From an uncultured Alphaproteobacteria bacterium (lineage in GTDB: Bacteria; Pseudomonadota; Alphaproteobacteria; RF32; CAG-239), in NCBI GenBank assembly GCA_944393225.1, contig CALXZK010000003.1:7853-71852 (forward strand): 64,000 nucleotides of DNA. The letters run 5' to 3'. Under the pieces are notes generated by a model. The model ran no database searches, had not been told where the DNA came from, and saw only the letters and a program-made list of their open reading frames with translations. Positions within the stretch are counted from its first letter, which is position 1, and every line of letters begins with the position of its first letter. The translations under genes were made by a program, and so were the position numbers. This document shows, one piece after another, positions 1-64,000 of the stretch.

Positions 1-1669
1 TTGGATAAAATATATAATGAGGTTCTACAATTACTTCACATAAAGCAGGACCATCAGAGGCTAAAACATCTTGTATCTTTTTATCAAGATTTTCTGCATC
101 TTTAATACAATAAGACTGAATACCAAATCCTTTTGCTATATTAATAAAATTAGGACAAATAACACCTGATGACTTGTCTGCCGCTGTAAGGCGTCCTTCA
201 AAGAAATTGGTTTGTGTTTGTTTCATAGAGATATAACCATCATTGTTAATAACAAAAATTTTAATAGGTAAATTATAATTTTTGATAGTTTGTAATTCCT
301 GCAAATTCATCATGATAGATCCGTCACCTGCCAAACAAACAACACGTTTTTTATTTCGAGCAAAACAAGCACCTATAGAAGCTGGTAAATCATACCCCAT
401 TGTTGCATTTCCTGAATTCCAAAACATTCGCATATTCTTTTTTATGCGGGCTATTTGAAAAGGAATGACACAAGCAGAGCCATTTCCCGTTACCACAGCA
501 TCTTCTTGTAAATTTTTAAACAAACAATCAATAAAATAATAAGGATTTATATTTTCTCCTATCTGCTGATACTCTGTTACGTTTTCAACAGCATATTTCT
601 GTTTAATATTTCGACAATACGTTAACCAATCATTATGAGGTTGAATATCAATCTTTTCCAACTCATACAATAAGGCCGGTAAAAAATCTTTTAAATCTGC
701 ATTAACAGCAATATCTGGAATAACCGTAGGTTTTTGCAGTTCAGCATTATCTATATCTACAACAATCTTTATTGCTTTATCAGCATAGCTTTCCCAATTA
801 TAACTAACTTGACGAATATTATTTCTTGTCCCTAAAAATAAAACGCAGTCTGAATTTTGCAAAATAAAATTACCTGCTCTTTGACCTATGGTTCCTATTC
901 TTCCCATATAGAATGGATAATTTTCATCTACAGTATCAACACCATTGAATGTTGTCAAAACAGGAGCGTTTATCTTTTCCGCTAATTTTTTCATTTGAGA
1001 AATGCTATCAGATAAACGTACACCATAACCAGATACAATTGATATGCGTTTTGCTGTTTTGATATGATTAACAATTGTGCTTAAATTAAGTTCTTTATGT
1101 ATCTCTGAAGGTGGAATAAACTCCTTTAAATTATTTTCATCAATCATACTGCTTTGAATATCTAATGGAATATCAAGCCATACTGGACCAAAACGTCCAT
1201 GTGTTGCTTCCCAAATAGCCTTATCTAAATGATATTTAATTTCTTCTGGCTTAACAACACATACCGCATATTTTGTAATTGGTTTTACTATAGAAATAAT
1301 ATCAACTTCTTGATCTCCTATCTGACGAATTTTTAGGTTTGGATAGGTCGCCATTAAAGTTGCTCTTTTAATTTGCCCAGAGATATAAAGTACTGGAACA
1401 GAATCTGTCCATTGTCCAAATACACCCGTAACAGCATTTAATGCCCCTGGTCCAGAAGTTGTGTTAACCACAGCCAATTTATTGTTATATCTGGCTTGTC
1501 CTTCTGCACAAAAAGCACACGCTTGTTCGTGATGATTGCAAATGTATGGAATATATTTGCCAAAGCTATCATTCAAATGCATTGCTCCACCACCGGGAAT
1601 TAAATAAACACGTTCTATTTCATAAACTTCTTTCAAACGTTTGGCGATATAATCACTGACTTTTATCAT
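1..1669 (-). CDS. Thiamine-diphosphate-dependent enzyme, acetolactate-synthase-large-subunit / YerE-like. The C-terminal end runs off the window, and the gene is absent from the supplied ORF track.
   Basis: My own translation of the minus strand from the ATG at 1669 reads MIKVSDYIAKRLKEVYEIERVYLIPGGGAMHLNDSFGKYIPYICNHHEQACAFCAEGQARYNNKLAVVNTTSGPGA... In the same frame at 300-420 it reads GNATMGYDLPASIGACFARNKKRVVCLAGDGSIMMNL, the ThDP-binding GDG...N region. At 2-60 it reads SDGPALCEVIVEPHYIFYP. The frame is consistent at all spots checked. Confidence 0.8.
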   Translation of the reverse strand, partial: MIKVSDYIAKRLKEVYEIERVYLIPGGGAMHLNDSFGKYIPYICNHHEQACAFCAEGQARYNNKLAVVNTTSGPGALNAVTGVFGQWTDSVPVLYISGQIKRATLMATYPNLKIRQIGDQEVDIISIVKPITKYAVCVVKPEEIKYHLDKAIWEATHGRFGPVWLDIPLDIQSSMIDENNLKEFIPPSEIHKELNLSTIVNHIKTAKRISIVSGYGVRLSDSISQMKKLAEKINAPVLTTFNGVDTVDENYPFYMGRIGTIGQRAGNFILQNSDCVLFLGTRNNIRQVSYNWESYADKAIKIVVDIDNAELQKPTVIPDIAVNADLKDFLPALLYELEKIDIQPHNDWLTYCRNIKQKYAVENVTEYQQIGENINPYYFIDCLFKNLQEDAVVTGNGSACVIPFQIARIKKNMRMFWNSGNATMGYDLPASIGACFARNKKRVVCLAGDGSIMMNLQELQTIKNYNLPIKIFVINNDGYISMKQTQTNFFEGRLTAADKSSGVICPNFINIAKGFGIQSYCIKDAENLDKKIQDVLASDGPALCEVIVEPHYIFYP

Positions 1670-1674
1670 TTTTA

Positions 1675-2733
1675 TTATCCTAACTGAGCTAAAACTTTTT
1701 TAACTTCATTTTCTTGCAAATCTAAAATTTTAGATGTCTCAAAATTGTCATCAAGCATAATCAATGCCATATTATTTCCTACGTTTTTCTTGTCTTGATG
1801 CATAGCTTGCACAATTTTGTTTTCATCTAAAACCGGCTTAGAAACTTTCAAAATTGGATATAAAATTTTATCTTCCAAAAATTTCAACTTATCTTTAGAT
1901 AATATTTTTCTATCCATACTAACTTTGTTTGCTAAAATCATACCCAAAACAACAGCTTGCCCATGCGGAATGGCAAAATTGGTAGCACTTTCAATTGCAT
2001 GACCAAAGCAATGTCCATAATTGAGCATATTTCTTTTTCCTGTATCAAATTCATCTGTTTCAATATAAGATTTTTTAATATTCAGACAATTATGGGTCAT
2101 TTTAGAAAGTGTGGCATTATCCAAAGCATCAATTTTCGGCAAAGCATCAATAAACTCCTGAGCTTTTTCTTTTCCAGCCATAATGTGCAATTTTGCCATT
2201 TCTCCGACGCCGGAATAAAAATCTTGAACATTTAAGCTCTTTAAAAATTCAGGATAAATATAAACTTCTTTCGGAGCATAAAAAGTACCAACCAAATTTT
2301 TAAAATGTTTAAAATTCAAAGATGTCTTTGCTCCGATACAACTATCAACTTGAGCCAATAATGTTGTCGGTACAAATATCCAATTTACTCCACGATATAA
2401 ACTTGAAGCTACAAAACCGGTTATATCTTGAATAATTCCGCCCCCAAAAGAGATAATCGTCATATTTTTACGAGGAGCAAATTGCATAATTTTCTCATAT
2501 ATTGCACAAACCGTATCAATATTTTTGATATCTTCACAAACCGGTTGAACAATTACTTTTTCCTGCGGAATTGAAGAAAGATGTGTGTTTTTATAAATAT
2601 TCCAAATATTTTCATCAATGACAAAAACACTATTTGGCATTTGCGCCAAATTTTTTATAAAATCAGCATTATCTTCAAAATTAACAGTATAATCTTTTAA
2701 ATTTGATTTTATAGTGATTTGATCTACACGCAT
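1675..2733 (-). CDS. 3-dehydroquinate synthase family protein (sugar-phosphate cyclase superfamily)
   Basis: GGGIIQDITGFVASSLYRGVNWIFVPTTLLAQVDSCIGAKTSLN matches the DHQS nucleotide/metal core (GGGxxxDxxGF...PTTLLAxVDSxxGGKTxxN). Downstream are NYGHCFGHAIE and HGQAVVLGM. The gene sits in a glycan operon, not an aromatic amino-acid context. Confidence 0.75.
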   Translation of the reverse strand: MRVDQITIKSNLKDYTVNFEDNADFIKNLAQMPNSVFVIDENIWNIYKNTHLSSIPQEKVIVQPVCEDIKNIDTVCAIYEKIMQFAPRKNMTIISFGGGIIQDITGFVASSLYRGVNWIFVPTTLLAQVDSCIGAKTSLNFKHFKNLVGTFYAPKEVYIYPEFLKSLNVQDFYSGVGEMAKLHIMAGKEKAQEFIDALPKIDALDNATLSKMTHNCLNIKKSYIETDEFDTGKRNMLNYGHCFGHAIESATNFAIPHGQAVVLGMILANKVSMDRKILSKDKLKFLEDKILYPILKVSKPVLDENKIVQAMHQDKKNVGNNMALIMLDDNFETSKILDLQENEVKKVLAQLG

Positions 2734-3383
2734 GAAAAACCTCCGTCAACAAATATGGTCTGCCCTGTTGTAAAAGAATTTTGCGGACTGGCCAAGAAAT
2801 AAACAAACTCGGCAATTTCTGTTACATTGCCCATTCTTTTAATAGGCAAATTATCTTCCAGAATTTTAATCTGTTCAGGTGTATTATTTTGATAAGTCAT
2901 TTCAGTAGCAATAAAACCCGGAGCAATGGCATTAACCAAAATATTAAACTTAGAAAGTTCTACTGCTGAAGCCGTGGTCAAACCTTTTATTCCGGCCTTA
3001 GCTATTGAATACATAATTCTACGTTCTTTTGAAAAATCGCACCAAATAGAAGCAAAATTAACAATACGCCCCCAATTTTTAGCTTTCATCATCGGTGCAA
3101 CATATTTAATTAACAAGGTCGAAGAAATCAAATTAACCTGTAACATCTCTTGTAAAGATATCTCATCCATTTCTTCTATAGATGCTAAATTATTAATCCC
3201 CGCGCAATTAACTAAAATATCTACATCAGTTAAATGTTTCATATAATTCTTTATGCTTTCTGTCGATGATAAATCCATTTCTTGTCGTGTCGGAGCGAAA
3301 ACCTCAATTTCTCGCTCACGAAAAAGTCGACAAATTTCTTTACCAATTCCTCTGGAACCACCTGTAATCAATGCCTTATACAT
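2724..3383 (-). CDS. Short-chain dehydrogenase/reductase (SDR)
   Basis: N-terminal TGGSRGIGKEI Rossmann motif, NCAGI, and the catalytic YSIAKAG (YxxxK). It overlaps the downstream gene by 10 nt. Confidence 0.8.
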   Translation of the reverse strand: MYKALITGGSRGIGKEICRLFREREIEVFAPTRQEMDLSSTESIKNYMKHLTDVDILVNCAGINNLASIEEMDEISLQEMLQVNLISSTLLIKYVAPMMKAKNWGRIVNFASIWCDFSKERRIMYSIAKAGIKGLTTASAVELSKFNILVNAIAPGFIATEMTYQNNTPEQIKILEDNLPIKRMGNVTEIAEFVYFLASPQNSFTTGQTIFVDGGFSCV

Positions 3384-4183
3384 TATTGAGCCTTTTGCTT
3401 ATTATATCTTTCTTCAATCATAGCTATACGTTTTGTTTCAGCATTTGCAAAACGAGAATAAAATTCTTTTTTGCATTGCATCCAGTTAAGCTCAAAGCCC
3501 ATCGCTTTGGTTAAAGCTTGTTCAACTTTTGCATCTGTTAAAGAATATTGTGCATCAAAAATAATGTTTCTGGTTTCAAAGCACTCTAAAACTTCTTTTG
3601 GAAGTTGACGGAAAAACTTTAGTGATTCACCGGAAACACCGCCGCCGACAAACAATTTTTTGCCATATTTTTGAGCTAATGATGCCATTTTTTCAGCATA
3701 AGACATCATTTCTTCAGAATTAACAAAACTACGGTCTTTGCCCATGGAACCTGAAAAATCCACTCTTCCCAAGACAATACCGTAAATGTCTTGAGCTTCT
3801 TTGATTTGCAACATTTCTTCAAGATTTTTAAAACCAGTAATGGTTTCAATATTAACCATAAATTTTGTATCGGCATATTCTTCATCAGAATAAATAACAT
3901 GGCTGGCTTCAATAAATTTTTTCAAAGCATAGGGAGTTTCTATCATCGGAGCTACAATTTTGTTCACACCCAAAACTTTGGCATCATGCATATCTCTTCT
4001 GGCCTCACATCCGCCAATTTTCATAGATACGGCAACACCGGCCTTAAAAGCAATGGAGGCAATGATTTGCGCCAATTCTCCGGTCAAACCTTCATCTTCA
4101 AAAGAAATTTTAATTCCTTTAACATGATGATTTTCTTTCAAATCTTTAAGCAATTCATACATATTCTTTTCATATTTATTCAT
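3383..4183 (-). CDS. HpcH/HpaI-type (class II, pyruvate-dependent) aldolase / citrate-lyase-beta-like TIM-barrel protein
   Basis: KIVAPMIETPYALKKFIEA and MVNIETITGFKNLEEML...GIVLGRVDFSGSMG resemble the conserved P-x-V-E and I-E-S/T...G-x-x-D-L segments of the HpcH_HpaI family. This is recognition by eye only. Confidence 0.55.
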   Translation of the reverse strand: MNKYEKNMYELLKDLKENHHVKGIKISFEDEGLTGELAQIIASIAFKAGVAVSMKIGGCEARRDMHDAKVLGVNKIVAPMIETPYALKKFIEASHVIYSDEEYADTKFMVNIETITGFKNLEEMLQIKEAQDIYGIVLGRVDFSGSMGKDRSFVNSEEMMSYAEKMASLAQKYGKKLFVGGGVSGESLKFFRQLPKEVLECFETRNIIFDAQYSLTDAKVEQALTKAMGFELNWMQCKKEFYSRFANAETKRIAMIEERYNKQKAQ

Positions 4184-4184
4184 T

Positions 4185-5069
4185 TTATTTATCCTCTAAT
4201 AGTTGTTTGTATTCTATGCTATCTTTATGCTTTTCATAATAATCATACAAATTTTTTACTGACTGGTAGATGGGTGTTAAACGAAGATTAGGAAACTCAC
4301 TTCTCAATCTGCTATTATCTCCATAATAATCTAAGCCATACCCATCTTTAGAAATTTGAATCTCAACGTCTTTGTGGCTGATTTCTTTTACCATTTCAGC
4401 TAATTGCTTAAGCTCAACAAAATTATCTGGACATACATTATAATGCTTATACTTAACTTCATTCTCAGTAAAAAATTCCAAAATTGGAGGTAAATCATTA
4501 ACATCTAAATAACTAAAACGGCGATTTTGTCTGCAAGTTATAGGTAAATCAAACAAAACCTTACAAATAGCATTTGAAATAAAACGAATGCTATAATCTT
4601 CGTATTTACCAAATATTCCAAAAATATTTAAATCTATGAAATTAGGAAGAGAATCTATTCTTTTTCCGACAACATATTTACAAAAACTATGGTCATCTTT
4701 GCCCATATTTTTATAAATATCATGTTCAGAAACACCTGAGTTATTTTGCGCTACATCATATATTGCACCACTTCCAGCATTAATAAATTTTCCATAAGAT
4801 GCACAGTTGCGAGCTAAGTTTTCAAAATTTCGGACATTGGTGTAAAATAAATTATTTAAATCAAGCGCATTTCTGTGCCCAGGTTTTATTGCAAAATGCC
4901 AAACAGCATCAAAATATTTGTCTTTAAAATAAGAATCAACCTCCTTAGTATCTGACCAATTAACTTCACTATGATGAGGTGTCTCAATGTCGTACTTTTG
5001 GGACAAATAACTCTCTAAAATATTTTTACCAATAAAACCATTAGCCCCTGTTAACAAAATCTTTTTCAT
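4185..5069 (-). CDS. NAD-dependent sugar epimerase/dehydratase/reductase (extended SDR)
   Basis: MKKILLTGANGFIGKNI Rossmann start. The ATG at 5069 is preceded by GGAG and overlaps the rfbG stop (TAATG). The track ORF starts 4 codons earlier, at 5081. Confidence 0.75.
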   Translation of the reverse strand: MKKILLTGANGFIGKNILESYLSQKYDIETPHHSEVNWSDTKEVDSYFKDKYFDAVWHFAIKPGHRNALDLNNLFYTNVRNFENLARNCASYGKFINAGSGAIYDVAQNNSGVSEHDIYKNMGKDDHSFCKYVVGKRIDSLPNFIDLNIFGIFGKYEDYSIRFISNAICKVLFDLPITCRQNRRFSYLDVNDLPPILEFFTENEVKYKHYNVCPDNFVELKQLAEMVKEISHKDVEIQISKDGYGLDYYGDNSRLRSEFPNLRLTPIYQSVKNLYDYYEKHKDSIEYKQLLEDK

Positions 5070-6160
5070 TACAAACTCCATTCTAAATTTTGTTTTTTGG
5101 CTTCAGATAAAAATTCGTCAATTTGCATTTGACTAAATGCATACATATCTGATTTTGTCGTGTAATGCTGCTTATACCATTCGGTCGTTACTTTAATGGC
5201 GGCATCTACATCATAAACAGGACGCACACCCAATACTTTATCTGCTTTTTCAATGTTTAATTGCAATAATGTTGCTTCATGTAAGCCATCAGATGAACCG
5301 ACTTCAACTTTGCCTTTTCCCCAAACATCAACCACTTTTTGTGCAACTTCACAAACCTTAACAACAGAAGATGCATAAGGACCAAAATTAAATCCATCGG
5401 CATATTTAGAACCTTGTTCAAACAACATTTGCCCTAAACGCAAATAGCCAACCAATGGTTCTAAGACAAATTGCCACGGTCTGGTAGCCAATGGATTGCG
5501 AATAAAAATGGTTTCACCTTGACGAATAGCGTTAATACAATCTGGAATTAAACGATCTTTTGCCCAATCTCCGCCACCGATAACATTTCCGGCGCGTCCG
5601 GTTCCCAGTGCAAAAGGTTTTCCGTCAGTTAAAAATGAGCGGCGATAAGAAGAGCTCAAAATCTCTGAACATCCTTTGGAAGAAGAATACATATCATATC
5701 CGCCCATCGGTTCATCTTCTTTATAACCTTCTTTTTTTTCTTTGTTTTCATAACATTTATCTGTGGTCACATTAACAAAAGCTTTAACTGAAGGTGTTTG
5801 ACGTGCCGCTTCTAAAACATTAAGTGTTCCGATTACATTTGTCTCATAAGTTAAAACAGGCTCGGCATAGGATAAGCGAACCAAAGGCTGTGCAGCCAAA
5901 TGAAAAACAAAATCAGGTTGGCATTTTTGCATAAATTGAGCCAATTTTTCTCTTTCTCTGATATCAGCAATCATTTCATCTTCAAGCAAGTCATGAATAT
6001 GCACAATATCATATAAAGATTCACTGCTGTCCGGCTTTAGAGAATAACCATAAACTTTTGCCCCTAATTTTTTTAAGAGCATTACTAACCAACAACCTTT
6101 AAAACCGCAATGTCCTGTAACAAAAACCTTTTTATCTCTATAAATATTATTAAAAGACAC
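5069..6160 (-). CDS. rfbG: CDP-glucose 4,6-dehydratase
   Basis: KVFVTGHCGFKGCWL (the family signature is VTGHTGFKGxWL). Length is about 360 aa. GTG start. It lies immediately downstream of the cytidylyltransferase. Confidence 0.85.
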   Translation of the reverse strand: MSFNNIYRDKKVFVTGHCGFKGCWLVMLLKKLGAKVYGYSLKPDSSESLYDIVHIHDLLEDEMIADIREREKLAQFMQKCQPDFVFHLAAQPLVRLSYAEPVLTYETNVIGTLNVLEAARQTPSVKAFVNVTTDKCYENKEKKEGYKEDEPMGGYDMYSSSKGCSEILSSSYRRSFLTDGKPFALGTGRAGNVIGGGDWAKDRLIPDCINAIRQGETIFIRNPLATRPWQFVLEPLVGYLRLGQMLFEQGSKYADGFNFGPYASSVVKVCEVAQKVVDVWGKGKVEVGSSDGLHEATLLQLNIEKADKVLGVRPVYDVDAAIKVTTEWYKQHYTTKSDMYAFSQMQIDEFLSEAKKQNLEWSL

Positions 6161-6163
6161 GGG

Positions 6164-6943
6164 TTAATCCTCCCACACTTTCCAAGGAGCATGACCTTCG
6201 GCCCAAATTTTATTTAACTCTTCTTTGTCTTTCAGCATATCCATCGGACGCCAAAAACCACGATGTTTAAAGGCATTGAGCTGTCCATCATTAGCCAAAC
6301 TTTTTAAAGGTTTCTGTTCCCAAATAACATCATCTCCATCGGGGATATAATCAAAAATTTGAGGTTCGCAAACAAAGAACCCTCCGTTTATCCAAGCATC
6401 TTCATTTTTGGGCTTTTCTTGGAAATTTGAAACCCTCATATCTTCTTCAACTTTTAACACGCCAAAACGACCTTCAGGTTGAATGGCTGTCAATGTGCAA
6501 TATTTTCCGCTTAGCTTATGAAACTTAATTAACTCATTAATATTAACATCTGAAACACCATCTCCATAAGTTAACATAAATGGTTCATTGCCAATAAAAT
6601 CTTTTATTTTTTTAATTCGACCACCAGTCATTGTATTACGTCCGGTATAAAAGAGTGTAACTTTCCATGGCTCAGCCTCGGTTTGATGCACCTCAACATT
6701 ATTTGTAGCCAAATCAACCGTAACATTTGAATTATTCATATAGTAGTTCACAAAATAGTCTTTAATAACTTCTTGTTTATAGCCGGTCAGAACAACAAAT
6801 TCATTAAAACCATAATGAGAATAAATTTTCATTATATGCCACAAAATCGGATATCCACCAATTCCAACCATCGGCTTGGGTCTAACACCTGTTTCTTCTC
6901 CTAAGCGAGTTCCGAGCCCTCCGGCTAAAATTACAACTTTCAT
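6164..6943 (-). CDS. rfbF: Glucose-1-phosphate cytidylyltransferase
   Basis: MKVVILAGGLGTRLGEETGVRPKPMVGIGGYPILWHIMKIYSHYGFNEFVVLTGYK is near-canonical for RfbF/DdhA. A GGAGAG Shine-Dalgarno lies upstream. Confidence 0.9.
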   Translation of the reverse strand: MKVVILAGGLGTRLGEETGVRPKPMVGIGGYPILWHIMKIYSHYGFNEFVVLTGYKQEVIKDYFVNYYMNNSNVTVDLATNNVEVHQTEAEPWKVTLFYTGRNTMTGGRIKKIKDFIGNEPFMLTYGDGVSDVNINELIKFHKLSGKYCTLTAIQPEGRFGVLKVEEDMRVSNFQEKPKNEDAWINGGFFVCEPQIFDYIPDGDDVIWEQKPLKSLANDGQLNAFKHRGFWRPMDMLKDKEELNKIWAEGHAPWKVWED

Positions 6944-7673
6944 TTTCTCTCCATCCTATTAATTGTATAATTTTTTGTATAAAAGTCTTTTGTGGCAACA
7001 ATGATTTTCTTATTTTGTCTGTTGCCATTTTCATTTTTTGGTTATTTTTTTTAGACTCATTTGTTTCATGATCTCGGTATCTGAATAAAATTTCAGGAAC
7101 ATTATGAAAACTTGTCTTTCCTACCAAACGACACCACAATGCATAATCCTCAGACGGTGAAAATTCGTCTTCATATTTTAGATGATTTTCAATAAGTACT
7201 GATTTTCTTATCATGGCGGCAGGATGCAACAACGGACATGAATCTTTCAGAGCTTTGATAATTTGTTTGTTATTTTCAGGTTTTTTCTTGATTGTAAGAT
7301 TAGGAAAACGTTCATACCAACAACTCACTACCCCACATTCCGGATGAGCATCAAGATAAGCTACTTCTTTTTCAAAACGGTGTGGCAAAGAAATATCATC
7401 ATGATCCATCACGGCAATATATTCACCAGATGTCAAATCAAGGAGCTTATTTCTTGTTCCAGAAATTCCTAAATTTTTTTCATTTCTAAAATATTTAATA
7501 CGATTATCGGCATAAGATTGGATGATTCTCTCACAATCTTTATCTTCAGGACAATCATCAACAATTAAAAATTCAAAATCTGTATATGTTTGATTAAGAA
7601 TAGATTCTATACATTCTTTCAAGTATTCTGACTTAGTTTTATAAACGGCAAGACAAACAGAAACTTTTGGCAT
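6882..7673 (-). CDS. Family 2 glycosyltransferase
   Basis: VSVCLAVYKTKSEYLKECIESILNQTYTDFEFLIVDDCPED (GT2 DxD region). The C-terminal tail reads 62 nt into rfbF. Confidence 0.85.
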   Translation of the reverse strand: MPKVSVCLAVYKTKSEYLKECIESILNQTYTDFEFLIVDDCPEDKDCERIIQSYADNRIKYFRNEKNLGISGTRNKLLDLTSGEYIAVMDHDDISLPHRFEKEVAYLDAHPECGVVSCWYERFPNLTIKKKPENNKQIIKALKDSCPLLHPAAMIRKSVLIENHLKYEDEFSPSEDYALWCRLVGKTSFHNVPEILFRYRDHETNESKKNNQKMKMATDKIRKSLLPQKTFIQKIIQLIGWRENESCNFSRRARNSLRRRNRC

Positions 7674-8261
7674 CTATTTATCTCCTCGGCTAAAAGAAAT
7701 TCCGTGTCTTCTGGCAAAAGCGTAGATTGATGCACGGTTAATACCTAATTGTCTGGCTATTTCTGACTTTGAAATACCATCATCAAGCATTTGCAAAATT
7801 TTTTCTGAGTTGTTTTCTAATTTTGATTTGACTTTTGCACCGAACGGGCGACCAAGTTTTTTGCCTTCTCTTTTGCGTTGACTTAAAACTTTTCTTGTGG
7901 ATTGTGAAATTAAATGACTGCGAATATCAATAGCAACATCCATCCCTTTGAAAAAATCTTCCGTCAAGTTGAACTTGTCAAAACTATAACCATCTTCAAT
8001 CGAAATTAGTTTCAGATTCCTTTCTTGACAAAATTGAAGATTTTCTTTGATATCTTGTAAATAAGGCCCAATATTGCTGATTTTATTAATAAGGATACCT
8101 TCACAATCGGCTTGAATAATGCTTTTAACATTTTCAAAATTATTGCCTGTATGAACACACCCCATCACAAAGCCATGTTCTTTTGCAAAAGAGTTAAGGC
8201 TTTGATATTGATCAGCGTAATCTGCCTGATCTTGATTATTTGGTATGTATCCAACAAACAT
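7674..8261 (-). CDS. Serine-recombinase (resolvase/invertase) homolog with substituted catalytic residues. It is predicted to be non-catalytic and DNA-binding.
   Basis: MFVGYIPNNQDQ aligns with the MxxGYIRVSTxxQ seen in the neighbouring ORF, so the Arg and the Ser nucleophile are replaced by P and N. KISNIGP stands in place of the D-R-L-G-R motif. The E-helix (SQSTRKVLSQRKREGKKLGRP) and the C-terminal HTH (SKSEIARQLGINRASIY) are retained. The ORF is intact and its stop abuts the GT2 start. I prefer the ATG at 8261; the track gives a TTG at 8270. Confidence 0.7.
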   Translation of the reverse strand: MFVGYIPNNQDQADYADQYQSLNSFAKEHGFVMGCVHTGNNFENVKSIIQADCEGILINKISNIGPYLQDIKENLQFCQERNLKLISIEDGYSFDKFNLTEDFFKGMDVAIDIRSHLISQSTRKVLSQRKREGKKLGRPFGAKVKSKLENNSEKILQMLDDGISKSEIARQLGINRASIYAFARRHGISFSRGDK

Positions 8262-8372
8262 TCGGCGCAATCTTCAAAAATCAGCAATTTTGCATATAAT
8301 TTTGAAGACATAACTGCTTATATCGATGAAAAATCTTGATTTTCTTAAAGTTAACATAAAAAATTTTTTATC

Positions 8373-8400
8373 TTGCAATTCTAATTTATCACTATATGAT
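8373..8400 (+). promoter_or_regulatory. Candidate sigma70-type promoter for the invertase gene
   Basis: TTGCAA (8373-8378), 16-nt spacer, TATGAT (8395-8400). A second palindromic TTGCAA at 8403-8408 with TAGAAT (complement of 8378-8383, 19-nt spacer) could be the divergent promoter for the glycan operon. This is sequence inspection only. Confidence 0.3.
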
Positions 8401-8524
8401 AGTTGCAAATAATATATAAAATAAACGCTCATTTTTGAACGTGATTTATTTGAAGCGTTCTTTTCTTATTGTTTTTTCTCTGTTTTTATAAATAACTTTA
8501 GAAACAAATTTATAAGGACAGAAA

Positions 8525-9112
8525 ATGATTTATGGATATATCAGGGTCAGCACAGACCATCAAAATGTTGCAAATCAACATCACGAAATTGAAATTTTTT
8601 CTCAAAAACAGAATCTGACAATCGATAAATGGGTTGAGGAAGTTATTTCTTCCAGAAAGCCTTTGCAAGAAAGGAAACTAGGAAAACTCCTAAAAAAGCT
8701 CAAAAAAGGAGATATTTTAATTGCAACCGAGCTCTCCAGACTCGGAAGGAATCTGCTTGAAGTTATGAGTATTTTACAAAAATGTCTGGAAAAAGATTGT
8801 CAAATTTGGACTTTGAAAGAAAATTATCGATTAGGAGCTGATATACAATCAAAAGTTTTAGCTTTTGCCTTTTCTTTAGCCAGTGAAATTGAAAGACAAC
8901 TAATTTCAGAACGCACAAAAATGTCTTTACAACGATTAAAAAACGAAGGCAAACATTTGGGAAGACCATTAGGAGCATCTTCTCAAAAACTACAAAAACA
9001 TCATGATAAAATCAAAAAACTTTGGGATAAAAATATTCCAAAATCACAAATAGCTAAAATGTTTGGTTGTACATGGCTTACAATTCATAGATATATAAAA
9101 AATAATTTTTAA
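8525..9112 (+). CDS. Serine recombinase, small DNA-invertase/resolvase type (Hin/Gin/Tn3-resolvase-like)
   Basis: MIYGYIRVSTDHQ (catalytic Ser), ATELSRLGRN, the E-helix ...ISERTKMSLQRLKNEGKHLGRP, and the C-terminal HTH KSQIAKMFGCTWLTIHRYI. An AAGGA Shine-Dalgarno lies upstream. Confidence 0.85.
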   Translation: MIYGYIRVSTDHQNVANQHHEIEIFSQKQNLTIDKWVEEVISSRKPLQERKLGKLLKKLKKGDILIATELSRLGRNLLEVMSILQKCLEKDCQIWTLKENYRLGADIQSKVLAFAFSLASEIERQLISERTKMSLQRLKNEGKHLGRPLGASSQKLQKHHDKIKKLWDKNIPKSQIAKMFGCTWLTIHRYIKNNF

Positions 9113-9122
9113 TTAACTCATG

Positions 9123-9157
9123 AAGACTTTTTCTAATTTTGGAAGAAGTCTTTTTTT
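9123..9157 (+). terminator. Rho-independent terminator after the invertase gene
   Basis: AAGACTTTTTCT / GGAAGAAGTCTT forms a 12-bp stem (two G-U pairs) with a 6-nt loop, followed by TTTTT. Confidence 0.65.
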
Positions 9158-9392
9158 GTAAATTGTTTTTCTTATAAAAATTTTAAGAAATAATTATATC
9201 AATTGACTTTATGCAATTATTTTTTTGAATTTGATGCTGAAACTCACTTTTGTTCGTTTCATCATAAACTTCACAATCTGAAGATTGCTCGTTTTTTTTC
9301 TTTGTTTTTGTTGTTTTTTTGGGGTAAAAAATTAAATAAAAAATTTTAAATAATCAATTTTAGATAATTTTTTATAATTAATTTATTTAATG

Positions 9393-9464
9393 TATCCAAG
9401 TTAGATTTGCTCTTTTTACCCTAAAACAAGGGTAAAAAAATATAGCATCCAAGTTGAGTTTGCT
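9393..9464 (+). repeat. Direct repeat - perfect hairpin - direct repeat module
   Basis: tATCCAAGTTagaTTTGCT (9393-9411) and cATCCAAGTTgagTTTGCT (9446-9464) match at 15/19 positions. They flank TTTTTACCCT-aaaaca-AGGGTAAAAA (9413-9438), a perfect 10-bp stem. GGGTAAAAAA also occurs at about 9321-9330. Confidence 0.6.
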
Positions 9465-9921
9465 TTCTATTTAGGGTATATCATTTCTGAAATCCGCATA
9501 CCGCCAATGCGAACCTTCACCCAGCTTTTCCGGTAGGTATACTATGTATCCGAATAGAACCAAATACATAATACTGAGGTTGTTAATGAGCACAAACAGA
9601 GCCTCGATTTCTAACTGACATCATCAGCCGTGTCCTATTTGTTTGTCGCCGACCGTCTTTGGAGGAGTTACTTTGCGACACTTACACCAATGGGTAAGAA
9701 TTTCATAGGTTTTCAGTTGGTTCCCTGCTTGAGGGTGCTTCATTTAAGCCTGTTTCCCCGTTTTAATAATATGATAAGGCTATCATAATTGGTATGTCTA
9801 TTAATATTTATTAAGATACCATAGTCATTATTCATTTTGCAAAAATAAAAACGTAAAAAGTTTTGTTTTTTTCAAAAAAAATTTAGCAAAACTAGGATAA
9901 AAAGGGCCGTATTGTATCAAC

Positions 9922-10578
9922 TCATTGTTTTGGTTTTGAATTTGAGATACAATTTTCAACAATTCTTCTAGCTAGTTTTGTAGCATTCCAGCCTGAACTA
10001 TTAAATCCAAATGTAGACCTTATCCCCTTTGGTGAGTCTAACATTGTGATTATTGCATATTTTTTGTTGTTATATATGAAGTGCCCCATAAAGGTTGTTA
10101 TTACCTCTTTAGAATTATCTGTTTTATAGTCAGTGGCTGTCAAACCATAGACTTTAATACCTTTTATGTTAGTTTGACGAGCCGTGCCTTTTGTCACATT
10201 TTCTCTTAGTTTTTTTAATTTATTTTTATCAGCGTGTTTTATAAAATGACCATAGTCTTGAATAAATTGTGCCGTTGTCTCAGGTTGTTGCTTGTTAAAC
10301 AATTTCATTAAGTTATTGGCTTTATAAGCATAATCACGGTTATAATCAAAGTCACCTAAACTACTTATAGATGTAGAGTTTAACACTTCATTATTTTGAA
10401 GATTTATCAAGACGAAAGCCCCTCCTTTTGCCTTAAATCTGTCTATTTCTTGTACTAATATATTATAATTACTTTCGCAAACAGATATGGCTGTGTTACA
10501 ATGGTTTGCAACAGATAATGTATTTGATATGCATCCCGTCAGAAGTAATAAAATTACCAAAAAAGTTGATTTTTTCAT
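9922..10578 (-). CDS. Lipoprotein resembling an internally deleted, catalytically dead penicillin-binding-protein transpeptidase domain
   Basis: Signal peptide plus lipobox: MKKSTFLVILLLLTGC. KAKGGAFVLINLQNNEVLNSTS resembles the start of PBP2/3 transpeptidase domains (compare E. coli FtsI AKSGSAVVLVDVNTGEVLAMAN). IKGIKVYGLTATDYK...YAIITMLDSPKG...WNATKLARRIVE resembles the KTG-strand-to-C-terminus region, but KTG reads LTA. There is no SxxK or SxN segment. Confidence 0.45.
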   Translation of the reverse strand: MKKSTFLVILLLLTGCISNTLSVANHCNTAISVCESNYNILVQEIDRFKAKGGAFVLINLQNNEVLNSTSISSLGDFDYNRDYAYKANNLMKLFNKQQPETTAQFIQDYGHFIKHADKNKLKKLRENVTKGTARQTNIKGIKVYGLTATDYKTDNSKEVITTFMGHFIYNNKKYAIITMLDSPKGIRSTFGFNSSGWNATKLARRIVENCISNSKPKQ

Positions 10579-10580
10579 AT

Positions 10581-11624
10581 TTAATCCTTTCTTATGAAGT
10601 TTTTTTGTAATGTGAGATAGGCAGCCTTACACCAATTTTTATAAAAATAAGTGGGATTTTTACGAGTTCTGTTACCCTTCAATTCTTTTTGAATATCATA
10701 AAACAGCTCAGTGCGAACCATTAGCAAGTTTCCAGCACCCATTCCAATTTTTCTCCATTCTTCATGGTATGTCTTAGAAATCCTAGTTTTTTTAGGGTAT
10801 ATATACATAATCGGAGGAAAGATGTTTTTTACAGCTTCAAACATTTTACTATCTGAAAGCTCTACAAAATATAATTTAATTTCCCTATTATCTAAGACAA
10901 ATAAACGGGCAGTTCCGGCATACCCCATTCCCCCCATAGAGGTTATGCCAACAATCATTATATTATTAGGATTAATTTGCTTTATTGATAATAAGTTGAG
11001 TTTTTTGAACGTATATCCAAGTTCATCTATTTGCTCAGGATATGAAAATATATGTAGCTTTTCTGCTTTTTTATTTGCAAAAAATGCCAATTCATACCCC
11101 ATAACACATAATTTTAACAGAATATTTGGTAGTTTTTTTCTAAAGTTAATATTTAGGTGAAAGCCCAACCATTCTCTTTCATCTAAATCAGTTTGTTTAA
11201 AAATAATTTTTAAGGAGTATATCTTACAGAGATTGAACTCAGTTATCCAATCAAATTCCGGGGTTGATAAAACTTCATCTTGTGGGTCATCATTTATTAT
11301 TTCAACGGCTCCGCTGTCTATATGAAATTGAATATAGTCATCAACAACACAGTAATTTTCATTTACGGAAATTACTTTATGAAATCCTACTCCTAGTTTT
11401 ATTCCTAAAAAGCATAAGCTCAAACGATTGTGCTGTAAATCAAGTTGAAAAAACTCTCTTATGGAGGGGAACCATTCAAAAAAACATTGAATGTAATAGT
11501 TTTTTGCAAGAAAAACTATTATTTCAACATTTAAGCACTTTTTATCTCTACAAAAATAAAGATTAATTACCTTTTTGATAAGGTGGAGCCTAATGGATTC
11601 ATTATCTTTGTTTATCATTCTCAT
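10581..11624 (-). CDS. Hypothetical cytoplasmic protein (347 aa), no domain recognised
   Basis: This is a long ORF in an AT-rich region. It lies 2 nt upstream of the lipoprotein gene, suggesting an operon. There is no signal peptide or TM segment and no motif I can name. Confidence 0.6.
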   Translation of the reverse strand: MRMINKDNESIRLHLIKKVINLYFCRDKKCLNVEIIVFLAKNYYIQCFFEWFPSIREFFQLDLQHNRLSLCFLGIKLGVGFHKVISVNENYCVVDDYIQFHIDSGAVEIINDDPQDEVLSTPEFDWITEFNLCKIYSLKIIFKQTDLDEREWLGFHLNINFRKKLPNILLKLCVMGYELAFFANKKAEKLHIFSYPEQIDELGYTFKKLNLLSIKQINPNNIMIVGITSMGGMGYAGTARLFVLDNREIKLYFVELSDSKMFEAVKNIFPPIMYIYPKKTRISKTYHEEWRKIGMGAGNLLMVRTELFYDIQKELKGNRTRKNPTYFYKNWCKAAYLTLQKNFIRKD

Positions 11625-11705
11625 AAAATTTTATATTAAAAATATAGCCCTAATAAAAAGTCTCCATGGTTTATCGTCACTTAGAATAAAAGTCAAAGGA
11701 TAATT

Positions 11706-11969
11706 TCACTTCATTTTCTTTGATAATTTTTCTTGAATGATATGATATAATTTGATTTGAATATCCGGCATAATATTTAGGATTGTTAGTTTATAGAGTA
11801 GAAATGACAATACTCTGATGCTTGGCTCTTTATTTAAGTATGTAATCGATGAGAGATAATTTTTGCATTTGTTTAAAAATAGTGAGCTAAATTCTCGATT
11901 ACTTTTTAATAGCTTCTGTTGTTTCAGTGAATTTGAGATTTGATATAGTAATTTGATGTGCTTATTCAT
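11706..11969 (-). CDS. Small hypothetical protein, possibly HTH (XRE-like)
   Basis: SNREFSSLFLNKCKNYLSSITYLNKEPSIRVLSFLL loosely fits the helix-turn-helix spacing of Cro/C1-type domains. The evidence is weak. Confidence 0.35.
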   Translation of the reverse strand: MNKHIKLLYQISNSLKQQKLLKSNREFSSLFLNKCKNYLSSITYLNKEPSIRVLSFLLYKLTILNIMPDIQIKLYHIIQEKLSKKMK

Positions 11970-12106
11970 ATCATTCCTTAAATGTCTTGCTCAAATATTT
12001 ATCAGAATCTATCTAAACTAAGAATAAAAAAATAGGCTTTACAAGGTAAACGGATGGATAAAAAAACTAAAATTTGTAGTATTTTTGTAGTATTTTGGCA
12101 AAATTA

Positions 12107-12135
12107 AAAGGCTTTCAAAATCTTTGAAAGCCTTT
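12107..12135 (-). terminator. Terminator hairpin downstream of tRNA-Lys
   Basis: AAAGGCTTTCAAA-atc-TTTGAAAGCCTTT forms a perfect 13-bp stem. It starts 8 nt after the tRNA 3' end on the minus strand and is followed by a T-rich run. Confidence 0.65.
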
Positions 12136-12143
12136 ATTTTCAA

Positions 12144-12219
12144 TGGTAGGCGCGTGGGGGTTCGAACCCCAGACCCACTGATTAAGAGTCAGTTGCTCTA
12201 CCAACTGAGCTACGCACCC
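12144..12219 (-). tRNA. tRNA-Lys (anticodon CUU), CCA encoded
   Basis: The reverse complement reads GGGTGCG-TA-GCTCAGTTGGTAGAGC-A-ACTGA-CTCTTAA-TCAGT-GGGTC-TGGGGTTCGAACCCCCA-CGCGCCT-A-CCA. All four arms fold, and the anticodon loop is CT-CTT-AA. Confidence 0.92.
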
Positions 12220-12357
12220 ATAAACAATGGCTGAAATATACCCCTATTATTTTTTTTTGCAACTATTTTTTTTGGCTTTTTTATTATATTTATTTTTTAA
12301 CCCCATTTTAAGAGTATTGACTTATATTTTTTATAGTTCTTGTTACGAAAGGATAAA

Positions 12358-12813
12358 ATGATGAAAATAGCTTCTTGTTCTGCTTTGGCTCTTGTTGCCA
12401 TAACCTTATTTTCCGCTTCTGCTCAAGCTCAATCTTTGGCTAACACAAATACGACTTATGACCAATGTTTGGAAGCAGCTGAAGGAAATAATATCAAAAT
12501 GACAACCTGTACCGTTAATGAAACCGCTCGTATTGTAAAGATTTTGGAAGGTAAATATGAGCAAATGGCAAATTCTGAACAATTCAAAGATTGGAATCGC
12601 GGTGCTGGAATGTTTAACGGTAACTTCAAAGACTTATATTCTGCATGGTTACAATATCGTGATAAATATTGCTCTTTGTATGGTTACTCCATGTCTTCTG
12701 ATGCAGATGTTGGCAATATTGCCCAATTGACCGGTGCTGAATGCATCTTGGAATTAACCAAACGTCAAAACAAAGATATGGATGTTATTTTGCAAAACAT
12801 TTCTAGATATTAG
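12358..12813 (+). CDS. Secreted DUF1311 / LprI-like (lysozyme-inhibitor family) protein
   Basis: Signal peptide MMKIASCSALALVAITLFSASAQA. The Cys-rich helical pattern YDQCLEAAEG...TTCT...YRDKYCSLYG...ECILELTKRQ is typical of DUF1311. The ATG at 12358 has an AAGGA Shine-Dalgarno. Confidence 0.6.
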   Translation: MMKIASCSALALVAITLFSASAQAQSLANTNTTYDQCLEAAEGNNIKMTTCTVNETARIVKILEGKYEQMANSEQFKDWNRGAGMFNGNFKDLYSAWLQYRDKYCSLYGYSMSSDADVGNIAQLTGAECILELTKRQNKDMDVILQNISRY

Positions 12814-14209
12814 TTTTTATTTCTAAATAAAAATTACTACCTTTACCAACTTTTGATAAAACGCCAACTTCTGCACCCAGAATGTTGGCTGTTTTTTGCG
12901 CAATTGCCAAACCTAATCCTGAACCTTTATGGCGATTATCCGGAACATTTGGACTTTGATAATAAGGATTAAAAATCAGAGAAAGTTCTTTTTCATCAAT
13001 CCCCATACCATTATCTAAAACCATTATTCTGAGTTTGTCTTGTTTTCTTAAACACCCTATCAATATTTTGCTGCGAGCATACTTCAGGGCATTACTGATA
13101 AAGTTTCTTAAAATTCTTTCAATCAAAAACTCATCGCTATTGAGTCTTTGATGGCAATTGACGATTTTCAAAGTCGTTTTGTGATCTCTTAATTTGAAGC
13201 TTATTTCTTTTTGAATTCTCATTACGACATCATACAAATTAAATTCTTTAGAAACAACACTCACACCTCTGGCATCTAAATTTGAAACATCCAATAAATT
13301 GTTCAACAAATGGCGCAAAGCTTGAGCTGAATCATAAATTCGTTCTACCAAAAACTGTTGCTTCCCGGTTAGATTTGCGTTCAATAAATTATTGATAAAC
13401 AATCCCATAGCAGATACAGGTTGCTGCAAATCGTGGCTTGCTTGAGCCAAAAAGTATGATTTTTCCAGATTCAAACGCTCAGCAGACTCTTTTGCGGCAA
13501 CCAAGGCATGTTGAATTTCCAAAAGTTCGGTTAAATCTTGGAAGGTGCCGATAATTTTACGATTGTACTTATCATAATTGATATAATCAGCCATATATCG
13601 GCAATATATTATATTGCCATTGGGTCTTATAATTCTGACAACGCCTTCTTCCGGTTTTCCCGTCCGCATAATTTTGCGCAGATTGTCTTTATAACGGGGC
13701 AAATCTTCTTTATGCATTTGTTCTCGAATAATGTTTTTCTTTAAGGATATTTCATTATCATCTATGCCAAAAATTCTAAACATTTCAGATGACCAAGAAA
13801 TTTCTTTGGCAACTAAATCAAGCTCCCAATATCCGATTTTAGCTATTTTTGAAGCAAAAGTCAGTCTTTGCATCATTTCCGATAAGGTATGTCGCAAGTT
13901 TTGACTTTCGGTAATATCTTGCATGCTGATAGCAACTTCATCCTGCACCGGAAAGATTTTTACACCATAATATTTTGAACGGAAAGCTAATGAAAATTGT
14001 TGCTGTTTTTGATTTTTGATGCACTCAGCTATATGAAACATCAGCGCTTTGCTATGTTGCTCCTCAAAAATATCGACAATATTCATACCTTCTTTATCCG
14101 GACCAAATGTTTTTTTAGCGCAATCATTTCCATGAGAAACCACTCCGTTATGGTCTGCCATAAAGAGAACATCTGTTGAAATATCACTTAAAATCTTTTC
14201 GTATTGCAT
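12803..14209 (-). CDS. Cytoplasmic PAS-PAS sensor histidine kinase (orphan; no response regulator nearby)
   Basis: H-box FLAQASHDLQQPVSAM, N-box FISNALKYA, G-boxes VLDNGMGI and GSGLGLAIA. Two PAS-like segments lie upstream, and there are no TM helices. Confidence 0.85.
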   Translation of the reverse strand: MQYEKILSDISTDVLFMADHNGVVSHGNDCAKKTFGPDKEGMNIVDIFEEQHSKALMFHIAECIKNQKQQQFSLAFRSKYYGVKIFPVQDEVAISMQDITESQNLRHTLSEMMQRLTFASKIAKIGYWELDLVAKEISWSSEMFRIFGIDDNEISLKKNIIREQMHKEDLPRYKDNLRKIMRTGKPEEGVVRIIRPNGNIIYCRYMADYINYDKYNRKIIGTFQDLTELLEIQHALVAAKESAERLNLEKSYFLAQASHDLQQPVSAMGLFINNLLNANLTGKQQFLVERIYDSAQALRHLLNNLLDVSNLDARGVSVVSKEFNLYDVVMRIQKEISFKLRDHKTTLKIVNCHQRLNSDEFLIERILRNFISNALKYARSKILIGCLRKQDKLRIMVLDNGMGIDEKELSLIFNPYYQSPNVPDNRHKGSGLGLAIAQKTANILGAEVGVLSKVGKGSNFYLEIKTNI

Positions 14210-14211
14210 TG

Positions 14212-15174
14212 TTAACTTATCTTAAACTCGGTTAAGTATTTTCCTAAATTCTTATCAACCTTGAAAGCCCATCCTTCATACAAGAATAGACTATCTTTCA
14301 TATAATCACTTGCAAGCTTGGTTGGTAACTTGGTGATAGATAAATCTACTTTTATCCAATATTCTTCTTCTATTTGAAAAACTTCAATGCCGTAAATGAG
14401 CCCGGAATAAGGGAAAAGAACTATAATTTTTTGCGGTTTCAGGCTATCTAACGGCGTATTTTGAATTTTTTTTACATCTTTATAGGTGAAAAGCACAAAT
14501 TTGTCCAGCAAAGGAATCACATTTACCGGCTGTTGTTTTAAATTCAAAAACTGCGATTTTTCTGCCAAACGATATGCCAATTGTTGTCCTGTAGATGATT
14601 GAATGAGTAAACTCTCAACATTTTCCGGCAACAAACTGATTAAAGGTTGTTGTAACCAATAATTCATGCTATCAGGCAAGTCAAAGCTACCGGATATAAG
14701 GTAAATTTGTTCGGAACCGCTGCGCGAAGCATACCAAAAATTATTTTTCTTTTTGCCGATGATAATTGAATCTAACAATTCACCTTTTTGATTGTATGTT
14801 TGAATCTGCGTTCCCGAAGCATTATGTCCCTGCTCTACACCGGCTTCTTTTGCGGTGATATTCATGGGCAAAGCTTCAATTTTGGTTTGATTTATATCTT
14901 GAAATAATTTGTTTATGGTTATCAAATCAGCATAATAACCATCGGCTTCCTGAATATGCCAAAATTTATTTTCATAATATAAGCTTACCTGAAGATCAGA
15001 TTTTTTAACAACGATTTTGGTAATATCCGTTCCTTGTTTGTTGGTTTCTTCAAACAAAAAATTGCCGACCGGATTTTCTTCCATATACACATTTTGGCTT
15101 TGCAGCAAAAGATAAGCTGCTGCAACCGAAATACATGTTATTAATAAACTTATGATAAGTATTTTTTTATTCAT
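14212..15174 (-). CDS. DUF4340-like membrane-anchored protein (last gene of the GldA/F/G-like ABC cluster)
   Basis: Single N-terminal TM helix. It lies directly after the GldG-like gene with an 8-nt overlap, the usual position of DUF4340 proteins. Confidence 0.45.
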   Translation of the reverse strand: MNKKILIISLLITCISVAAAYLLLQSQNVYMEENPVGNFLFEETNKQGTDITKIVVKKSDLQVSLYYENKFWHIQEADGYYADLITINKLFQDINQTKIEALPMNITAKEAGVEQGHNASGTQIQTYNQKGELLDSIIIGKKKNNFWYASRSGSEQIYLISGSFDLPDSMNYWLQQPLISLLPENVESLLIQSSTGQQLAYRLAEKSQFLNLKQQPVNVIPLLDKFVLFTYKDVKKIQNTPLDSLKPQKIIVLFPYSGLIYGIEVFQIEEEYWIKVDLSITKLPTKLASDYMKDSLFLYEGWAFKVDKNLGKYLTEFKIS

Positions 15175-17023
15175 TTATAATCCTTATATATTTTTGTTTT
15201 CGATTGCGGATAAATATTTTTACCCCCAAATATGCCAAAATCAGCAATACCACCGGAATAAATATTGTATTTGCCAAAATTATTTTGTTAACGGTATCTC
15301 CGCTCTTTTGTTGTATTTTGTAGTTCAGAGATTTTAGGTCTTCAATGATTTTTTGTTGTCTGCGATTGTATTCGTCCAACTCTTGAATTTTCATTAAAGA
15401 CATTCCGGTTTCTCTTGTGTGCAATTTTTGCTGAAAAGAAGATAAATCTTTTTTCAGTTGCTCTACTTCTTGTTCTTTAGTCTTATATTCGTCTGCAAAA
15501 GAAGCAAAGGCCTGAGCATAAATTTGTTCAGCAATATTCTTATCGTCATTTATCAAATAATTGATTCTTATTTTGGATAACGTATTGTTTCCGCTCATAT
15601 AATCTATTGCACTCAAAATGAAGTCAGCATTGTTATTTGCCGGTATTTGGTCGTAGACACAAGCTTCTTTTTTATATCCGGTCAAATTCCAACTATCATC
15701 AGCAATAAAATCGCTATCGGCAATGACCAAAATTTTAGAAGGTTTTAGACTGCTCGGAAGGTATGGAGGAAACTCTTTATCCAACTTTGTTCCTTCGACT
15801 ATACTCTTTTCAAACAAAGAGGGAAAACTTCCTTCTATCCAATATGCCAGATTGAATTTTTTGTGCTCATTCGGGACGGCATTATTTATTGCTTCTAAAT
15901 TGCTGTATTTAACTACATCGGCATTTATCAATCCTGCTTGTTCGCTTGTTGAAAATAAAGGAATATATGAGGTTTCTTTTTGAGGTGTTACCTCCAATGA
16001 ACCGGCGGAACGGAACAACAAACTTAACCATTTTTCCCCCATAGCAGAAGGCATATTCATTTCTTTTGCTGTCAGCTTCAGATATGTGGGGTTGTTTTCT
16101 TCACTTATGGCAGTTTGATAACTGATGCCGCTCAATGTCTTATCAGCAACCACATTTTGCGTATCCATCGTCAATCCCCATTGTTTTAGATGCGGTAACA
16201 TTGTTATGAGGTTCTTTTTGGTATAAGGATACTTTTGAGCAACATTTTCAGCGTAAGGGTCAATAAACAGAATCAGATTTCCGCCGCGCATTATGAATTG
16301 ATCAAGCGCGTAAACAAAATTAGCTTCTACTTGTTGCGGATTATAAACCATTAAGGTGTTTATGTTTTGCGGAATGATTGGCATTTTATTATTCAAAAAG
16401 ACAACTTTATAATCTTCTTCCAATTTTTTAAATATTTGCCAATCAGAAATGTTTCCGGCAAAAGAAATAACACCGATATTCTTTTTTTGTTCGCCGTTTA
16501 ATTTGGCTAAAATTCGACTAATGTCATATTCGGCATAGTTTTGTCTCTGCAAAGAAAAATAAGGAATTATAAAACGTTTTCCCTCTCCGCTTGAAAAAAC
16601 TGCGCCGAAATACATGTTTCTGGTATTTTCAGAATCGGGAAAAGGACGAATATTTATGCTTTTTGCCTCATATTCTGCCGGGGTGTATGGCTCAGGATTT
16701 TTCAAATTAACCGTAATTTTGCCATTTGATAATGATTGAAATTTATCAAGCATGCGCATTACGTTTTGGCGGTGCAAATCCAACTCCGGATATTCAGTAT
16801 CTAAATCATTTGAAGCATAAACAGTTATATTTATTGGTTGTTTTATATTTTGAGCAATTTCTTGAGAAACAGAATCTAATCCGTATCTTTGTAAAGAAGT
16901 AACATCCATTTTTTTGTTACCAAACAGCAATGCTGCACAGCTCATAATTGCCAAAAAGATAATACCGGACATAAGGATTAATGCCGATAATGATAAAAAT
17001 TTTATATATTTCTTTTTATCCAT
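15167..17023 (-). CDS. GldG-like auxiliary component of an ABC-type exporter
   Basis: N- and C-terminal TM helices flank a large periplasmic domain. INITVYASNDLDTEYPELDLHRQNVMRMLDKF...ITVNLKNPEP matches the GldG/ABC_transp_aux pattern. Confidence 0.6.
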   Translation of the reverse strand: MDKKKYIKFLSLSALILMSGIIFLAIMSCAALLFGNKKMDVTSLQRYGLDSVSQEIAQNIKQPINITVYASNDLDTEYPELDLHRQNVMRMLDKFQSLSNGKITVNLKNPEPYTPAEYEAKSINIRPFPDSENTRNMYFGAVFSSGEGKRFIIPYFSLQRQNYAEYDISRILAKLNGEQKKNIGVISFAGNISDWQIFKKLEEDYKVVFLNNKMPIIPQNINTLMVYNPQQVEANFVYALDQFIMRGGNLILFIDPYAENVAQKYPYTKKNLITMLPHLKQWGLTMDTQNVVADKTLSGISYQTAISEENNPTYLKLTAKEMNMPSAMGEKWLSLLFRSAGSLEVTPQKETSYIPLFSTSEQAGLINADVVKYSNLEAINNAVPNEHKKFNLAYWIEGSFPSLFEKSIVEGTKLDKEFPPYLPSSLKPSKILVIADSDFIADDSWNLTGYKKEACVYDQIPANNNADFILSAIDYMSGNNTLSKIRINYLINDDKNIAEQIYAQAFASFADEYKTKEQEVEQLKKDLSSFQQKLHTRETGMSLMKIQELDEYNRRQQKIIEDLKSLNYKIQQKSGDTVNKIILANTIFIPVVLLILAYLGVKIFIRNRKQKYIRIINE

Positions 17024-17035
17024 CTTATGTCCTTT

Positions 17036-17767
17036 CTAATTTTTTTTGAACTCAATACTAGCCATATTTAAGCTTAAGCTAATCAGCGTTAACAACACAA
17101 AGAACAAAATATTATCCAAACTGATTTGACCACTTATAATATCATAAAAATGACTATTTAGATTAACGATATTACTCAATTTGTTTTCTAATGTGAGCGG
17201 CAAATGCAAGGCTTTAACAACACCGGAAAAATTGTGCACGCTTAAAAACAAGGTGATAATCAATCCCCACAAATATGATACTGCAGGAGATGAACAAAAT
17301 GACGAGATAAAGCAACCTACAGCGCAAAAACTTCCAGAAAGCAAAAGACAAGCCAAATATCCCGAAAAAATGTTTAAATTGTCTGTTTCAAAATATACAT
17401 TCATGTATATCCACAACGGCGCAGTAAGCAAAAGCATACACAAGCACAAGAACCATGCTGCTAAAAATTTTCCTATAATAATTGAGCTTAAAGGAATCGG
17501 TTGTGTTAACAAAAATTCAAGTGTTCCGTTTTTGCGCTCTTCCGCCCATAGACGCATGGTTACGGCCGGAATCAAAAACGCCATGATATAGGGCTGAAAA
17601 TAAAAAAATGAAAATAAGCCGGTGTTGTTGATGCTAAAAAAACCGCCGACAAAAAAAGTGGTAAACATGGATGCCAGAATATAGACCGACAAAACGACCC
17701 ATGCTTGCACTCCTTCAAAAAACGATAAAGTTTCTTTTTTGAAAATAACTGCCAATTGTTTTGTCAT
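17036..17767 (-). CDS. ABC-2 type permease (GldF-like)
   Basis: Six predicted TM helices. I prefer the ATG at 17767 (MTKQLAVIFKKE), which lies 1 nt after the ATPase stop. Confidence 0.7.
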   Translation of the reverse strand: MTKQLAVIFKKETLSFFEGVQAWVVLSVYILASMFTTFFVGGFFSINNTGLFSFFYFQPYIMAFLIPAVTMRLWAEERKNGTLEFLLTQPIPLSSIIIGKFLAAWFLCLCMLLLTAPLWIYMNVYFETDNLNIFSGYLACLLLSGSFCAVGCFISSFCSSPAVSYLWGLIITLFLSVHNFSGVVKALHLPLTLENKLSNIVNLNSHFYDIISGQISLDNILFFVLLTLISLSLNMASIEFKKN

Positions 17768-17768
17768 A

Positions 17769-18488
17769 TTATTCTGCCTCGCTGGTAATTTTGTAGAAAG
17801 CCGTTTCAATATTATGTTCGGGAAAGAGCTCTTTTAATTCTTCGGGAGATGTGTCTTTAACCAACTTGCCGTGATTTAGCAGAATGACACGGTCAGACAT
17901 AGCTTCCACTTCTTCCATAATGTGGGTTGAGATGATGATGATTTTATCTTTACCATAATTTTTCAGATAATTTCTCAAGCTGAATTTTTGATTTGGGTCA
18001 AGCCCTTCGGTCGGTTCGTCCAATATTAAGATTTCAGGATTGTGGAGCAAAGCCGCAGCAATACCGGTGCGGCGTTTGAAACCTTTGGACAAAGTTTCTA
18101 TTTTTTGATTGATAACCGTTTTCAATTCCAGATTTTCAACAATTTGTTTTAAGTTTTTAGAAAATTCTTCTGCTGTCAAACCTCTTATCTGTGCCGTGTA
18201 GTGCAAAAATTCGGCAACAGTCATATCATTATATAAGAATCCGCTTTCGGGAACATAGCCTATTTTTTGCAAACAAGCTAAGCGTTCGGCTTTTATGTCT
18301 TTATCAAAAATGCGGACTTCACCTGAGGTCGGTTCAATGTAACCGGTTAAAAGACGCATCAAAGTGGTTTTTCCGGCTCCGTTAGGTCCAAGAAGAGATA
18401 CTATCTCGCCCTTAGAAATGCAAAAATTGACATTATTTACGGCTTTTTTAGTGCCATAATTCTTACATAAGTTTTTTACCACAATCAT
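17769..18488 (-). CDS. ABC transporter ATP-binding protein (GldA-like)
   Basis: Walker A GPNGAGKTT, signature LSKGFKRR, Walker B ILILDEPTEGLD. Confidence 0.9.
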   Translation of the reverse strand: MIVVKNLCKNYGTKKAVNNVNFCISKGEIVSLLGPNGAGKTTLMRLLTGYIEPTSGEVRIFDKDIKAERLACLQKIGYVPESGFLYNDMTVAEFLHYTAQIRGLTAEEFSKNLKQIVENLELKTVINQKIETLSKGFKRRTGIAAALLHNPEILILDEPTEGLDPNQKFSLRNYLKNYGKDKIIIISTHIMEEVEAMSDRVILLNHGKLVKDTSPEELKELFPEHNIETAFYKITSEAE

Positions 18489-18635
18489 TTTGTTACTTTC
18501 TTTAGGTTTGCTACCAATATATTAATCATTTTTTTTTAAATTTTAACAATTATTTTCATTTTTCAAAATGTTTGATGACAAAATGTTTATTTTACGTTAT
18601 TTATATTGCTAATAAATATTTTTTTAGGAGCTGAT

Positions 18636-19127
18636 ATGAAAGAAGAAGTTTATTCTAAGGAAGAAGCCAAACACTTGAAGGTTGGCATTTATACCGCAAT
18701 CATTATTGCTCTGATTGCCGGTGTTTATGTTGCCAATAAAGATACAATGGCTCACAAAGAAGACGGAAAATACTATACGGTTGATGCTCGTTTTAACCGC
18801 ACCGATGGTCTATTGGTCGGCGATCAGGTTCGCTTGGCTGGTGTTGACATTGGACGCGTAGTTAACGCCAAGTTGGATGATCATTTCAAAGCCATTTTGA
18901 CTTTAGATATTAAAGAAAATGTCAAAATTCCCGATGATAGTAGCGCATCTATTGTCAGTGCCGGACTCATGGGTAAAAAATATATTGAAATTGAACCGGG
19001 CGGATCTATGGATTACATCCCGCAAGGCGGCGAATTTTCTTATACACAAGATGCTATGGTTTTGGAAGAACTGATGGATAGAATCATCTCCATCGGCAAA
19101 GCAAACCGCAAAAACGATAAAAAATAA
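18636..19127 (+). CDS. mlaD: MlaD / MCE-domain protein
   Basis: N-terminal TM helix, then GLLVGDQVRLAGVDIGRVVN...DSSASIVSAGLMGKKYIEIEPG, the MCE core. The ATG at 18636 is preceded by AGGAG. Confidence 0.75.
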   Translation: MKEEVYSKEEAKHLKVGIYTAIIIALIAGVYVANKDTMAHKEDGKYYTVDARFNRTDGLLVGDQVRLAGVDIGRVVNAKLDDHFKAILTLDIKENVKIPDDSSASIVSAGLMGKKYIEIEPGGSMDYIPQGGEFSYTQDAMVLEELMDRIISIGKANRKNDKK

Positions 19128-19155
19128 AATTTTATATACTTAAGGAGTATTTTTT

Positions 19156-19617
19156 ATGAATAAAAAACCAGTTGAAACAATTATGGGTATTGTGGTCTTA
19201 TTTGTTGCCGCATCTTTCTTATATTTTGGTTTTAAAGTTTCTGACTTGCAAGTTGTTAAAGGTTATAACGTAACTGCTAACTTTCTTAAAGTCGGCGGTT
19301 TGAACGTTGGTTCCGATGTCAGAATTAATGGTATTAAAGTCGGATCAATTGTTGAGCTTTCTTTGGATGAACAAGACTATATCGCTGATGTTAAAATGAG
19401 CATTTTGCCAAACATCAAATTGCCGAAAGATAGCGTTGCGACAATCGTCGGAGATGGTTTGATGGGCGATAAATTTATTAAAATCGAACCCGGAAAATCT
19501 AAAGAAATGCTGGCCGATGGTGATACTATTTCTAACGTCAAAGATTTCAAATCTTTGGAAGATATGGTCGGTGAAATCATTTTCATGGTAACAGATAATG
19601 GTCAAGATAACAAATAA
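19156..19617 (+). CDS. Second MlaD / MCE-domain paralog
   Basis: GGLNVGSDVRINGIKVGSIVE...DSVATIVGDGLMGDKFIKIEPG has the same architecture as the upstream gene. Confidence 0.7.
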   Translation: MNKKPVETIMGIVVLFVAASFLYFGFKVSDLQVVKGYNVTANFLKVGGLNVGSDVRINGIKVGSIVELSLDEQDYIADVKMSILPNIKLPKDSVATIVGDGLMGDKFIKIEPGKSKEMLADGDTISNVKDFKSLEDMVGEIIFMVTDNGQDNK

Positions 19618-20644
19618 ACTTTTGTCCGGTATCGCTTTCGGAGCTTTGTGTATTTCTTCTGCCGTGCAAGCTGCAGAAATAGACACTAATATTGCTCAAA
19701 TGCAAGCAATGGATAAAATTACGGGCAGAGTCAGTGTTATTGATGTTCCCGTTAACGGAAGTGTAAATTTCGGTAGTTTTTCTATTGTGGTTCGCGCTTG
19801 CAAAACCAGACCACCAGAAGACACACCGGAAAATTTTGCTTTTGTTGATGTGGTTGATAATTATAAAACCGAAACCCCCGTTAACATTTTCCGCGGCTGG
19901 ATGATTTCATCTTCTCCTGCCCTTAATCCGGTTGAACACCCTATTTATGATGTTTGGTTGTTAAAATGTATTAACGGTACGGTTAATCCTAACAAATTGT
20001 TATCAAAAGAAGAGTTGGCAAAGAGAGATGCTTTGCCTAAAGCACCGGCATTTACCGAAGAAGCTAAGCTGAAAGCTAATGAAGACTTAGAAGAAAAACC
20101 GGCACCGGCAAATGAAGATGTTTCTGAAACTGAAGAAAAAGAGCTTCAGTCAAAAGAAGTTCAACCGGCGCCTCAGGTCTTGCCGATGGAAGAAACACAA
20201 TTAGAGAATCTAAACATCAGCAATCCGCCTGCTTTTGAACAAAATATTCCGCAACCGGAACCGGTTGTTCAAGAAGACGGTGCTCCAAAGTCATTATTAA
20301 ACATTGGTAATGATTTTGTTCCGCAAGAGCAAAATGAAGAACCGAAGGCTGATGTAGCACCCTCCTCAGATTCTGTCATTTCTGAAACAAAAACATTGGA
20401 TGTTGAAGAAAAACAAATTTCGTCGGAACCGGCAAAAGAAACTTCTGAAAAAGAAGATGAAGCTTCCGGATTTTTAGGTAAATTTCTCAGCTTTGGAAAT
20501 GAAGAAAAGCCTACTGCAGAAGTTTCTGATGTTTCAGAACCGTCACAAGCTCCCAACACTGATAATAATGTGTTGCCAGAAGAAACATCTAATTCTTCAA
20601 TAGATATGGATGAAATTGATAGAGAATTGATGCAAATGCAATAA
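19598..20644 (+). CDS. DUF2155 protein with a long acidic, low-complexity C-terminal extension
   Basis: Signal peptide, then MDKITGRVSVIDVPVNGSVNFGSFSIVVRACKTRPPEDTPENFAFVDV...IFRGWMISSSPALNPVEHPIYDVWLLKC (DUF2155 pattern). About 220 aa of E/P/S/N/Q-rich sequence follow. Confidence 0.7.
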   Translation: MVKITNKLLSGIAFGALCISSAVQAAEIDTNIAQMQAMDKITGRVSVIDVPVNGSVNFGSFSIVVRACKTRPPEDTPENFAFVDVVDNYKTETPVNIFRGWMISSSPALNPVEHPIYDVWLLKCINGTVNPNKLLSKEELAKRDALPKAPAFTEEAKLKANEDLEEKPAPANEDVSETEEKELQSKEVQPAPQVLPMEETQLENLNISNPPAFEQNIPQPEPVVQEDGAPKSLLNIGNDFVPQEQNEEPKADVAPSSDSVISETKTLDVEEKQISSEPAKETSEKEDEASGFLGKFLSFGNEEKPTAEVSDVSEPSQAPNTDNNVLPEETSNSSIDMDEIDRELMQMQ

Positions 20645-20662
20645 AAACATATCAGTTTTATA

Positions 20663-20692
20663 AAAAAGAACCTTTTTTAAGGTTCTTTTTTT
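20663..20692 (+). terminator. Rho-independent terminator
   Basis: AAAAAGAACCTT-tttt-AAGGTTCTTTTT forms a perfect 12-bp stem followed by a T run. Confidence 0.75.
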
Positions 20693-20814
20693 ATGTTTTG
20701 AGCGAAACACTCCTTGCACAAGCAACGGTTAGTTTTACAAAGCCTTTGAGCCGCTTGAGCGTCGTTTGGAACTTGTAATACCACTCGTGTTTACCGGTGG
20801 AAGTTTATGGAAAA

Positions 20815-22260
20815 TTATTTATGCCAGAAGTTTTTAGTGAATACGACTAATATGGTCATAACTTCCAAGCGTCCGAGCAACATAGCAAAAGCGCAAACGT
20901 ATTTAGCAAAATCTGACAAAGGCGCAAATGTGCTTGCCGGCCCGACAATATTACCTACTCCCGGTCCTGCGTTGGTAATGCTACCGATTATGGCACTAAA
21001 CGCCGTTGTAAAGTCGACACCGGTTATTGCCACTAAGGTTGTTAACAGGACGATACTAAAAGCAAATGATAGAACAAAAATAAATACGGAATTGATAACC
21101 TTATTATCAACATTCATATTTTTAATCTTAACCGGCAATATGCGGCTTGGCTCCGTCATATTGATAATAGACTTTTTGAAAAAAGCAAAAATCACTTGCC
21201 AACGAAAGGCTTTGACACCACCGGATGTTGAACCGGAACACCCCCCGGTAACAGCAAAAATAAGGAAAATGGTTTGTGCAAACAATCCCCATTTCATATA
21301 ATCCGTGGACACAAAACCACAGTCTGTAGTTATTGAAACAACATTAAAAGCAGAAACTCTTAATGCTTGCCAAAAGTTATAATCCGAATTAGAAAAACTT
21401 AACCAGCAGGCTGTAAACAATATATAAAAGCATAGTGTTTTTAAGAAAAACGGAACTTGAGCGCTGCGGAAAGAGTTGTTTCTACCGCTTTTTAATATGA
21501 CCAAATACCATGTCAAAGGTAAAGATCCGGCAATCATACCCAGCATTAAAACAATTTCCACCCAAATATTATTAAAGTAGCCGACAGATGCGTTTTTGGT
21601 TGAAAAGCCACCGGTTGAAACAGCAGACATGGCATGGTTGAGGGCATCGAATTTTCCCATTCCGGCAAGAAGCAAGCCGCCAAACGTAAGAGTTAAGAGT
21701 ATGACGTAAACAATGATGATCCTCTTGGCAATATAGCTGATTTTGGGCATAAGCTTTTCATTTAAGTCTGAGCTTTCGCGTTGGAAAATTTGCATACCGC
21801 CAATTCCCAAGAACGGAAGCAAGGCAACAGCAAAAATAACAATACCGACACCACCCAAAGCATTGAGTAGCGAGCGCCAAAGCAAAATTGCCTTAGAAGA
21901 TTTTTCAATATTTGTCAGAATTGTTGCGCCGGTAGTAGTGATTCCGGATGTTGCCTCAAAAACGGCATCAGCCCAATAAGATGTGGTTTCTGTTAGCATA
22001 AAAGGCAAAGCAGAAAGCAAAGACAACGCAAACCAGCTTATTGCCGTGATAAGATAACCTTGGCGGATGGAAATTTTTTCTATTTTGGTGCGGTTTCCTA
22101 AAAATAGTGAAACACCAATAAATAAGGATATAATTGCAGAGGTTATAAACGGCGACCAATCTTGTTTGGTATAATACATATCGACAGCGGCAGGAATCAA
22201 CATTGATAATCCAAGAATACTGACAAAGTATCCGCTAATCATAAAAATTGGTTGCCACAT
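20815..22260 (-). CDS. trkH: Trk-type potassium uptake protein TrkH
   Basis: A polytopic membrane protein of 481 aa. EATSGITTTGATIL and SAVSTGGFST selector-like motifs are repeated, as in TrkH/KtrB. Confidence 0.85.
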   Translation of the reverse strand: MWQPIFMISGYFVSILGLSMLIPAAVDMYYTKQDWSPFITSAIISLFIGVSLFLGNRTKIEKISIRQGYLITAISWFALSLLSALPFMLTETTSYWADAVFEATSGITTTGATILTNIEKSSKAILLWRSLLNALGGVGIVIFAVALLPFLGIGGMQIFQRESSDLNEKLMPKISYIAKRIIIVYVILLTLTFGGLLLAGMGKFDALNHAMSAVSTGGFSTKNASVGYFNNIWVEIVLMLGMIAGSLPLTWYLVILKSGRNNSFRSAQVPFFLKTLCFYILFTACWLSFSNSDYNFWQALRVSAFNVVSITTDCGFVSTDYMKWGLFAQTIFLIFAVTGGCSGSTSGGVKAFRWQVIFAFFKKSIINMTEPSRILPVKIKNMNVDNKVINSVFIFVLSFAFSIVLLTTLVAITGVDFTTAFSAIIGSITNAGPGVGNIVGPASTFAPLSDFAKYVCAFAMLLGRLEVMTILVVFTKNFWHK

Positions 22261-22270
22261 GCTTTTTTCC

Positions 22271-23104
22271 TTATTTATCTAAGGCTACATTTCTAGAATA
22301 TCCACGATTGACAAGTAGCCAGTTGATGTTTTCTCCGTTAACATTGCAGATTACGGTGCCGATACCTTGATATGTATAGGCTTTTACTTGGCACTGAATG
22401 ATGTTTTGTGCCACAACAGATTGCAAAAACTTTTTGGCATCCAAACCTTTTGGTGACTTTGGATCTACATAAATGCCATGCAGGAAATATGTTTTGCCAT
22501 TCAAACGCAACTCATTGGCATTGACAACTTCTGCCGTGGCATTAATTTGCTCATTGGTATTAACAAAGACTAAAGGCAATTTTTTTGGCGCTTGTTCTGC
22601 TTTTGAATAGGACTTTGCTCTTGAAGAAGATGTTTTTTGGCGCTGACGCATCCTTTCTTCTTGCAATTGAGCCGTACGCAGAGCATCTACCGTATTGGGA
22701 ACTTCTTTTGATTTTTCAAATGTTTGACGTCTAATTTCTTGCATACTCGGGGTTGATGCTTCCACTATTTCGACTTTGGGCTCTTCATTTTCATTAGAGC
22801 CAATTGATTTCAATGACGGCATAGATATTTTAAAACTATCGACATCCGGCATCATCTCTTGAGTTTTTTCAGAAATGGTTGAGCCAATGCTTTGAGATTT
22901 GGCTTTAATTTTATTCCAATACCACAAATGAACCTCGGTCGGCTTGGCTCCCATAAAGGTAGGAGCCAAATAACCGAGCATTAAAATCGGGACAAAAATC
23001 AGCGGTTTGCGGATGGGAAAAGTGACAAACAGAAAAAGTCCGTGAAAAAACTTTCCCCAACCTCTGAGGCGCAAGCCCTCGCTTATTCTCTCCTTTTTTT
23101 TCAT
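22271..23104 (-). CDS. Membrane-anchored protein with a C-terminal staphylococcal-nuclease-like (thermonuclease fold) domain, probably degenerate
   Basis: N-terminal TM helices. The C-terminus NANELRLNGKTYFLHGIYVDPKS...IGTVICNVNGENINWLLVNRGYSR follows the SNase pattern (DGDT..RL.GIDaPE ... ygR..a.v...g.d.n..lv..G.A), but several catalytic positions differ. Its ATG overlaps the metG stop (TAATG). Confidence 0.35.
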   Translation of the reverse strand: MKKKERISEGLRLRGWGKFFHGLFLFVTFPIRKPLIFVPILMLGYLAPTFMGAKPTEVHLWYWNKIKAKSQSIGSTISEKTQEMMPDVDSFKISMPSLKSIGSNENEEPKVEIVEASTPSMQEIRRQTFEKSKEVPNTVDALRTAQLQEERMRQRQKTSSSRAKSYSKAEQAPKKLPLVFVNTNEQINATAEVVNANELRLNGKTYFLHGIYVDPKSPKGLDAKKFLQSVVAQNIIQCQVKAYTYQGIGTVICNVNGENINWLLVNRGYSRNVALDK

Positions 23105-24795
23105 TATTTTGCACTTCCGTATTTTTGTTTCAACTCTTCAACGCGTTCCGGAGTAATTCTTTCAAACAAGGTATCGCCAACGCTGAATTTATGTCCGGGT
23201 TGCAAAGCATTCATTTCTTTTGCTACGTTGAAATCTTTAATTGAGCCAACATCTTTTAAGCTCAAGCCCAATTTGTTCATCATATCTTCGGCAATTTTCG
23301 GCATAATCGGTGCGCTCAAAATAGCAAAAATACGAATTAAATTGATGCAGTTTCTTAAAATGGCGGCAGCACGCTCCGGATTTTCTTTTATCACGGTCCA
23401 AGGCTCAGCAACGGAAATGTAGTTGTTACCTTCTACCCAAATAGCGCGCAATTCGTTCGTGGCTTTGCGGAACTCTAACTCATTCATATATTTAAAGTAG
23501 TCATTTACATGCTCTTGCAAAGTTTTAATCAAATCTGCTTCAAGCTCGGTATTTTCGCCACCGGCAGGAACTTCTTCTCCGATTTTTGATGCTGTCATTT
23601 TCAAAACGCGGGAAACAAAGTTACCCAAAACGCCGTTTAAGTCTTTGTTGACAACACCGGCGAACAAGTCAAAACTGAAAGAACTATCCGAACTTTCCGG
23701 AGCGTTTGCCATCAACCAATAACGCCAATAGTCAGCCGGATATTCTTTAACGGCGTCTTCAGCAAAAATGCCGCGTTTTTCAGATTTAGAGAACTTGCCG
23801 CCCTCATAGGTCAAATAACTGAAACCTTTTAAGGTCTTAACAAGAGTCCAGGGTTCGCCGGTTCCGAGCAAAGTAGCCGGAAAAGAAATTGAGTGGAACG
23901 GAACATTGTCTTTGCCCATGAACTGAACATAGTCAACATCTTTGGCACCATACCACCATTCTTTCCAATCTTTACCGTTTCTATCTGCCCAGTTTTTGGT
24001 AATACCGATATAACCAATCGGCGCATCAAACCAAACGTAGAATACTTTGTCTTCATAGCCTGGTTTGTTAACAGGGAAACCCCATTTCAAATCACGGGTG
24101 ATGCAGCGTTCTTGCAAGCCTTCTTTGAGCCATTTTTGGGCGATGGAATAAGCAATATCCGGCCAATAGGGTTCACGCGTTTTTACCCATTCAGCCAATT
24201 TTGCTTCAATTTTCGGCAAGTTTAAGAACAAGTGTTTGGTTTCTCTGACCTCCAAATTGGTGGAGCCGGAAATGGTCGAACGCGGGTTAATCAAATCGGT
24301 CGGTTCCAAGACTTTGGTGCAGTTTTCACATTGGTCACCCCTCGCCTTGTCATAACCACAATGCGGACAAGTACCTGTTACATATCTATCCGGCAAAAAG
24401 CGTTCATCATCAATAGAATAAATTTGTTTGATGGTTCTTTCTTCAATCATGCCGTTTTTATCCAAGGCATCAAAAATATGATAAACCATCTCTTTGTTTT
24501 CTTCAAAAGTGGTGCGACCGAAACAATCGAAAGAAAGCTCAAAATCATCATAAGTTTTTTGGTGACGTTGATGATATTTATTGCAATATTCTTCAACCGG
24601 CATGCCTTCTTTAGCAGCACCAACTTCAGACGGCGTGCCGTGTTCATCGGTTCCGCCGATGTATAAAACCTCGTTACCCATCATTCGCATGAAACGCGCA
24701 TAAACATCTGAAGGTAACAAACAGCCAACCATGTGGCCCAAATGCGGCACGCCGTTTACATACGGTAATGCAGAAGTAACTAAAGTTTTAGACAT
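23104..24795 (-). CDS. metG: Methionine--tRNA ligase
   Basis: MSKTLVTSALPYVNGVPHLGHMVG (HIGH region), zinc knuckle CPHCGYDKARGDQCENC, KFSKS (KMSKS). The ATG at 24795 has a GGAG 9 nt upstream; the track ORF starts at 24810. Confidence 0.92.
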   Translation of the reverse strand: MSKTLVTSALPYVNGVPHLGHMVGCLLPSDVYARFMRMMGNEVLYIGGTDEHGTPSEVGAAKEGMPVEEYCNKYHQRHQKTYDDFELSFDCFGRTTFEENKEMVYHIFDALDKNGMIEERTIKQIYSIDDERFLPDRYVTGTCPHCGYDKARGDQCENCTKVLEPTDLINPRSTISGSTNLEVRETKHLFLNLPKIEAKLAEWVKTREPYWPDIAYSIAQKWLKEGLQERCITRDLKWGFPVNKPGYEDKVFYVWFDAPIGYIGITKNWADRNGKDWKEWWYGAKDVDYVQFMGKDNVPFHSISFPATLLGTGEPWTLVKTLKGFSYLTYEGGKFSKSEKRGIFAEDAVKEYPADYWRYWLMANAPESSDSSFSFDLFAGVVNKDLNGVLGNFVSRVLKMTASKIGEEVPAGGENTELEADLIKTLQEHVNDYFKYMNELEFRKATNELRAIWVEGNNYISVAEPWTVIKENPERAAAILRNCINLIRIFAILSAPIMPKIAEDMMNKLGLSLKDVGSIKDFNVAKEMNALQPGHKFSVGDTLFERITPERVEELKQKYGSAK

Positions 24796-24947
24796 TATAA
24801 AATTCTCCATTAAAAATTTATTTTTGTTATTTTGTTTTTTAACGTTGCGATTTTACAACAATTTGCAAATTTCTCAAGCAAAAATCTCATTTTTTGAGCC
24901 TTTTTCATGCAAATTTCTTTGAAATTTATTTTTGTCAAAATTGTCTA

Positions 24948-24975
24948 TTGACGATACTTTATTTTCTGATATATT
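24948..24975 (+). promoter_or_regulatory. Candidate sigma70-type promoter for the LpxA-like gene
   Basis: TTGACG (24948-24953), 16-nt spacer, TATATT (24970-24975), about 45 nt upstream of the ATG at 25020. Confidence 0.35.
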
Positions 24976-25019
24976 TTTATGCAGAAAACAAATTATTTAT
25001 TAACTAAAAAAATATTTTT

Positions 25020-26012
25020 ATGGAACAATTTAATGTTATAGGCGAAAATGCCAAAATTCTCGGAAAAATCGGTAATTTCAACACAATCGGAAATACCGTC
25101 AGCATTGATGAAGAAGCTATTGTCGGCAATTGTTGTAATCTTGGCAACGGCGTCGAAATTGCTGAATTTGTGACAATCGGTAATAATGTAACTATTGAAG
25201 ATGGAGTGCGAATTCCTTCATGTTGCATCATTGGGAACAACGTCACAATCAAAAAAGACGTCCTTATCGGAGAAAACAACATTATCCACGATAATTGCGT
25301 GTTGCGCGGCAATACCATTATCGGAAAAAACAATGAGTTTCTGCCCGGTTGCGTTATTGGTTTTTGGCCCAAAGATATTGGTGACCACCACTATGAAGGT
25401 CAACTTCTTATCGGAGATAATAATTTTTTTGGTGAGAATACAGTTATTAATATCGGCGAAAAAACTGATAAAGGTGACGCAACAATCATTGGAAGCGATA
25501 TTTATTCCATGGACAAGGTCACAATTAATCACAATGACGTAATATCTGTTGATGATGATATTCCCGATAGTCCGAGAGAATTTACGACCATTATTTCATC
25601 CGGTGTTTCGCTTGCCGGTCATGTTGAGGTAGGCAAAGGTGCAAACCTTGGCATGCAGACTGTTGCACACCAATTCTCAAAAATCGGTGCCGGTGCTATG
25701 ATTGGTATGAATGCTAACATTACTAAAAACGTACCGCCTTTTGCAAAGGTAATTGAATCAAAAGTGGTTGGTTACAACAAACGCCCTCTTGCTGAAAATT
25801 TAGAGTTTGGTACATATGAAGACGAGTATCTCGAACTTGTCGGCTATATGCTTGAAACAGCTTGCAAAGCTGAAAATGCCGAAGATGCAATAGAAAAACT
25901 TCAGAAGTACAAAGGTCGCGGTCAGTGGTATGATTCTGCTCTTGAGGTTATTATTAATTTCCTCGAAAGCGACCAAAACGGAAGAAGTCTAATGAAACTT
26001 AACAAGAAATAA
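25020..26012 (+). CDS. Left-handed beta-helix (hexapeptide-repeat) acyltransferase, divergent LpxA-like
   Basis: VIGFWPKDIGDHHYEGQLLIGDNNFFGENTVINIG...VTINHNDVIS...SLAGHVEVGKGANLGMQTVAHQFSKIGAGAMIGMNANITKNVPPFAKV parallels E. coli LpxA [27 protein letters not shown]...AHIAHDC...[44 protein letters not shown]. It has extra N-terminal coils and an insert, VDDDIPDSPREFTT. Confidence 0.6.
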   Translation: MEQFNVIGENAKILGKIGNFNTIGNTVSIDEEAIVGNCCNLGNGVEIAEFVTIGNNVTIEDGVRIPSCCIIGNNVTIKKDVLIGENNIIHDNCVLRGNTIIGKNNEFLPGCVIGFWPKDIGDHHYEGQLLIGDNNFFGENTVINIGEKTDKGDATIIGSDIYSMDKVTINHNDVISVDDDIPDSPREFTTIISSGVSLAGHVEVGKGANLGMQTVAHQFSKIGAGAMIGMNANITKNVPPFAKVIESKVVGYNKRPLAENLEFGTYEDEYLELVGYMLETACKAENAEDAIEKLQKYKGRGQWYDSALEVIINFLESDQNGRSLMKLNKK

Positions 26013-26036
26013 GCTTAGATGCCCCAAAACGCCACG

Positions 26037-26072
26037 ATTTTTTATAATCGAGGCGTTTTTTTATAAATTTCC
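26037..26072 (+). terminator. Rho-independent terminator (copy A of a repeated hairpin)
   Basis: AAACGCCACGATT-ttttat-AATCGAGGCGTTT followed by TTTT, with one mismatch in the stem. Confidence 0.65.
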
Positions 26073-26153
26073 TTCCACCCTATTGACGCAATAGACGAAA
26101 TATGATATATATTATTTTACAAAATAATATTATTTAACTTAAACCATATCATT

Positions 26154-26792
26154 ATGAAAAAATTTTTTAGCTCCCCAGCTTTTTATGTTTTTACAATTGT
26201 TTCTGTAGTTGTTATAATTTTTTACTCTGTATTCAAACTAATGAATAGCAGTTTAAAACAAGAAACAAAGTTTATAAAAGATGGTATAACATTAACGGTA
26301 AATATCCAAGGATCGACAAGTAGTTCAATTTTTGATTGGACTAATTACAAGGGATATTATGCAACATCAGTCAAGGAGGCCTTTAGAGTCTATTCTTTTG
26401 ATGCGATCTTAAATGATCAGGCTGCCGTTACAGCCTATGCAGATTCTGTTTTCTATCAGGAAACGGGCGTTAAAGCTTTTGCTTCAATAGAGATTACATT
26501 GCCGGAAAACGTAGAAAAAGCTCTGGCTGCAAAAAAAATTGCTGAATTAGAACTTCAGGCAGTGCGTTATCAAATTGCAAAAGATAGCCTAATTTCCATT
26601 GCGGCAAAAACTGATGCGCATGGTTATACAGCTGAAGCCGAACGACTGGAAAATCGTCGTGACCAGCGTCTTAACTCTGTCAAAAACAGAGAAAGTAACG
26701 AGAGGATTGAAATTCGTAAAGCGAAAACTTTAGAAGAAGCCGCATCTAATGTCGGTTTCTTAAGCGGAGATCTGACTGTCGTTCAAAAGTAA
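26154..26792 (+). CDS. Hypothetical membrane-anchored protein (N-terminal TM helix, helical Ala/Glu/Arg-rich C-terminus)
   Basis: FYVFTIVSVVVIIFYSVF is a TM helix. I recognise no family with confidence; there is a vague resemblance to the SPFH/band-7 C-terminal helical region. Confidence 0.5.
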   Translation: MKKFFSSPAFYVFTIVSVVVIIFYSVFKLMNSSLKQETKFIKDGITLTVNIQGSTSSSIFDWTNYKGYYATSVKEAFRVYSFDAILNDQAAVTAYADSVFYQETGVKAFASIEITLPENVEKALAAKKIAELELQAVRYQIAKDSLISIAAKTDAHGYTAEAERLENRRDQRLNSVKNRESNERIEIRKAKTLEEAASNVGFLSGDLTVVQK

Positions 26793-26804
26793 ATAAGCTA
26801 ATTA

Positions 26805-26837
26805 AAACGCCCCGATTGTTCTTAATCGAGGCGTTTT
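26805..26837. terminator. Bidirectional terminator between convergent genes (copy B of the repeated hairpin)
   Basis: AAACGCCCCGATT-gttctt-AATCGAGGCGTTT. It shares 30 of 34 positions with copy A. Confidence 0.6.
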
Positions 26838-26844
26838 GCTTATC

Positions 26845-27711
26845 TTATTTTTGCAACAATTTGCCTTTTTGCAAAAACTCCGGAAGTTGCGGCAGTTTTG
26901 AGGCTCCGGCGGCTTTTTTGTGTCCGCCACCACCAAAGCTCATGGCAATTTTTGAAACATCGACATTATTTTTTTCTGTATAAAAAGATAAATTCCACTG
27001 ATTTTTCTTGTTCATATAAAAATTAACCATCATGTCATAGTCTTTAATATTATCAACAGAATCAAAAAACTCAGAATAACCTTGCGGCATATTCGCGCAT
27101 ATACAACGCAAACCTTTATATTCACTCTCAAAAGCAATGCAACGAACCAAACGATAGTTTCTGACCTTTATCCAAGATAAAATGGCTTTACCTTTTTCTA
27201 CCGTTTCTTCAATATCAATCTCATTATTTATCAGTTTTTGCCAAATTTCATCTTGCGGTTTGTTAACTCCCATGGATTGAATGGCATATTCAAACGGACG
27301 AACTCTCTCATCTTCCAGCATAAATAAGTCATTCAAGCCCAAGAGCTTGATACCTTCCGGCAAAGGTTTATCGGGATAAAAATATTCCCAAGTCAGGCAC
27401 ATGGCTGCCGTCCCTACTCTTCTTAACCCCTTAATCTCCGGTTTGCCATTTTTAACAGCTTCTTCATATTCATTAATGATGGAAACATGGTGATCAATCC
27501 ATGTGAAATCTTTGGTTTCATTCAGCTCAAACATAAAGTCCAGAGGCAAAGCAATATCGCAGACAATGATTTTATCATGCTTTTTGATTTCATCATAAGG
27601 AATATCCATATCATGATTAAGACCAAAGCATTCTATTTCGGGATAAATACTTTTAACAATTCCGGCAGAACCTTTGCCATCATGATCCGCAACGTGATAA
27701 ATACATAACAT
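26845..27711 (-). CDS. DHH/DHHA1-family phosphoesterase (NrnA-like)
   Basis: HVADHDGKGS (motif I), VCDIALP (motif II), WIDHH (DHH motif), GGGHKKAAGA (DHHA1 GGGH motif). Confidence 0.7.
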   Translation of the reverse strand: MLCIYHVADHDGKGSAGIVKSIYPEIECFGLNHDMDIPYDEIKKHDKIIVCDIALPLDFMFELNETKDFTWIDHHVSIINEYEEAVKNGKPEIKGLRRVGTAAMCLTWEYFYPDKPLPEGIKLLGLNDLFMLEDERVRPFEYAIQSMGVNKPQDEIWQKLINNEIDIEETVEKGKAILSWIKVRNYRLVRCIAFESEYKGLRCICANMPQGYSEFFDSVDNIKDYDMMVNFYMNKKNQWNLSFYTEKNNVDVSKIAMSFGGGGHKKAAGASKLPQLPEFLQKGKLLQK

Positions 27712-27748
27712 ATTACTTTTCCTTCTCTTTATTTATTTTTTTATCAAC

Positions 27749-28618
27749 TTACCATTCAATTTTCATTCCGTCAAATGCCGGAGTTACAAAATCGGGTGTT
27801 CTTTCATTTATTTCATCATAATCACATTCTGTTGCCATATGATTAATGACGGCTTTTTCGGGATTGATTTTTTCAATAACCTTCATCACCATATCAAAAC
27901 CGGCATGTCCTCTCTGCTCAAACGGCGTGGTTAAAGGAATGACCAATAATTTTGGACGAACATTTATCTGCTCAAATGCTGATGACGGAAGCGTTTTAAA
28001 ATCCGATATATGAACATATTCTCCATCATTAAAAGCATAGCCGATGGAGGGAACATTGTGCCCCATTTGTTTTAACGGAGTGATTTTTACATTATTAATA
28101 TAAAACGGATGATTGCTCTTAATCTCCGTAAACTTAAAACTCGGCGTATAAAAAACATTCTTTTTCTTAGAAAGCAATGTATCCACTAAATAAGAAAATC
28201 TTTTACGAATGACTTTAGTGGTTACTTTATCGGCATAGCAACGAATGCTCAAATCGCCGATTTTATCTAAGCTGTTAAAATTATAATTTCCATGGTGATA
28301 AGCAATTTCGCCTTGGGCTTGATAAGCTTCGTGCAGACGAATGCGGTTAATTTCGCGCAAATCATCAATACCATGCAAATGGTCGGCATGGGCATGTGTA
28401 TATAATACGGCATCCAAGTGTTTGATGTCGTTATCCAGCAGATGTTGTCTGATATCAGGCGAAGTATCTATCAAAAATTTGGTATCATCAATCTCAACAT
28501 AAGTATCCGTGCGGGTGCGAATATTTTTTTTGTTGCTTGCATTACAATCTCCCCATCCGCAACTTAAAGACGGAACTCCGGGGGCTGCCCCTGCACCAAG
28601 AATAATTACCTTAGCCAT
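27749..28618 (-). CDS. MBL-fold metallo-hydrolase (PhnP/GPMBL-like)
   Basis: YTHAHADHLHGIDDL (HxHxDH) and a downstream His/Asp ligand pattern. Confidence 0.75.
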   Translation of the reverse strand: MAKVIILGAGAAPGVPSLSCGWGDCNASNKKNIRTRTDTYVEIDDTKFLIDTSPDIRQHLLDNDIKHLDAVLYTHAHADHLHGIDDLREINRIRLHEAYQAQGEIAYHHGNYNFNSLDKIGDLSIRCYADKVTTKVIRKRFSYLVDTLLSKKKNVFYTPSFKFTEIKSNHPFYINNVKITPLKQMGHNVPSIGYAFNDGEYVHISDFKTLPSSAFEQINVRPKLLVIPLTTPFEQRGHAGFDMVMKVIEKINPEKAVINHMATECDYDEINERTPDFVTPAFDGMKIEW

Positions 28619-29412
28619 TAGAACTCATATCTCCCTTTATCACTGGCTTTTCTAAACAATCTGAAAAAGTTGTCAGAAGTGATTTCGGCAATTTTATCCA
28701 AGCTCAAGCCTCTGATTTGAGCTAATTTTTCTGCCGTATGCAAAACGAAAGCAGGCTCGTTTCTTCTACCTCTTAACGGAACAGGAGCTAAAAACGGCGA
28801 ATCTGTTTCGACTAACAATCTATCTTCGGGAACTTCGGCAAAAATATCGCGCAAATCACCTGACTTGTTGAAAGTGATGATTCCCGAAGCCGATAAATAA
28901 AAACCTATCGACAAAGCATAGTCAGCCAAAGCTTTACCAGATGAAAAACAATGCAGCTCTCCGGTAAAAGGCTTTTGTTTATACATTTCATCTAAAACGG
29001 AAATAGTGTCTTCATCGGCATCGCGGGTATGAATAATCAGCGGCAAACCCGTTTCTTGTGCTGCTTTTATCTGCTCTTTGAAAACTTTTATCTGCACATC
29101 TTTGGGGGAATAGTCATAGTAATAATCCAAGCCACATTCTCCGATAGCTACGATTTTTTTATGCTCGGCTTGTTTGATAAAGTCTTCAGCGGTAATATTT
29201 TCATATTCACTTGCATTGTGCGGATGAACACCAACTGCCGTATAGATAAACGGATATTTTTCCGATAGTTCCAATTGAGCCTCAATTTCTCCGATATTGT
29301 TACCGGCATTGAGCATGGTCGTAACACCGTTTTCTTTGGCGCGCTCAATCATTTCGGCAAAATCTTCTGCAAAATCGTCATAAGTCAAATGACAATGGCT
29401 ATCTACTAACAT
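28618..29412 (-). CDS. tatD: TatD-family metal-dependent hydrolase/DNase
   Basis: MLVDSHCHL, GVHPH, IGECGLDY, IIHTRDA, ETDSPFLAP. Confidence 0.88.
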   Translation of the reverse strand: MLVDSHCHLTYDDFAEDFAEMIERAKENGVTTMLNAGNNIGEIEAQLELSEKYPFIYTAVGVHPHNASEYENITAEDFIKQAEHKKIVAIGECGLDYYYDYSPKDVQIKVFKEQIKAAQETGLPLIIHTRDADEDTISVLDEMYKQKPFTGELHCFSSGKALADYALSIGFYLSASGIITFNKSGDLRDIFAEVPEDRLLVETDSPFLAPVPLRGRRNEPAFVLHTAEKLAQIRGLSLDKIAEITSDNFFRLFRKASDKGRYEF

Positions 29413-29413
29413 T

Positions 29414-30472
29414 CTATATCCTTTTACACAAATTGACGATTATATTCATCAAAGCTTGACGCTTGTCCAAATTAAGACCTGCGGTTTCGCTGAATATTTT
29501 TATTGTTTCATCCCAAGATTTGGCAAACTCTTCCAAATTTGCGGTTTGATGAACATTTTCGGCAATAAATTTTAAAATCAATTCTTGTGCCAAATCATAG
29601 CTTTCATCATCGGCACTATATGTATTGCAAAAATCTAACACATCACCAAGAACAAATTTATCTCTGGCATACACAATCTTACTCAATTTTTGATAGACAT
29701 TCAAGGCATCATTATCAGCATACATAATTGCTTTGCCAATGCTTCCTGAAGATAATTCCGCCAGTTCCTTGACATCTTTTTCGTTCAACTCCGGTCGATA
29801 TCTTCTGAGCAAAGATGCAACGTCATTTTCTGTCAACGGATGCAGATTGAGTTTGGCGCATCTGGACTTGATGGTCGGAAGCAAACGATTTGGGTTATGA
29901 CTTATCAAAAGCATCAAAGTTTTGTGCGGCGGCTCTTCCAATATTTTTAAAATGGCGTTGGCGCTGGCGGTGTTCATATCATCAATACTATCAATTATCA
30001 CAACGCGCCAACCATCATTACCGGAGCGCTTAGCCAAAAATTCATTGACAGTACGCACATCATCAATGCGAATAAATGCCGATTTTTTCAAGCCTTTCAA
30101 CTCGTCATCGCTTAATTGTTCACCGTCTTTAATGGCTTTGAGGACTTTCTTTTTATCGGTATCAGTATAATCTCTCTCAATGATTTTCAAATCAGGATGA
30201 GAGTTGTTTGACACCAAATTAAATACGCCGGAATCTTCCGGAATATTCAAAGAAGTATAAGAATCCTTTTTAGCGTAATCGGCATATAAAACAAAACGAG
30301 CAAATTTGTAAGCCAATGTGGCTTTGCCGATACCTTCAATTCCCGAAAACAGCCATGAATTGTGCAAAGTTTTGTTCTTCCAAGCATCAAGCAAGAATTG
30401 TTCTTCTTTTTCAAAGCCCAAAAGATAACTATTTTTTCGCGGAATTAAATCAGATGTATCGCTTTGCGCCAT
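29414..30472 (-). CDS. holB: DNA polymerase III subunit delta prime
   Basis: HNSWLFSGIEGIGKATLAYKFA (degenerate Walker A), VVIIDSIDDMNTASANAILKILEEPP, TIKSRC. It sits between tmk and tatD, as in many bacteria. Confidence 0.85.
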   Translation of the reverse strand: MAQSDTSDLIPRKNSYLLGFEKEEQFLLDAWKNKTLHNSWLFSGIEGIGKATLAYKFARFVLYADYAKKDSYTSLNIPEDSGVFNLVSNNSHPDLKIIERDYTDTDKKKVLKAIKDGEQLSDDELKGLKKSAFIRIDDVRTVNEFLAKRSGNDGWRVVIIDSIDDMNTASANAILKILEEPPHKTLMLLISHNPNRLLPTIKSRCAKLNLHPLTENDVASLLRRYRPELNEKDVKELAELSSGSIGKAIMYADNDALNVYQKLSKIVYARDKFVLGDVLDFCNTYSADDESYDLAQELILKFIAENVHQTANLEEFAKSWDETIKIFSETAGLNLDKRQALMNIIVNLCKRI

Positions 30473-31125
30473 TAGCTTAAATTAAACCTTTCCGTAACTA
30501 TTTTAACAATTTCTTGATGCAAATCTTCAATTGATTTGTCGGCATTCAACACGATAAAGCGTTCGGGTTCTTTTTTAGCCATTTCCAAATAACCGTTGCG
30601 TAAGTTATTGTGAAATTCCAAGGCACGGCTTTCATGTCTGGTTTCTTTCACAGTCATCTGTCCGGCTTTGGCAAGAGAACGCGCCAAACCGATTTCCGGA
30701 TTGATGTCTAACAAAATCGTTAAATCGGGTTTAAAATCGCCAACGGTTAGTTTATACAAGTTTTCCAAAGTTTGATAAGGAACTCTTTTGTTGTAGCCAT
30801 AATATTGGTAAGCAACGGTTGAATCGGCAAATCTGTCACTTAAAACCCATTTACCTTCTTCCAATGCCGGCCAAACTTTTTTGGTCATGTGAATGCGTCT
30901 GTCGGCATAATAAAGCAAAGCTTCGGCAACAGCATCCATCTTGTCTTTATCTCCGGTTACTAAAATGCGGCGCAACTCTTGTCCGACTTCAGTGCCTCCC
31001 GGTTCTTTGGTGGTTACCACCGGAATATTCAATTGCGACAAAAAATCTGCCAAAAGCTTGAGTTGGGTTGACTTTCCGGTCCCTTCCCCACCTTCAAAGG
31101 TGATAAAAAGCCCTTTTTGCGCCAT
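30472..31125 (-). CDS. tmk: dTMP (thymidylate) kinase
   Basis: GLFITFEGGEGTGKSTQ P-loop, TKEPGGT, DRFADST. Confidence 0.92.
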   Translation of the reverse strand: MAQKGLFITFEGGEGTGKSTQLKLLADFLSQLNIPVVTTKEPGGTEVGQELRRILVTGDKDKMDAVAEALLYYADRRIHMTKKVWPALEEGKWVLSDRFADSTVAYQYYGYNKRVPYQTLENLYKLTVGDFKPDLTILLDINPEIGLARSLAKAGQMTVKETRHESRALEFHNNLRNGYLEMAKKEPERFIVLNADKSIEDLHQEIVKIVTERFNLS

Positions 31126-32297
31126 TATTCTGCTCCAAACAATAAATATTTGATGTTTTCCATGATTTTACCAAACCAGCCCAATTTTTTGACATCTTGT
31201 GAAGCAATCAACGGTACTTCAACCGTGTTGCGTCCGGGGATTTCAACACGGACGAAGCCCAATTTGTCACCTTGGGCAATCGGGGCTTTTACCGGTTTGT
31301 CATAAACGGCTGTCATTCTTACTTTAGAGGCTTTGCTCTTTTTGATGGTTGTGACAACATCTTGATTTACCAACAAATCGACACTCTTTTCTTCGCCGAA
31401 CCAAACCGGAACTTCTGCCACTTTTTGACCTTGTTTCAAAATCTTATAGTTATCAAACTCTCTAAAGCCCCAGTTCATGATTTTTTCAGCTTCTTCAGAG
31501 CGTTCCTTATTGGAAGACAAACCGCTCATAACGCTAATCAAACGTCTATCACCTCTTTTGGCAGAACCGGTTAAGCAAAAGCCTGCTTCTTCGGTATGAC
31601 CTGTTTTCAAGCCATCAGCTTCCGGCATGCTGTATAATAACGGGTTGCGGTTGCCTTGTCTGATGTTGTTATGTGTAAAGTTTCTTTCTGAAAAGATGTG
31701 ATAATATTCCGGAAATTCCTTAATGATGATACGAGCCAATTTAGCCAAATCTTCAACAGACATTCTTTGATCCGGATGCGGCCATCCTGTGGCGTTGGCA
31801 AATGAAGAATTGTTCATGCCCAAGCGTTTGGCTGTATCATTCATCATGCGGGCAAAATCTTCTTCCGAACCGGCAATATTTTCAGCCGCAACGATGCAAG
31901 CATCATTGCCGGATTGAACAATGATACCTTGAATCAAATCACCGACGCGAACTTTTTCTTTCACATTCAAAAACATTGTGGAACTACCGCTGGCTGCTCC
32001 GCCTTTACGCCATGCATTTTCACTGACGGTAAAGACATCATCTTCGCTCAAAGAACCGTCTTTGAGTTTGGAGAAAATAATATAAACAGTCATCAATTTG
32101 CTCATTGATGCCGGAGGAATCATTTTTTGAGCATCTTTAGTGTACAAATACTCTCCGGTTTCATAATCCATCAAAATCAAGTTTTTAGCTTTGGTTTCAA
32201 TAGCTTGAGCCATAGAAACGTTACCTAAGATAACGCCTGAAACAATTAAGGTTGAAAGATATAACTTGCTTTTTGATAACATTTTTAAGTTCCTCAT
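31125..32297 (-). CDS. dacC: D-alanyl-D-alanine carboxypeptidase (PBP5/6 class, S11)
   Basis: Signal peptide, PASMSKLMT (SxxK), SGND (SxN), KTGHT (KTG). The gene symbol is by class only. Confidence 0.85.
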   Translation of the reverse strand: MRNLKMLSKSKLYLSTLIVSGVILGNVSMAQAIETKAKNLILMDYETGEYLYTKDAQKMIPPASMSKLMTVYIIFSKLKDGSLSEDDVFTVSENAWRKGGAASGSSTMFLNVKEKVRVGDLIQGIIVQSGNDACIVAAENIAGSEEDFARMMNDTAKRLGMNNSSFANATGWPHPDQRMSVEDLAKLARIIIKEFPEYYHIFSERNFTHNNIRQGNRNPLLYSMPEADGLKTGHTEEAGFCLTGSAKRGDRRLISVMSGLSSNKERSEEAEKIMNWGFREFDNYKILKQGQKVAEVPVWFGEEKSVDLLVNQDVVTTIKKSKASKVRMTAVYDKPVKAPIAQGDKLGFVRVEIPGRNTVEVPLIASQDVKKLGWFGKIMENIKYLLFGAE

Positions 32298-32307
32298 TTA
32301 TTTTATA

Positions 32308-33171
32308 TTATTCGCTAATCAATGTTGCATCGGTTAATCCGGCATTGCGGATTCTTGCCAAAGCCGTATCTGCGGCAGATTGCTCACTGAAGGGACCGAC
32401 ACGAACACGATAGAAGGTGCTGCCGTTTACATCTGCCGGCATAATTTTAATTTGACCATATCTTTGCAATTGATTTTTCAAATTTTCGGCCGTGTTCATA
32501 TTTGAGAAAGAACCGGCTTGAACATAATATCCGCCACTGGCTGCACTTGCTACATTGGGGGTATAGTTTGTGTAAGCACTAACTTTTTTCTTTGGAATGG
32601 TGATGATTTTTCCGGTATTGGACTTTTTGCTTGCAGAAGCATAAGTTGTTGCGCTTTTACCGGTTAAAGCAGCTTTCAAAGCTTTACTTTCCTCTGCCAT
32701 GATTTCAACTTTTACTTTGGCTGTACCTTGAGTTTGAAAACCAAGCAATTGAGAAGCTCTTTTTGAAACATCAATGATTCGATTTTTAGCAAAAGGACCG
32801 CGGTCATTCACGCGCAAAACCAAAGAGCGACCGTTTTCAAGGTTGGTTACACGTACAATAGAAGGCAAAGGTAAGGTTCTGTGTGCTGCCGTCAATGTAT
32901 TCATATCATAAATTTCGCCATTTGCGGTATATTTGGCGTGAAAATCTTTGCCATACCAAGAAGCAGTTCCGGTTTCAACATAATCATAGTCTTCTTCCGG
33001 ATAATACCATTTGCCGCTGATTTGGTAAGGTTTTCCCACCTTATATGTGCCACCTTTGCCGCTGATTGCTGCTGATTGTGAATATAAATCGAGCTTATCA
33101 CTGGCGCATGATGTCAAAAACATTGTTGCACAAGACAAAACGATAAATAATTTGCTTTTTTGTAGTTTCAT
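32308..33171 (-). CDS. rlpA: Septal ring lytic transglycosylase RlpA-family lipoprotein with a C-terminal SPOR domain
   Basis: Lipobox LTSCAS. DPBB core GTASWYGKDFHAKYTANGEIYDMNTLTAAHRTLPLPSIVRVTNLENGRSLVLRVNDRGPF. The SPOR-like end is YYVQAGSFSNMNTAENL...FYRVRVGPF. Confidence 0.88.
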   Translation of the reverse strand: MKLQKSKLFIVLSCATMFLTSCASDKLDLYSQSAAISGKGGTYKVGKPYQISGKWYYPEEDYDYVETGTASWYGKDFHAKYTANGEIYDMNTLTAAHRTLPLPSIVRVTNLENGRSLVLRVNDRGPFAKNRIIDVSKRASQLLGFQTQGTAKVKVEIMAEESKALKAALTGKSATTYASASKKSNTGKIITIPKKKVSAYTNYTPNVASAASGGYYVQAGSFSNMNTAENLKNQLQRYGQIKIMPADVNGSTFYRVRVGPFSEQSAADTALARIRNAGLTDATLISE

Positions 33172-33242
33172 AATCTTCCTATTCTTTTCTCAAATAAATT
33201 TGGGTTTAATCTAAACTGATTTTTAGCTTTCGTAAAGAAGCT

Positions 33243-34520
33243 TTACTGTTGCTTGTGTAATTTTTTCGGCGGTACGGGAATGGCAAAACCAACTTCCGGA
33301 TTATATTGTTTGATTCTCTCAATCAATACGGCATCGGGATAACCGTCTTGCGGCATTTGCGCTTTACCCTGCACTTTTTTAATTGCTTCTCGGGTCTGGG
33401 TACCCAGCATGCCGTCTTCATCAAGCTTTTTATCAAACCAGCCAAGGCTGTTAATAAAGCTTTGAATTTGCAAAATATCATCCGTTCTTAATCTAACTGC
33501 CGGATTTTCTTTGACCGGTTGCCATGTCTTGCCGGTACGAATATAGTCTGCCAACAAACCAATTGCCAATGCATAATTTTCGGAACGATTCCAAATCATT
33601 ATCTTGTTAAAATTATTCAACACCAGATAGGCATTTCCTTTTTTTCCCTCAGGGACAATAACAGCCGCTTTAATGTCTTCTGCAGGCAATTTTTGTCCTT
33701 TTAGCGGTTTTATGCCCATTTTTTTCCATTCTTTGACGGTTTTAATGTTTTTGCGTCCGCTGTTTTTGAAGTCAAAGTTCCAAGGCAGAGTGACTTGTTG
33801 TCCCCATTCTTGATTCTTGTTCCAACCTATTTTTGACAAATAGTTAGCGGCTGATGCTGCGGCATCTTCCAAAGAATACCAAATATCAATTGTATTATCG
33901 TTGTTATAATCAACGGCATAAGCATTAAATGTTGAAGGCATGAACTGGAAATTACCCATCGCCCCTGCCCATGAGCCTTGCATTTTGGTATGATCAATGT
34001 TCCATGTATCAATAATTTTCAAGGCTTGATATAATTCTTCTTTGAAAAACTTTGGTCTTCTTTGGTCATAGCTCAAGGTTGTTAAAGCTTCTATCACATC
34101 ATAACCACCGAAATTTTGCCCAAAATTGGTTTCAACGCCCCAAAATGCAATAATATAATGTGGTTGAACACCATATTTATCGGAAATCGGCTTTAAAATC
34201 GGGTAAAGCTCTTTATATTTTTTCTGTGCAGTTTCTACTCTCTTTTTATTTACAACCCGATTAAGATAAGCCGTTGATGTTAAAGCAAACTCGGCTTGTT
34301 TGCGGTCAATTTTTACAACTTCGGGATTGGGTTTGTAATAATTGTCTTCATAAACCTTATCAACGGTTTTTTGAGAGATTCCTCTTTCAACCATCTCTTG
34401 TTTTAAGTTATCCAGCCAATCTAAATATTCTTGCGGAGCTTGCGGCGTAGATGATGCACAAGCTGCCGTACTGAACAACAATAAAGCAGACAACCCTATG
34501 ATATGTCCTGAAAAACGCAT
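33243..34520 (-). CDS. Lytic murein transglycosylase (MltB/Slt35 family) with a C-terminal peptidoglycan-binding domain
   Basis: IIAFWGVETNFG, GSWAGAMGNFQFMPSTF, and a C-terminal PG_binding_1-like segment DGMLGTQTREAIKKVQ. Confidence 0.85.
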   Translation of the reverse strand: MRFSGHIIGLSALLLFSTAACASSTPQAPQEYLDWLDNLKQEMVERGISQKTVDKVYEDNYYKPNPEVVKIDRKQAEFALTSTAYLNRVVNKKRVETAQKKYKELYPILKPISDKYGVQPHYIIAFWGVETNFGQNFGGYDVIEALTTLSYDQRRPKFFKEELYQALKIIDTWNIDHTKMQGSWAGAMGNFQFMPSTFNAYAVDYNNDNTIDIWYSLEDAAASAANYLSKIGWNKNQEWGQQVTLPWNFDFKNSGRKNIKTVKEWKKMGIKPLKGQKLPAEDIKAAVIVPEGKKGNAYLVLNNFNKIMIWNRSENYALAIGLLADYIRTGKTWQPVKENPAVRLRTDDILQIQSFINSLGWFDKKLDEDGMLGTQTREAIKKVQGKAQMPQDGYPDAVLIERIKQYNPEVGFAIPVPPKKLHKQQ

Positions 34521-34662
34521 ATTTTACCCCTGATAAATCTTTTTTGTTTTAGAGATATTAAACGCGATTGTTTTAGAAAACCTTAATTTAAATGTTAAAA
34601 AATTGTTTTTCTTAAAAATATAGGTATGTAAAAATTTTTTTTGAAAAATGTAAAAAAAAGTC

Positions 34663-34691
34663 TTGACCTTTTTAATTCTTTTGAGTAAAAA
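34663..34691 (+). promoter_or_regulatory. Candidate promoter for tRNA-Ser
   Basis: TTGACC (34663-34668), 17-nt spacer, TAAAAA (34686-34691), about 25 nt upstream of the tRNA 5' end. Confidence 0.4.
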
Positions 34692-34715
34692 GTCTTTCAG
34701 AAATCGCAAGACATT

Positions 34716-34805
34716 GGAGAGGTGGCAGAGCGGTTTAATGCAGCGGTCTTGAAAACCGTCGTGGGGGCGACCCCACCCAGAGTTCGAATCTCTGCCTCTC
34801 CGCCA
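34716..34805 (+). tRNA. tRNA-Ser (anticodon UGA), long variable arm, CCA encoded
   Basis: GGAGAGG-TG-GCAGAGCGGTTTAATGC-A-GCGGT-CTTGAAA-ACCGT-C-GTGGGGGCGACCCCACC-CAGAGTTCGAATCTCTG-CCTCTCC-G-CCA. Confidence 0.92.
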
Positions 34806-34813
34806 TTTTAGTA

Positions 34814-34843
34814 AAAACGACCTTATTTTAAGGTCGTTTTTTT
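34814..34843 (+). terminator. Rho-independent terminator after tRNA-Ser
   Basis: AAAACGACCTTA-ttt-TAAGGTCGTTTT forms a perfect 12-bp stem followed by a T run. Confidence 0.75.
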
Positions 34844-34858
34844 GTTTGAAGGTACGTG

Positions 34859-34928
34859 CAGAGGTTCGAACTCTGGAGAAAGAGTTTGAGCAAAAGCTTT
34901 TAGGCAAACTTGTACCGTCGCCATTTTA
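34859..34928 (+). pseudogene. Fragmentary copy of a tRNA 3' end (T-arm plus a CGCCATTTTA tail), a possible att-site remnant
   Basis: CAGAG-GTTCGAA-CTCTG (34859-34875) is a perfect T-arm closely resembling the tRNA-Ser T-arm CAGAG-TTCGAAT-CTCTG. CGCCATTTTA (34919-34928) repeats exactly the last 5 nt of tRNA-Ser plus 5 nt of its downstream flank (34801-34810). Confidence 0.4.
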
Positions 34929-34962
34929 TAAGAAAATGCGACTTTGTTTCATATAAAAAGAT

Positions 34963-35247
34963 TTAATTTAAATCACCAAAAAAGAGGCTTATTTCTTTTG
35001 CGCGCTGTTTGATTAAATCTATATTTGGACTGTTTGCATTTATCCAGTTCCAATTATGAAAAGCTTTGTCCCAATGCTGATATTCGATTGCTCTTTTCAG
35101 ATGAGATGTTTCAAAATTATCTTGCCCGATACTTGAAATTAAACTATACAGCGCTTCTTTCTGATTTTTTGTAAATTCACCTTTGGGAAGTATAATCGGT
35201 TGCACTTTATTTTTAATAAGTTGACCCATGATTTCCTCCTTTTGCAT
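34963..35247 (-). pseudogene. C-terminal fragment of a GH24 (phage T4/lambda-type) lysozyme; the catalytic N-terminal half is missing
   Basis: TKNQKEALYSLISSIGQDNFETSHLKRAIEYQHWDKAFHNWNWINANSPNIDLIKQRAKEISLFF parallels the GH24 tail (QFDALVSFAFNVGxGNFxxSTLLRKLNxGDYxxAAxEFxxWxxAGGKxxxGLxxRRxxExxLF). No Glu/Asp/Thr catalytic region lies upstream. Confidence 0.45.
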
Positions 35248-35294
35248 GATGTGAAAATCAACTTTATTTTAATGATAAAATTTTGATTTGTCAT

Positions 35295-35333
35295 CAAAAA
35301 AAAGAGAGGACGAAAGTTCGTTCTCTCTTTTTT
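35295..35333 (-). terminator. Rho-independent terminator for the outer-membrane protein gene
   Basis: GAGAGGACGA-aagt-TCGTTCTCTC forms a 10-bp stem with one G-U pair. It is flanked by an A run and a T run, so the minus strand has a U tract. Confidence 0.7.
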
Positions 35334-35358
35334 GCAAAGGTTTTAACTTTATATTATT

Positions 35359-35928
35359 TTAGAAGCTGTATCTAACACCGGCTGTCAAGTCAACAATGTT
35401 ATTAATACCTTCTACATCAACATCAGCATAACGAACCATTACGCGGCCAGCCATGTTTTCGGTGAAGTTGTATTGAGCACCGGCACCTAATCTCCAGCCC
35501 CAACCGTCATCAGTTACTTTTGCTCTTGCATCTGCTGTTTCGGCTTTAATTTCAGCATCGTAATAGCCCAAGCCTAAAGAGCCCAAAAGTTCAATTTTTT
35601 CATCGCAACCTAAAGGCATATAACCAATCATATCAACACCATAGGCGTGGTATTTATCTTTGATTTCACCGCCAACGTGATGTTTTTTGCCTTCTTCGGT
35701 TTGTTGGAAGAAAGCTTCAACGCCAAAGTTTTTATGCATTTTCATACCGGCAGTGATGGCATAAGCATTCAAATCTTCTTCAACGGCTGTAATACCGTTA
35801 ACATCATCTGTATCCATCATAGAATAAACATAATCCAAACCAACATACGGTTTCATTTCCATATCCATAGCGTTGGCATTAAAACTCATAACTGAAGCCA
35901 CACCGGCCAATAATAAATATTTTTTCAT
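35359..35928 (-). CDS. Small outer-membrane beta-barrel protein (OMP_b-brl / opacity-porin-like)
   Basis: Signal peptide MKKYLLLAGVASVMSFNANA. Alternating hydrophobic strands. C-terminal AGVRYSF, with the terminal Phe typical of OMPs. Confidence 0.75.
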   Translation of the reverse strand: MKKYLLLAGVASVMSFNANAMDMEMKPYVGLDYVYSMMDTDDVNGITAVEEDLNAYAITAGMKMHKNFGVEAFFQQTEEGKKHHVGGEIKDKYHAYGVDMIGYMPLGCDEKIELLGSLGLGYYDAEIKAETADARAKVTDDGWGWRLGAGAQYNFTENMAGRVMVRYADVDVEGINNIVDLTAGVRYSF

Positions 35929-36106
35929 TTTTAAACTCCTGTATGATTATCTCTAATTGAGACAACATGATTTTAACAACCTATATTAGTTTGTCAAGCA
36001 TTAAATTGTTCTAATATAAGTTGCATAAGATTATATATCAAATCTTCCAAAACATTTTTCATATAATCATAAAAATGAAAAAAACATCCCCTATTCTCAA
36101 AAAAAA

Positions 36107-37366
36107 TTAAAAATAGTGATAACCGTCATATGCCAAACCCAAACCAACAGATGTGAGCTTGTCTTTGGCGGAAATTTCGGCATTAGGAAAAACTTGGCAT
36201 AGTTCATTTTTCACAATCGGAATTTCGGTTGAGCCACCGGTTAAGATAATTAAATCAATTTTTTCAGCTTTTATTTGCGCTTGGCATAAACATTCTTGAA
36301 CCGAATTTTTAACTTTGGATAAGTCATTTTTAACAGCCTCGCTCAGAACTAAATCCGTTGATTGAATTTGCGGTTTTCCGCCCAGAAAATCTAGAATCGT
36401 CATGACTTGAGGCTGATTTGATAATTTTATTTTGGCATTCTCAACCAACCACAAAAGCTTGTGTCCGGCTTCTTGTTCATACAGCTCCAACAAACGTGTA
36501 TATTTTTCCGGATTATGAGCTTCGGTTAAAACCTCATTGATTATCTTTTTGTTTTGATAAGTGTAAGCCATGTTTATCTTGCTCCACTCCGACATATCAA
36601 AATATTGCGATGTCGGCACAAAAAGGTTCTTTTTGCCATAGGTCGTGTGCATACCTAATTCCGGCATGAATGACTTGATTGATAAATCTTTATCAAAGTC
36701 ATTACCGCCAATTCTGATACCGGAATCTGCCAAAATATCATCATAGCGATTTTTCTTGCTTTTTAATTTTTCGCCCAATTTGATGATGCTAAAATCTGAT
36801 GTTCCGCCGCCAATATCTATGACGCAAGCCAGTTTTTCGCCTTTGATATTTTCTTCATGAGCATAGGCTGCCGCAATCGGCTCGTATTGAAAATATATTT
36901 CCTTAAAGCCGGCTTTTTCGGCAACGTCTTTTAACTGCTTCTCCGCTTCTATATCCCCTTTTTTATCATTATCACGAAAATGAACCGGTCTACCCATAAC
37001 AACTTTTTCAATATTTTCATGAACAAAATTTTCGGCTTTTTCTTTCATGAATTTTATATATTGAGCCAAAATATTTTCAAATTTGACCGATTTTCCGTGC
37101 AAAATCGTGCCATTTTGCATTAAATCCGTACCTAAAACGCGTTTTAAGGAGCGCATTAAACGTCCCTCTTCTCCACTCATATGTTTTTGCAGAGCAAGCC
37201 GTCCGAAAACAGGCTGAGATTTGTTGTTTTCATAGAATATGGCGGAGGGAATGGTGATGTGTTCATCTTCAACCGCAATCATCTGCGGCTTTTGCGTTAT
37301 TGAAGCTACGGCAATAGATGAATTGGACGTGCCAAAATCTATGCCGCAGAAAAAATCTTGCGCCAT
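36107..37366 (-). CDS. Hsp70-family ATPase without a substrate-binding domain (YegD-like)
   Basis: GIDFGTSNSSIAV (phosphate 1), VIDIGGGTSDFSI (phosphate 2), ILTGGSTEIP (adenosine). At 419 aa it contains only the NBD. Confidence 0.75.
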   Translation of the reverse strand: MAQDFFCGIDFGTSNSSIAVASITQKPQMIAVEDEHITIPSAIFYENNKSQPVFGRLALQKHMSGEEGRLMRSLKRVLGTDLMQNGTILHGKSVKFENILAQYIKFMKEKAENFVHENIEKVVMGRPVHFRDNDKKGDIEAEKQLKDVAEKAGFKEIYFQYEPIAAAYAHEENIKGEKLACVIDIGGGTSDFSIIKLGEKLKSKKNRYDDILADSGIRIGGNDFDKDLSIKSFMPELGMHTTYGKKNLFVPTSQYFDMSEWSKINMAYTYQNKKIINEVLTEAHNPEKYTRLLELYEQEAGHKLLWLVENAKIKLSNQPQVMTILDFLGGKPQIQSTDLVLSEAVKNDLSKVKNSVQECLCQAQIKAEKIDLIILTGGSTEIPIVKNELCQVFPNAEISAKDKLTSVGLGLAYDGYHYF

Positions 37367-37491
37367 GATAAATTTTCCTTTTGTTTATTGTTGCAAAAGC
37401 GCTTTTAGCATTACCATTTTTTGTTGTCAATAAAGATAATTTTTACTTTTCCGGTTTATTATTTTTTCAAATTTTAATAAGGAGAAATGAG

Positions 37492-38460
37492 ATGCATATT
37501 TTAGTTATCGGCGGAGCCGGATACATTGGTTCTCATGTTGTTAAAGCTTTGTTGAACCGCAATATGAAAGTGACTGTTTTTGATAACCTTTCTACCGGTA
37601 CAAAGCTCAACTTGTTTCCGCAAGCTGATTTTATTGAAGGAGATATTCTTAACTATGACCAAATTCTTGCCGCATTAAAGCAAAATGTGGATGGAATTGT
37701 ACTTCTTGCCGGCAAAAAAGCCGTCGGAGAATCTATGGAAAATCCGATGAAATATGCCTTGAATAACATTAACGGCGTTATTAATGTCTTGAATGCCATG
37801 GTTGAAGCCAATGTTAAAAAAGCCATTTTCTCCTCTTCTGCTGCAGTTTACGGCATGCCGCAATATTTGCCGCTTGATGAAACACATCCCGAAAATCCGA
37901 TGAGTTTTTACGGCTTCACCAAGCTTGAAACAGAACGCTTCTTAAAATGGTATGACCTGCTCAAAGGAATCAAATTTGTTTCTTTGCGCTATTTTAATGC
38001 CGTTGGCTATGATGAAAACGGCGATGTTAAAGGTTTGGAAGAAAACCCGCAAAATCTGTTGCCGATTGTTATGGAAGCTCTTATCGGCAAAAGAGAAAAG
38101 CTCAAAATCTTCGGAAATGATTATCCGACACGTGACGGAACCTGCATTCGGGACTATATTCATGTAACCGATTTAGGCTCTGCTCATGCTTTGGCTTTGG
38201 AATACTTAGATAAAGGTGGTGAAAGCCAAATTTTGAACTTGGGAACGTCTATCGGCAGCAGCGTTTTAGAAATGGTTAACAAGACTGAAGAAGTTACCGG
38301 TAAAAAAGTTCCTTACGAATTTGCACCTCGTCGCGCCGGTGACCCTGCCGAGCTGACAGCAAAATCTGACAAAGCCAAACAGATTTTAGGTTGGGAGCCC
38401 ACACATTCCGATTTGGAAAATATTATTTCTTCCACCTGGAATATGTATAAAAACTTGTAA
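37492..38460 (+). CDS. galE: UDP-glucose 4-epimerase
   Basis: MHILVIGGAGYIGSHV, SSSAAVYG, YGFTKLETE (YxxxK), IRDYIHVTDL. The ATG at 37492 follows AAGGAG. The track ORF's upstream TTG extension is unlikely to be real. Confidence 0.88.
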   Translation: MHILVIGGAGYIGSHVVKALLNRNMKVTVFDNLSTGTKLNLFPQADFIEGDILNYDQILAALKQNVDGIVLLAGKKAVGESMENPMKYALNNINGVINVLNAMVEANVKKAIFSSSAAVYGMPQYLPLDETHPENPMSFYGFTKLETERFLKWYDLLKGIKFVSLRYFNAVGYDENGDVKGLEENPQNLLPIVMEALIGKREKLKIFGNDYPTRDGTCIRDYIHVTDLGSAHALALEYLDKGGESQILNLGTSIGSSVLEMVNKTEEVTGKKVPYEFAPRRAGDPAELTAKSDKAKQILGWEPTHSDLENIISSTWNMYKNL

Positions 38461-38473
38461 AGACAACCTTTTC

Positions 38474-38509
38474 AAAAAAAATCCTCACTTTTTAGTGAGG
38501 ATTTTTTTT
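38474..38509. terminator. Bidirectional terminator between convergent galE and the ABC exporter gene
   Basis: AAAATCCTCAC-ttttta-GTGAGGATTTT, flanked by an A run and a T run. Confidence 0.75.
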
Positions 38510-38516
38510 ATAACCT

Positions 38517-40283
38517 TTATTTTATTTGAGTTTTATAAAGAGCTGCATAAGCACTATTTTCTTTTGCTAAGAGTTCTTCATGCTTACCCTCTTCCACAAT
38601 CTCACCGTTATTAATCACCACAATTTTATCGGCATTTTTAACGGTTGATAAACGGTGGGCGATAATAAATACGGTTCGGTCTGCCATCAGGTTTTCAATA
38701 GCTTGCTGAACAATACCTTCCGATTTGTTATCTAAAGCTGAGGTCGCTTCATCCAAAATAACAATCGGGGCATTTTTCAAAAAGGCTCTGGCAATGGCAA
38801 TACGTTGTTTTTGTCCGCCTGAGAGCAATACGCCACGTTCGCCGATCTCGGTATCCAAACCATTATCTAACGACTTGATAAAATCGGTTAAACAAGCGGA
38901 ATGTATTGCTTTATCAATTTCTTCTTGCGTAGCATTTTGGTTTCCCAGCAAAATATTTTCTCTGATTGTGCCGGCAAATAAGAAATTGTCTTGAAAGACG
39001 ATGGCTATTTTATCGCGCAGAGAATCTAAGTCATAATCACGAATATCCACGCCATCAATCATCAAAGATCCGGATTTTATATCATAAAAACGCGGTAACA
39101 AGTTGACTGTGGTGGTTTTTCCGCCGCCTGAGTTGCCGACAAAAGCTATTGTCTGACCAACTTTTACATTCAGATTGATATGTTTTAATACCGGCTTGTT
39201 GGCAATATATTCAAAGCAAACATCTTTATATTCAATATTCTTTTTAACGGCAGTCAATTTTTTGGCATTGGGTTTGCTTTTGATGCTGGGTTCCATTTCC
39301 AACAAATCAAACACACGCTCAATGGCCATTAAAGACATTTGTACCGAATTGTAGTTGTTACCAATACTTTTAATCGGGTTATAAAGCATAATCAAAGCGG
39401 CAATGAAGGAAACAAAGTTACCGCTTGATATGTCGTGATTGACAATCAAATAACTTCCGAGCCAAATGACCAAAGCAATACCCAAAGAGACAATAAAGTG
39501 CATTAAAGGAGAAATGAGACCTGTTCTTTGAATCATTTTAATGCCGACGCGGAATAGCATATGCAGGTCGTTTTTGAAACGATTATAGGCATAATCATAC
39601 AAGTTGTAAGAAGATATGACTCTGTTTCCACTGAAGGTTTCATTATAACTGGTGGCAATATTCCCTCCGGCAAAAACATTTTGATTCATCAAATCTTTTA
39701 ATTTTTTACGAACCGTTGTTAATGGATATAATGCGCAGCCTAATATAACAATAGCCACGAGAGCTAATTGCCATGAATTGTAAAATAAAACAAAAATCAA
39801 TGATATTGATGAAAAAATACGTGTTGTAAATAATTTTACATTGGAGAGCAAACCGCTGCAAGCCAATTCCACGTCATTGTTATATCTAAACTGAACATCA
39901 CCCGATGTTGTGGTATCAAAGAAATGGGTATCATTTCTTAATAGTTTTTTATATAAATCAGCCTTCAAGTCATTGGTGATTTTGCGACCGACCCAAGTAT
40001 TCATATAGGTAGCCAAATAGTTTAGCAAGCTTTGAAGCAAGCTAAAGAAAATGATCAAAAGAGGTAAATATGTGGTAGAAGAAGTGTTTTTTTCTACCAT
40101 TACAACATCCATGTATGGTTTTAATGCCCAAGCAATAACAGCATCCATACTTCCGATTGGAATGGTTATCAGGAGAGCTAATAAAGCTCGTTTCCAATAA
40201 GGCTGTACATACGGAGAAATTTTTTTATAATTTCTGACCGTGTATAGTGAATTGAATTTTTCTTTCAATTTTTGAAACATCAA
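38517..40283 (-). CDS. ABC exporter, fused permease/ATPase (MsbA-like lipid/drug exporter class)
   Basis: Six N-terminal TM helices. Walker A GNSGGGKTT, signature LSGGQKQR, Walker B IVILDEATSALD. Confidence 0.85.
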   Translation of the reverse strand: MMFQKLKEKFNSLYTVRNYKKISPYVQPYWKRALLALLITIPIGSMDAVIAWALKPYMDVVMVEKNTSSTTYLPLLIIFFSLLQSLLNYLATYMNTWVGRKITNDLKADLYKKLLRNDTHFFDTTTSGDVQFRYNNDVELACSGLLSNVKLFTTRIFSSISLIFVLFYNSWQLALVAIVILGCALYPLTTVRKKLKDLMNQNVFAGGNIATSYNETFSGNRVISSYNLYDYAYNRFKNDLHMLFRVGIKMIQRTGLISPLMHFIVSLGIALVIWLGSYLIVNHDISSGNFVSFIAALIMLYNPIKSIGNNYNSVQMSLMAIERVFDLLEMEPSIKSKPNAKKLTAVKKNIEYKDVCFEYIANKPVLKHINLNVKVGQTIAFVGNSGGGKTTTVNLLPRFYDIKSGSLMIDGVDIRDYDLDSLRDKIAIVFQDNFLFAGTIRENILLGNQNATQEEIDKAIHSACLTDFIKSLDNGLDTEIGERGVLLSGGQKQRIAIARAFLKNAPIVILDEATSALDNKSEGIVQQAIENLMADRTVFIIAHRLSTVKNADKIVVINNGEIVEEGKHEELLAKENSAYAALYKTQIK

Positions 40284-40292
40284 AAATTTCCT

Positions 40293-42170
40293 TTATCTGC
40301 GATTGAAAAGTTTTTCTATATCTTTGAGTTTAAGCTCAATATAGGTTGGACGACCATGATTGCATTGTCCTGAGTGGTCGGTCTTTTCCATATCTCTGAG
40401 TAGACGATTCATCTCGTCAAAATTTAAGGCGCGCCCTGCTCTGACCGAGCCATGACAAGCAAATGTGGCGCAGATATGGTGTAATTTGTCTGTCAAAGCA
40501 TATTCTCCGCCCCATTCGGCAATTTCTTCAGCTAAATCGGTGATGAGTTTTTTGACATCGCAATCTTTTATCAATGCCGGAACTTCACGCACAATCACTG
40601 CCGTCGTGCCAAATTCTTCAATAACCAAGCCAAGCTGATTTAACTCAGCCGTCAAGCTCAAAATTCTTTCTTTTGCCGAAGCATCCAAATCAACGACTTC
40701 GGGAATGAGCAACATTTGTGAAGCCAGACGTCCATTTTTTTGCAAATTGGCTTTCATGCGCTCCATAACAATGCGTTCATGAGAGGCATGTTGGTCAATG
40801 ATGACAATACTATCTTCGGTTTGTGAAATGATATAAGTATTGTGGAATTGCGCTTTGGGAATACCCAAAGGTCCGCTTTCTGCCGTCGGAATATTTTCAT
40901 AAGCTGTCGGAGCTTCCACCTTAACCGAAAACTTGTGTTCGAGTTCCGGCAGCTCGACTTGTGAACGACGGCTCGGAGCAATAACGGCGCTTTGAAAGTT
41001 AAAACCTTGCGGACGCAAAGATGGTTGCGGATTATGTTCTCGCAGCTCTAATGTTTCGGGAATATCGTGAACAAGGACTTGCTCTTGCGCGTTTTCCGTG
41101 CGCGGAACGCCAAATTCGGGAATGGTATCACGCACAAACTCATTGATGTCTAACGTATTGGAAGAACGTCTACTTTCTACCGTTAAAGCGTTTCTTATGG
41201 CACTGACAAGCAAGCCTCTGACCAAAGCATTATCATAAAAACGAACCTCTGCTTTTGCCGGATGCACATTCACGTCGACATAAGCCGGATCAATATCAAA
41301 AAACAAAGCACACATGGGATAGCGGTTGCTTGCCAAAACATCCATATATGCCCCTTTGATGGCACCCAGCAATAATTTATCACGCACCGGACGATTGTTG
41401 ACAAACAAATATTGCGACAGAGAATTGGCTTTGTTCAATGTCGGCAAGCTGACATAGCCCGAAATATGCAAATTTTCTCTGAAAGCATCTATCAAAACCG
41501 AGTTTTCGCCGAATTCTTTTCCCATGACATCTGACAAGCGCTTTAATCTGGCATCAAAAAGCTCACCCTGCTCGGCATTCAAACTCAGCTTCTTTTTATC
41601 GCCATCTTTCAAATAAAAAGAAATATGCGGGTTGGCCATGGCTATGCGGGTTAAAATATCAACACAAGCATTGGTTTCCGAAGTTGAGGCTTTCAAAAAT
41701 TTTAATCTGGCAGGTGTGGCATAGAACAAATCTCTGACTTCTATTCTGGTGCCAAACGGATGTGATGCCGGAACGGGTTTGCTTTTTTCTCCGCCGTTGA
41801 CCTCAATTTTCCATGCACTATCGGCATCTTTCGTGCGCGATGTGATGCTCAATCTGGCAACAGAAGAAATGGACGGTAAAGCCTCTCCTCTAAAGCCTAA
41901 GAAATTGATATTAAACAAATTGTCATCAGGCAATTTTGAGGTTGCGTGTCTTTCAACCGCTAGTTCCAACTCATCGGGTGTCATGCCCTTGCCGTTATCA
42001 GATACAATAATCAGGCTCTTACCGCCGTCAACCAAAGTGACCTCGATTGAGGTTGCGCCGGCATCGATAGAGTTTTCTACCAACTCTTTGATAACCGATG
42101 ACGGTCGTTCAATTACCTCACCGGCGGCAATTTGGTTGACTAGGTTTGACGGTAAGATTCTGATTCCCAT
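40293..42170 (-). CDS. mutL: DNA mismatch repair protein MutL
   Basis: IRILPSNLVNQIAAGEVIERPSSVIKELVENSIDAG (GHKL ATPase N-terminus), DNGKGM. C-terminal endonuclease-type motif DQHASHERI and CNHGRPT. Confidence 0.92.
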   Translation of the reverse strand: MGIRILPSNLVNQIAAGEVIERPSSVIKELVENSIDAGATSIEVTLVDGGKSLIIVSDNGKGMTPDELELAVERHATSKLPDDNLFNINFLGFRGEALPSISSVARLSITSRTKDADSAWKIEVNGGEKSKPVPASHPFGTRIEVRDLFYATPARLKFLKASTSETNACVDILTRIAMANPHISFYLKDGDKKKLSLNAEQGELFDARLKRLSDVMGKEFGENSVLIDAFRENLHISGYVSLPTLNKANSLSQYLFVNNRPVRDKLLLGAIKGAYMDVLASNRYPMCALFFDIDPAYVDVNVHPAKAEVRFYDNALVRGLLVSAIRNALTVESRRSSNTLDINEFVRDTIPEFGVPRTENAQEQVLVHDIPETLELREHNPQPSLRPQGFNFQSAVIAPSRRSQVELPELEHKFSVKVEAPTAYENIPTAESGPLGIPKAQFHNTYIISQTEDSIVIIDQHASHERIVMERMKANLQKNGRLASQMLLIPEVVDLDASAKERILSLTAELNQLGLVIEEFGTTAVIVREVPALIKDCDVKKLITDLAEEIAEWGGEYALTDKLHHICATFACHGSVRAGRALNFDEMNRLLRDMEKTDHSGQCNHGRPTYIELKLKDIEKLFNRR

Positions 42171-42174
42171 TGAC

Positions 42175-43818
42175 TTACTTTCTCAAGTTTTTGATATATC
42201 TGATTAAAGCAGCGGTTGAGCTGTCATGATTGATTGAGGAAGCATTTTCCTGCAACTCGGGTAGAATGTCCAAAGCCATTTTTTTGCCCAATTCAACACC
42301 GAATTGGTCAAATGAGTTAATGTTCCAGATAACACCTTGAACAAAGACTTTGTGTTCATACATGGCAACCAACATACCCAAAGTATAAGGATCAATCTTT
42401 TTGCAGATGATGGTGTTGCTCGGGTTGTTTCCGGGGAAGCTTTTATACTTTTTCAAGGCATCTACGGCTTCTTTATCTTTTCCGGCTTTGGCTAATTCTT
42501 CTGCGGTTTCTTTAACGGTTTTGCCTTTCATCAAAGCTTCTGCCTGAGCCAAAACATTGGCTATCAAAATCTCGTGATGATCACCGATTTCGTTATGAGA
42601 AATAGCCGGAATGATGAAATCTACCGGAATTGGAGTTGTACCTTGGTGCAACATTTGGAAGAATGAGTGTTGAACATCGGTACCGGCACCACCAAAAATG
42701 ACATTTCCGGTATCATATTTAACAAATTCATTATCAGCACTGACAAACTTGCCGTTGCTTTCCATTTCCAGCTGTTGCAAATATGCCGGAAGAAGGCGCA
42801 AATATTGGTCATAAGGCACGATGGCTTGACTACGCAAACCTAAGAAGTTGTTGTTCCAAATGCCAATCAAAGCCAACATAACCGGAATGTTGTGAGCTAA
42901 ATCGGTGTGACGGAAGTGCAAGTCCATGGTGTGTGCACCTTCCAACATTTTTTCAAAATTATCCATGCCGACAGCAATAGCAATTGACAAGCCAATGGCT
43001 GACCACATGGAATATCTGCCGCCGACAAAATCCCAGAATTCAAACATATTTTCGGTATCAATACCAAATTCTTTCACTTTTGCGGCATTGGTTGACAAGG
43101 CAACAAAGTGTTTGGCTACGGCATGTTCGCCCAAAGCATCTACCAACCATTTGCGGCAAGTTTTGGCATTGGTTAAGGTTTCAATGGTGGTAAAGGTTTT
43201 GGAAGCCACAATAAACAAGGTGGTTTCCGGATTGAGCTTGTTCAAAACCTCAGCGCAAGCCGTGCCATCAATATTGGAGATGAAATAGGTATTAATATCT
43301 TTGGCTTTATATTTTTTCAAAGCCTCAGTTGCCATAACCGGACCTAAATCAGAACCGCCAATGCCGATATTGACAATATCGGTCAATTTTTTACCGGTAT
43401 AACCGATAAATTTGCCAAAGCGAACGGCTTCAGAAAACTTGCGCATTTTGGCAAGAACTTCATTAATTTGCGGCATGACATTTTTGCTATCTACATAAAC
43501 AGGTGTGTTGTCACGATTTCTTAAAGCTGTATGCAAAACGGCACGATTTTCGGTAAAGTTAATTTTTTCACCGCTGAACATGGCTTGGATTTTTTCTTCC
43601 ACACCGCGAACACGAGCAAGCTCCAACAAATAGACAAGAGTCTTTTCATTGACGCGGTTTTTGGAAAAATCTACCAGCATGGATTCAAGCTGCAAACTGA
43701 ACTTGGAGGCACGTTTGTTGTCTTGCTCAAACATATCTCTCATTTCAATTTTTTTCATCTTTTTAGCATGACGTTCCAATCTTTTCCATGCTCTTAATTT
43801 ATTAACAGTACCAGTCAT
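42175..43818 (-). CDS. pgi: Glucose-6-phosphate isomerase
   Basis: NIGIGGSDLGP, FIVASKTFTT, GGRYSMWSAIG, LEMESNGK: the canonical PGI signatures. Confidence 0.92.
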   Translation of the reverse strand: MTGTVNKLRAWKRLERHAKKMKKIEMRDMFEQDNKRASKFSLQLESMLVDFSKNRVNEKTLVYLLELARVRGVEEKIQAMFSGEKINFTENRAVLHTALRNRDNTPVYVDSKNVMPQINEVLAKMRKFSEAVRFGKFIGYTGKKLTDIVNIGIGGSDLGPVMATEALKKYKAKDINTYFISNIDGTACAEVLNKLNPETTLFIVASKTFTTIETLTNAKTCRKWLVDALGEHAVAKHFVALSTNAAKVKEFGIDTENMFEFWDFVGGRYSMWSAIGLSIAIAVGMDNFEKMLEGAHTMDLHFRHTDLAHNIPVMLALIGIWNNNFLGLRSQAIVPYDQYLRLLPAYLQQLEMESNGKFVSADNEFVKYDTGNVIFGGAGTDVQHSFFQMLHQGTTPIPVDFIIPAISHNEIGDHHEILIANVLAQAEALMKGKTVKETAEELAKAGKDKEAVDALKKYKSFPGNNPSNTIICKKIDPYTLGMLVAMYEHKVFVQGVIWNINSFDQFGVELGKKMALDILPELQENASSINHDSSTAALIRYIKNLRK

Positions 43819-43823
43819 TCTTT

Positions 43824-45257
43824 TTACTTCTCCTTATTTTGAGTAAAGCTACCGATGTTGACCGAAATATAACCATTCGGTCTAAAGTATTTTTGAACAG
43901 CTTTATTTACTTCCTCAGTACTTATTTTTTTGATTTTTTGATTGCGATTTTGCAAAAAGTCTAATCCTAAATTGTCTTTTTGCATGTATAATAAAATCTC
44001 TGATAAATTGGCAACAGATGCAAAACGCAAATTGTAAGAAGCCAACAAATATTTCTTTGCATTTTCAACTTCTTCTTTGCTTGCACCAAATTTACCGAAC
44101 TTGTTCCATTCTTGGCGCAAAATCTCTTCAACTTCCTTATATTTATCTGCAGTGGAAGAAAATCCGCCTTGAAGCAACGGAGATTTGTCTGCCAAGCTCA
44201 TATAGGTATAAATATTATATGTTAGCCCCTTTTCTTCCCTTGCCGCTTTGGATAAGCGAGAGCTTAAGCCGGAACCGCCAAAGATGTGATTTGCTACATA
44301 AAGAGGATAAAAATCTTGACTATCTCGGGCAACACCTTTGGTCGCAAAACGACTGATGTTTTGTCCGCCTGCCGTAAACTCAATGTTTTTATCCGACTTT
44401 TTGAAATCAACATCCGGATTACGGACAAAATCGATGGCCGTGCTTTGCGGCAATGAACCAAATATATCATCCAAAACCGTACCCAAGGCATCGGCAGAAA
44501 TATCACCGGAAACACCGATAATTAAATTGTTTTGCGCCAGATGTGTTTGCATATAGTTGCGCAAATCTTCCGATGTGAGCTTGCTTGCATCTTCCCATTT
44601 GCCCAAAGGATTGCGTCCGTATGGGTGATCTCCATATAAATATTCAGCAAATTTTAAGTTCAAAATGCTTTGCGGATGCTCTTTTTGCATCAAAAAAAGC
44701 TTTTGCAACTGCAATTTGTTGCGGAGCATATCTTCTTCATCAAAGCGAGGCGATGTTAAAACATCTTTTAACAAAGCATAGGCTTGTTCTTGATGTTCCG
44801 AAGTGGTAACCAGAGAGCCGCTAAAGTCGTCTAAAGATGAAGAGAATGAAATACCTATTGCATAATCTTCAAGTTTTTCTTTAAATTCTTGCGAGGTAAG
44901 CTCTTTAGTTCCTTCCATCAGCATAGCGGCAGTAAGAGCAGAGATACCTTGTTTATCTTTGTCATCAGATGCGCGTCCTGCACCTTTAAACATAAAACTA
45001 AAGCTTATTATCGGCGCTGTTCTTTCCTCTAACAAATATGCTTTAATCTTATATCTTGGAGAAACGACTTCCACCGGTTTGGAGGCAAAAGTTTTTTCTT
45101 TTAAGACAGATTCTGCTAAAATTTTATCCGGATTAAAACAAAAATATTGTTTATATACGTAGTTTGCACCAACACCCAACAGAGCCAAGAAAATGCCCCA
45201 TTGTATGGTTTTGGAGAAAAGTCCCGAACTTCTTGAACGACGACGATACGGCATCAA
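43824..45257 (-). CDS. M16-family peptidase-like protein lacking the zinc motif (non-catalytic partner)
   Basis: It has the M16 fold pattern but reads GISALTAAMLMEGT where HxxEH would be. It overlaps the upstream M16 gene by 4 nt. Confidence 0.75.
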   Translation of the reverse strand: MMPYRRRSRSSGLFSKTIQWGIFLALLGVGANYVYKQYFCFNPDKILAESVLKEKTFASKPVEVVSPRYKIKAYLLEERTAPIISFSFMFKGAGRASDDKDKQGISALTAAMLMEGTKELTSQEFKEKLEDYAIGISFSSSLDDFSGSLVTTSEHQEQAYALLKDVLTSPRFDEEDMLRNKLQLQKLFLMQKEHPQSILNLKFAEYLYGDHPYGRNPLGKWEDASKLTSEDLRNYMQTHLAQNNLIIGVSGDISADALGTVLDDIFGSLPQSTAIDFVRNPDVDFKKSDKNIEFTAGGQNISRFATKGVARDSQDFYPLYVANHIFGGSGLSSRLSKAAREEKGLTYNIYTYMSLADKSPLLQGGFSSTADKYKEVEEILRQEWNKFGKFGASKEEVENAKKYLLASYNLRFASVANLSEILLYMQKDNLGLDFLQNRNQKIKKISTEEVNKAVQKYFRPNGYISVNIGSFTQNKEK

Positions 45258-46588
45258 ATTTCTCCTTTCGGGCTTAAAATTCCCGTAACAACTGCAGTTT
45301 GAGATAAAAGTTTTTCGGCAGCATCTTTAACATCTTGGTAAGTTACTTCACGGATTTTTTCGGCATGATTTTCAATATCCGTTACACTCATGCCGGTGGC
45401 CGTCATTGTGCCTAAGGTATCTGCTGCATCAAACGGATTGTCTTGCAAATAGACCAGACCGGACAACATTTTATCTTTGGTGCTGTTTATTTTATCAATA
45501 TTCAAGTTTTGGACTGCTTTTTTAACTGCCTCATCAATTAAAACTTCCAACTCTTGCGGTGATGTTCCATCTGCCGGCAAAGCGGAAATTGAAAATGTGC
45601 CGTAACTGCGTGAGGTATAATCATATGAAGAGGAAACGGACAAAGCTTTCTTCTGTTTCAAAACCAAATCTTTATAAAGCTCTGAGGTTTCGCCATCGCC
45701 AATGTATTTTGAAAATACGGCCAAGTTATAAATATCATTTTTATCGGTATTAAAAGATGGCGCAACATAGGTTTTGACCAAGCGAGATGTGTTAATCTGC
45801 GGCAACTTCATACTCATTTGTGCCTGCATGGCAGAGTTTACTTTTGGAAATGCGGCTTTTTTAGAAAAATCGGCGCGTTTTTCAATTTTGCCGTAATATT
45901 TTTGAGCCAAATCTTTGGCTGTTTGCAAATCTATATCTCCGGCAAGAACTAAAACGGCATTATCCGGTGTGTAAAAAGCATTGTAAAAATCTTCCACATC
46001 GCTCAAAGTCAAAGATTTTATCTCACTTTCGGTGCCACTAACAGAACGACTGTAGGGATGTTCTTGCCACAAAACCTTACGAAAACTCTCAGCAAAAGGC
46101 GCTGCCGGATTGTTATCTACAATTTGTTTGCGCTCTTGATAAACAATGTCTCTTTCCAGCGCAAAATGCTCAGGTGATATTTGCAAATTTTCCATACGGT
46201 CGGCTTCCAACGCCATAACCAACTCAAGTTTTGAAATATCCAGAGAGTGATAATAAGACGTGAAATCAAAGGTGGTGAAAGCATTGCTCTCAACACCGTT
46301 TTGCTTCAAAATATCATCAAACATTTCTCCGCTTACATTGCTTGTGCCGCGAAACATTAAATGTTCCAGCAAATGAGCAGAGCCGCCCTTGCCTTTTTTC
46401 TCATCGACGGCACCGGCTTTGTACCACAACATATATTTGACAACCGGCGCTTTATGATTTTCGGCAACAACGACCTGCAAGCCATTATCAAGCGTAAAGC
46501 TTTGCGCTCCGAACAATTTTGCATGGACGGAGGAAAAGCTCAGGCATAAGGCAAGCCAAGAAAAGATGATGTATTTTATTTTAGCCAT
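45254..46588 (-). CDS. M16-family zinc metallopeptidase (pitrilysin family)
   Basis: Signal peptide. GGSAHLLEHLMFRGT is the inverted zinc motif HxxEH. Confidence 0.85.
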   Translation of the reverse strand: MAKIKYIIFSWLALCLSFSSVHAKLFGAQSFTLDNGLQVVVAENHKAPVVKYMLWYKAGAVDEKKGKGGSAHLLEHLMFRGTSNVSGEMFDDILKQNGVESNAFTTFDFTSYYHSLDISKLELVMALEADRMENLQISPEHFALERDIVYQERKQIVDNNPAAPFAESFRKVLWQEHPYSRSVSGTESEIKSLTLSDVEDFYNAFYTPDNAVLVLAGDIDLQTAKDLAQKYYGKIEKRADFSKKAAFPKVNSAMQAQMSMKLPQINTSRLVKTYVAPSFNTDKNDIYNLAVFSKYIGDGETSELYKDLVLKQKKALSVSSSYDYTSRSYGTFSISALPADGTSPQELEVLIDEAVKKAVQNLNIDKINSTKDKMLSGLVYLQDNPFDAADTLGTMTATGMSVTDIENHAEKIREVTYQDVKDAAEKLLSQTAVVTGILSPKGEI

Positions 46589-46907
46589 TATGTTTCAATC
46601 TTTGGAGTTCTTTGTCAATGGCATTGTCAATTTCATCAATTTTGGTGATGACAGACGGTTCATCAAAGTTAGAAACAAAGTTTGCTTCTTCTTTGCTGAC
46701 ATTTTCTAATGTGATTTTGGGTTGAACCGACGGTGCCGGACGAACCGGATTTAACTCTGCTGACGGCGGCATGGTCAACGGAGCTTTGGTTGATACCATA
46801 AACTCGTTCGGGGCTTTTTTAGCCAAGCCCAAGCTTTCTTTATTGATATTGCTGCATGCACTCAATACCAAAACAGCGGCAAAAACTGCCGAAATTTGTT
46901 TTTTCAT
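46581..46907 (-). CDS. DUF3035-like small lipoprotein
   Basis: MKKQISAVFAAVLVLSAC lipobox. The ATG at 46907 overlaps the lspA stop. The location between lspA and the M16 pair is typical of alphaproteobacteria. Confidence 0.55.
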   Translation of the reverse strand: MKKQISAVFAAVLVLSACSNINKESLGLAKKAPNEFMVSTKAPLTMPPSAELNPVRPAPSVQPKITLENVSKEEANFVSNFDEPSVITKIDEIDNAIDKELQRLKHNG

Positions 46908-47380
46908 TTTTTTTCCTCTTCTTTTTTGCGAGCAAAGAACAAACCATGAATAATGATGATGGTTGCTCCGATACAAATAAAACTATCTGCAACATTAAAT
47001 GCGGGCCAATGATGATCCCCAATGTGAAAATCCAAAAAGTCAAATACGGCACCTCTGCTCACTCTGTCTATGACATTTCCGATGGCACCGCCAATGATAA
47101 AACCTAATGAAATTTGGATAATTTTTTCTTTCTCTTTATACAACCAATAAATTAAAAAGCAAACAATTGTTAAAGACATGAGCGACAACAAGATAACTCC
47201 CGTTTTTCCGCCGTCATTAAACATGGAAAAGCTCACGCCCGTATTCCAAGCTCTGACCAAATTGAAAAATGATGTAAAGCTGATTGCGCCATATTCGTTA
47301 AGGACATTCTCCATAATATAATATTTGGAAAACTGATCCAAAATAACAATAACCAAGGCACAAGCCAATCCCAATAACAT
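46904..47380 (-). CDS. lspA: Lipoprotein signal peptidase (signal peptidase II)
   Basis: Four TM helices. NTGVSFSMF and IGGAIGNVIDR...VFDFLDF...WPAFNVADS conserved blocks. Confidence 0.9.
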   Translation of the reverse strand: MLLGLACALVIVILDQFSKYYIMENVLNEYGAISFTSFFNLVRAWNTGVSFSMFNDGGKTGVILLSLMSLTIVCFLIYWLYKEKEKIIQISLGFIIGGAIGNVIDRVSRGAVFDFLDFHIGDHHWPAFNVADSFICIGATIIIIHGLFFARKKEEEKK

Positions 47381-47479
47381 TATCTTACTCCATGTTTATA
47401 TACACATTAATCTATGATTACACTACTCTAGTTTTGTTCAGATAAAAAGCTAAAACTCAAAGATATTCATAGTAAAAAT

Positions 47480-48901
47480 TCAGAACAGCAAGAGTTTGGC
47501 CAAACCTAAGAAGATGAAGAATCCTCCCGAATCGGTCATAGCTATAAGGAAAACGCCTGAGGATATGGCCGGATCTACTTTTAATTTATTTAAGGTCAGC
47601 GGAATTAAAATACCGGCAAGGCTGGCTATCATCAAATTGCAAAGCATGGCAACGGCGATGATGTTGCTTATCATAATTTTATCGGGAAACATGATATGCG
47701 TTACGCCCCAAATCATACATGCAAATAATAAACCGTTGCATAAGCCAACGGTAAACTCTTTACCAATCACTTTGATTGTATTGCGTGAAGTGAGCTCCTT
47801 AGTTGCCAAGGCTCTGACTACAACCGCCAATGTTTGTTGCCCCGTGGTTCCCCCCATGGAAGCCACAATCGGCATCAAAACCGCTAAAGTTGAAACTTCG
47901 GCAATTATATCTTGAAAACCTTTGACAACGGAAGCTGCCATGATGGTGGCAAACAGATTTGTGACCAACCAAATGGCTCGAGAACGAAAAATGTTGAATA
48001 CGGATTTATAGACATCACCTTCTTCGGTTCCGGACAAGTGCATGATATCTTCACTGGCTTCTTCATGCACAATGTGCACAATGTCATCCACCATAATGGT
48101 TCCGACCAAACGACCTTTATTATCAACGACCATAGCAGATTTCCAGCCATATTCACGGAACATATGTGCTACTTCTTCTTGGTCGGTATAAGCATCTATC
48201 GGGCACACCTCGCCATCCATAATGTCAGACAAAGCCTCTGACGGCTTGGAGCGGATGAGTTTGTCCAAACTGATTTGTCCGACCGGATGATACAAAGAAT
48301 CGGTAATGAAAATTTCATAGAACTCATCGGGCAAGTCTTGGTCTTTGAGCAAAAACTGTCTGGTTTCTTTAACCGTCCAGTCATCAGGAACGGCAACAAA
48401 ATCGCGTGACATGATACGTCCCGCCGAATCTTCCGGATATGCGAATGATGATTTGACCTGATATTTTAATTCCGGATCCAATTGGTTGATGATTTGTGCT
48501 TGTTCATCATCATCCATGTGCTCCAAAATTTCAACCGCGTCATCAGAATCCAACTCATTAACAATTTTGACGACTTGATCGGCATCCAAATTGTCAATGA
48601 TTTGCTCTTGTACGACCTCGTTTAACTCAGGGAAAACATCCGGATTGATTTTATCACCCAAGATATCAACCAACAGCATACGTTGGTCATTATCCAAAGA
48701 TTCGAGCAAGCGCGCCAATTCATATTCGCTTAAGCCATCGGCAACTTTGCGAATGTATTTTGTATTGTCATTCTCCAGAGCTTTGATAACAGAACTTATC
48801 ATTCTGGGACCAATACCCAGAATCTGCTCGGCTTTCTTTTTCTTTTTGGAAAATTTTCTGCTCTTAGGAAGCAATACAACCCGCTTATTACGCTTACTCA
48901 T
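47480..48901 (-). CDS. mgtE: Magnesium transporter MgtE
   Basis: Acidic N-domain, tandem CBS domains (IMSRDFVAV..., AMVVDNKGRLVGTIMVDDIV), and a C-terminal 5-TM MgtE domain with GGTTGQQ. The start is uncertain; M34 at 48802 is possible. Confidence 0.88.
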   Translation of the reverse strand: MSKRNKRVVLLPKSRKFSKKKKKAEQILGIGPRMISSVIKALENDNTKYIRKVADGLSEYELARLLESLDNDQRMLLVDILGDKINPDVFPELNEVVQEQIIDNLDADQVVKIVNELDSDDAVEILEHMDDDEQAQIINQLDPELKYQVKSSFAYPEDSAGRIMSRDFVAVPDDWTVKETRQFLLKDQDLPDEFYEIFITDSLYHPVGQISLDKLIRSKPSEALSDIMDGEVCPIDAYTDQEEVAHMFREYGWKSAMVVDNKGRLVGTIMVDDIVHIVHEEASEDIMHLSGTEEGDVYKSVFNIFRSRAIWLVTNLFATIMAASVVKGFQDIIAEVSTLAVLMPIVASMGGTTGQQTLAVVVRALATKELTSRNTIKVIGKEFTVGLCNGLLFACMIWGVTHIMFPDKIMISNIIAVAMLCNLMIASLAGILIPLTLNKLKVDPAISSGVFLIAMTDSGGFFIFLGLAKLLLF

Positions 48902-48922
48902 GCTACCCCCGATTTAACCCAA

Positions 48923-48955
48923 TAAAAAAACCCGCTTAACTCTTTATCAGCGGGT
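48923..48955 (-). terminator. Hairpin plus U-tract immediately downstream of tRNA-Leu and about 20 nt upstream of the annotated mgtE start
   Basis: ACCCGCT-(12 nt)-AGCGGGT at 48930-48955. The A run at 48923-48930 gives a U tract on the minus strand. Confidence 0.5.
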
Positions 48956-48976
48956 GGTCATCTTTTAATTTTTAAT

Positions 48977-49063
48977 TGGTGCGGCCAAGAAGACTTGAAC
49001 TTCCACGGGATACCTCCCATAACGACCTCAACGTTACGCGTCTACCAATTCCGCCATGGCCGC
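48977..49063 (-). tRNA. tRNA-Leu (anticodon GAG), long variable arm, CCA encoded
   Basis: The reverse complement reads GCGGCCA-TG-GCGGAATTGGTAGACGC-G-TAACG-TTGAGGT-CGTTA-TGGGAGGTATCCCGT-GGAAGTTCAAGTCTTCT-TGGCCGC-A-CCA. Confidence 0.9.
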
Positions 49064-49147
49064 AAATCAAAAACTAAAGCTTGTATAAAATACTCTTAAA
49101 AAATAATCAAGTCTTTTCTCAAAAAAATAACAAAAAAAGTGCGTTTT

Positions 49148-49864
49148 TTATTTTTTCTTGAGTTTTTCGGCATCCGGTTCGGCAATTCCGCAAGAAATGA
49201 CAAACTTTAAGCCCTCTTCTACCGTCATATTCAGCTCGACCGTATCTTTTTTAGGAACAAAGATTAAAAAGCCGGAAGTTGGGTTCGGTGTGGTCGGGAT
49301 AAAAATGTTGAGCATTTCTTCACCGTTAAAATATTGTTTGACCTCGCCTTTGGTATCAGAGCTGACAAAACCCAAAATCCATATACCTTTTCGCGGATAT
49401 TCCAACATAACAACCTTATTGAAAGATTGGGTCTTGTTGGAAAGAAAGGTCTCAAACACTTGTTTTAACAAAGAATAAACACTTGAAATGACCGGCAGTT
49501 TATAAACAATCCATTCGCCTAAGCGCATGAAAAACTTGCCTAAAAAACCGGCAGCAAACATACCAACCAAAATCAAAGCGGCAATCAAGACAATCAGTCC
49601 CAATCCCGGAATCATCGGAATATCATACATGATGAAATATTCTCTGACTTGCGGTGGCATCATCTTACCGACCATACCGTCAATCCAGTAGATAAACTTA
49701 TATGCCATATAAAAAGTGATGGCAACCGGTGCCGTTACCAAAATACCGGTAAACAGATAGGCTCTTATTTTGGCGCCGACTTGCATAAATACGGCTTTTT
49801 CTCTTTCTAATCTGATTTTTTTGATATGTTGTGCGCGTTTTTTAGCATTTTTTTCGTTTTTCAT
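49148..49864 (-). CDS. DUF502-family membrane protein
   Basis: Two TM helices, then IPGLGLIVLIAALILVG...PVISSVYSLLKQVFETF...VVMLEYPRKGIWILGFV...IFIPTTPNPTSGFLIFVP, the conserved DUF502 pattern. Confidence 0.7.
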   Translation of the reverse strand: MKNEKNAKKRAQHIKKIRLEREKAVFMQVGAKIRAYLFTGILVTAPVAITFYMAYKFIYWIDGMVGKMMPPQVREYFIMYDIPMIPGLGLIVLIAALILVGMFAAGFLGKFFMRLGEWIVYKLPVISSVYSLLKQVFETFLSNKTQSFNKVVMLEYPRKGIWILGFVSSDTKGEVKQYFNGEEMLNIFIPTTPNPTSGFLIFVPKKDTVELNMTVEEGLKFVISCGIAEPDAEKLKKK

Positions 49865-51634
49865 TTAGCACCTCTTGATATCTTCTATCATAAACTGAAC
49901 AGAATTGCGTCCTTGCCAGCTATCTTTTCTTAAAACACCGACGACATCAAAAACTTCGCCTTTGGCATTGAGCATGGCTTGCCCGATGTCATTATCTGCC
50001 ACGCGGAAAGCAATTGCCTTGACCGAACCACCGTTGTCGGAGCCCAAAAAGCATTTAACGTGACCGCTGCCGATGATTGAAGCTTTATTAATACGAACGC
50101 GATGCAGCAATAATTTCGGCTCACTGTTGCCGGAACCATAAGGCTCTAACATTTCCAAATTATCTGCCAAATCAAGCGTTGCGCCGGATAATTCTAACTC
50201 ACCGTCAATATCAATGACCGGAACAATAGCTTCACCACCGATTTTTTCACTGACATATTCGCCGACAAACTTTTTGAAATCTTCAATTTTATCTTCGTTT
50301 AAAGAGAATCCGGCAGCCATGGTGTGTCCACCGCCTTTGGTTAACAGGCCTTTCTCTTTGGCAGAGATGATTAAAGCGCCTAAATCTACCTGCGGAATGG
50401 AACGTGCCGAGCCTTTGACCTCGTCTGCCTCAATGGACATAACAAAAGAAGGCAGATTGTATCTTTCTTTCAATTTTCCGGCAACAATACCAATAACGCC
50501 TTGGTGCCAATCGTGTCCGGCCACAAAGGCAATCGGATATGTTTGCGGCGTGCCTTCCAACATTTCAATGGCATTGAGCAAAACATAGTTCTCAATTTCT
50601 TTTCGCTGTTGGTTAAACTCGCCTAATTTTTCGGCAAGCATTTCAGCTTGTTTTTCGTCTTTCATACATAAGAGTTTATTACCTAAAGCCGAATCCCCGA
50701 CACGACCGCAAGCATTGATTCTTGGTCCCAAGACATAGCCTAAATGAAAAGCCGTCGGCGCTTCACTTATGCCTGCCTTATCAACCAAAGCGCGGATTCC
50801 TAAATTGGTGCGGCGGGACATTACTTTAAGTCCTTGTCTGACAAACGCACGATTTAAGCCTTTGAGCGGCACAACGTCGCAAACCGTACCCAAAGCCACC
50901 AAATCAAGCCATTGGAGTAAATTGGGTTCCGGATTGTCTTTGGTAAAGAAACCGCGACGACGCAATTCGCGGTTGATGGCGACAATCGTTACAAAAACAA
51001 CGCCAACCGCTGCCATAAATTTCAAATATTCTACCTCGCAGGTTTCATCCAAGCGTTTGGGGTTGACCAAAGCATAAACCGGCGGCAGTAAAACCTCGGC
51101 TTCATGGTGGTCTAAAACAATGACGGGAATATTTTTTTCTTTGGCATATTCAAACGTATCAAAAGCCGTGGTGCCGCAATCGGTGGTGATGACTAAATCC
51201 ACGCCTGAAGCAATAAACTCATCTATTGCCATTTTGCTCGGACCATAGCCCTCTTCTCTATCCGGAATATGCACTTGCGGATTGATGCCCACGCTTTCTA
51301 AAAACAAGCGCAAAACAGAAGATGACGTTGCGCCGTCAACATCATAGTCGCCGATGATGGCAACGCGTTCTTTATTGATGATGGCATCGGCGATGCGCGC
51401 TGCCGCTTTATCCATATCTTTTAAGCAAGATGGATCCGGCAACAAAGTTTGCAATTTGGGATCAATAAAATTTTTGATATCTTGTTCTTGAACGCCGCGC
51501 AAATATAAAAGACGAGCAATCAGGTACGGCAACTGATATTTTTGACTGATGCTTTCAATCAAACGTTCATTAACAGGGACAACCTTCCACAGGTTGCCCC
51601 CTAATGATTTTTCATTTTCAAGAGCTTCTTCCAC
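49865..51634 (-). CDS. recJ: Single-stranded-DNA-specific exonuclease RecJ
   Basis: VAIIGDYDVDGATSS (DHH motif I), ITTDCG, VLDHH, GGHTMAAG (DHHA1), and a C-terminal OB region. Confidence 0.92.
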   Translation of the reverse strand: MEEALENEKSLGGNLWKVVPVNERLIESISQKYQLPYLIARLLYLRGVQEQDIKNFIDPKLQTLLPDPSCLKDMDKAAARIADAIINKERVAIIGDYDVDGATSSSVLRLFLESVGINPQVHIPDREEGYGPSKMAIDEFIASGVDLVITTDCGTTAFDTFEYAKEKNIPVIVLDHHEAEVLLPPVYALVNPKRLDETCEVEYLKFMAAVGVVFVTIVAINRELRRRGFFTKDNPEPNLLQWLDLVALGTVCDVVPLKGLNRAFVRQGLKVMSRRTNLGIRALVDKAGISEAPTAFHLGYVLGPRINACGRVGDSALGNKLLCMKDEKQAEMLAEKLGEFNQQRKEIENYVLLNAIEMLEGTPQTYPIAFVAGHDWHQGVIGIVAGKLKERYNLPSFVMSIEADEVKGSARSIPQVDLGALIISAKEKGLLTKGGGHTMAAGFSLNEDKIEDFKKFVGEYVSEKIGGEAIVPVIDIDGELELSGATLDLADNLEMLEPYGSGNSEPKLLLHRVRINKASIIGSGHVKCFLGSDNGGSVKAIAFRVADNDIGQAMLNAKGEVFDVVGVLRKDSWQGRNSVQFMIEDIKRC

Positions 51635-51648
51635 TCAATCACCTGAGC

Positions 51649-52452
51649 TTAGTAAGCAATATAAACTTCAACACGGCGGTTCAAACGCTCGCCTTCAGGC
51701 ATAACTTCCTGATAAGCAGGCATTGAATCGGACAAAGCTTCGGTTTGGATTTTGCTTGCAGACAAGCCATATCTCTTCAAAGCATCGGCAACGCTTTGTG
51801 CACGTGCGGCAGAAACCTTGAAGTTTGCCAATTTGTGGCTAACCGGATCGGTATTGCGTGTGCGGCTGGAAGCAAAGCCTTTAACCGTTACAATGGCGTT
51901 TTTCTTAGATTTTGCCAATTTTACAATATTTCTGATTTGCTTGTTATATTGAGAATCGAGCACAGAACTACCATCGGCAAAATAGAATGTATCTAATCTA
52001 TAGCTGACGCTTGGAACCGAATTTTCTTCTTCTGCCGGAGCAAAGTCTGCAGCAGTAATAACCGGTTTTTGCGGTATTTCTATTTTTTTAGCTTTTTCGG
52101 CTTTTTTGTTTGCATTTTCAGACAAAGCTTTTTCAGCTTCAGCCTTGCTTTCTTTCAGCTCTTCTTTTTTAACGGGTTTGGTCTTGGCTGCAAACGGAAT
52201 ATCCGGTTTTTCATCATCATAAGCGATGTTTTTGGTATCGGCTTGCAAACTTTCACCTTCTTCCGGCATGGTGAGTTCTATTTTTTTGCTTTTGCGACCG
52301 ACAAAAGAGCTGTCTTCTTCACTGTCTTGGCTGACAACAGCATCTTCTTCATCTTCCGTAATATCCGGAAAAACGGCGGAAGAACAAGAGCATAACAAAG
52401 CTGTCAGTCCAAAAATTCCACAATATAATTTGATATCTTGAAGCGCTTTCAT
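51649..52452 (-). CDS. OmpA-family peptidoglycan-associated lipoprotein
   Basis: LTALLCSCSS lipobox, an acidic/Lys-rich linker, and a C-terminal OmpA_C domain (FADGSSVL..., KGFASSRT..., NRRVEVYI). I prefer the ATG at 52452. Confidence 0.8.
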   Translation of the reverse strand: MKALQDIKLYCGIFGLTALLCSCSSAVFPDITEDEEDAVVSQDSEEDSSFVGRKSKKIELTMPEEGESLQADTKNIAYDDEKPDIPFAAKTKPVKKEELKESKAEAEKALSENANKKAEKAKKIEIPQKPVITAADFAPAEEENSVPSVSYRLDTFYFADGSSVLDSQYNKQIRNIVKLAKSKKNAIVTVKGFASSRTRNTDPVSHKLANFKVSAARAQSVADALKRYGLSASKIQTEALSDSMPAYQEVMPEGERLNRRVEVYIAY

Positions 52453-52624
52453 GTTTTTGAATCCCAATATTAAACTCTTTTTCGAATTAATTCTTATTAT
52501 TGATATAATATTACTCAGCATAAAACAAGAGATAAAAAATAATCAACAGGTATATTTTAATAATTTTGTTTTGCAATTAAACGCGTATAATACACAAAAA
52601 AAGAACAGATGTGAGGATTGAAAA

Positions 52625-53146
52625 ATGCCTAAAATCGCCGCTCCTTCGGCTTTTGATGTGGCTTATTGGTTTTTGCAATATGCCGACAAAAAACAATTTT
52701 TTATTGAAGATGAAAAATTGCACCATTTGTTGTTTTTAGCGCAGATTATTTATATGCAACGCCACGGTAACGAAATTTTATTTCCCTCCATGTTTATTGC
52801 CACCGAAAAAGGTTTTTTGGAACCAAATTTGCTCAAGGTTTTTGCGCATGGACACCCTTATATGCCCAATATTAAAATTGATGATAAAACAGCCTCTTTC
52901 TTAGAGCAAATTTGGAATAAATATGCTAACCAATCTTTATTGGATTTGCGCTCTACCATCACGCAAAGCCAAGCTTTTCAATCTTGTTATGACAAGAAGA
53001 ATCTGATGGCGGTAGATATGCAACAAATTGCCGAACTTTTCACACCGGCAAATGAAAAAACATACAGCAACCGTGTCAGAATGTCTCAACACGGACCGGT
53101 TATGGTTTCACAATGGCAACCTCGAAAAGTTAATAAAAAGGATTAA
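52625..53146 (+). CDS. Panacea-domain (DUF4065, SocA/PanA-like) protein
   Basis: AFDVAYWFLQYADKK...IEDEKLHHLLFLAQIIYMQRHGNEILFPSMFIATEKGFLEPNLLKVF fits the DUF4065 pattern (KLQKLLYyaQ...g.pLf...f.AW..GPV...vy). This is recognition by eye. Confidence 0.55.
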   Translation: MPKIAAPSAFDVAYWFLQYADKKQFFIEDEKLHHLLFLAQIIYMQRHGNEILFPSMFIATEKGFLEPNLLKVFAHGHPYMPNIKIDDKTASFLEQIWNKYANQSLLDLRSTITQSQAFQSCYDKKNLMAVDMQQIAELFTPANEKTYSNRVRMSQHGPVMVSQWQPRKVNKKD

Positions 53147-53150
53147 TTTG

Positions 53151-53615
53151 ATGAAAAAACTGCTTGTTGCTGCTTGTTTTCTGTTTTTGGTTTCGGCTTG
53201 TTTTGAAACTGAAAAAAATCCGCAGAGAGAACTTTCAAGTTTGACATTGGGAAGCGGTTCTCAACAAATTGATTTTAAAGTAGAAACTTCTGAAACTCCG
53301 CAAGAACTTGCTCTGGGCTTAATGTACAGAAAATCAATGCCCCAAAATCAAGGTATGATTTTTCTTTTTCCATCCCCGCGACAAACCGCTTTTTGGATGA
53401 AAAATACTTACCTGCCCTTGGATATGATTTTTGTAAACGACAAGCACCAAATCAGCGGTATTGTTGAAAATGCACAGCCCTTGAGTGAAAAATTGATTTA
53501 TTCTCCGGCTCATACAATTGCAGTTATTGAACTCAATGCCGGTGTGGCAAAAGCAAAAAATTTGCGTCGCGGAATGATTGTTACCCACTCAGGGTTAGTT
53601 TTGCCGCAAAAATAA
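53151..53615 (+). CDS. DUF192-family periplasmic lipoprotein
   Basis: MKKLLVAACFLFLVSAC lipobox. GLMYRKSMPQNQGMIFLFP...FWMKNTYLPLDMIFV...AVIELNAG is the DUF192 core. The ATG at 53151 follows AAGGA. The upstream part of the track ORF is an artefact. Confidence 0.7.
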   Translation: MKKLLVAACFLFLVSACFETEKNPQRELSSLTLGSGSQQIDFKVETSETPQELALGLMYRKSMPQNQGMIFLFPSPRQTAFWMKNTYLPLDMIFVNDKHQISGIVENAQPLSEKLIYSPAHTIAVIELNAGVAKAKNLRRGMIVTHSGLVLPQK

Positions 53616-54485
53616 TTGATATTTTTTAACAAAACCAAACGGATTATACTCTTCTTTGGCGCGTCTTAATCCTACCAAGCCTAAGTCTTGCTCACGATTG
53701 ACGTATTTATAGTCGGTAAAATTTTCTAAAGTGAGCTTGTTCAGTGCCGGATATGCGCCTCTGACATCGTATAACGCTTTTTCAAAATGAATGATGATAT
53801 GCTCTCCATCTTGTTTTTCTCCGATGGTATAGCCAACTATATTATCATCGACCAACAATGCATAACCAAAAATCTTATCTTTAAATTCCGTCCAATTTGT
53901 CAAAACTTCAAGAATTGCTTTATTTTCTTGCTCTAAGCCTATTGAATTTTCTTTATTTTGTTTTAGCCATATTTGCTGAAATTTTTTGACTTTTTCTATA
54001 TTTTTTTCTTCTATCGGCTCTAGTTTATAATTATTGTTCTGCAAAAATTGGTTGGATAATTTGCGCTGATTGCGATATTTTTCGCCACTCAATGATACCA
54101 AATCGGCAATATTATACAAATATTCCCAATTATCTCGGTCTTCCGTGATTTCCAGATTTTTGCCAAAAACTTTTTGCAGTGCTTGCGCCAACCCTTCGGT
54201 AACACTCTTAAACATAACTTGCTTTGGCAAATATTGTGCAAATATTTTTTGCCAATCTACCGATTTATGATTTCCTAGCGGCGGACCATAAATATAATCA
54301 TCATCTTTTCTAAAACGCAGCCAACACAAGTTTTCGGCAAAAGCGATTTCGGTTTGATATTTGTTGTCCCACGCCCACAAATTGATAAATGACGTATCAG
54401 AACTTTTTTCTGTACCAGTCTGATAATACTTATCATATTCTTCTTTGTCTTCTAAAGACAAGCGTTTGAAATTTAGCTTTACCAT
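53595..54485 (-). CDS. DUF2156-family protein (MprF/LysX C-terminal-like GNAT-fold domain, stand-alone)
   Basis: SDTSFINLWAWDNKYQTEIAFAENLCWLRF...GYALLVDDNIVGYTIGEK...INREQDLGLVGLRRAKEEY matches the DUF2156 layout. I prefer the ATG at 54485 over the TTG at 54503. Confidence 0.6.
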   Translation of the reverse strand: MVKLNFKRLSLEDKEEYDKYYQTGTEKSSDTSFINLWAWDNKYQTEIAFAENLCWLRFRKDDDYIYGPPLGNHKSVDWQKIFAQYLPKQVMFKSVTEGLAQALQKVFGKNLEITEDRDNWEYLYNIADLVSLSGEKYRNQRKLSNQFLQNNNYKLEPIEEKNIEKVKKFQQIWLKQNKENSIGLEQENKAILEVLTNWTEFKDKIFGYALLVDDNIVGYTIGEKQDGEHIIIHFEKALYDVRGAYPALNKLTLENFTDYKYVNREQDLGLVGLRRAKEEYNPFGFVKKYQLFLRQN

Positions 54486-54877
54486 TTGGTCGGAACCACA
54501 CAATCATCACCGTTGAAATTGTAATTTACCACTTCTCCGTTGGTGATGGTGAAAGATGTTTTGCAATAATAATCATCATTTTGTTGATCCCATAAGTTTT
54601 CACCAAAATTTTCCGTGCGTATGCCATTGTAGTCAACACCGACGCCGTTATATGGGTCAGAATTGCCGTTTATGGGTGCATTTTCTTGAGAAATGTAAGT
54701 AACGACTTTGGTTTGCTGGTCAATATTCCACACATTGGTCGGAGTGCCCCAAGAATCATACAAACTCAACTCCGGCATACCAACCCATTGTTGCAAGGTT
54801 TCTTGATATTCTATGGCACCGTTTTGTATGGCACAGGCAGAAACTAAAAAGGCTAAAGAAAATATTGTTTTTTTCAT
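54479..54877 (-). CDS. Small lipoprotein, function unknown
   Basis: MKKTIFSLAFLVSAC lipobox. No family recognised. Confidence 0.6.
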   Translation of the reverse strand: MKKTIFSLAFLVSACAIQNGAIEYQETLQQWVGMPELSLYDSWGTPTNVWNIDQQTKVVTYISQENAPINGNSDPYNGVGVDYNGIRTENFGENLWDQQNDDYYCKTSFTITNGEVVNYNFNGDDCVVPTKW

Positions 54878-54941
54878 AAATCTTCTCCTTTCTTGTTGTT
54901 TTTAACAATCAATATTTATGCACTGTTGCGGCAAAATCAAC

Positions 54942-56249
54942 TCAACTGATGAGCTTTATTTTCATACGAGCATTTAATTTTGCCATATTCACCTTATCTA
55001 TTTTGGCATAGACCAGCTGATAATCATCATGATTTTCAATTGTTTGGACTTGTGCGTTTTGGTGTAACCACGCGAGCTCTTTACCGTCTGATGACGGAAT
55101 TTTGACCATTATCATTTGATGATGCTGACTTAATTTGTCGTCTAAAGTTTGCAAAAATTGTTTGCACCCTTCTCCGCTCAAAGCAGAAGTCGGAATAATA
55201 TTTGTATTGCGTTTGGCATTTTCTAACACATATTGTTTATCTTCTTCGCTCAATAAATCCGTTTTGTTCCAAAGCTCAATATAATTATCTTTATTTTCAA
55301 TATGTTCTAAGCCCAAATGATGCAAAACTTCCAACACATCTTGCTTTTGTTGCTGATGATCGGGGTTAGATAAATCGCGCACATGAACCACAATATCGGC
55401 AGACAAAACTTCTTCCAATGTGGCGCGGAAAGACATAACCAGCTCGTGCGGCAAATCGGAAATAAAACCAACCGTATCAGACAAGATAATTTCTTTTCCC
55501 GAAGGTAAATTGATTTTACGCATGGTCGGATCCAAGGTTGCAAACAATAAATCTTGTGCAAAAACATTGGCTTTGGACAACAAGTTAAACAAGGTAGATT
55601 TTCCGGCGTTGGTATAACCAACCAAAGCTACAACCGGATACGGAACTTTTTTGCGGGCGCCGCGTTGCAGTTCTCGCGTGCGTTTGACTTTTTCCAAATC
55701 TTTTTTGATGCGGACAATTTTATCATCAATAATACGTCTGTCCAACTCGATTTGCGTTTCACCGGGACCGCCCAAAAATCCGGCACCGCCGCGTTGTCTT
55801 TCCAAGTGGGTCCAGCTTCTGACCAAACGGCTGCGCTGATAGGTCAGATGTGCCAGCTCAACTTGCAAATTGCCTTCTTTGGTATTGGCTCTTTCGCCAA
55901 AAATTTCAAGAATTAAGGCAGTGCGGTCAATGACCTTGATTTTGAGTTTTTTCTCCAGATTGCGTTGCTGAATTGGTGTCAGAGATGTGTCAACAATGAC
56001 TAATTCTATATTGTTTTCTGAAATTTTTTGCTGAAGTTGTTCTAAAAAACCATTACCGAAAAAAATGGCAGGTTTTATCTCTCTGACTTTGACTATTTCG
56101 CTATAAACAACATCCAGCCAAATGGCCTGCGCCAAACGCACTGCTTCTTCCAATCTGGCTTCAGGGGACAGAGAAACGGCTTTTCCTTGCACGGAAGGAA
56201 AAATGACGCAAGCCTTTTGTGAATTTGATTTAGATTGATTTTCTTTCAA
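54942..56249 (-). CDS. hflX: GTPase HflX
   Basis: HflX N-domain (ALILEIFGERANTKEGNLQVELAHL), G1 GYTNAGKST, G3 DTVGF, G4 NKTD. It lies directly downstream of hfq. Confidence 0.92.
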   Translation of the reverse strand: MKENQSKSNSQKACVIFPSVQGKAVSLSPEARLEEAVRLAQAIWLDVVYSEIVKVREIKPAIFFGNGFLEQLQQKISENNIELVIVDTSLTPIQQRNLEKKLKIKVIDRTALILEIFGERANTKEGNLQVELAHLTYQRSRLVRSWTHLERQRGGAGFLGGPGETQIELDRRIIDDKIVRIKKDLEKVKRTRELQRGARKKVPYPVVALVGYTNAGKSTLFNLLSKANVFAQDLLFATLDPTMRKINLPSGKEIILSDTVGFISDLPHELVMSFRATLEEVLSADIVVHVRDLSNPDHQQQKQDVLEVLHHLGLEHIENKDNYIELWNKTDLLSEEDKQYVLENAKRNTNIIPTSALSGEGCKQFLQTLDDKLSQHHQMIMVKIPSSDGKELAWLHQNAQVQTIENHDDYQLVYAKIDKVNMAKLNARMKIKLIS

Positions 56250-56251
56250 GA

Positions 56252-56494
56252 TTATTCTTCTGAGCTGCCTTTTTCATCTTCAATTTCAATATCAACGGCA
56301 GCACTCGGCATAATGGTAGAAATGGCGTGCTTATAAATCAATTGGGTGTGACCATCACGGCGCAATAACAATGAAAAGCTATCAAACCAAGTAATCAAAC
56401 CTTGCAATTTTACGCCATTTACCAAAAATACGGTGACAGAAATTTTATTGTCACGAAGGTTATTTAAAAAATCATCTTGAACATTTTGTGTCAT
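56252..56494 (-). CDS. hfq: RNA chaperone Hfq
   Basis: [58 protein letters not shown] contains the Sm1/Sm2 motifs. Confidence 0.95.
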
Positions 56495-56604
56495 TTTATT
56501 TACCTTTATTTTTTTTATTTTTTCTATTCAATGTTTTTAATATTAACCCGATTTTTTTATTAGTAAAGTCTTGATTTGTACTCAAACACAAATTTCGGTT
56601 GTAT

Positions 56605-57963
56605 TTAGCCTAAAATTTTCTCCACTTTGCGAATTGATGCCGAATCAACATAAAGGATTAAATCATCACCAATGGTCAAAACCTCGGTTTCTGACGGATA
56701 TATTGTTTCGTCCTCTCTGACAATGGCGCAAATTTTGCTGCTTGCCGGTAAGTCCAAACTTTTGATTGTTTGTCCGGCAATTTTAGAATCTTCCGTCAAC
56801 GGAATTTCCCATATTTCAGCAAATCCTCGTCCTAAAGAATATGCGCTTTGAACTTCAGTCTTGCGCAATTCATGCAAAATGTGAGAAATGGTAACGGAAG
56901 ATCTATCAACCAAAATGTTACTACCAGCAATATCAACCAAGCTGTTATATGCCGGAGAGTTCAACAAAGCGATGGTGTTTTTAACGCCGCATTTTTTAGA
57001 AAGCATGGAGGCAAGCAAATTGTCTTCATCTTCAGTTGTCACCGCGACTGCGGCATCGGCGCCATAGATTCCGGCTTCGCTCAAAATTTTGTCACTCATC
57101 ATCGGACCTTGCATGACAATGGTATCATTCAATTCTCGTGCGGTTTCATCTGCTTTTTCAAAGTCTTCTTCAATGACCTTGCAGCTGATAATGTTATCAT
57201 CTTTTTCTATCATGCGACCAATGCAGCGCGATACGGCATTACCACCAAAGACTATCAAACGCTCAATTGCTGAGTGTTCGGCACCAAAGGCAGACATTGT
57301 CAAACCGATTTTGTCCGTCGCGGTTAAGACATAAATTTCATCTCCGGCTTCCAAAGCATCACTTTTATAAGGAATAAAAATGTTATTTTTGCGGTTGATA
57401 CAGACAATTTCAATATCAATGTCATCATCTATTTGCTTCAAATTGAGCAACGGAACTTTGACAAACGGGCTGTTTTCGGGAACCTTAAAGGCAATCAAAT
57501 ACATTTTTCCACCGACCAACGGGCGTGCTTCCGACGTTCCGGGAATTTTGAGCATATTGTAAATATATTTACCAATCTCTTCATCGGGAGAAATGACTAA
57601 ATCGACCGGAATGTTTTTGTCGCTGTATAAAGTTGACCATAACGGATTTTGAAACTCGCGAGAATTGATGCGGGCAATTTTTCGAGGCACACCAAACAGT
57701 GCTTGTGCCACGGAACAAGTAACTAAATTGACTTCATCATCATTTGTGGCGGCAATCAGCAATTTAGCTTTTGCTGCGTCAGCTTTTTCCAAAACGGACG
57801 GATGCGATGATGAACCCAAAATCGGCAAAATATCAAACTCTTGCGCCAAATCATCCAAGCGTTTTTGATTGTTATCAATGACCGTTACGTCGTTGTTACC
57901 TTTTACCAAATAGCTAACGATACTTCTACCGACAGAACCTGCACCGCAAACAATAATCTTCAT
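56605..57963 (-). CDS. trkA: Trk system potassium uptake protein TrkA (tandem RCK/NAD-binding domains)
   Basis: MKIIVCGAGSVGRSI and a second Rossmann segment LIVFGGNAVSRCIG, each followed by a TrkA_C segment. Confidence 0.9.
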   Translation of the reverse strand: MKIIVCGAGSVGRSIVSYLVKGNNDVTVIDNNQKRLDDLAQEFDILPILGSSSHPSVLEKADAAKAKLLIAATNDDEVNLVTCSVAQALFGVPRKIARINSREFQNPLWSTLYSDKNIPVDLVISPDEEIGKYIYNMLKIPGTSEARPLVGGKMYLIAFKVPENSPFVKVPLLNLKQIDDDIDIEIVCINRKNNIFIPYKSDALEAGDEIYVLTATDKIGLTMSAFGAEHSAIERLIVFGGNAVSRCIGRMIEKDDNIISCKVIEEDFEKADETARELNDTIVMQGPMMSDKILSEAGIYGADAAVAVTTEDEDNLLASMLSKKCGVKNTIALLNSPAYNSLVDIAGSNILVDRSSVTISHILHELRKTEVQSAYSLGRGFAEIWEIPLTEDSKIAGQTIKSLDLPASSKICAIVREDETIYPSETEVLTIGDDLILYVDSASIRKVEKILG

Positions 57964-57973
57964 CTTTCATTCC

Positions 57974-58942
57974 TTATTGCTCTTCTTGCAAACTGCCGAA
58001 ATAGCGTTCTATTTCTGCGTAAGCATCTTGAAAATTGTTTATTTTCACATAATTTTCTCTGAACTTACGCGCATCTCGGCAATTTTTACAATACCAACAG
58101 ACATATTTGCGAGATATGCCTAAAGCTAATCTTTCTCCATAATATTCTATCAATTCTTTAATATGGGTTAACAAGGCTTGCTTTACCACGTCTATGGCGA
58201 TGGGTTGAGGTTCTATCCCCTCCTCCAAATAATTATGAATTTGCGAAATCAGCCAAGGTGCACCTAACGCCCCTCTTCCCACCATCACGGCATCTACGCC
58301 GGTTTCATCAATCATTTTTTTTGCTAACTGCGGACTGGTAATGTCGCCGTTGCCGATAACCGGTATTTTAACGGCATTTTTAACTTCGGCTATGGTTTTC
58401 CAATCGGCTTCTCCGGAGTAAAAATCACTACGGGTTCTTCCATGCACGGTGATATATGCGGCACCGCAGTCTTCACACATTTTGGCAAAATCTACCGCAT
58501 TGACATGATTATTGTCCCAACCTTTGCGAAACTTTACGCTCACCGGCAGCTTGGTTGATTTGACGGTTGTTTCGATGATTTTTTGTGCCAAAGGCATATC
58601 TTTCATCAAATAGGAGCCGGAATTATTATTGACTATTTTTTTAACCGGACACCCCATATTAATGTCGATTGAGCAAGCACCCAACTCTTCCACCAACGGA
58701 CAAACATCGGCAAAAAGCTCTGGTTCTCCGCCCACGAGTTGCACTACAACCGGATAATTTTCTTCCCTAACATCTGCGATTTTATAGCTTTTGGGATTTT
58801 TTCGTTGAATGGCATTGATGGCAACCATTTCTGAAACCATTTGTCCTTGTCCGAAACTTTTTACAAGACGGCGCATCGGACGATCGGTAATTCCTGCCAT
58901 CGGCGCCAAAAATACGCGGCTGTCAAAATTTAATATTTTCAT
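57974..58942 (-). CDS. dusB: tRNA-dihydrouridine synthase B (NifR3 family)
   Basis: VFLAPMAGITDRPMR, IDINMGCPVKK, ITVHGRTR, VIGNGDI. Confidence 0.92.
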   Translation of the reverse strand: MKILNFDSRVFLAPMAGITDRPMRRLVKSFGQGQMVSEMVAINAIQRKNPKSYKIADVREENYPVVVQLVGGEPELFADVCPLVEELGACSIDINMGCPVKKIVNNNSGSYLMKDMPLAQKIIETTVKSTKLPVSVKFRKGWDNNHVNAVDFAKMCEDCGAAYITVHGRTRSDFYSGEADWKTIAEVKNAVKIPVIGNGDITSPQLAKKMIDETGVDAVMVGRGALGAPWLISQIHNYLEEGIEPQPIAIDVVKQALLTHIKELIEYYGERLALGISRKYVCWYCKNCRDARKFRENYVKINNFQDAYAEIERYFGSLQEEQ

Positions 58943-59511
58943 TATACCCTATAATCAAAAGATTTATCATATTTATACATATATTCTATGCGGCTATCCG
59001 GCTCTTTATTAATATTGAAGGTAAAAGCATAGGCTTGTGCCGCATAGCCCAAATCATAAACCGTGAACTTTCCGCCTTCTAAAAAGAGCGGCATTTCGGA
59101 ATATCCGCCCAACTCATTTTTTTGATACAAGCGACTGACATTTTTGGCATCTACCGAAATGTGATTTTGCAATTCTTCCCAAAAAGATGTTTCTTCAATC
59201 TCAGCTTCAAGAACCGGTGCGGAATCATCTGTATTATCATCAATTTGGTGTTGCGGTGTTTGCTCTTTTTTTAAGTTGTTGGTATCGGATATTTGCGCAG
59301 AAACAACATGAATATTATAAGCCGTTGACGGTTCCAGATAGCTAAAAGCAAAACTCCCGATATTGTTTGTTTGCGTTTCAGATGTTTTGCTTTCTTTAAC
59401 CTCAGTAGAAAACGCCGATTTGTTTTTTATAACATCTACAGAATGTTTTATTTGCGATGTTAAATCGGCGTATAGACCACCAAGTTTATCTGTTGCCGTC
59501 ATAACGACCAT
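58942..59511 (-). CDS. Hypothetical protein (189 aa), no domain recognised
   Basis: An intact ORF. Its stop overlaps the dusB start by 1 nt, and it begins 12 nt after the giant coiled-coil gene. It has an acidic central segment. Confidence 0.6.
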   Translation of the reverse strand: MVVMTATDKLGGLYADLTSQIKHSVDVIKNKSAFSTEVKESKTSETQTNNIGSFAFSYLEPSTAYNIHVVSAQISDTNNLKKEQTPQHQIDDNTDDSAPVLEAEIEETSFWEELQNHISVDAKNVSRLYQKNELGGYSEMPLFLEGGKFTVYDLGYAAQAYAFTFNINKEPDSRIEYMYKYDKSFDYRV

Positions 59512-59523
59512 TATTCATTCCTA

Positions 59524-62500
59524 CTAGTTCAATTTATCCAAGGCTTTGGCTAAAATATAATATACTTTACCAATATCTGCTCCGGAAATGACGGACAACA
59601 ATACGCCGGCATGTTCATTCATGCGAGCTCTGGCAACCAAAGTTTCAAAATCGCTCAAATATTTGGTAACCATATTGCGGAAATCCATATTCTTTTCATA
59701 AAGTTTGCGAATTTCCAATATTTGTTGTTTGGTCATGTTCTTTGCCAAATAGCGCACGAAGGCAGATGTATCGCCATTATAATACTTCTTCCAAATTTCC
59801 TCTTCGGCATTGGGGTTGAAAATGCGGTTAATATCAACGGAAGAAGTTTCCAGTTTTTCAATAATATAAGCCGCATCTTTCAAGAATGTATCAATTTGTG
59901 CGTTTTCGTAGCGTTTTTCCATATCGGTCAAGTTTTTCTCAGCTTTTTGTGCAGTTTCGGTTAATACCTTCAACTGTTTTTCAATAATATCGCTGAAAGC
60001 AACTGATTTTTTAATCAATTCATCACCGCTGGCAGAGAAATCTGAGCTACTGTTGTTCAAAACATTCATAACATCGGTTACTTTTTTCAAAGTATCATCT
60101 CCGGCAGCAACCAAAACTCCGGATTGCTTCAAGAAAACTTCACCTGATGAACGAATTTCGTTTGATATACGCTCAGCATTGCTTGCAATTTCCGTAATTG
60201 TGGCGCGCAACTTATTACCGGTGTTTTCAAAGTTGGTTGTTGTCATCTTAGAAGCTTCATCCATTTGCAGGCTTAAAGTTTTTAAGTTTTCACCCAAACC
60301 TTTGACTTTTTCATAGGCAAAATTGGCTCGATTTGACAATTGTACCGATGTGTCATTCAATACCGTATTAAAGCATTCTACCAACTGTTTGGTATCTTCG
60401 GAAATTTTTATCATCTTATCGCTTTGTGATGAAATAAGATTATTAATTTCAAAAACGCCACTGCTGGCTTCTGCCGTAACCGTATTAAAGTTGGCAATAT
60501 ATTTTTCATAATCATTCATGGCTGTTGCAATTTTGGCGCTTGATTTATTGACATTTGCACCAAAATCATCAACCAACTGACTTAAAGCCATATTCATTTG
60601 TTCTACATTTTTGATGGAATCTTTGGATGATTTATTAATATCTTCATTTACTTTCAGCAATCTGTCGCCTAAGACATTGAACTCATAAGCAATTTTTGCC
60701 GAATTTTCCAAAATATTATCCGTGCCGTCTTTCATGTTCTTATTGATTTCATTGATTCTCTCGGCAACTTCGGTTGAAGCATCGGACAAATATTTGTATT
60801 GTTGAGCCAAAGAAGCTTCACCCAAGCGCGTTTGAGCGGCAACGGTATTGGCAATATCTGCCAAAGTTTCGCCCTGACGTTCAAAACTATCTTTTATCAA
60901 ATCTGACTGAGTAATGGTTTTGCTCAAAAAAGAATCAATGTTTTGAGCATGAGAATCCAACATTGTAATTGTGTTTTTGCTCTCTTGAACCAGATTTTGA
61001 TTAGCTTGATTGATTTTATCGCAATTACCCATGATTGATGCGGTAAAGCCGTCTGAGCTTAAGGTTAAATCTTTCACAGTGTCGTTAAAGATTTGGAAAT
61101 TATCTCTAAATGTGGCAGAGATTAATGCCATTTTATCGGTAATTTCTTGAATAAACTTGCTGACATCGTTGTTTTGAACCGTAATGGATTGATTTACTTC
61201 TGCCAACTTATCAATTGATTTGACCGTATTGGCAACAACGGCATCAACTCGTTTGTTTACATCTTCTTCCAGCAAGGTCATTCTAGAAAAGACCTTATCT
61301 GCACTTTGTTCAATAACCGAAACTTGTTTTTTCAATGTATTGCCCATATTGTCGGTATTTTCGGTCAAACGATCGCAAATATTGAAAAACTCATTTTCTT
61401 GTTGCTTAAACAACAAGCTAATGTTTTCTGCTTTTTCATCCATTGCTTGAACAACATCGGCAACATATTTGACCGTTGCTTCTGCAATTTTGCCGATATT
61501 TTCATTTTGAACAGCAAAAGAATTGTTCAATTTTTGAAGTGTGGTTTCTGAGTTTGCTGTTGCAATATTGACATTAGCAGCGTGTCTTTCCATGGTTTCA
61601 GCCACGGTTACGGAACGCTCAGCAACGGATTTAACCAATTTTTCCATCTCTTGTGATTGGTTATTCAAAATGCTTTCCATACGCGCAACTTTGCCAAGAG
61701 CCATATCGGCTTTTTCATTAAATTGTGCAGCTTGGTCATTCAAACTGCTGTTTGCCAATTGGGTTTTAGAAACAATGTTATTGCAAACGTCATAGGTTTC
61801 TGACAATTGTTTTTTCAAAGTTTCTACCGTATTTCCGGCTTCGTGACCCAAGAATGAAGATGTGCGCATCAATTCATCGATTTGATATTTTAATTCTGCT
61901 TTGATTGCTTCAATCTTCTTGACCATTTCTTCTATGCTGTTTTGTTGTTGCGCAATTGCATTTTCTCCGACTTTGCTTTGAGCAACAACGAGTGAAGAAG
62001 CTTCATTCAAATTATCAATATTTTTCTTAACAATACCGGAAACATCGTCAAGTTTCACTCTGGCAACATCTGTTTGTTCTTGCAATGCATTGATATTATT
62101 CTTAAATTCTTGCATCAAGAGTTTGAAGTTAAGTATGATACCATCACTTATTTTTTGCAGATTTTCATTCTGACTATTAATATCTGCCTTGATAGAATTG
62201 GCATTAGCTTGATTTTGCTCTGATAAAGCACTCAAGCGCTCTGTACTAACTTCGCTTTTAGCAACAATTTCTTCCAAATTGTGAATAATATTTTCTGACA
62301 TGGCTGCTACATTGTTTTTACCATTCAAAACATTATTCTCAACAGATTTAATGTTCTCAGAAATTTTATCGGCAATGTTTTCCAATGATTGAACTTGCAT
62401 GCCAACCGTTTCGGCAATGATGTTTGCACGGGATGCCACTTTCTCAACTTCAGAAGACAAGAATTTGCTTTGAGAAGAAAATCTTTCACTTAAACTATCT

Positions 62501-63588
62501 GCAACATTGTCAATTTTATCCAAATATTCTTCTACCGTTGAAGTCTGATTGCTTAATACATTTTCAATTTTATTAACGCTTCCGTCAATTTTTTGAGTGA
62601 TAACATCACATACATCTACGGCACCTTTGGCGGTTTCTTGCAATTTTGCGGTTTGCGCATCCAAAAGCTGAGCTACGTTTTCAACACTCTTAACGGTTAA
62701 ATCACCAAAGTCTGCCAAGGTTTGATTAGCTTTGCTGATTTTAGCTGCGTTTCCTTCCATCAAGCTTTGGAACATTTGTGAGGATTGTTTTAATTCCAAA
62801 ACATTTGGCGTTATTTTTTCAAATAATCTTTGGCAATTTTGCTCAATTACTTGTGCTGAAGATGAGAAATCGCCAATATAACCTTTGAATGTTTCAGAAG
62901 AAGCTTGCGCTCTGGCTGTGACATAATCAAAATTTTCAACCAAAGTTTTAACACCATCGGTCAACTCTACAATGGTGTGGGAAGAATAGTTATCTAAGGT
63001 ACTGACTAATTTGGAAAAATCATTAACTCTTTCGCTCAACTCTTTTTTAATGATTTCGGTTTGTTGCATGGCATGTTTGGTCACGGCTTGCAACTCTCCG
63101 ACTTGAGAGCGAATGGCATCGGCCATGGCTTTTGCCGTTTGGGCACCGCCTTCTTCCGGATATACAAGTTGGTTCATATAAGCACGCAAAAACTTAGCTT
63201 CATTTTTAAAACTTGCGCCACGGTCTATATAAGCCATAACCACCCAAATAATGGCTAAAGGCAAGGTTACGCCGGCTAAGAATCCACCAAACTCATCCGG
63301 CATCATCAAAAACAAGTTTGACCAACCGAAAAACTGAGTAATGTAAATTAAAACGATAATAAACCAAAGTACGGAAATACCTATCATTAAGCGCGTGAGA
63401 TTGTTGGCCAACCATGTTACGGCTTGAGGTTCATCATTATAATCGATTTTGCTGTTTTCTGACATAAAGCCCGGAAGAGCGACATTCTTTTTTTGCTGAT
63501 CAGTCTTATCAACTTGTTGATTTGACATAAATATATTCCCTAATTTTTTTTTGATTTTCCCTTTTTTGACAAATGTTATTATCCCCAT
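59524..63588 (-). CDS. Giant membrane-anchored coiled-coil protein (1354 aa)
   Basis: Two N-terminal TM helices (LMIGISVLWFIIVLIYITQFF; FGGFLAGVTLPLAIIWVVMAYI). About 1100 aa of heptad-like, Ala/Glu/Asn/Gln/Ser/Val-rich helical repeats. A distinct globular-looking C-terminal ~130 aa (...IWKKYYNGDTSAFVRYLAKNMTKQQILEIRKLYEKNMDFRNMV...GADIGKVYYILAKALDKLN). An alternative start is M21 at 63528. Confidence 0.8.
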   Translation of the reverse strand: MGIITFVKKGKIKKKLGNIFMSNQQVDKTDQQKKNVALPGFMSENSKIDYNDEPQAVTWLANNLTRLMIGISVLWFIIVLIYITQFFGWSNLFLMMPDEFGGFLAGVTLPLAIIWVVMAYIDRGASFKNEAKFLRAYMNQLVYPEEGGAQTAKAMADAIRSQVGELQAVTKHAMQQTEIIKKELSERVNDFSKLVSTLDNYSSHTIVELTDGVKTLVENFDYVTARAQASSETFKGYIGDFSSSAQVIEQNCQRLFEKITPNVLELKQSSQMFQSLMEGNAAKISKANQTLADFGDLTVKSVENVAQLLDAQTAKLQETAKGAVDVCDVITQKIDGSVNKIENVLSNQTSTVEEYLDKIDNVADSLSERFSSQSKFLSSEVEKVASRANIIAETVGMQVQSLENIADKISENIKSVENNVLNGKNNVAAMSENIIHNLEEIVAKSEVSTERLSALSEQNQANANSIKADINSQNENLQKISDGIILNFKLLMQEFKNNINALQEQTDVARVKLDDVSGIVKKNIDNLNEASSLVVAQSKVGENAIAQQQNSIEEMVKKIEAIKAELKYQIDELMRTSSFLGHEAGNTVETLKKQLSETYDVCNNIVSKTQLANSSLNDQAAQFNEKADMALGKVARMESILNNQSQEMEKLVKSVAERSVTVAETMERHAANVNIATANSETTLQKLNNSFAVQNENIGKIAEATVKYVADVVQAMDEKAENISLLFKQQENEFFNICDRLTENTDNMGNTLKKQVSVIEQSADKVFSRMTLLEEDVNKRVDAVVANTVKSIDKLAEVNQSITVQNNDVSKFIQEITDKMALISATFRDNFQIFNDTVKDLTLSSDGFTASIMGNCDKINQANQNLVQESKNTITMLDSHAQNIDSFLSKTITQSDLIKDSFERQGETLADIANTVAAQTRLGEASLAQQYKYLSDASTEVAERINEINKNMKDGTDNILENSAKIAYEFNVLGDRLLKVNEDINKSSKDSIKNVEQMNMALSQLVDDFGANVNKSSAKIATAMNDYEKYIANFNTVTAEASSGVFEINNLISSQSDKMIKISEDTKQLVECFNTVLNDTSVQLSNRANFAYEKVKGLGENLKTLSLQMDEASKMTTTNFENTGNKLRATITEIASNAERISNEIRSSGEVFLKQSGVLVAAGDDTLKKVTDVMNVLNNSSSDFSASGDELIKKSVAFSDIIEKQLKVLTETAQKAEKNLTDMEKRYENAQIDTFLKDAAYIIEKLETSSVDINRIFNPNAEEEIWKKYYNGDTSAFVRYLAKNMTKQQILEIRKLYEKNMDFRNMVTKYLSDFETLVARARMNEHAGVLLSVISGADIGKVYYILAKALDKLN

Positions 63589-63681
63589 AGCAACATTTGT
63601 CGGAATGAGTTTATATTATTTTTTTTGATTTTTAAATATTAAAGTGGCAGATTAAAAGTTATCCACAACGGCTTTTTAGAT

Positions 63682-64000
63682 TTAGAATAAACCGGTGATT
63701 TTTCCGTTTTCATCTACATCTATATCTTCTGCGGCAGGATGCTCCGGCAACCCCGGCATATCCAAAATATTACCAGCATAAGCAACCACAAACCCTGCTC
63801 CAGCCGACAAAGAAACATCTCTTATCGGCAAAGCATAATCTTTGGGTGCATTACGCAGAGCTTTATCGTGAGAAATGGAGTTTTGCGTCTTGGCTATGCA
63901 AACACATAAATCGCCATAGCCTCGCTCCGAATAGGCTCTGAGTTTTTCCATAGCTAAATCTGAAAAATCGGCATATTTAGCGCGATAGATTTCTTTGGCG
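63682..64000 (-). CDS. fhs: Formate--tetrahydrofolate ligase, C-terminal part (the 5' end lies beyond the window)
   Basis: ...AKEIYRAKYADFSDLAMEKLRAYSERGYGDLCVCIAKTQNSISHD...IRDVSLSAGAGFVVAYAGNILDMPGLPEHPAAEDIDVDENGKITGLF is the conserved FTHFS C-terminus. I checked that the frame stays open upstream of the track's Met through position 63999. Confidence 0.9.
   Translation of the reverse strand, partial: AKEIYRAKYADFSDLAMEKLRAYSERGYGDLCVCIAKTQNSISHDKALRNAPKDYALPIRDVSLSAGAGFVVAYAGNILDMPGLPEHPAAEDIDVDENGKITGLF

Follow-up and report, generated by a model that had tools for sequence, protein, structure and literature searches.

A dehydroquinate synthase look-alike in an alphaproteobacterial operon for a probable long-branched CDP-6-deoxyhexose

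The surface-glycan operon at the start of the 64,000-nucleotide stretch of DNA analysed here (the window; uncultured Alphaproteobacteria bacterium, GCA_944393225.1 CALXZK010000003.1:7853-71852) probably makes and installs a CDP-6-deoxyhexose with a long polyhydroxyalkyl branch at C4, of the caryophyllose or Rhodopseudomonas palustris type, by way of a keto-acid route. This type of pathway has already been published, and only a look-alike of dehydroquinate synthase (DHQS) and its partner reductase are without a described job.

The operon comprises about 14 genes on the minus strand. These are tightly packed, with junctions of -62 to +33 nt, the 3' end of the first gene overlapping the start of rfbF by 62 nt, and a search for an internal terminator gave no convincing candidate, in agreement with the original prediction of a single transcription unit. 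From the first gene of the operon onwards, the window contains:

6882..7673, minus strand: GT2 glycosyltransferase (263 aa), operon gene 1; PF00535, E 3e-31
6164..6943, minus strand: RfbF, glucose-1-phosphate cytidylyltransferase (259 aa); TIGR02623, full-length alignment
5069..6160, minus strand: RfbG, CDP-glucose 4,6-dehydratase (363 aa); TIGR02622
4185..5081, minus strand: extended SDR (298 aa); PF01370, E 4e-16
3383..4183, minus strand: HpcH/HpaI-superfamily TIM-barrel lyase (266 aa); PF03328, E 1e-10
2724..3383, minus strand: classical FabG-like SDR (219 aa); PF13561, E 1e-44
1675..2733, minus strand: DHQS-family enzyme, TIGR04425 (352 aa); both DHQS Pfam domains
1..1669 (part inside the window), minus strand: YerE-like, acetolactate synthase-like ThDP carboligase; three ThDP domains

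All of the genes named in the original prediction proved to be real, intact open reading frames on the minus strand with family-profile support. Four genes had been placed after rfbG, but there are in fact five, the 298-aa extended SDR (4185-5081) lying between rfbG and the aldolase gene. The ThDP gene is cut by the window edge: codons 1-556 lie inside, and the rest of the gene, which codes for 591 aa in all, runs on for 106 nt outside. The operon extends 7.8 kb past the window start, and its downstream end encodes four GT2 proteins and a weakly GT2-like one, together with an aspartate aminotransferase-like protein and an ABC exporter, instead of the DdhC/DdhD-type genes that had been expected just outside the window.

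The CDP activation and 4,6-dehydration of glucose can be assigned on family score to RfbF (398 bits with TIGR02623, cut-off 300) and RfbG (460 bits with TIGR02622, cut-off 278). RfbH/DdhC (E1), responsible for 3-deoxygenation, is not encoded in the operon, and a search of the whole genome, which is 97% complete, gave no protein that reached its cut-off. Owing to the lack of RfbH, O-3 should be retained on the sugar, as is the case in the R. palustris sugar.

The best solved relative of the ThDP enzyme was JanthE from Janthinobacterium sp. HH01 (PDB 8rph/8rpi/8rpj), a YerE-like protein that matched 8rph over the full length (residues 2-590, E 1.3e-116) and scored better than PpYerE (5ahk, E 6e-69) or AHAS. 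The two proteins differ in the ThDP motif, which is CDG in JanthE and the canonical GDG in the enzyme from the window. As judged from sequence, the ThDP enzyme thus clearly falls into the YerE-like group, and the coupling of a CDP-6-deoxyhexose pathway to a YerE-type branching enzyme and a putative reductase, as originally proposed, is upheld. JanthE takes long alpha-keto acids as well as pyruvate as donors, and its acceptors are ketones, including cyclic ones.

Long-branched sugars of this kind have been brought together in a unifying scheme, in which an aldolase provides a hydroxy-alpha-keto acid for a YerE-like enzyme that works together with a reductase; it covers erwiniose (ErwE/F/I/J), caryophyllose (MMAR_2331/2332), gastriose (MyGE/MygI/MygF) and the sugar of R. 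palustris CGA009 (Steitz et al. 2022, PMC9306805). The combination of the three enzymes acting on a CDP-keto sugar has further precedent (PMC12247030). The operon shares with this scheme the conversion of a CDP-hexose to a 4-keto-6-deoxy sugar and the clustering of a putative aldolase, a YerE-like ThDP enzyme and a putative NAD(P)H reductase with glycosyltransferases at a surface-glycan locus; it differs in that the scheme includes RfbH/E1. The RfbH-less cassette predicts a C3-oxygenated sugar of the R. palustris type. That sugar, a C6-branched, 3-O-methylated derivative of caryophyllose in the O-antigen of strain CGA009 (PMC9912281; PMC9306805), likewise comes from an alphaproteobacterium and is a 6-deoxy sugar branched at C4, with six carbons in the side chain and the oxygen at C3 kept, although its cluster has a SAM methyltransferase and the operon has none. 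Both the aldolase and the DHQS-like protein had been regarded as foreign to known CDP-sugar pathways. In view of the published scheme this does not hold for the aldolase, but it does for the DHQS-like protein: in the literature that we found on acyl-branched sugars, neither a DHQS-family enzyme nor a FabG-like SDR has been assigned a role.

Alternatively, the ThDP enzyme could use pyruvate just as YerE does, giving a plain two-carbon branch of the yersiniose type, while the aldolase, the DHQS-like enzyme and the SDR do not supply it. YerE is the founding precedent and pyruvate is among the donors of JanthE; this solution would, however, give no function to three genes that are strictly co-conserved, and in the long-branch clusters published so far the ThDP enzyme is accompanied by an aldolase, so that we regard it as highly improbable.

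The HpcH-like protein is very divergent, with 11-17% identity to solved members of the superfamily. Its fold was compared by means of an AlphaFold model (pLDDT 94.8), with Foldseek also used. The best matches were GarL, HpcH/HpaI and SwHKA (Z ~18, rmsd 2.5-2.7 over ~195 residues). Like the homolog in one related locus (L013), it lacks R34 and R40, which are nearly invariant in the family. In 35 of 38 loci the gene is conserved beside those for the SDR and the DHQS-like protein. We propose that the enzyme acts as a pyruvate aldolase and supplies the alpha-keto acid needed as precursor. The extended SDR has intact GxxGxxG and YxxxK motifs, and its matches to solved structures were weak and of a generic epimerase/reductase kind; it adjoins the cassette and is co-conserved with it, being present in 20 of the 21 related loci with full context. 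It is a putative YerF/ErwF-like reductase of the C1' ketone of the side chain.

The DHQS-like protein scored 411 bits with TIGR04425, above the cut-off of 400, and 269 bits with the aroB profile TIGR01357, below the cut-off of 305. In NCBIfam, TIGR04425 bears the name 'AroB-related putative sugar phosphate phospholyase (cyclizing)' and is a hypothetical equivalog only. Against solved structures, DHQSs gave E values of 6e-44 to 1e-34, followed by DOIS (2e-29), the EEVS ValA (1e-24) and DDGS (5e-20). Neither DOIS nor the sedoheptulose-7-phosphate cyclases (EEVS, DDGS) thus came as close as the solved DHQSs. The classification of the 352-aa protein among these groups, suggested earlier, hence places it nearer to DHQS, yet in the tree the TIGR04425 family branches apart from AroB as a clade of its own (support 100/100), in which the copy from the window lies among gut Melainabacteria and similar lineages. 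The lists of homologs contained no protein from Mycobacterium, the genus of the genetically validated caryophyllose locus of M. marinum.

Could the protein nevertheless be the housekeeping 3-dehydroquinate synthase? It is the only DHQS-family protein encoded in the genome and it has a DHQS-type pocket. On the other hand, neither any other aroB nor aroA, aroC or aroQ was found in the 97%-complete genome, a search for DAHP synthase (aroFGH, type II) yielded KdsA as the sole PF00793 member, and a DHQS-family gene is absent from all 24 relatives of the same genus or family. Together with the scores and the separate clade, these genomic findings refute an identity as housekeeping AroB, the probability of which we consider practically nil; that the gene is not aroB had already been suspected.

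The DHQS-like protein nonetheless shares with AroB the fold, the NAD+ ligands, the metal ligands and the residues of the DAHP pocket. Alignments to five solved DHQSs and a survey of invariance across the family showed that R114, D130, K136, N146, E178, K181, K220, R234, N238, H241, H245, H257 and K315/316 are invariant. They include residues that we take to be those binding the DAHP carboxylate in DHQS. The invariance of the pocket speaks for an acid phosphate resembling DAHP as the substrate. Two family-specific invariant cysteines, Cys132 (DSC for DSS) and Cys242 (GHC for GHT), set the family apart from AroB. We propose that the enzyme depends on NAD+ and a metal and eliminates phosphate from a 3-deoxy-heptulosonate 7-phosphate. 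In the classical SDR, TGxxxGIG, Ser112 and Tyr125-x3-Lys129 are intact. Its gene adjoins the DHQS-like gene, with an overlap, in 35 of 38 loci, and this FabG-like protein may reduce the ketone remaining after phosphate elimination.

Of 21 related loci with full context, which span more than 10 phyla, 20 hold the genes for aldolase, SDR, DHQS-like protein and ThDP enzyme together, and RfbF and RfbH are present in 14 of these 21. Such linkage bears on the possibility that the operon serves two unrelated products. In that case RfbF and RfbG would make a plain CDP-6-deoxyhexose, with the extended SDR serving as 4-reductase. A quinate- or shikimate-like acid, or some other small molecule, would come from the aldolase, the DHQS-like enzyme and the classical SDR, and the ThDP enzyme could belong to either branch. 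The aldolase, DHQS-like enzyme and classical SDR would be chemically sufficient for a quinate-like compound, the matches of the extended SDR are generic, and in one related locus (L018) the SDR-DHQS pair stands alone amid housekeeping genes. But the ThDP enzyme of the window is clearly YerE-like, a ThDP gene accompanies the cassette in 20 of the 21 loci, and the usual company of rfbF, rfbG and rfbH that the cassette keeps across unrelated phyla would be hard to explain if the pathways were independent. We therefore consider two separate products improbable.

For the long-branched sugar, the following route is proposed. RfbF and RfbG, as identified by family score, would convert glucose-1-phosphate and CTP to CDP-4-keto-6-deoxy-D-glucose with O-3 kept. 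The HpcH-like enzyme would join pyruvate (or its enolate) to a phosphorylated aldose, for which erythrose-4-phosphate is the simplest choice and a guess, to give a 3-deoxy-heptulosonate 7-phosphate. The TIGR04425 enzyme may then run the first half of DHQS chemistry, that is transient oxidation by NAD+, beta-elimination of phosphate and re-reduction, and the ring would stay open, leaving a 6-keto, 7-methyl end. Reduction of this ketone by the FabG-like SDR would yield a 3,7-dideoxy-heptulosonate with a methyl carbinol end, which the YerE-like enzyme, judging from its family, would decarboxylate, attaching the resulting six-carbon acyl group at C4 of the CDP-keto sugar. The extended SDR would reduce the C1' ketone to a 1,3,4,5-tetrahydroxyhexyl branch, and the downstream GT2 enzymes and ABC exporter would assemble and export the glycan. 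A 1,3,4,5-tetrahydroxyhexyl group is the side chain of caryophyllose (PMC5706390). That the uncyclised route gives exactly this known chain and employs all five enzymes, with one job for each enzyme of the cassette, counts in its favor.

The enol intermediate of DHQS cyclises readily. As the pocket is near-identical to that of true DHQS, the claim that the ring does not close rests on pathway logic. The DHQS-like enzyme might instead close a ring, either after the ThDP step on a phosphorylated keto side chain, giving a quinate-like cyclohexane at C4, or to make a dehydroquinate-like ketone that the ThDP enzyme would use as acceptor. The fully conserved catalytic pocket and the '(cyclizing)' of the NCBI family name speak for such a carbocycle-branched sugar; carbocyclic sugars such as bradyrhizose are known in bacterial LPS, JanthE takes cyclic ketone acceptors, and HpcH-family enzymes like SwHKA take hydroxy-ketone nucleophiles, which makes an aldol step after branching conceivable. 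However, ring closure before the ThDP step would remove the alpha-keto acid donor, and since cyclising the aldolase product destroys that donor, a carbocycle, as had been suggested earlier, is the less economical solution. Moreover, the residues presumed to bind the DAHP carboxylate disfavor a bulky CDP-sugar in the pocket, the tight linkage to RfbF, RfbG and RfbH indicates that, just as in YerE pathways, the acceptor is a CDP-keto sugar, and we know of no natural sugar with a ring-on-ring structure. A carbocyclic branch is on balance unlikely, and its first form, a CDP-6-deoxyhexose with a cyclitol (quinate-like) ring at C4 closed on the phosphorylated keto side chain, which would be a class never described, is slightly more doubtful still.

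The absence of the DHQS-family gene from the relatives and the base composition support the conclusion that the whole island was acquired by horizontal transfer, in line with the earlier description of the locus as AT-rich and consistent with such acquisition. The G+C content is 32-34% at positions 1-8000 compared with 35-44% across most of the window past ~18 kb, and the GC skew at 1-8000 is unusually strong (-0.18 to -0.20).

ORF listing and family scans of the first 7,673 nt recovered every gene named in the original prediction, all on the minus strand, together with an extended SDR gene that it had missed.

Genes of the surface-glycan operon within the window
6882-7673, minus strand: GT2 glycosyltransferase (PF00535)
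6164-6943, minus strand: RfbF (TIGR02623, 398 bits against a cut-off of 300)
5069-6160, minus strand: RfbG (TIGR02622, 460 bits against a cut-off of 278)
4185-5081, minus strand: extended SDR, 298 aa (PF01370)
3383-4183, minus strand: HpcH-like protein (PF03328, E 1e-10)
2724-3383, minus strand: FabG-like SDR, 219 aa (PF13561)
1675-2733, minus strand: DHQS-family protein (both DHQS Pfam domains)
2-1669, minus strand: ALS-like ThDP enzyme, truncated at the edge of the window (three ThDP domains)

The window spans positions 7853-71852 of contig C3 of the source genome G000, and the 7.8 kb preceding it was also examined. This sequence completes the ThDP gene to a length of 591 aa. Past it lie GT2 genes of 692, 355 and 312 aa, another of 291 aa that resembles GT2 only weakly, and a fused ABC exporter truncated by the end of the contig. 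Adjacent genes overlap by up to 62 nt or are separated by no more than 33 nt, and no convincing internal terminator was found across the operon. Hence, the genes form a single transcription unit of about 14 genes, and the cassette of HpcH-like aldolase, FabG-like SDR, DHQS-like and ThDP genes is not a separate, unrelated unit. The G+C content is 32-34% across the operon; past about 18 kb, most of the window lies at 35-44%. The unusually strong GC skew of -0.18 to -0.20 at window positions 1-8000, against about -0.05 over the following 10 kb, is a compositional signature distinct from the low G+C. Amid the glycosyltransferase genes lies a class I aspartate-aminotransferase-like gene (3417-4595, minus strand, in the contig coordinates of the window's own locus L001, about 3.3-4.4 kb before the window start). 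With the archaeal-type AspAT model it reaches 447 bits, under the cut-off of 550, and related loci do not share it. It could be a housekeeping gene that ended up within the island, or it may offer another way to alpha-keto acids, through transamination.

Among solved structures, JanthE (8rph; E 1.3e-116, residues 2-590) is the one closest to the ThDP enzyme; its physiological substrates are unknown (PMC12188165). PpYerE (5ahk; E 6e-69) and acetohydroxyacid synthases follow well behind. A plain C2 branch of the yersiniose type appears very improbable. In a published unifying scheme, a hydroxylated alpha-keto acid is made by an aldolase, a YerE-like enzyme catalyzes its decarboxylative addition to C4 of a CDP-4-keto sugar and a YerF-like reductase acts on the new side-chain carbonyl; the sugars explained are erwiniose, caryophyllose, gastriose and that of R. 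palustris CGA009 (Steitz et al. 2022, PMC9306805; 2025 review, PMC12247030). MMAR_2331, which serves as the aldolase for caryophyllose, is a member of the aldolase/citrate-lyase family (PMC9306805). Since this scheme and the family of MMAR_2331 were already published, the claim that the aldolase is foreign to any known CDP-sugar pathway was wrong; an aldolase is integral to the scheme.

Solved structures searched by sequence with the HpcH-like protein gave no match. An AlphaFold model (31 homologues as input, pLDDT 94.8) had its best fold matches, also with Foldseek, in GarL, HpcH/HpaI and SwHKA, a hydroxy-ketone aldolase, with Z near 18 and an rmsd of 2.5-2.7 across some 195 residues. A phosphonate pathway consisting of PEP mutase, phosphonopyruvate decarboxylase and an iron alcohol dehydrogenase was rejected, because the barrel fits HpcH aldolases and not ICL/PEP mutase and because the ThDP enzyme is of the full-length 591-aa YerE/ALS type. 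At residues 26-42, the window copy and that of L013, a related locus in a Desulfovibrionaceae MAG, form a subtype of their own with K-x-S-F-E-D-E-G in place of the family consensus KAEFEAEGTRLEEALRLKE. The window aldolase is devoid of the near-invariant R34, E37, R40 and K42. Judging from these residues, the subtype could use a different aldehyde substrate.

The DHQS-like protein reaches 411 bits on TIGR04425 ('AroB-related putative sugar phosphate phospholyase (cyclizing)', cut-off 400) and 269 bits on the aroB model, for which the cut-off is 305. A search of the source genome (completeness 97.3%) found no second DHQS-family gene, no aroC, no aroQ, no aroA at or above cut-off, no aroFGH and no type II DAHP synthase; the sole PF00793 member is KdsA. 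As aroC, aroQ, an above-cut-off aroA and DAHP synthase were not found, the organism is probably dependent on external aromatic amino acids. Genomes of the family measure 1.3-1.9 Mb. No DHQS-family match was present in the 12 same-genus and 12 same-family genomes searched, and ordinary AroB occurs in genomes of the class that are less closely related. In a maximum-likelihood tree, a branch with 100/100 support divides 33 cassette proteins from five AroBs of the same class, meaning that the DHQS-like protein does not group with true AroB, and the window's copy fell together with gut Melainabacteria and other unrelated phyla. The DHQS-like gene is an accessory one, gained by horizontal transfer. 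Given the sub-cut-off aroB score, the lack of shikimate genes, the absence from 24 relatives and the separate clade, we see virtually no chance that it is a housekeeping aroB.

When the DHQS-like protein was aligned with five solved DHQSs and with 32 members of its family, every DHQS pocket position recognisable by motif proved invariant: R114, D130, K136, N146, E178, K181, K220, R234, L237, N238, H241, H245, H257 and K315/K316. Following the DHQS structural literature, we take these positions to serve metal, phosphate and carboxylate binding. The NAD+-binding glycines are likewise retained. Two invariant changes are specific to the family, Cys132 (DSC for DSS) and Cys242 (GHC for GHT). The pocket points to a likely substrate of the DAHP-like 3-deoxy-2-ulosonate phosphate type, and because the genome is without a DAHP synthase, the neighbouring aldolase is the only possible supplier. 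The chemistry excludes KDO-8-P, whose phosphate does not stand beta to a ring carbinol that can be oxidised.

We propose a route in which pyruvate and erythrose-4-P would give heptulosonate-7-P, and phosphate would then be lost by redox-assisted elimination to leave a 6-keto, 7-methyl end. The 6-ketone would be reduced by the SDR, the C6 unit moved onto C4 by the ThDP enzyme and C1' finally reduced by the extended SDR. The side chain of caryophyllose is 1,3,4,5-tetrahydroxyhexyl (PMC5706390), and the proposed route yields exactly this chain with each of five enzymes used once. On pathway logic, and not on any feature of the sequence, we lean towards elimination without cyclisation by the DHQS-like enzyme, because the alpha-keto acid donor would be lost if the ring closed ahead of the ThDP step. 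A carbocyclic branch would call for a cyclase that acts after the ThDP step or provides a cyclic ketone acceptor, and we consider it unlikely. The gene observation behind the original prediction stands, and its interpretation is supported in part. The pathway is of a known kind, with the absence of RfbH and the aldolase subtype without R34 as local variations; the sub-step of the DHQS-like enzyme and the FabG-like SDR is without a described function. [quoted passage not shown] Our literature search found no paper joining YerE or caryophyllose to dehydroquinate synthase, and the homologue lists contained neither Mycobacterium nor any other organism with a solved glycan. Isolates of Effusibacillus consociatus and Paenibacillus do carry TIGR04425 homologues. 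Bradyrhizose was discarded as a precedent, its genes being unknown (PMC4743980).

A scan of species-representative genomes revealed 37 related loci in more than 10 phyla, among them Gastranaerophilales, Elusimicrobiota, Spirochaetota, Chloroflexota, Actinomycetota, Planctomycetota, Bacteroidota and Campylobacter. The loci were compared by tblastn and ORF clustering, and counts were taken over the 21 loci, the window's own and 20 related ones, in which the DHQS-like gene has at least 4 kb on either side. The HpcH-like, SDR, DHQS-like and ThDP genes occur together in 20/21, and the extended SDR is likewise found in 20 of the 21; that one operon serves two unrelated products seems rather improbable. 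In three related loci a HAD-family phosphatase (in L023 at 11151-11798) sits between the DHQS-like and ThDP genes, which fits a phosphorylated pathway intermediate. In L018 (8877-10597), from an uncultured Rickettsiales MAG, the SDR-DHQS-like pair stands alone between ruvB, queC, hisB and ftsH, and the aldolase, the ThDP enzyme and the rfb genes are all missing from the surrounding 8 kb. These neighbours are housekeeping genes and uninformative on function; the pair may be a remnant or have a separate function.

RfbF and RfbH/DdhC (NF011936, 668 bits) are each present in 14 of the 21 full-context loci. RfbH is absent from the window operon, and none was found at cut-off genome-wide. The guess that DdhC/DdhD lie just outside the window is thereby rejected, as they do not occur in the preceding 7.8 kb either. 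L025 is a second full-context locus with RfbG and without RfbH. Lacking RfbH, the product should retain O-3. The R. palustris sugar is a 3-O-methylated derivative of a caryophyllose form retaining the C3 hydroxyl (Chem Rev survey, PMC9912281) and, as it keeps the C3 oxygen, provides a natural precedent for such a product.

The island is strain-specific in this genome. Its closest cassette relatives include MAGs from gut and rumen. On bacterial surface glycans, long-branched sugars occupy the outermost, antigenic tip; to our knowledge very few have been chemically solved. With the cassette in more than 10 phyla, including many gut lineages, they may far outnumber the handful known. An intact Mpi-family serine invertase (8525-9112, plus strand; 270 bits against a cut-off of 272) adjoins the glycan operon and suggests that its expression is phase-variable, hinting that a bacterium with a small genome can switch between surface variants. 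Back to back with the invertase, directly upstream of the first gene of the operon, lies a degenerate resolvase-like ORF (7674-8270, minus strand) with only weak Resolvase/HTH matches and 77 bits on the Mpi model.

Follow-up and report, generated by a model that had tools for sequence, protein, structure and literature searches.

What is a serine recombinase that has lost its catalytic residues doing at the head of a polysaccharide operon, back to back with an intact invertase? This question is raised by a locus found in an uncultured member of the Alphaproteobacteria. The window, meaning the whole 64-kb stretch of DNA that was analyzed, contains the two recombinase genes with a 263-bp gap between them, and the features of the locus are collected in Table 1.

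Phase-variable surface polysaccharides decide the encounters of gut bacteria with phages and with the immune system, and the Mpi system of Bacteroides is the standard model of polysaccharide phase variation. In B. fragilis (Coyne et al., 2003, cited in PMC8375218 and PMC10403206), Mpi is described as a master invertase in a system of invertible capsular polysaccharide promoters, and its repeats have the consensus ARACGTTCGTN (PMC8375218). The first genes of the Bacteroides CPS loci encode UpxY antiterminators and UpxZ trans-inhibitors (PMC10403206).

Table 1. Features of the locus and their positions in the window.
Feature	Position	Strand	Basis
Polysaccharide operon, probably switched, runs past the window start	1..7673	-	ORFs and Pfam labels from L008
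DHQ-synthase-like	1675-2733	-	label from L008 by gene order and length
SDR	2724-3383	-	label from L008 by gene order and length
HpcH/HpaI aldolase	3383-4183	-	label from L008 by gene order and length
Epimerase	4185-5081	-	label from L008 by gene order and length
NDP-sugar dehydratase/epimerase	5069-6160	-	label from L008 by gene order and length
Sugar-1-P nucleotidyltransferase	6164-6943	-	L008 protein 100% identical
GT2	6882-7673	-	L008 protein 100% identical
Catalytically dead Mpi-like serine-recombinase paralog, 195 aa, operon gene 1	7674..8261	-	alignment, fold, dN/dS, family
IRR, gene-proximal site TCTTCAAAAATC-AG-CAATTTTGCATA; central dinucleotide 8283-8284	8271..8296	.	inverted-repeat pair, inversion boundary
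Very probable invertible promoter segment, 141 bp	8286..8426	.	both orientations among contigs
Putative sigma-70-like promoter P1, TTGCAA-16-TATGAT, faces invertase	8373..8400	+	consensus, conservation
IRL, invertase-proximal site; minus strand CGTTCAAAAATG-AG-CGTTTATTTTATA; central dinucleotide 8428-8429	8415..8441	.	inverted-repeat pair, inversion boundary
Palindrome/hairpin TTTATAAATAAC...AAATTTATAAGG directly 5' of the invertase Shine-Dalgarno	8485..8517	+	conserved across loci
Predicted active Mpi-family small serine invertase, 195 aa; YIRVS, ELSRLGR, HTH	8525..9112	+	Pfam, NF009949, orthologs

The Two Recombinase Genes

The invertase matches the Pfam Resolvase model with 108 bits over positions 1-144 of its 145 positions, HTH_7 is matched as well, and the catalytic motifs YIRVS and ELSRLGR are intact. 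An earlier note on this DNA had called the protein an intact small serine recombinase, which agrees with these matches. Against NF009949 ("master DNA invertase Mpi family") the score is 269.6 bits, just under the cut-off of 272, and the alignment covers residues 1-194 of the protein and positions 1-196 of the 203 in the model. The neighbor of the dead paralog is, as judged from its sequence, probably a member of the Mpi family of invertases. This affiliation had not been recognized in the earlier note.

The dead paralog can be aligned end to end with the adjacent invertase (26% identity, E 9e-19). It scores 77 bits against NCBIfam NF009949 over residues 55-188 and 25.8 bits against Pfam HTH_7, while its match to Pfam Resolvase (23.3 bits) is at the threshold and covers the C-terminal half only. 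An AlphaFold2 model made with an input of 19 homologs has a pLDDT of 86.4, and the top PDB matches obtained for it with Foldseek are the Tn3, gamma-delta, and Sin resolvase-DNA complexes, each with a probability of 1.0. Both the alignment and the predicted structure thus bear out that the recombinase fold is present along the full length of the protein, and the E-helix and the HTH, which had been proposed to be kept, are found together with an EGKxLGRP minor-groove arm.

The catalytic residues were checked by alignment to gamma-delta resolvase, Tn3 resolvase, and the neighboring invertase, using gamma-delta numbering. The motif GYIPNNQDQ had been read as lacking both the arginine and the serine nucleophile, and indeed Pro7 is found at the Arg8 equivalent and Asn9 in place of Ser10. 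K-I-S-N-I-G-P, which had been taken to replace a catalytic motif, aligns opposite ELSRLGR of the partner, with the loss of Asp67, Arg68, and Arg71. The loop containing the Arg45 equivalent is deleted, leaving an eight-residue gap. With the catalytic residues lost and the resolvase fold kept, both in the profile alignments (Pfam Resolvase, HTH_7) and in the predicted structure, the protein is, as judged from sequence and predicted structure, a structural relative of the small serine recombinases and not an enzyme.

The Polysaccharide Operon

The Pfam labels of the operon genes were read at a related locus, L008; those beyond the GT2 and the nucleotidyltransferase genes were transferred to the window by gene order and length. 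The L008 contig goes on into genes for a TPP enzyme and further GT2 proteins. In the window the stop codon of the dead paralog (7674) abuts the start of the GT2 gene (7673), and the GT2 and nucleotidyltransferase genes overlap by 62 nt. The tight junctions described earlier are thus there when it comes to the abutting stop and start and to the remaining genes, which are packed or overlapping, but the 62-nt overlap exceeds the size that had been given. An Rfam scan returned three tRNAs and nothing else.

A Probable Invertible Promoter Segment Between the Genes

The gap between the two recombinase genes contains a 141-bp segment bounded by two inverted sites, the arms of which share only about 13 nt and were found by a position-aware repeat search. 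The repeats in the window are of the form TTCAAAAAT[GC]AGC and are hix-like, not of the ARACGTTCGTN type. The outer half of IRR lies 10 nt 5' of the ATG of the dead gene, and an inverted-repeat pair is found at about -180 and -30 from the corresponding ATG in 15 of 15 loci. The two arms of any one locus agree in the central dinucleotide and in the base following it, while the dinucleotide is AG, AC, TT, AT, or TC depending on the lineage. Serine recombinases require matched central dinucleotides at the crossover site, so that in this respect the arms are what such an enzyme needs. The output of a generic repeat finder consisted mainly of AT-rich chance pairs.

The segment occurs in both orientations. 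Compared with the window, the segment of L058 is identical at 138 of 141 positions and that of L059 at 133 of 141 when they are inverted, while in direct orientation the figures are 95-98 of 141. The invertase-side flanks of these two contigs are identical to the window at 299-300 of 300 positions, and the contigs with the inverted segment encode an invertase protein 100% identical to that of the window; L060 has the same orientation as the window. Among the ten contigs of the P0009 lineage (L048-L057) one orientation of the homologous segment is found in two (L049, L054) and the opposite in eight. The earlier note had suggested recombinase-linked control of glycan expression, with phase variation as one possibility, and the two orientations among the contigs speak directly for it. 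It is very probable that the 141-bp segment is an inverton, that is an invertible promoter, and it is the only one found within the 64-kb window.

Neither the pair of crossover sites nor the putative promoter that they enclose had been noticed in the earlier note. A Hin-like pair of repeats flanking the invertase (I3, 8339-8371 / 9336-9368) was considered and rejected, as the true inversion boundaries lie elsewhere. The 20-nt leader has no partner repeat anywhere in the window when up to three mismatches are tolerated.

All lineages share a conserved promoter-like sequence, TTG[CA]AA-16-TA[TA]GAT, within the segment. In the window the match (P1) amounts to 9 of 12 consensus positions, and other promoter-like hexamers occur in the AT-rich segment; these rival pairs, which include hybrids with the TTCAAA of each repeat, are not conserved. 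A promoter scan shows P1 facing the dead gene in L059, and the P1-type promoter of L004-7 faces the dead gene as well. The counterpart of P1 in L049 and L048, TTGACT-16-TAGTAT (9/12 consensus), moves with the segment. P1 of the window faces the invertase, so that the glycan operon there is probably in the OFF orientation.

Locus Architecture in Related Genomes

Every relative examined, five distant lineages included, has a repeat, a putative promoter, a second repeat, the dead paralog, and the glycan genes in this order. The dead gene is always the first after IRR, while the set of polysaccharide genes that follows it varies from locus to locus. The claim that a recombinase-derived factor heads the glycan operon thus holds in every one of these relatives as well.

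The position of the invertase gene is less constant. Divergent orthologs (65-85% identity) are found about 230-265 bp upstream of the dead gene in L013-16, L018, L021-23, and L048-57. No intact invertase ORF was found upstream of the dead gene in L001/L012, L011, L004-7/L017, L019, and L020, although the upstream region of L019 still starts like the 5' end of an invertase. The same repeats are kept at loci that lack an adjacent invertase (L001, L011, L004-7, L020), which suggests that an invertase may act on them in trans; the MAG BRZ_CI_bin98 contains two loci (L016, L020), only one of which has an invertase. The idea that the back-to-back layout is specific to the window was abandoned, as tblastn shows an invertase beside the dead gene in many lineages. 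The layout is common but not obligatory, some invertase genes being in tandem with the dead gene and some loci having no invertase nearby.

Five distant members were inspected (L063-65, L066, L067, L068, and L069). All five have a polysaccharide operon that opens with the dead gene. An active Mpi-like invertase is encoded directly upstream, on the same strand, in four of them, and an inverted-repeat pair of 13-20 nt, spaced by 110-125 bp, lies in between in 5 of 5. These invertase genes are in tandem and not divergent, and an OFF orientation that drives the invertase is thus no general feature of the system. The repeats of the distant lineages are AAACGAACGTTTC, AAACGACCGTTAA, AACGAACATTAGA, and GAACGCTAAAT, and those of L066, L069, and L063-67 fit or resemble ARACGTTCGTN. 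No dead paralog was found within 10 kb of the Mpi-like invertase loci from other phyla (L024-L042).

A Possible Role for the Dead Paralog

Taken together, the two genes and the gap between them are, with chances slightly better than even, a phase-variation module in which the dead paralog serves as a regulator coupled to the state of the switch. We infer which orientation is ON, that the segment is inverted by the neighboring invertase, and how the dead paralog functions. The invertase is the candidate enzyme for inverting the segment between the hix-like sites with the central AG. In the ON orientation the conserved promoter would drive the dead paralog and the glycan operon, while in the OFF orientation, which is that of the window, it would face the invertase gene. 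The dead paralog would then be made in ON cells only. Being unable to cut DNA, it might bind at or near the recombination sites, or bind the invertase, and in this way change how often its own locus and sister loci invert; the most likely effect would be to damp re-inversion and hold the locus ON. As the gene order is conserved and the position of the invertase is variable, being made only in ON cells appears to be the defining property of the dead paralog. That it modulates the switch at all, either as a lock or by coordinating sister loci, is proposed tentatively and with somewhat less than even chances.

The DNA-binding parts of the two proteins differ. The recognition helix is INRASIYAF in the dead paralog and CTWLTIHRY in the invertase, and the difference extends to the families, where the dead paralogs have I/V-[NST]-R-x-[ST]-[IV]-[YFL] and the partner invertases the unusual C[TS]WLT[IV]HRY. 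This unusual helix co-occurs with repeats of the TTCAAAAA type. Since the recognition helices differ, simple competition for half-sites is not the most economical reading, and the dead paralog may instead bind a different site, or the invertase.

Alternative Explanations and Family-Wide Evidence

The dead paralog might have no effect on recombination and act on transcription of the long glycan operon, either as a transcription factor or by antitermination, which would make it a positional analogue of UpxY/UpxZ. It opens the operon in every locus, its canonical HTH_7 is unlike the recognition helix of the partner and suggests a different DNA target, and the Mpi-switched loci of Bacteroides also begin with transcription regulators (PMC10403206). 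As with UpxY and UpxZ, the first-gene position in a phase-variable polysaccharide operon would mean that the protein is made only when the locus is ON. However, the analogy to UpxY, which is NusG-like with a KOW domain, is limited to the operon position, as the fold of the dead paralog is that of a resolvase. The whole catalytic-domain scaffold and the E-helix are kept under selection, although a plain HTH regulator would not need them. In the MAG with two loci the two copies of the dead paralog are nearly identical (dN 0.05), which makes a locus-specific hierarchy of the UpxY/UpxZ kind unlikely, and no conserved operator was found besides the inverted repeats and the promoter. A purely transcriptional role, the main alternative, is considered rather unlikely, and a regulator of the switch itself is preferred.

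A second alternative is that the orientations are fixed strain differences left by rare inversions in the past, with no active switch. Every assembled contig does show a single orientation, but in two lineages sequences that are almost identical are found in either state. The assemblies moreover break exactly at the crossover points, as mixed populations would cause them to do. Three independent contigs terminate exactly there: L008 and L010 begin precisely at 8285, 24 nt 5' of the ATG of the dead gene, and the Logan contig L062 begins at the IRL crossover. L009 turns into unrelated sequence at the same base where L008 and L010 begin. The core dinucleotides of the arms have stayed matched in every lineage, and the invertase next door is intact and under selection. 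Fixed differences are thus a very improbable explanation compared with an inverton that is still being switched.

When it comes to catalysis, the losses are not peculiar to the window. A database search gave 22 relatives of the dead paralog with 47-100% identity, most of them 193-201 aa long and none with the catalytic residues. A profile search of 1.84 billion representatives reached further than the close family and gave dozens of clusters, about 190-200 aa in length, with the same dead signature, in which R-x-S is missing and N-I-x-x-L-G-x-S-L stands where ELSRLGR is expected. A word-index homology search with an alignment of diverse dead paralogs returned 9 proteins only. The MAGs carrying the relatives are labeled as uncultured Alphaproteobacteria or Azospirillaceae, apart from one contig that is binned elsewhere. 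EGKxLGRP and the HTH show little or no variation across the aligned family. R-x-S is in register in 0 of 19 close-family sequences and 0 of 30 distant relatives, and the three arginine residues and the Arg45 loop are absent in all 49 aligned sequences. The intact fold and E-helix might suggest that the protein is still an enzyme, one with a non-canonical nucleophile, but no conserved Ser, Thr, or Tyr is found at or near the nucleophile position, and this explanation is, with the arginine residues and the loop missing throughout, highly improbable.

The dead paralog is under purifying selection and is not decaying. Pairwise comparison of 15 loci gives dN/dS values of 0.07-0.29, most of which are 0.09-0.2, with dS reaching about 1.9, and they are close to the dN/dS of the active invertase. 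The view in the earlier note that the dead copy is retained as an intact ORF, as a non-catalytic DNA-binding protein probably co-transcribed with the glycan genes, is thus upheld, the orthologs being intact with low dN/dS apart from the copy in L020, where a premature stop leaves 151 aa. This one truncated copy is what might speak for a decaying pseudogene carried along with the operon, an explanation that is exceedingly unlikely with dN/dS at about 0.1-0.2 for dS up to about 1.9 and with more than 20 clusters (47-92% identity), besides dozens of remoter ones, in which the length is kept.

Comparison with Known Switches

A state-coupled regulator of inversion, as preferred here, can be set beside several known systems. 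The resemblance to B. fragilis Mpi lies in the general layout. The invertase is a small serine invertase that probably belongs to the same NCBIfam family, with a score just under the cut-off as given above, a promoter segment of 140-190 bp with short inverted repeats on either side immediately precedes the polysaccharide operons, and loci without an invertase of their own bear the same repeats. The differences are that the host is an uncultured member of the Alphaproteobacteria, that the repeats of the window are hix-like (TTCAAAAA..) and not ACGTTCGT, and that the invertase of the window has an unusual recognition helix. Furthermore, the invertase is here usually encoded beside the switch, and a dead copy of the invertase, in place of UpxY/UpxZ, comes first among the switched genes.

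Like the sites of Hin (hix, in Salmonella), Gin, Cin, and Pin, those of the window consist of two A-tract half-sites around a central dinucleotide (TCTTCAAAAATC-AG here, TTCTTGAAAACC-AA-... in hixL), and inversion moves a promoter. In systems of the Hin/Gin type the invertase gene lies within the invertible segment together with an enhancer bound by Fis, whereas the invertase gene of the window lies outside the segment, beyond IRL. We know of no dead paralog in the Hin, Gin, Cin, or Pin systems.

Resolvase dimers bound at the accessory sites of res (sites II and III of Tn3/gamma-delta, site II of Sin) offer a parallel when it comes to function, as the same fold there binds DNA and shapes or regulates the synapse without taking part in strand exchange; the complexes that best match the model of the dead paralog are from these very systems. 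There, however, one active protein has both roles, while here the non-catalytic role would fall to a separate gene. Feedback of the kind proposed is also seen with FimB/FimE and fimS of E. coli, where the state of the switch governs how a recombination protein is expressed, but FimB and FimE are tyrosine recombinases and both are catalytically active.

Implications

Mpi-type invertons at polysaccharide loci are already well known, and the dead paralog is the component added here. A full-text literature search yielded no report of a switch that has a catalytically dead invertase paralog among its parts, and none of inactive or pseudo-recombinases of the serine type in invertons. The present loci extend the Mpi-type switch to uncultured Alphaproteobacteria and other lineages. 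Dead Mpi paralogs might, as a suggestion with chances a little short of even, make up a widespread and undescribed class of pseudo-recombinases, dedicated regulatory subunits encoded at the head of phase-variable polysaccharide operons, that feed the ON state back onto a serine invertase. If so, such a protein could lock the switch or enforce expression of one locus at a time, and it would be the first example from nature of a serine invertase paralog with a dominant-negative or architectural role. If the dead copy does modulate inversion, a stochastic switch would gain memory or coordination without a layer of UpxY/UpxZ, and it would provide a natural regulator for engineered serine-recombinase circuits. 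The family can be recognized by a length of about 195 aa, M-[IF]-x-G-Y without R-x-S, N-I-x-x-L-G replacing E-L-S-R-L-G-R, and EGKKLGRP, a signature that could be used to flag phase-variable glycan loci in metagenomes.

Recognition Helix and Repeat Type of the Invertases

The invertases of the Alphaproteobacterial group have an unusual recognition helix in common, C[TS]WLT[IV]HRY, as seen when the C-terminus of the Mpi-like invertase in the window (9040-9112) is compared with those of its orthologs in L013, L016, L021, and L048. This helix co-occurs with repeats of the TTCAAAAA type. Other Mpi-like invertases differ in their recognition helices (e.g., VNRSTL and ISVSTIY), and the three of these that adjoin a catalytically dead recombinase paralog, those of the distant-lineage loci L065, L066, and L069, accompany repeats of the ACGxxCGT type.

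Strain Divergence Around the Inverton

L058 and L059, which encode an invertase identical to that of the window and carry the invertible segment in the opposite orientation, were compared with the window on both sides of the inverton (8100-8285 vs. 8427-9112). The invertase and the inverton are near-identical across these strains, with 299-300 of 300 nt identical on the invertase side, while on the side of the dead gene just 267-278 of 300 nt are identical. The polysaccharide cluster found downstream in L058 also differs from that of the window. Judged from these alignments, the breakpoint of glycan-cluster swapping appears to lie at either the inverton or the dead gene.

The other flank of the invertase varies by strain as well; divergence begins directly past the invertase stop codon in L058, and about 200 nt further on in L059. 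In the window, 800 nt of AT-rich non-coding DNA are found to the right of the invertase, containing a direct repeat (ATCCAAGTTAGATTTGCT / ATCCAAGTTGAGTTTGCT) and a TACCCTAAAACAAGGGTA hairpin.

Possible Signals at the Crossover Sites

Each repeat has a TTCAAA in its outer half, which pairs with -10-like hexamers at the segment ends to form hybrid promoter-like sites, the direction of which is reversed when the segment inverts. The top site reads TTCAAA-16-TATAAT (10/12). These TTCAAA-containing sites are not conserved in other lineages.

Positions of sequence features in the window and in related loci
Feature	Sequence	Positions	Strand
Hybrid promoter-like site	Window	8273-8300	+
Hybrid promoter-like site	Window	8439-8411	-
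Hybrid promoter-like site	L059	1415-1388	
Hybrid promoter-like site	L059	1249-1277	
Terminator-like hairpin (IRL)	Window	8425-8442	-
Palindrome 5' of invertase	Window	8485-8517	
Non-coding region	Window	9113-9920	
Direct repeat	Window	about 9393-9460	
GT2/nucleotidyltransferase overlap	Window	6882-6943	
Foreign DNA joined to dead gene	L009	1-360	
Short dead-paralog ORF	L020	1811-2266	
339-aa protein	L068	5596-6615	

On the strand directed at the dead gene, the invertase-side site, IRL, itself scores weakly as an intrinsic-terminator-like hairpin with a T run after it, and it might insulate the operon against upstream transcription. Immediately 5' of the Shine-Dalgarno sequence of the invertase there is a palindrome or hairpin, TTTATAAATAAC...AAATTTATAAGG, which is kept in every lineage with a divergent invertase, the changes in L016 and L021 being wobble-compatible. 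It could serve the invertase as an operator or as an element that controls translation.

On the 1.3-kb contig L009, the dead gene is fused to foreign DNA that is GC-rich and contains a terminator hairpin. The junction is the exact crossover of the dead-gene-side site, IRR (equivalent to 8285/8286 in the window), and the last 8 nt ahead of it, AAATAAAC, resemble the inner half of IRL. The join is either an assembly chimera or the result of recombination with another site.

Other Dead-Paralog Loci and Operon Genes

L020, the second dead-paralog locus of the MAG BRZ_CI_bin98, has no adjacent invertase. Its dead-paralog ORF is only 151 aa, which may reflect truncation of this copy or an error in the assembly. 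In the distant locus L068, a second protein with many faint HTH matches is encoded between the dead paralog and the glycosyltransferases, and prophage tail genes and an HU gene are found upstream of the invertase. In the window, the GT2 and nucleotidyltransferase genes overlap by 62 nt, and this overlap is called identically in L008, where both proteins are identical to those of the window.
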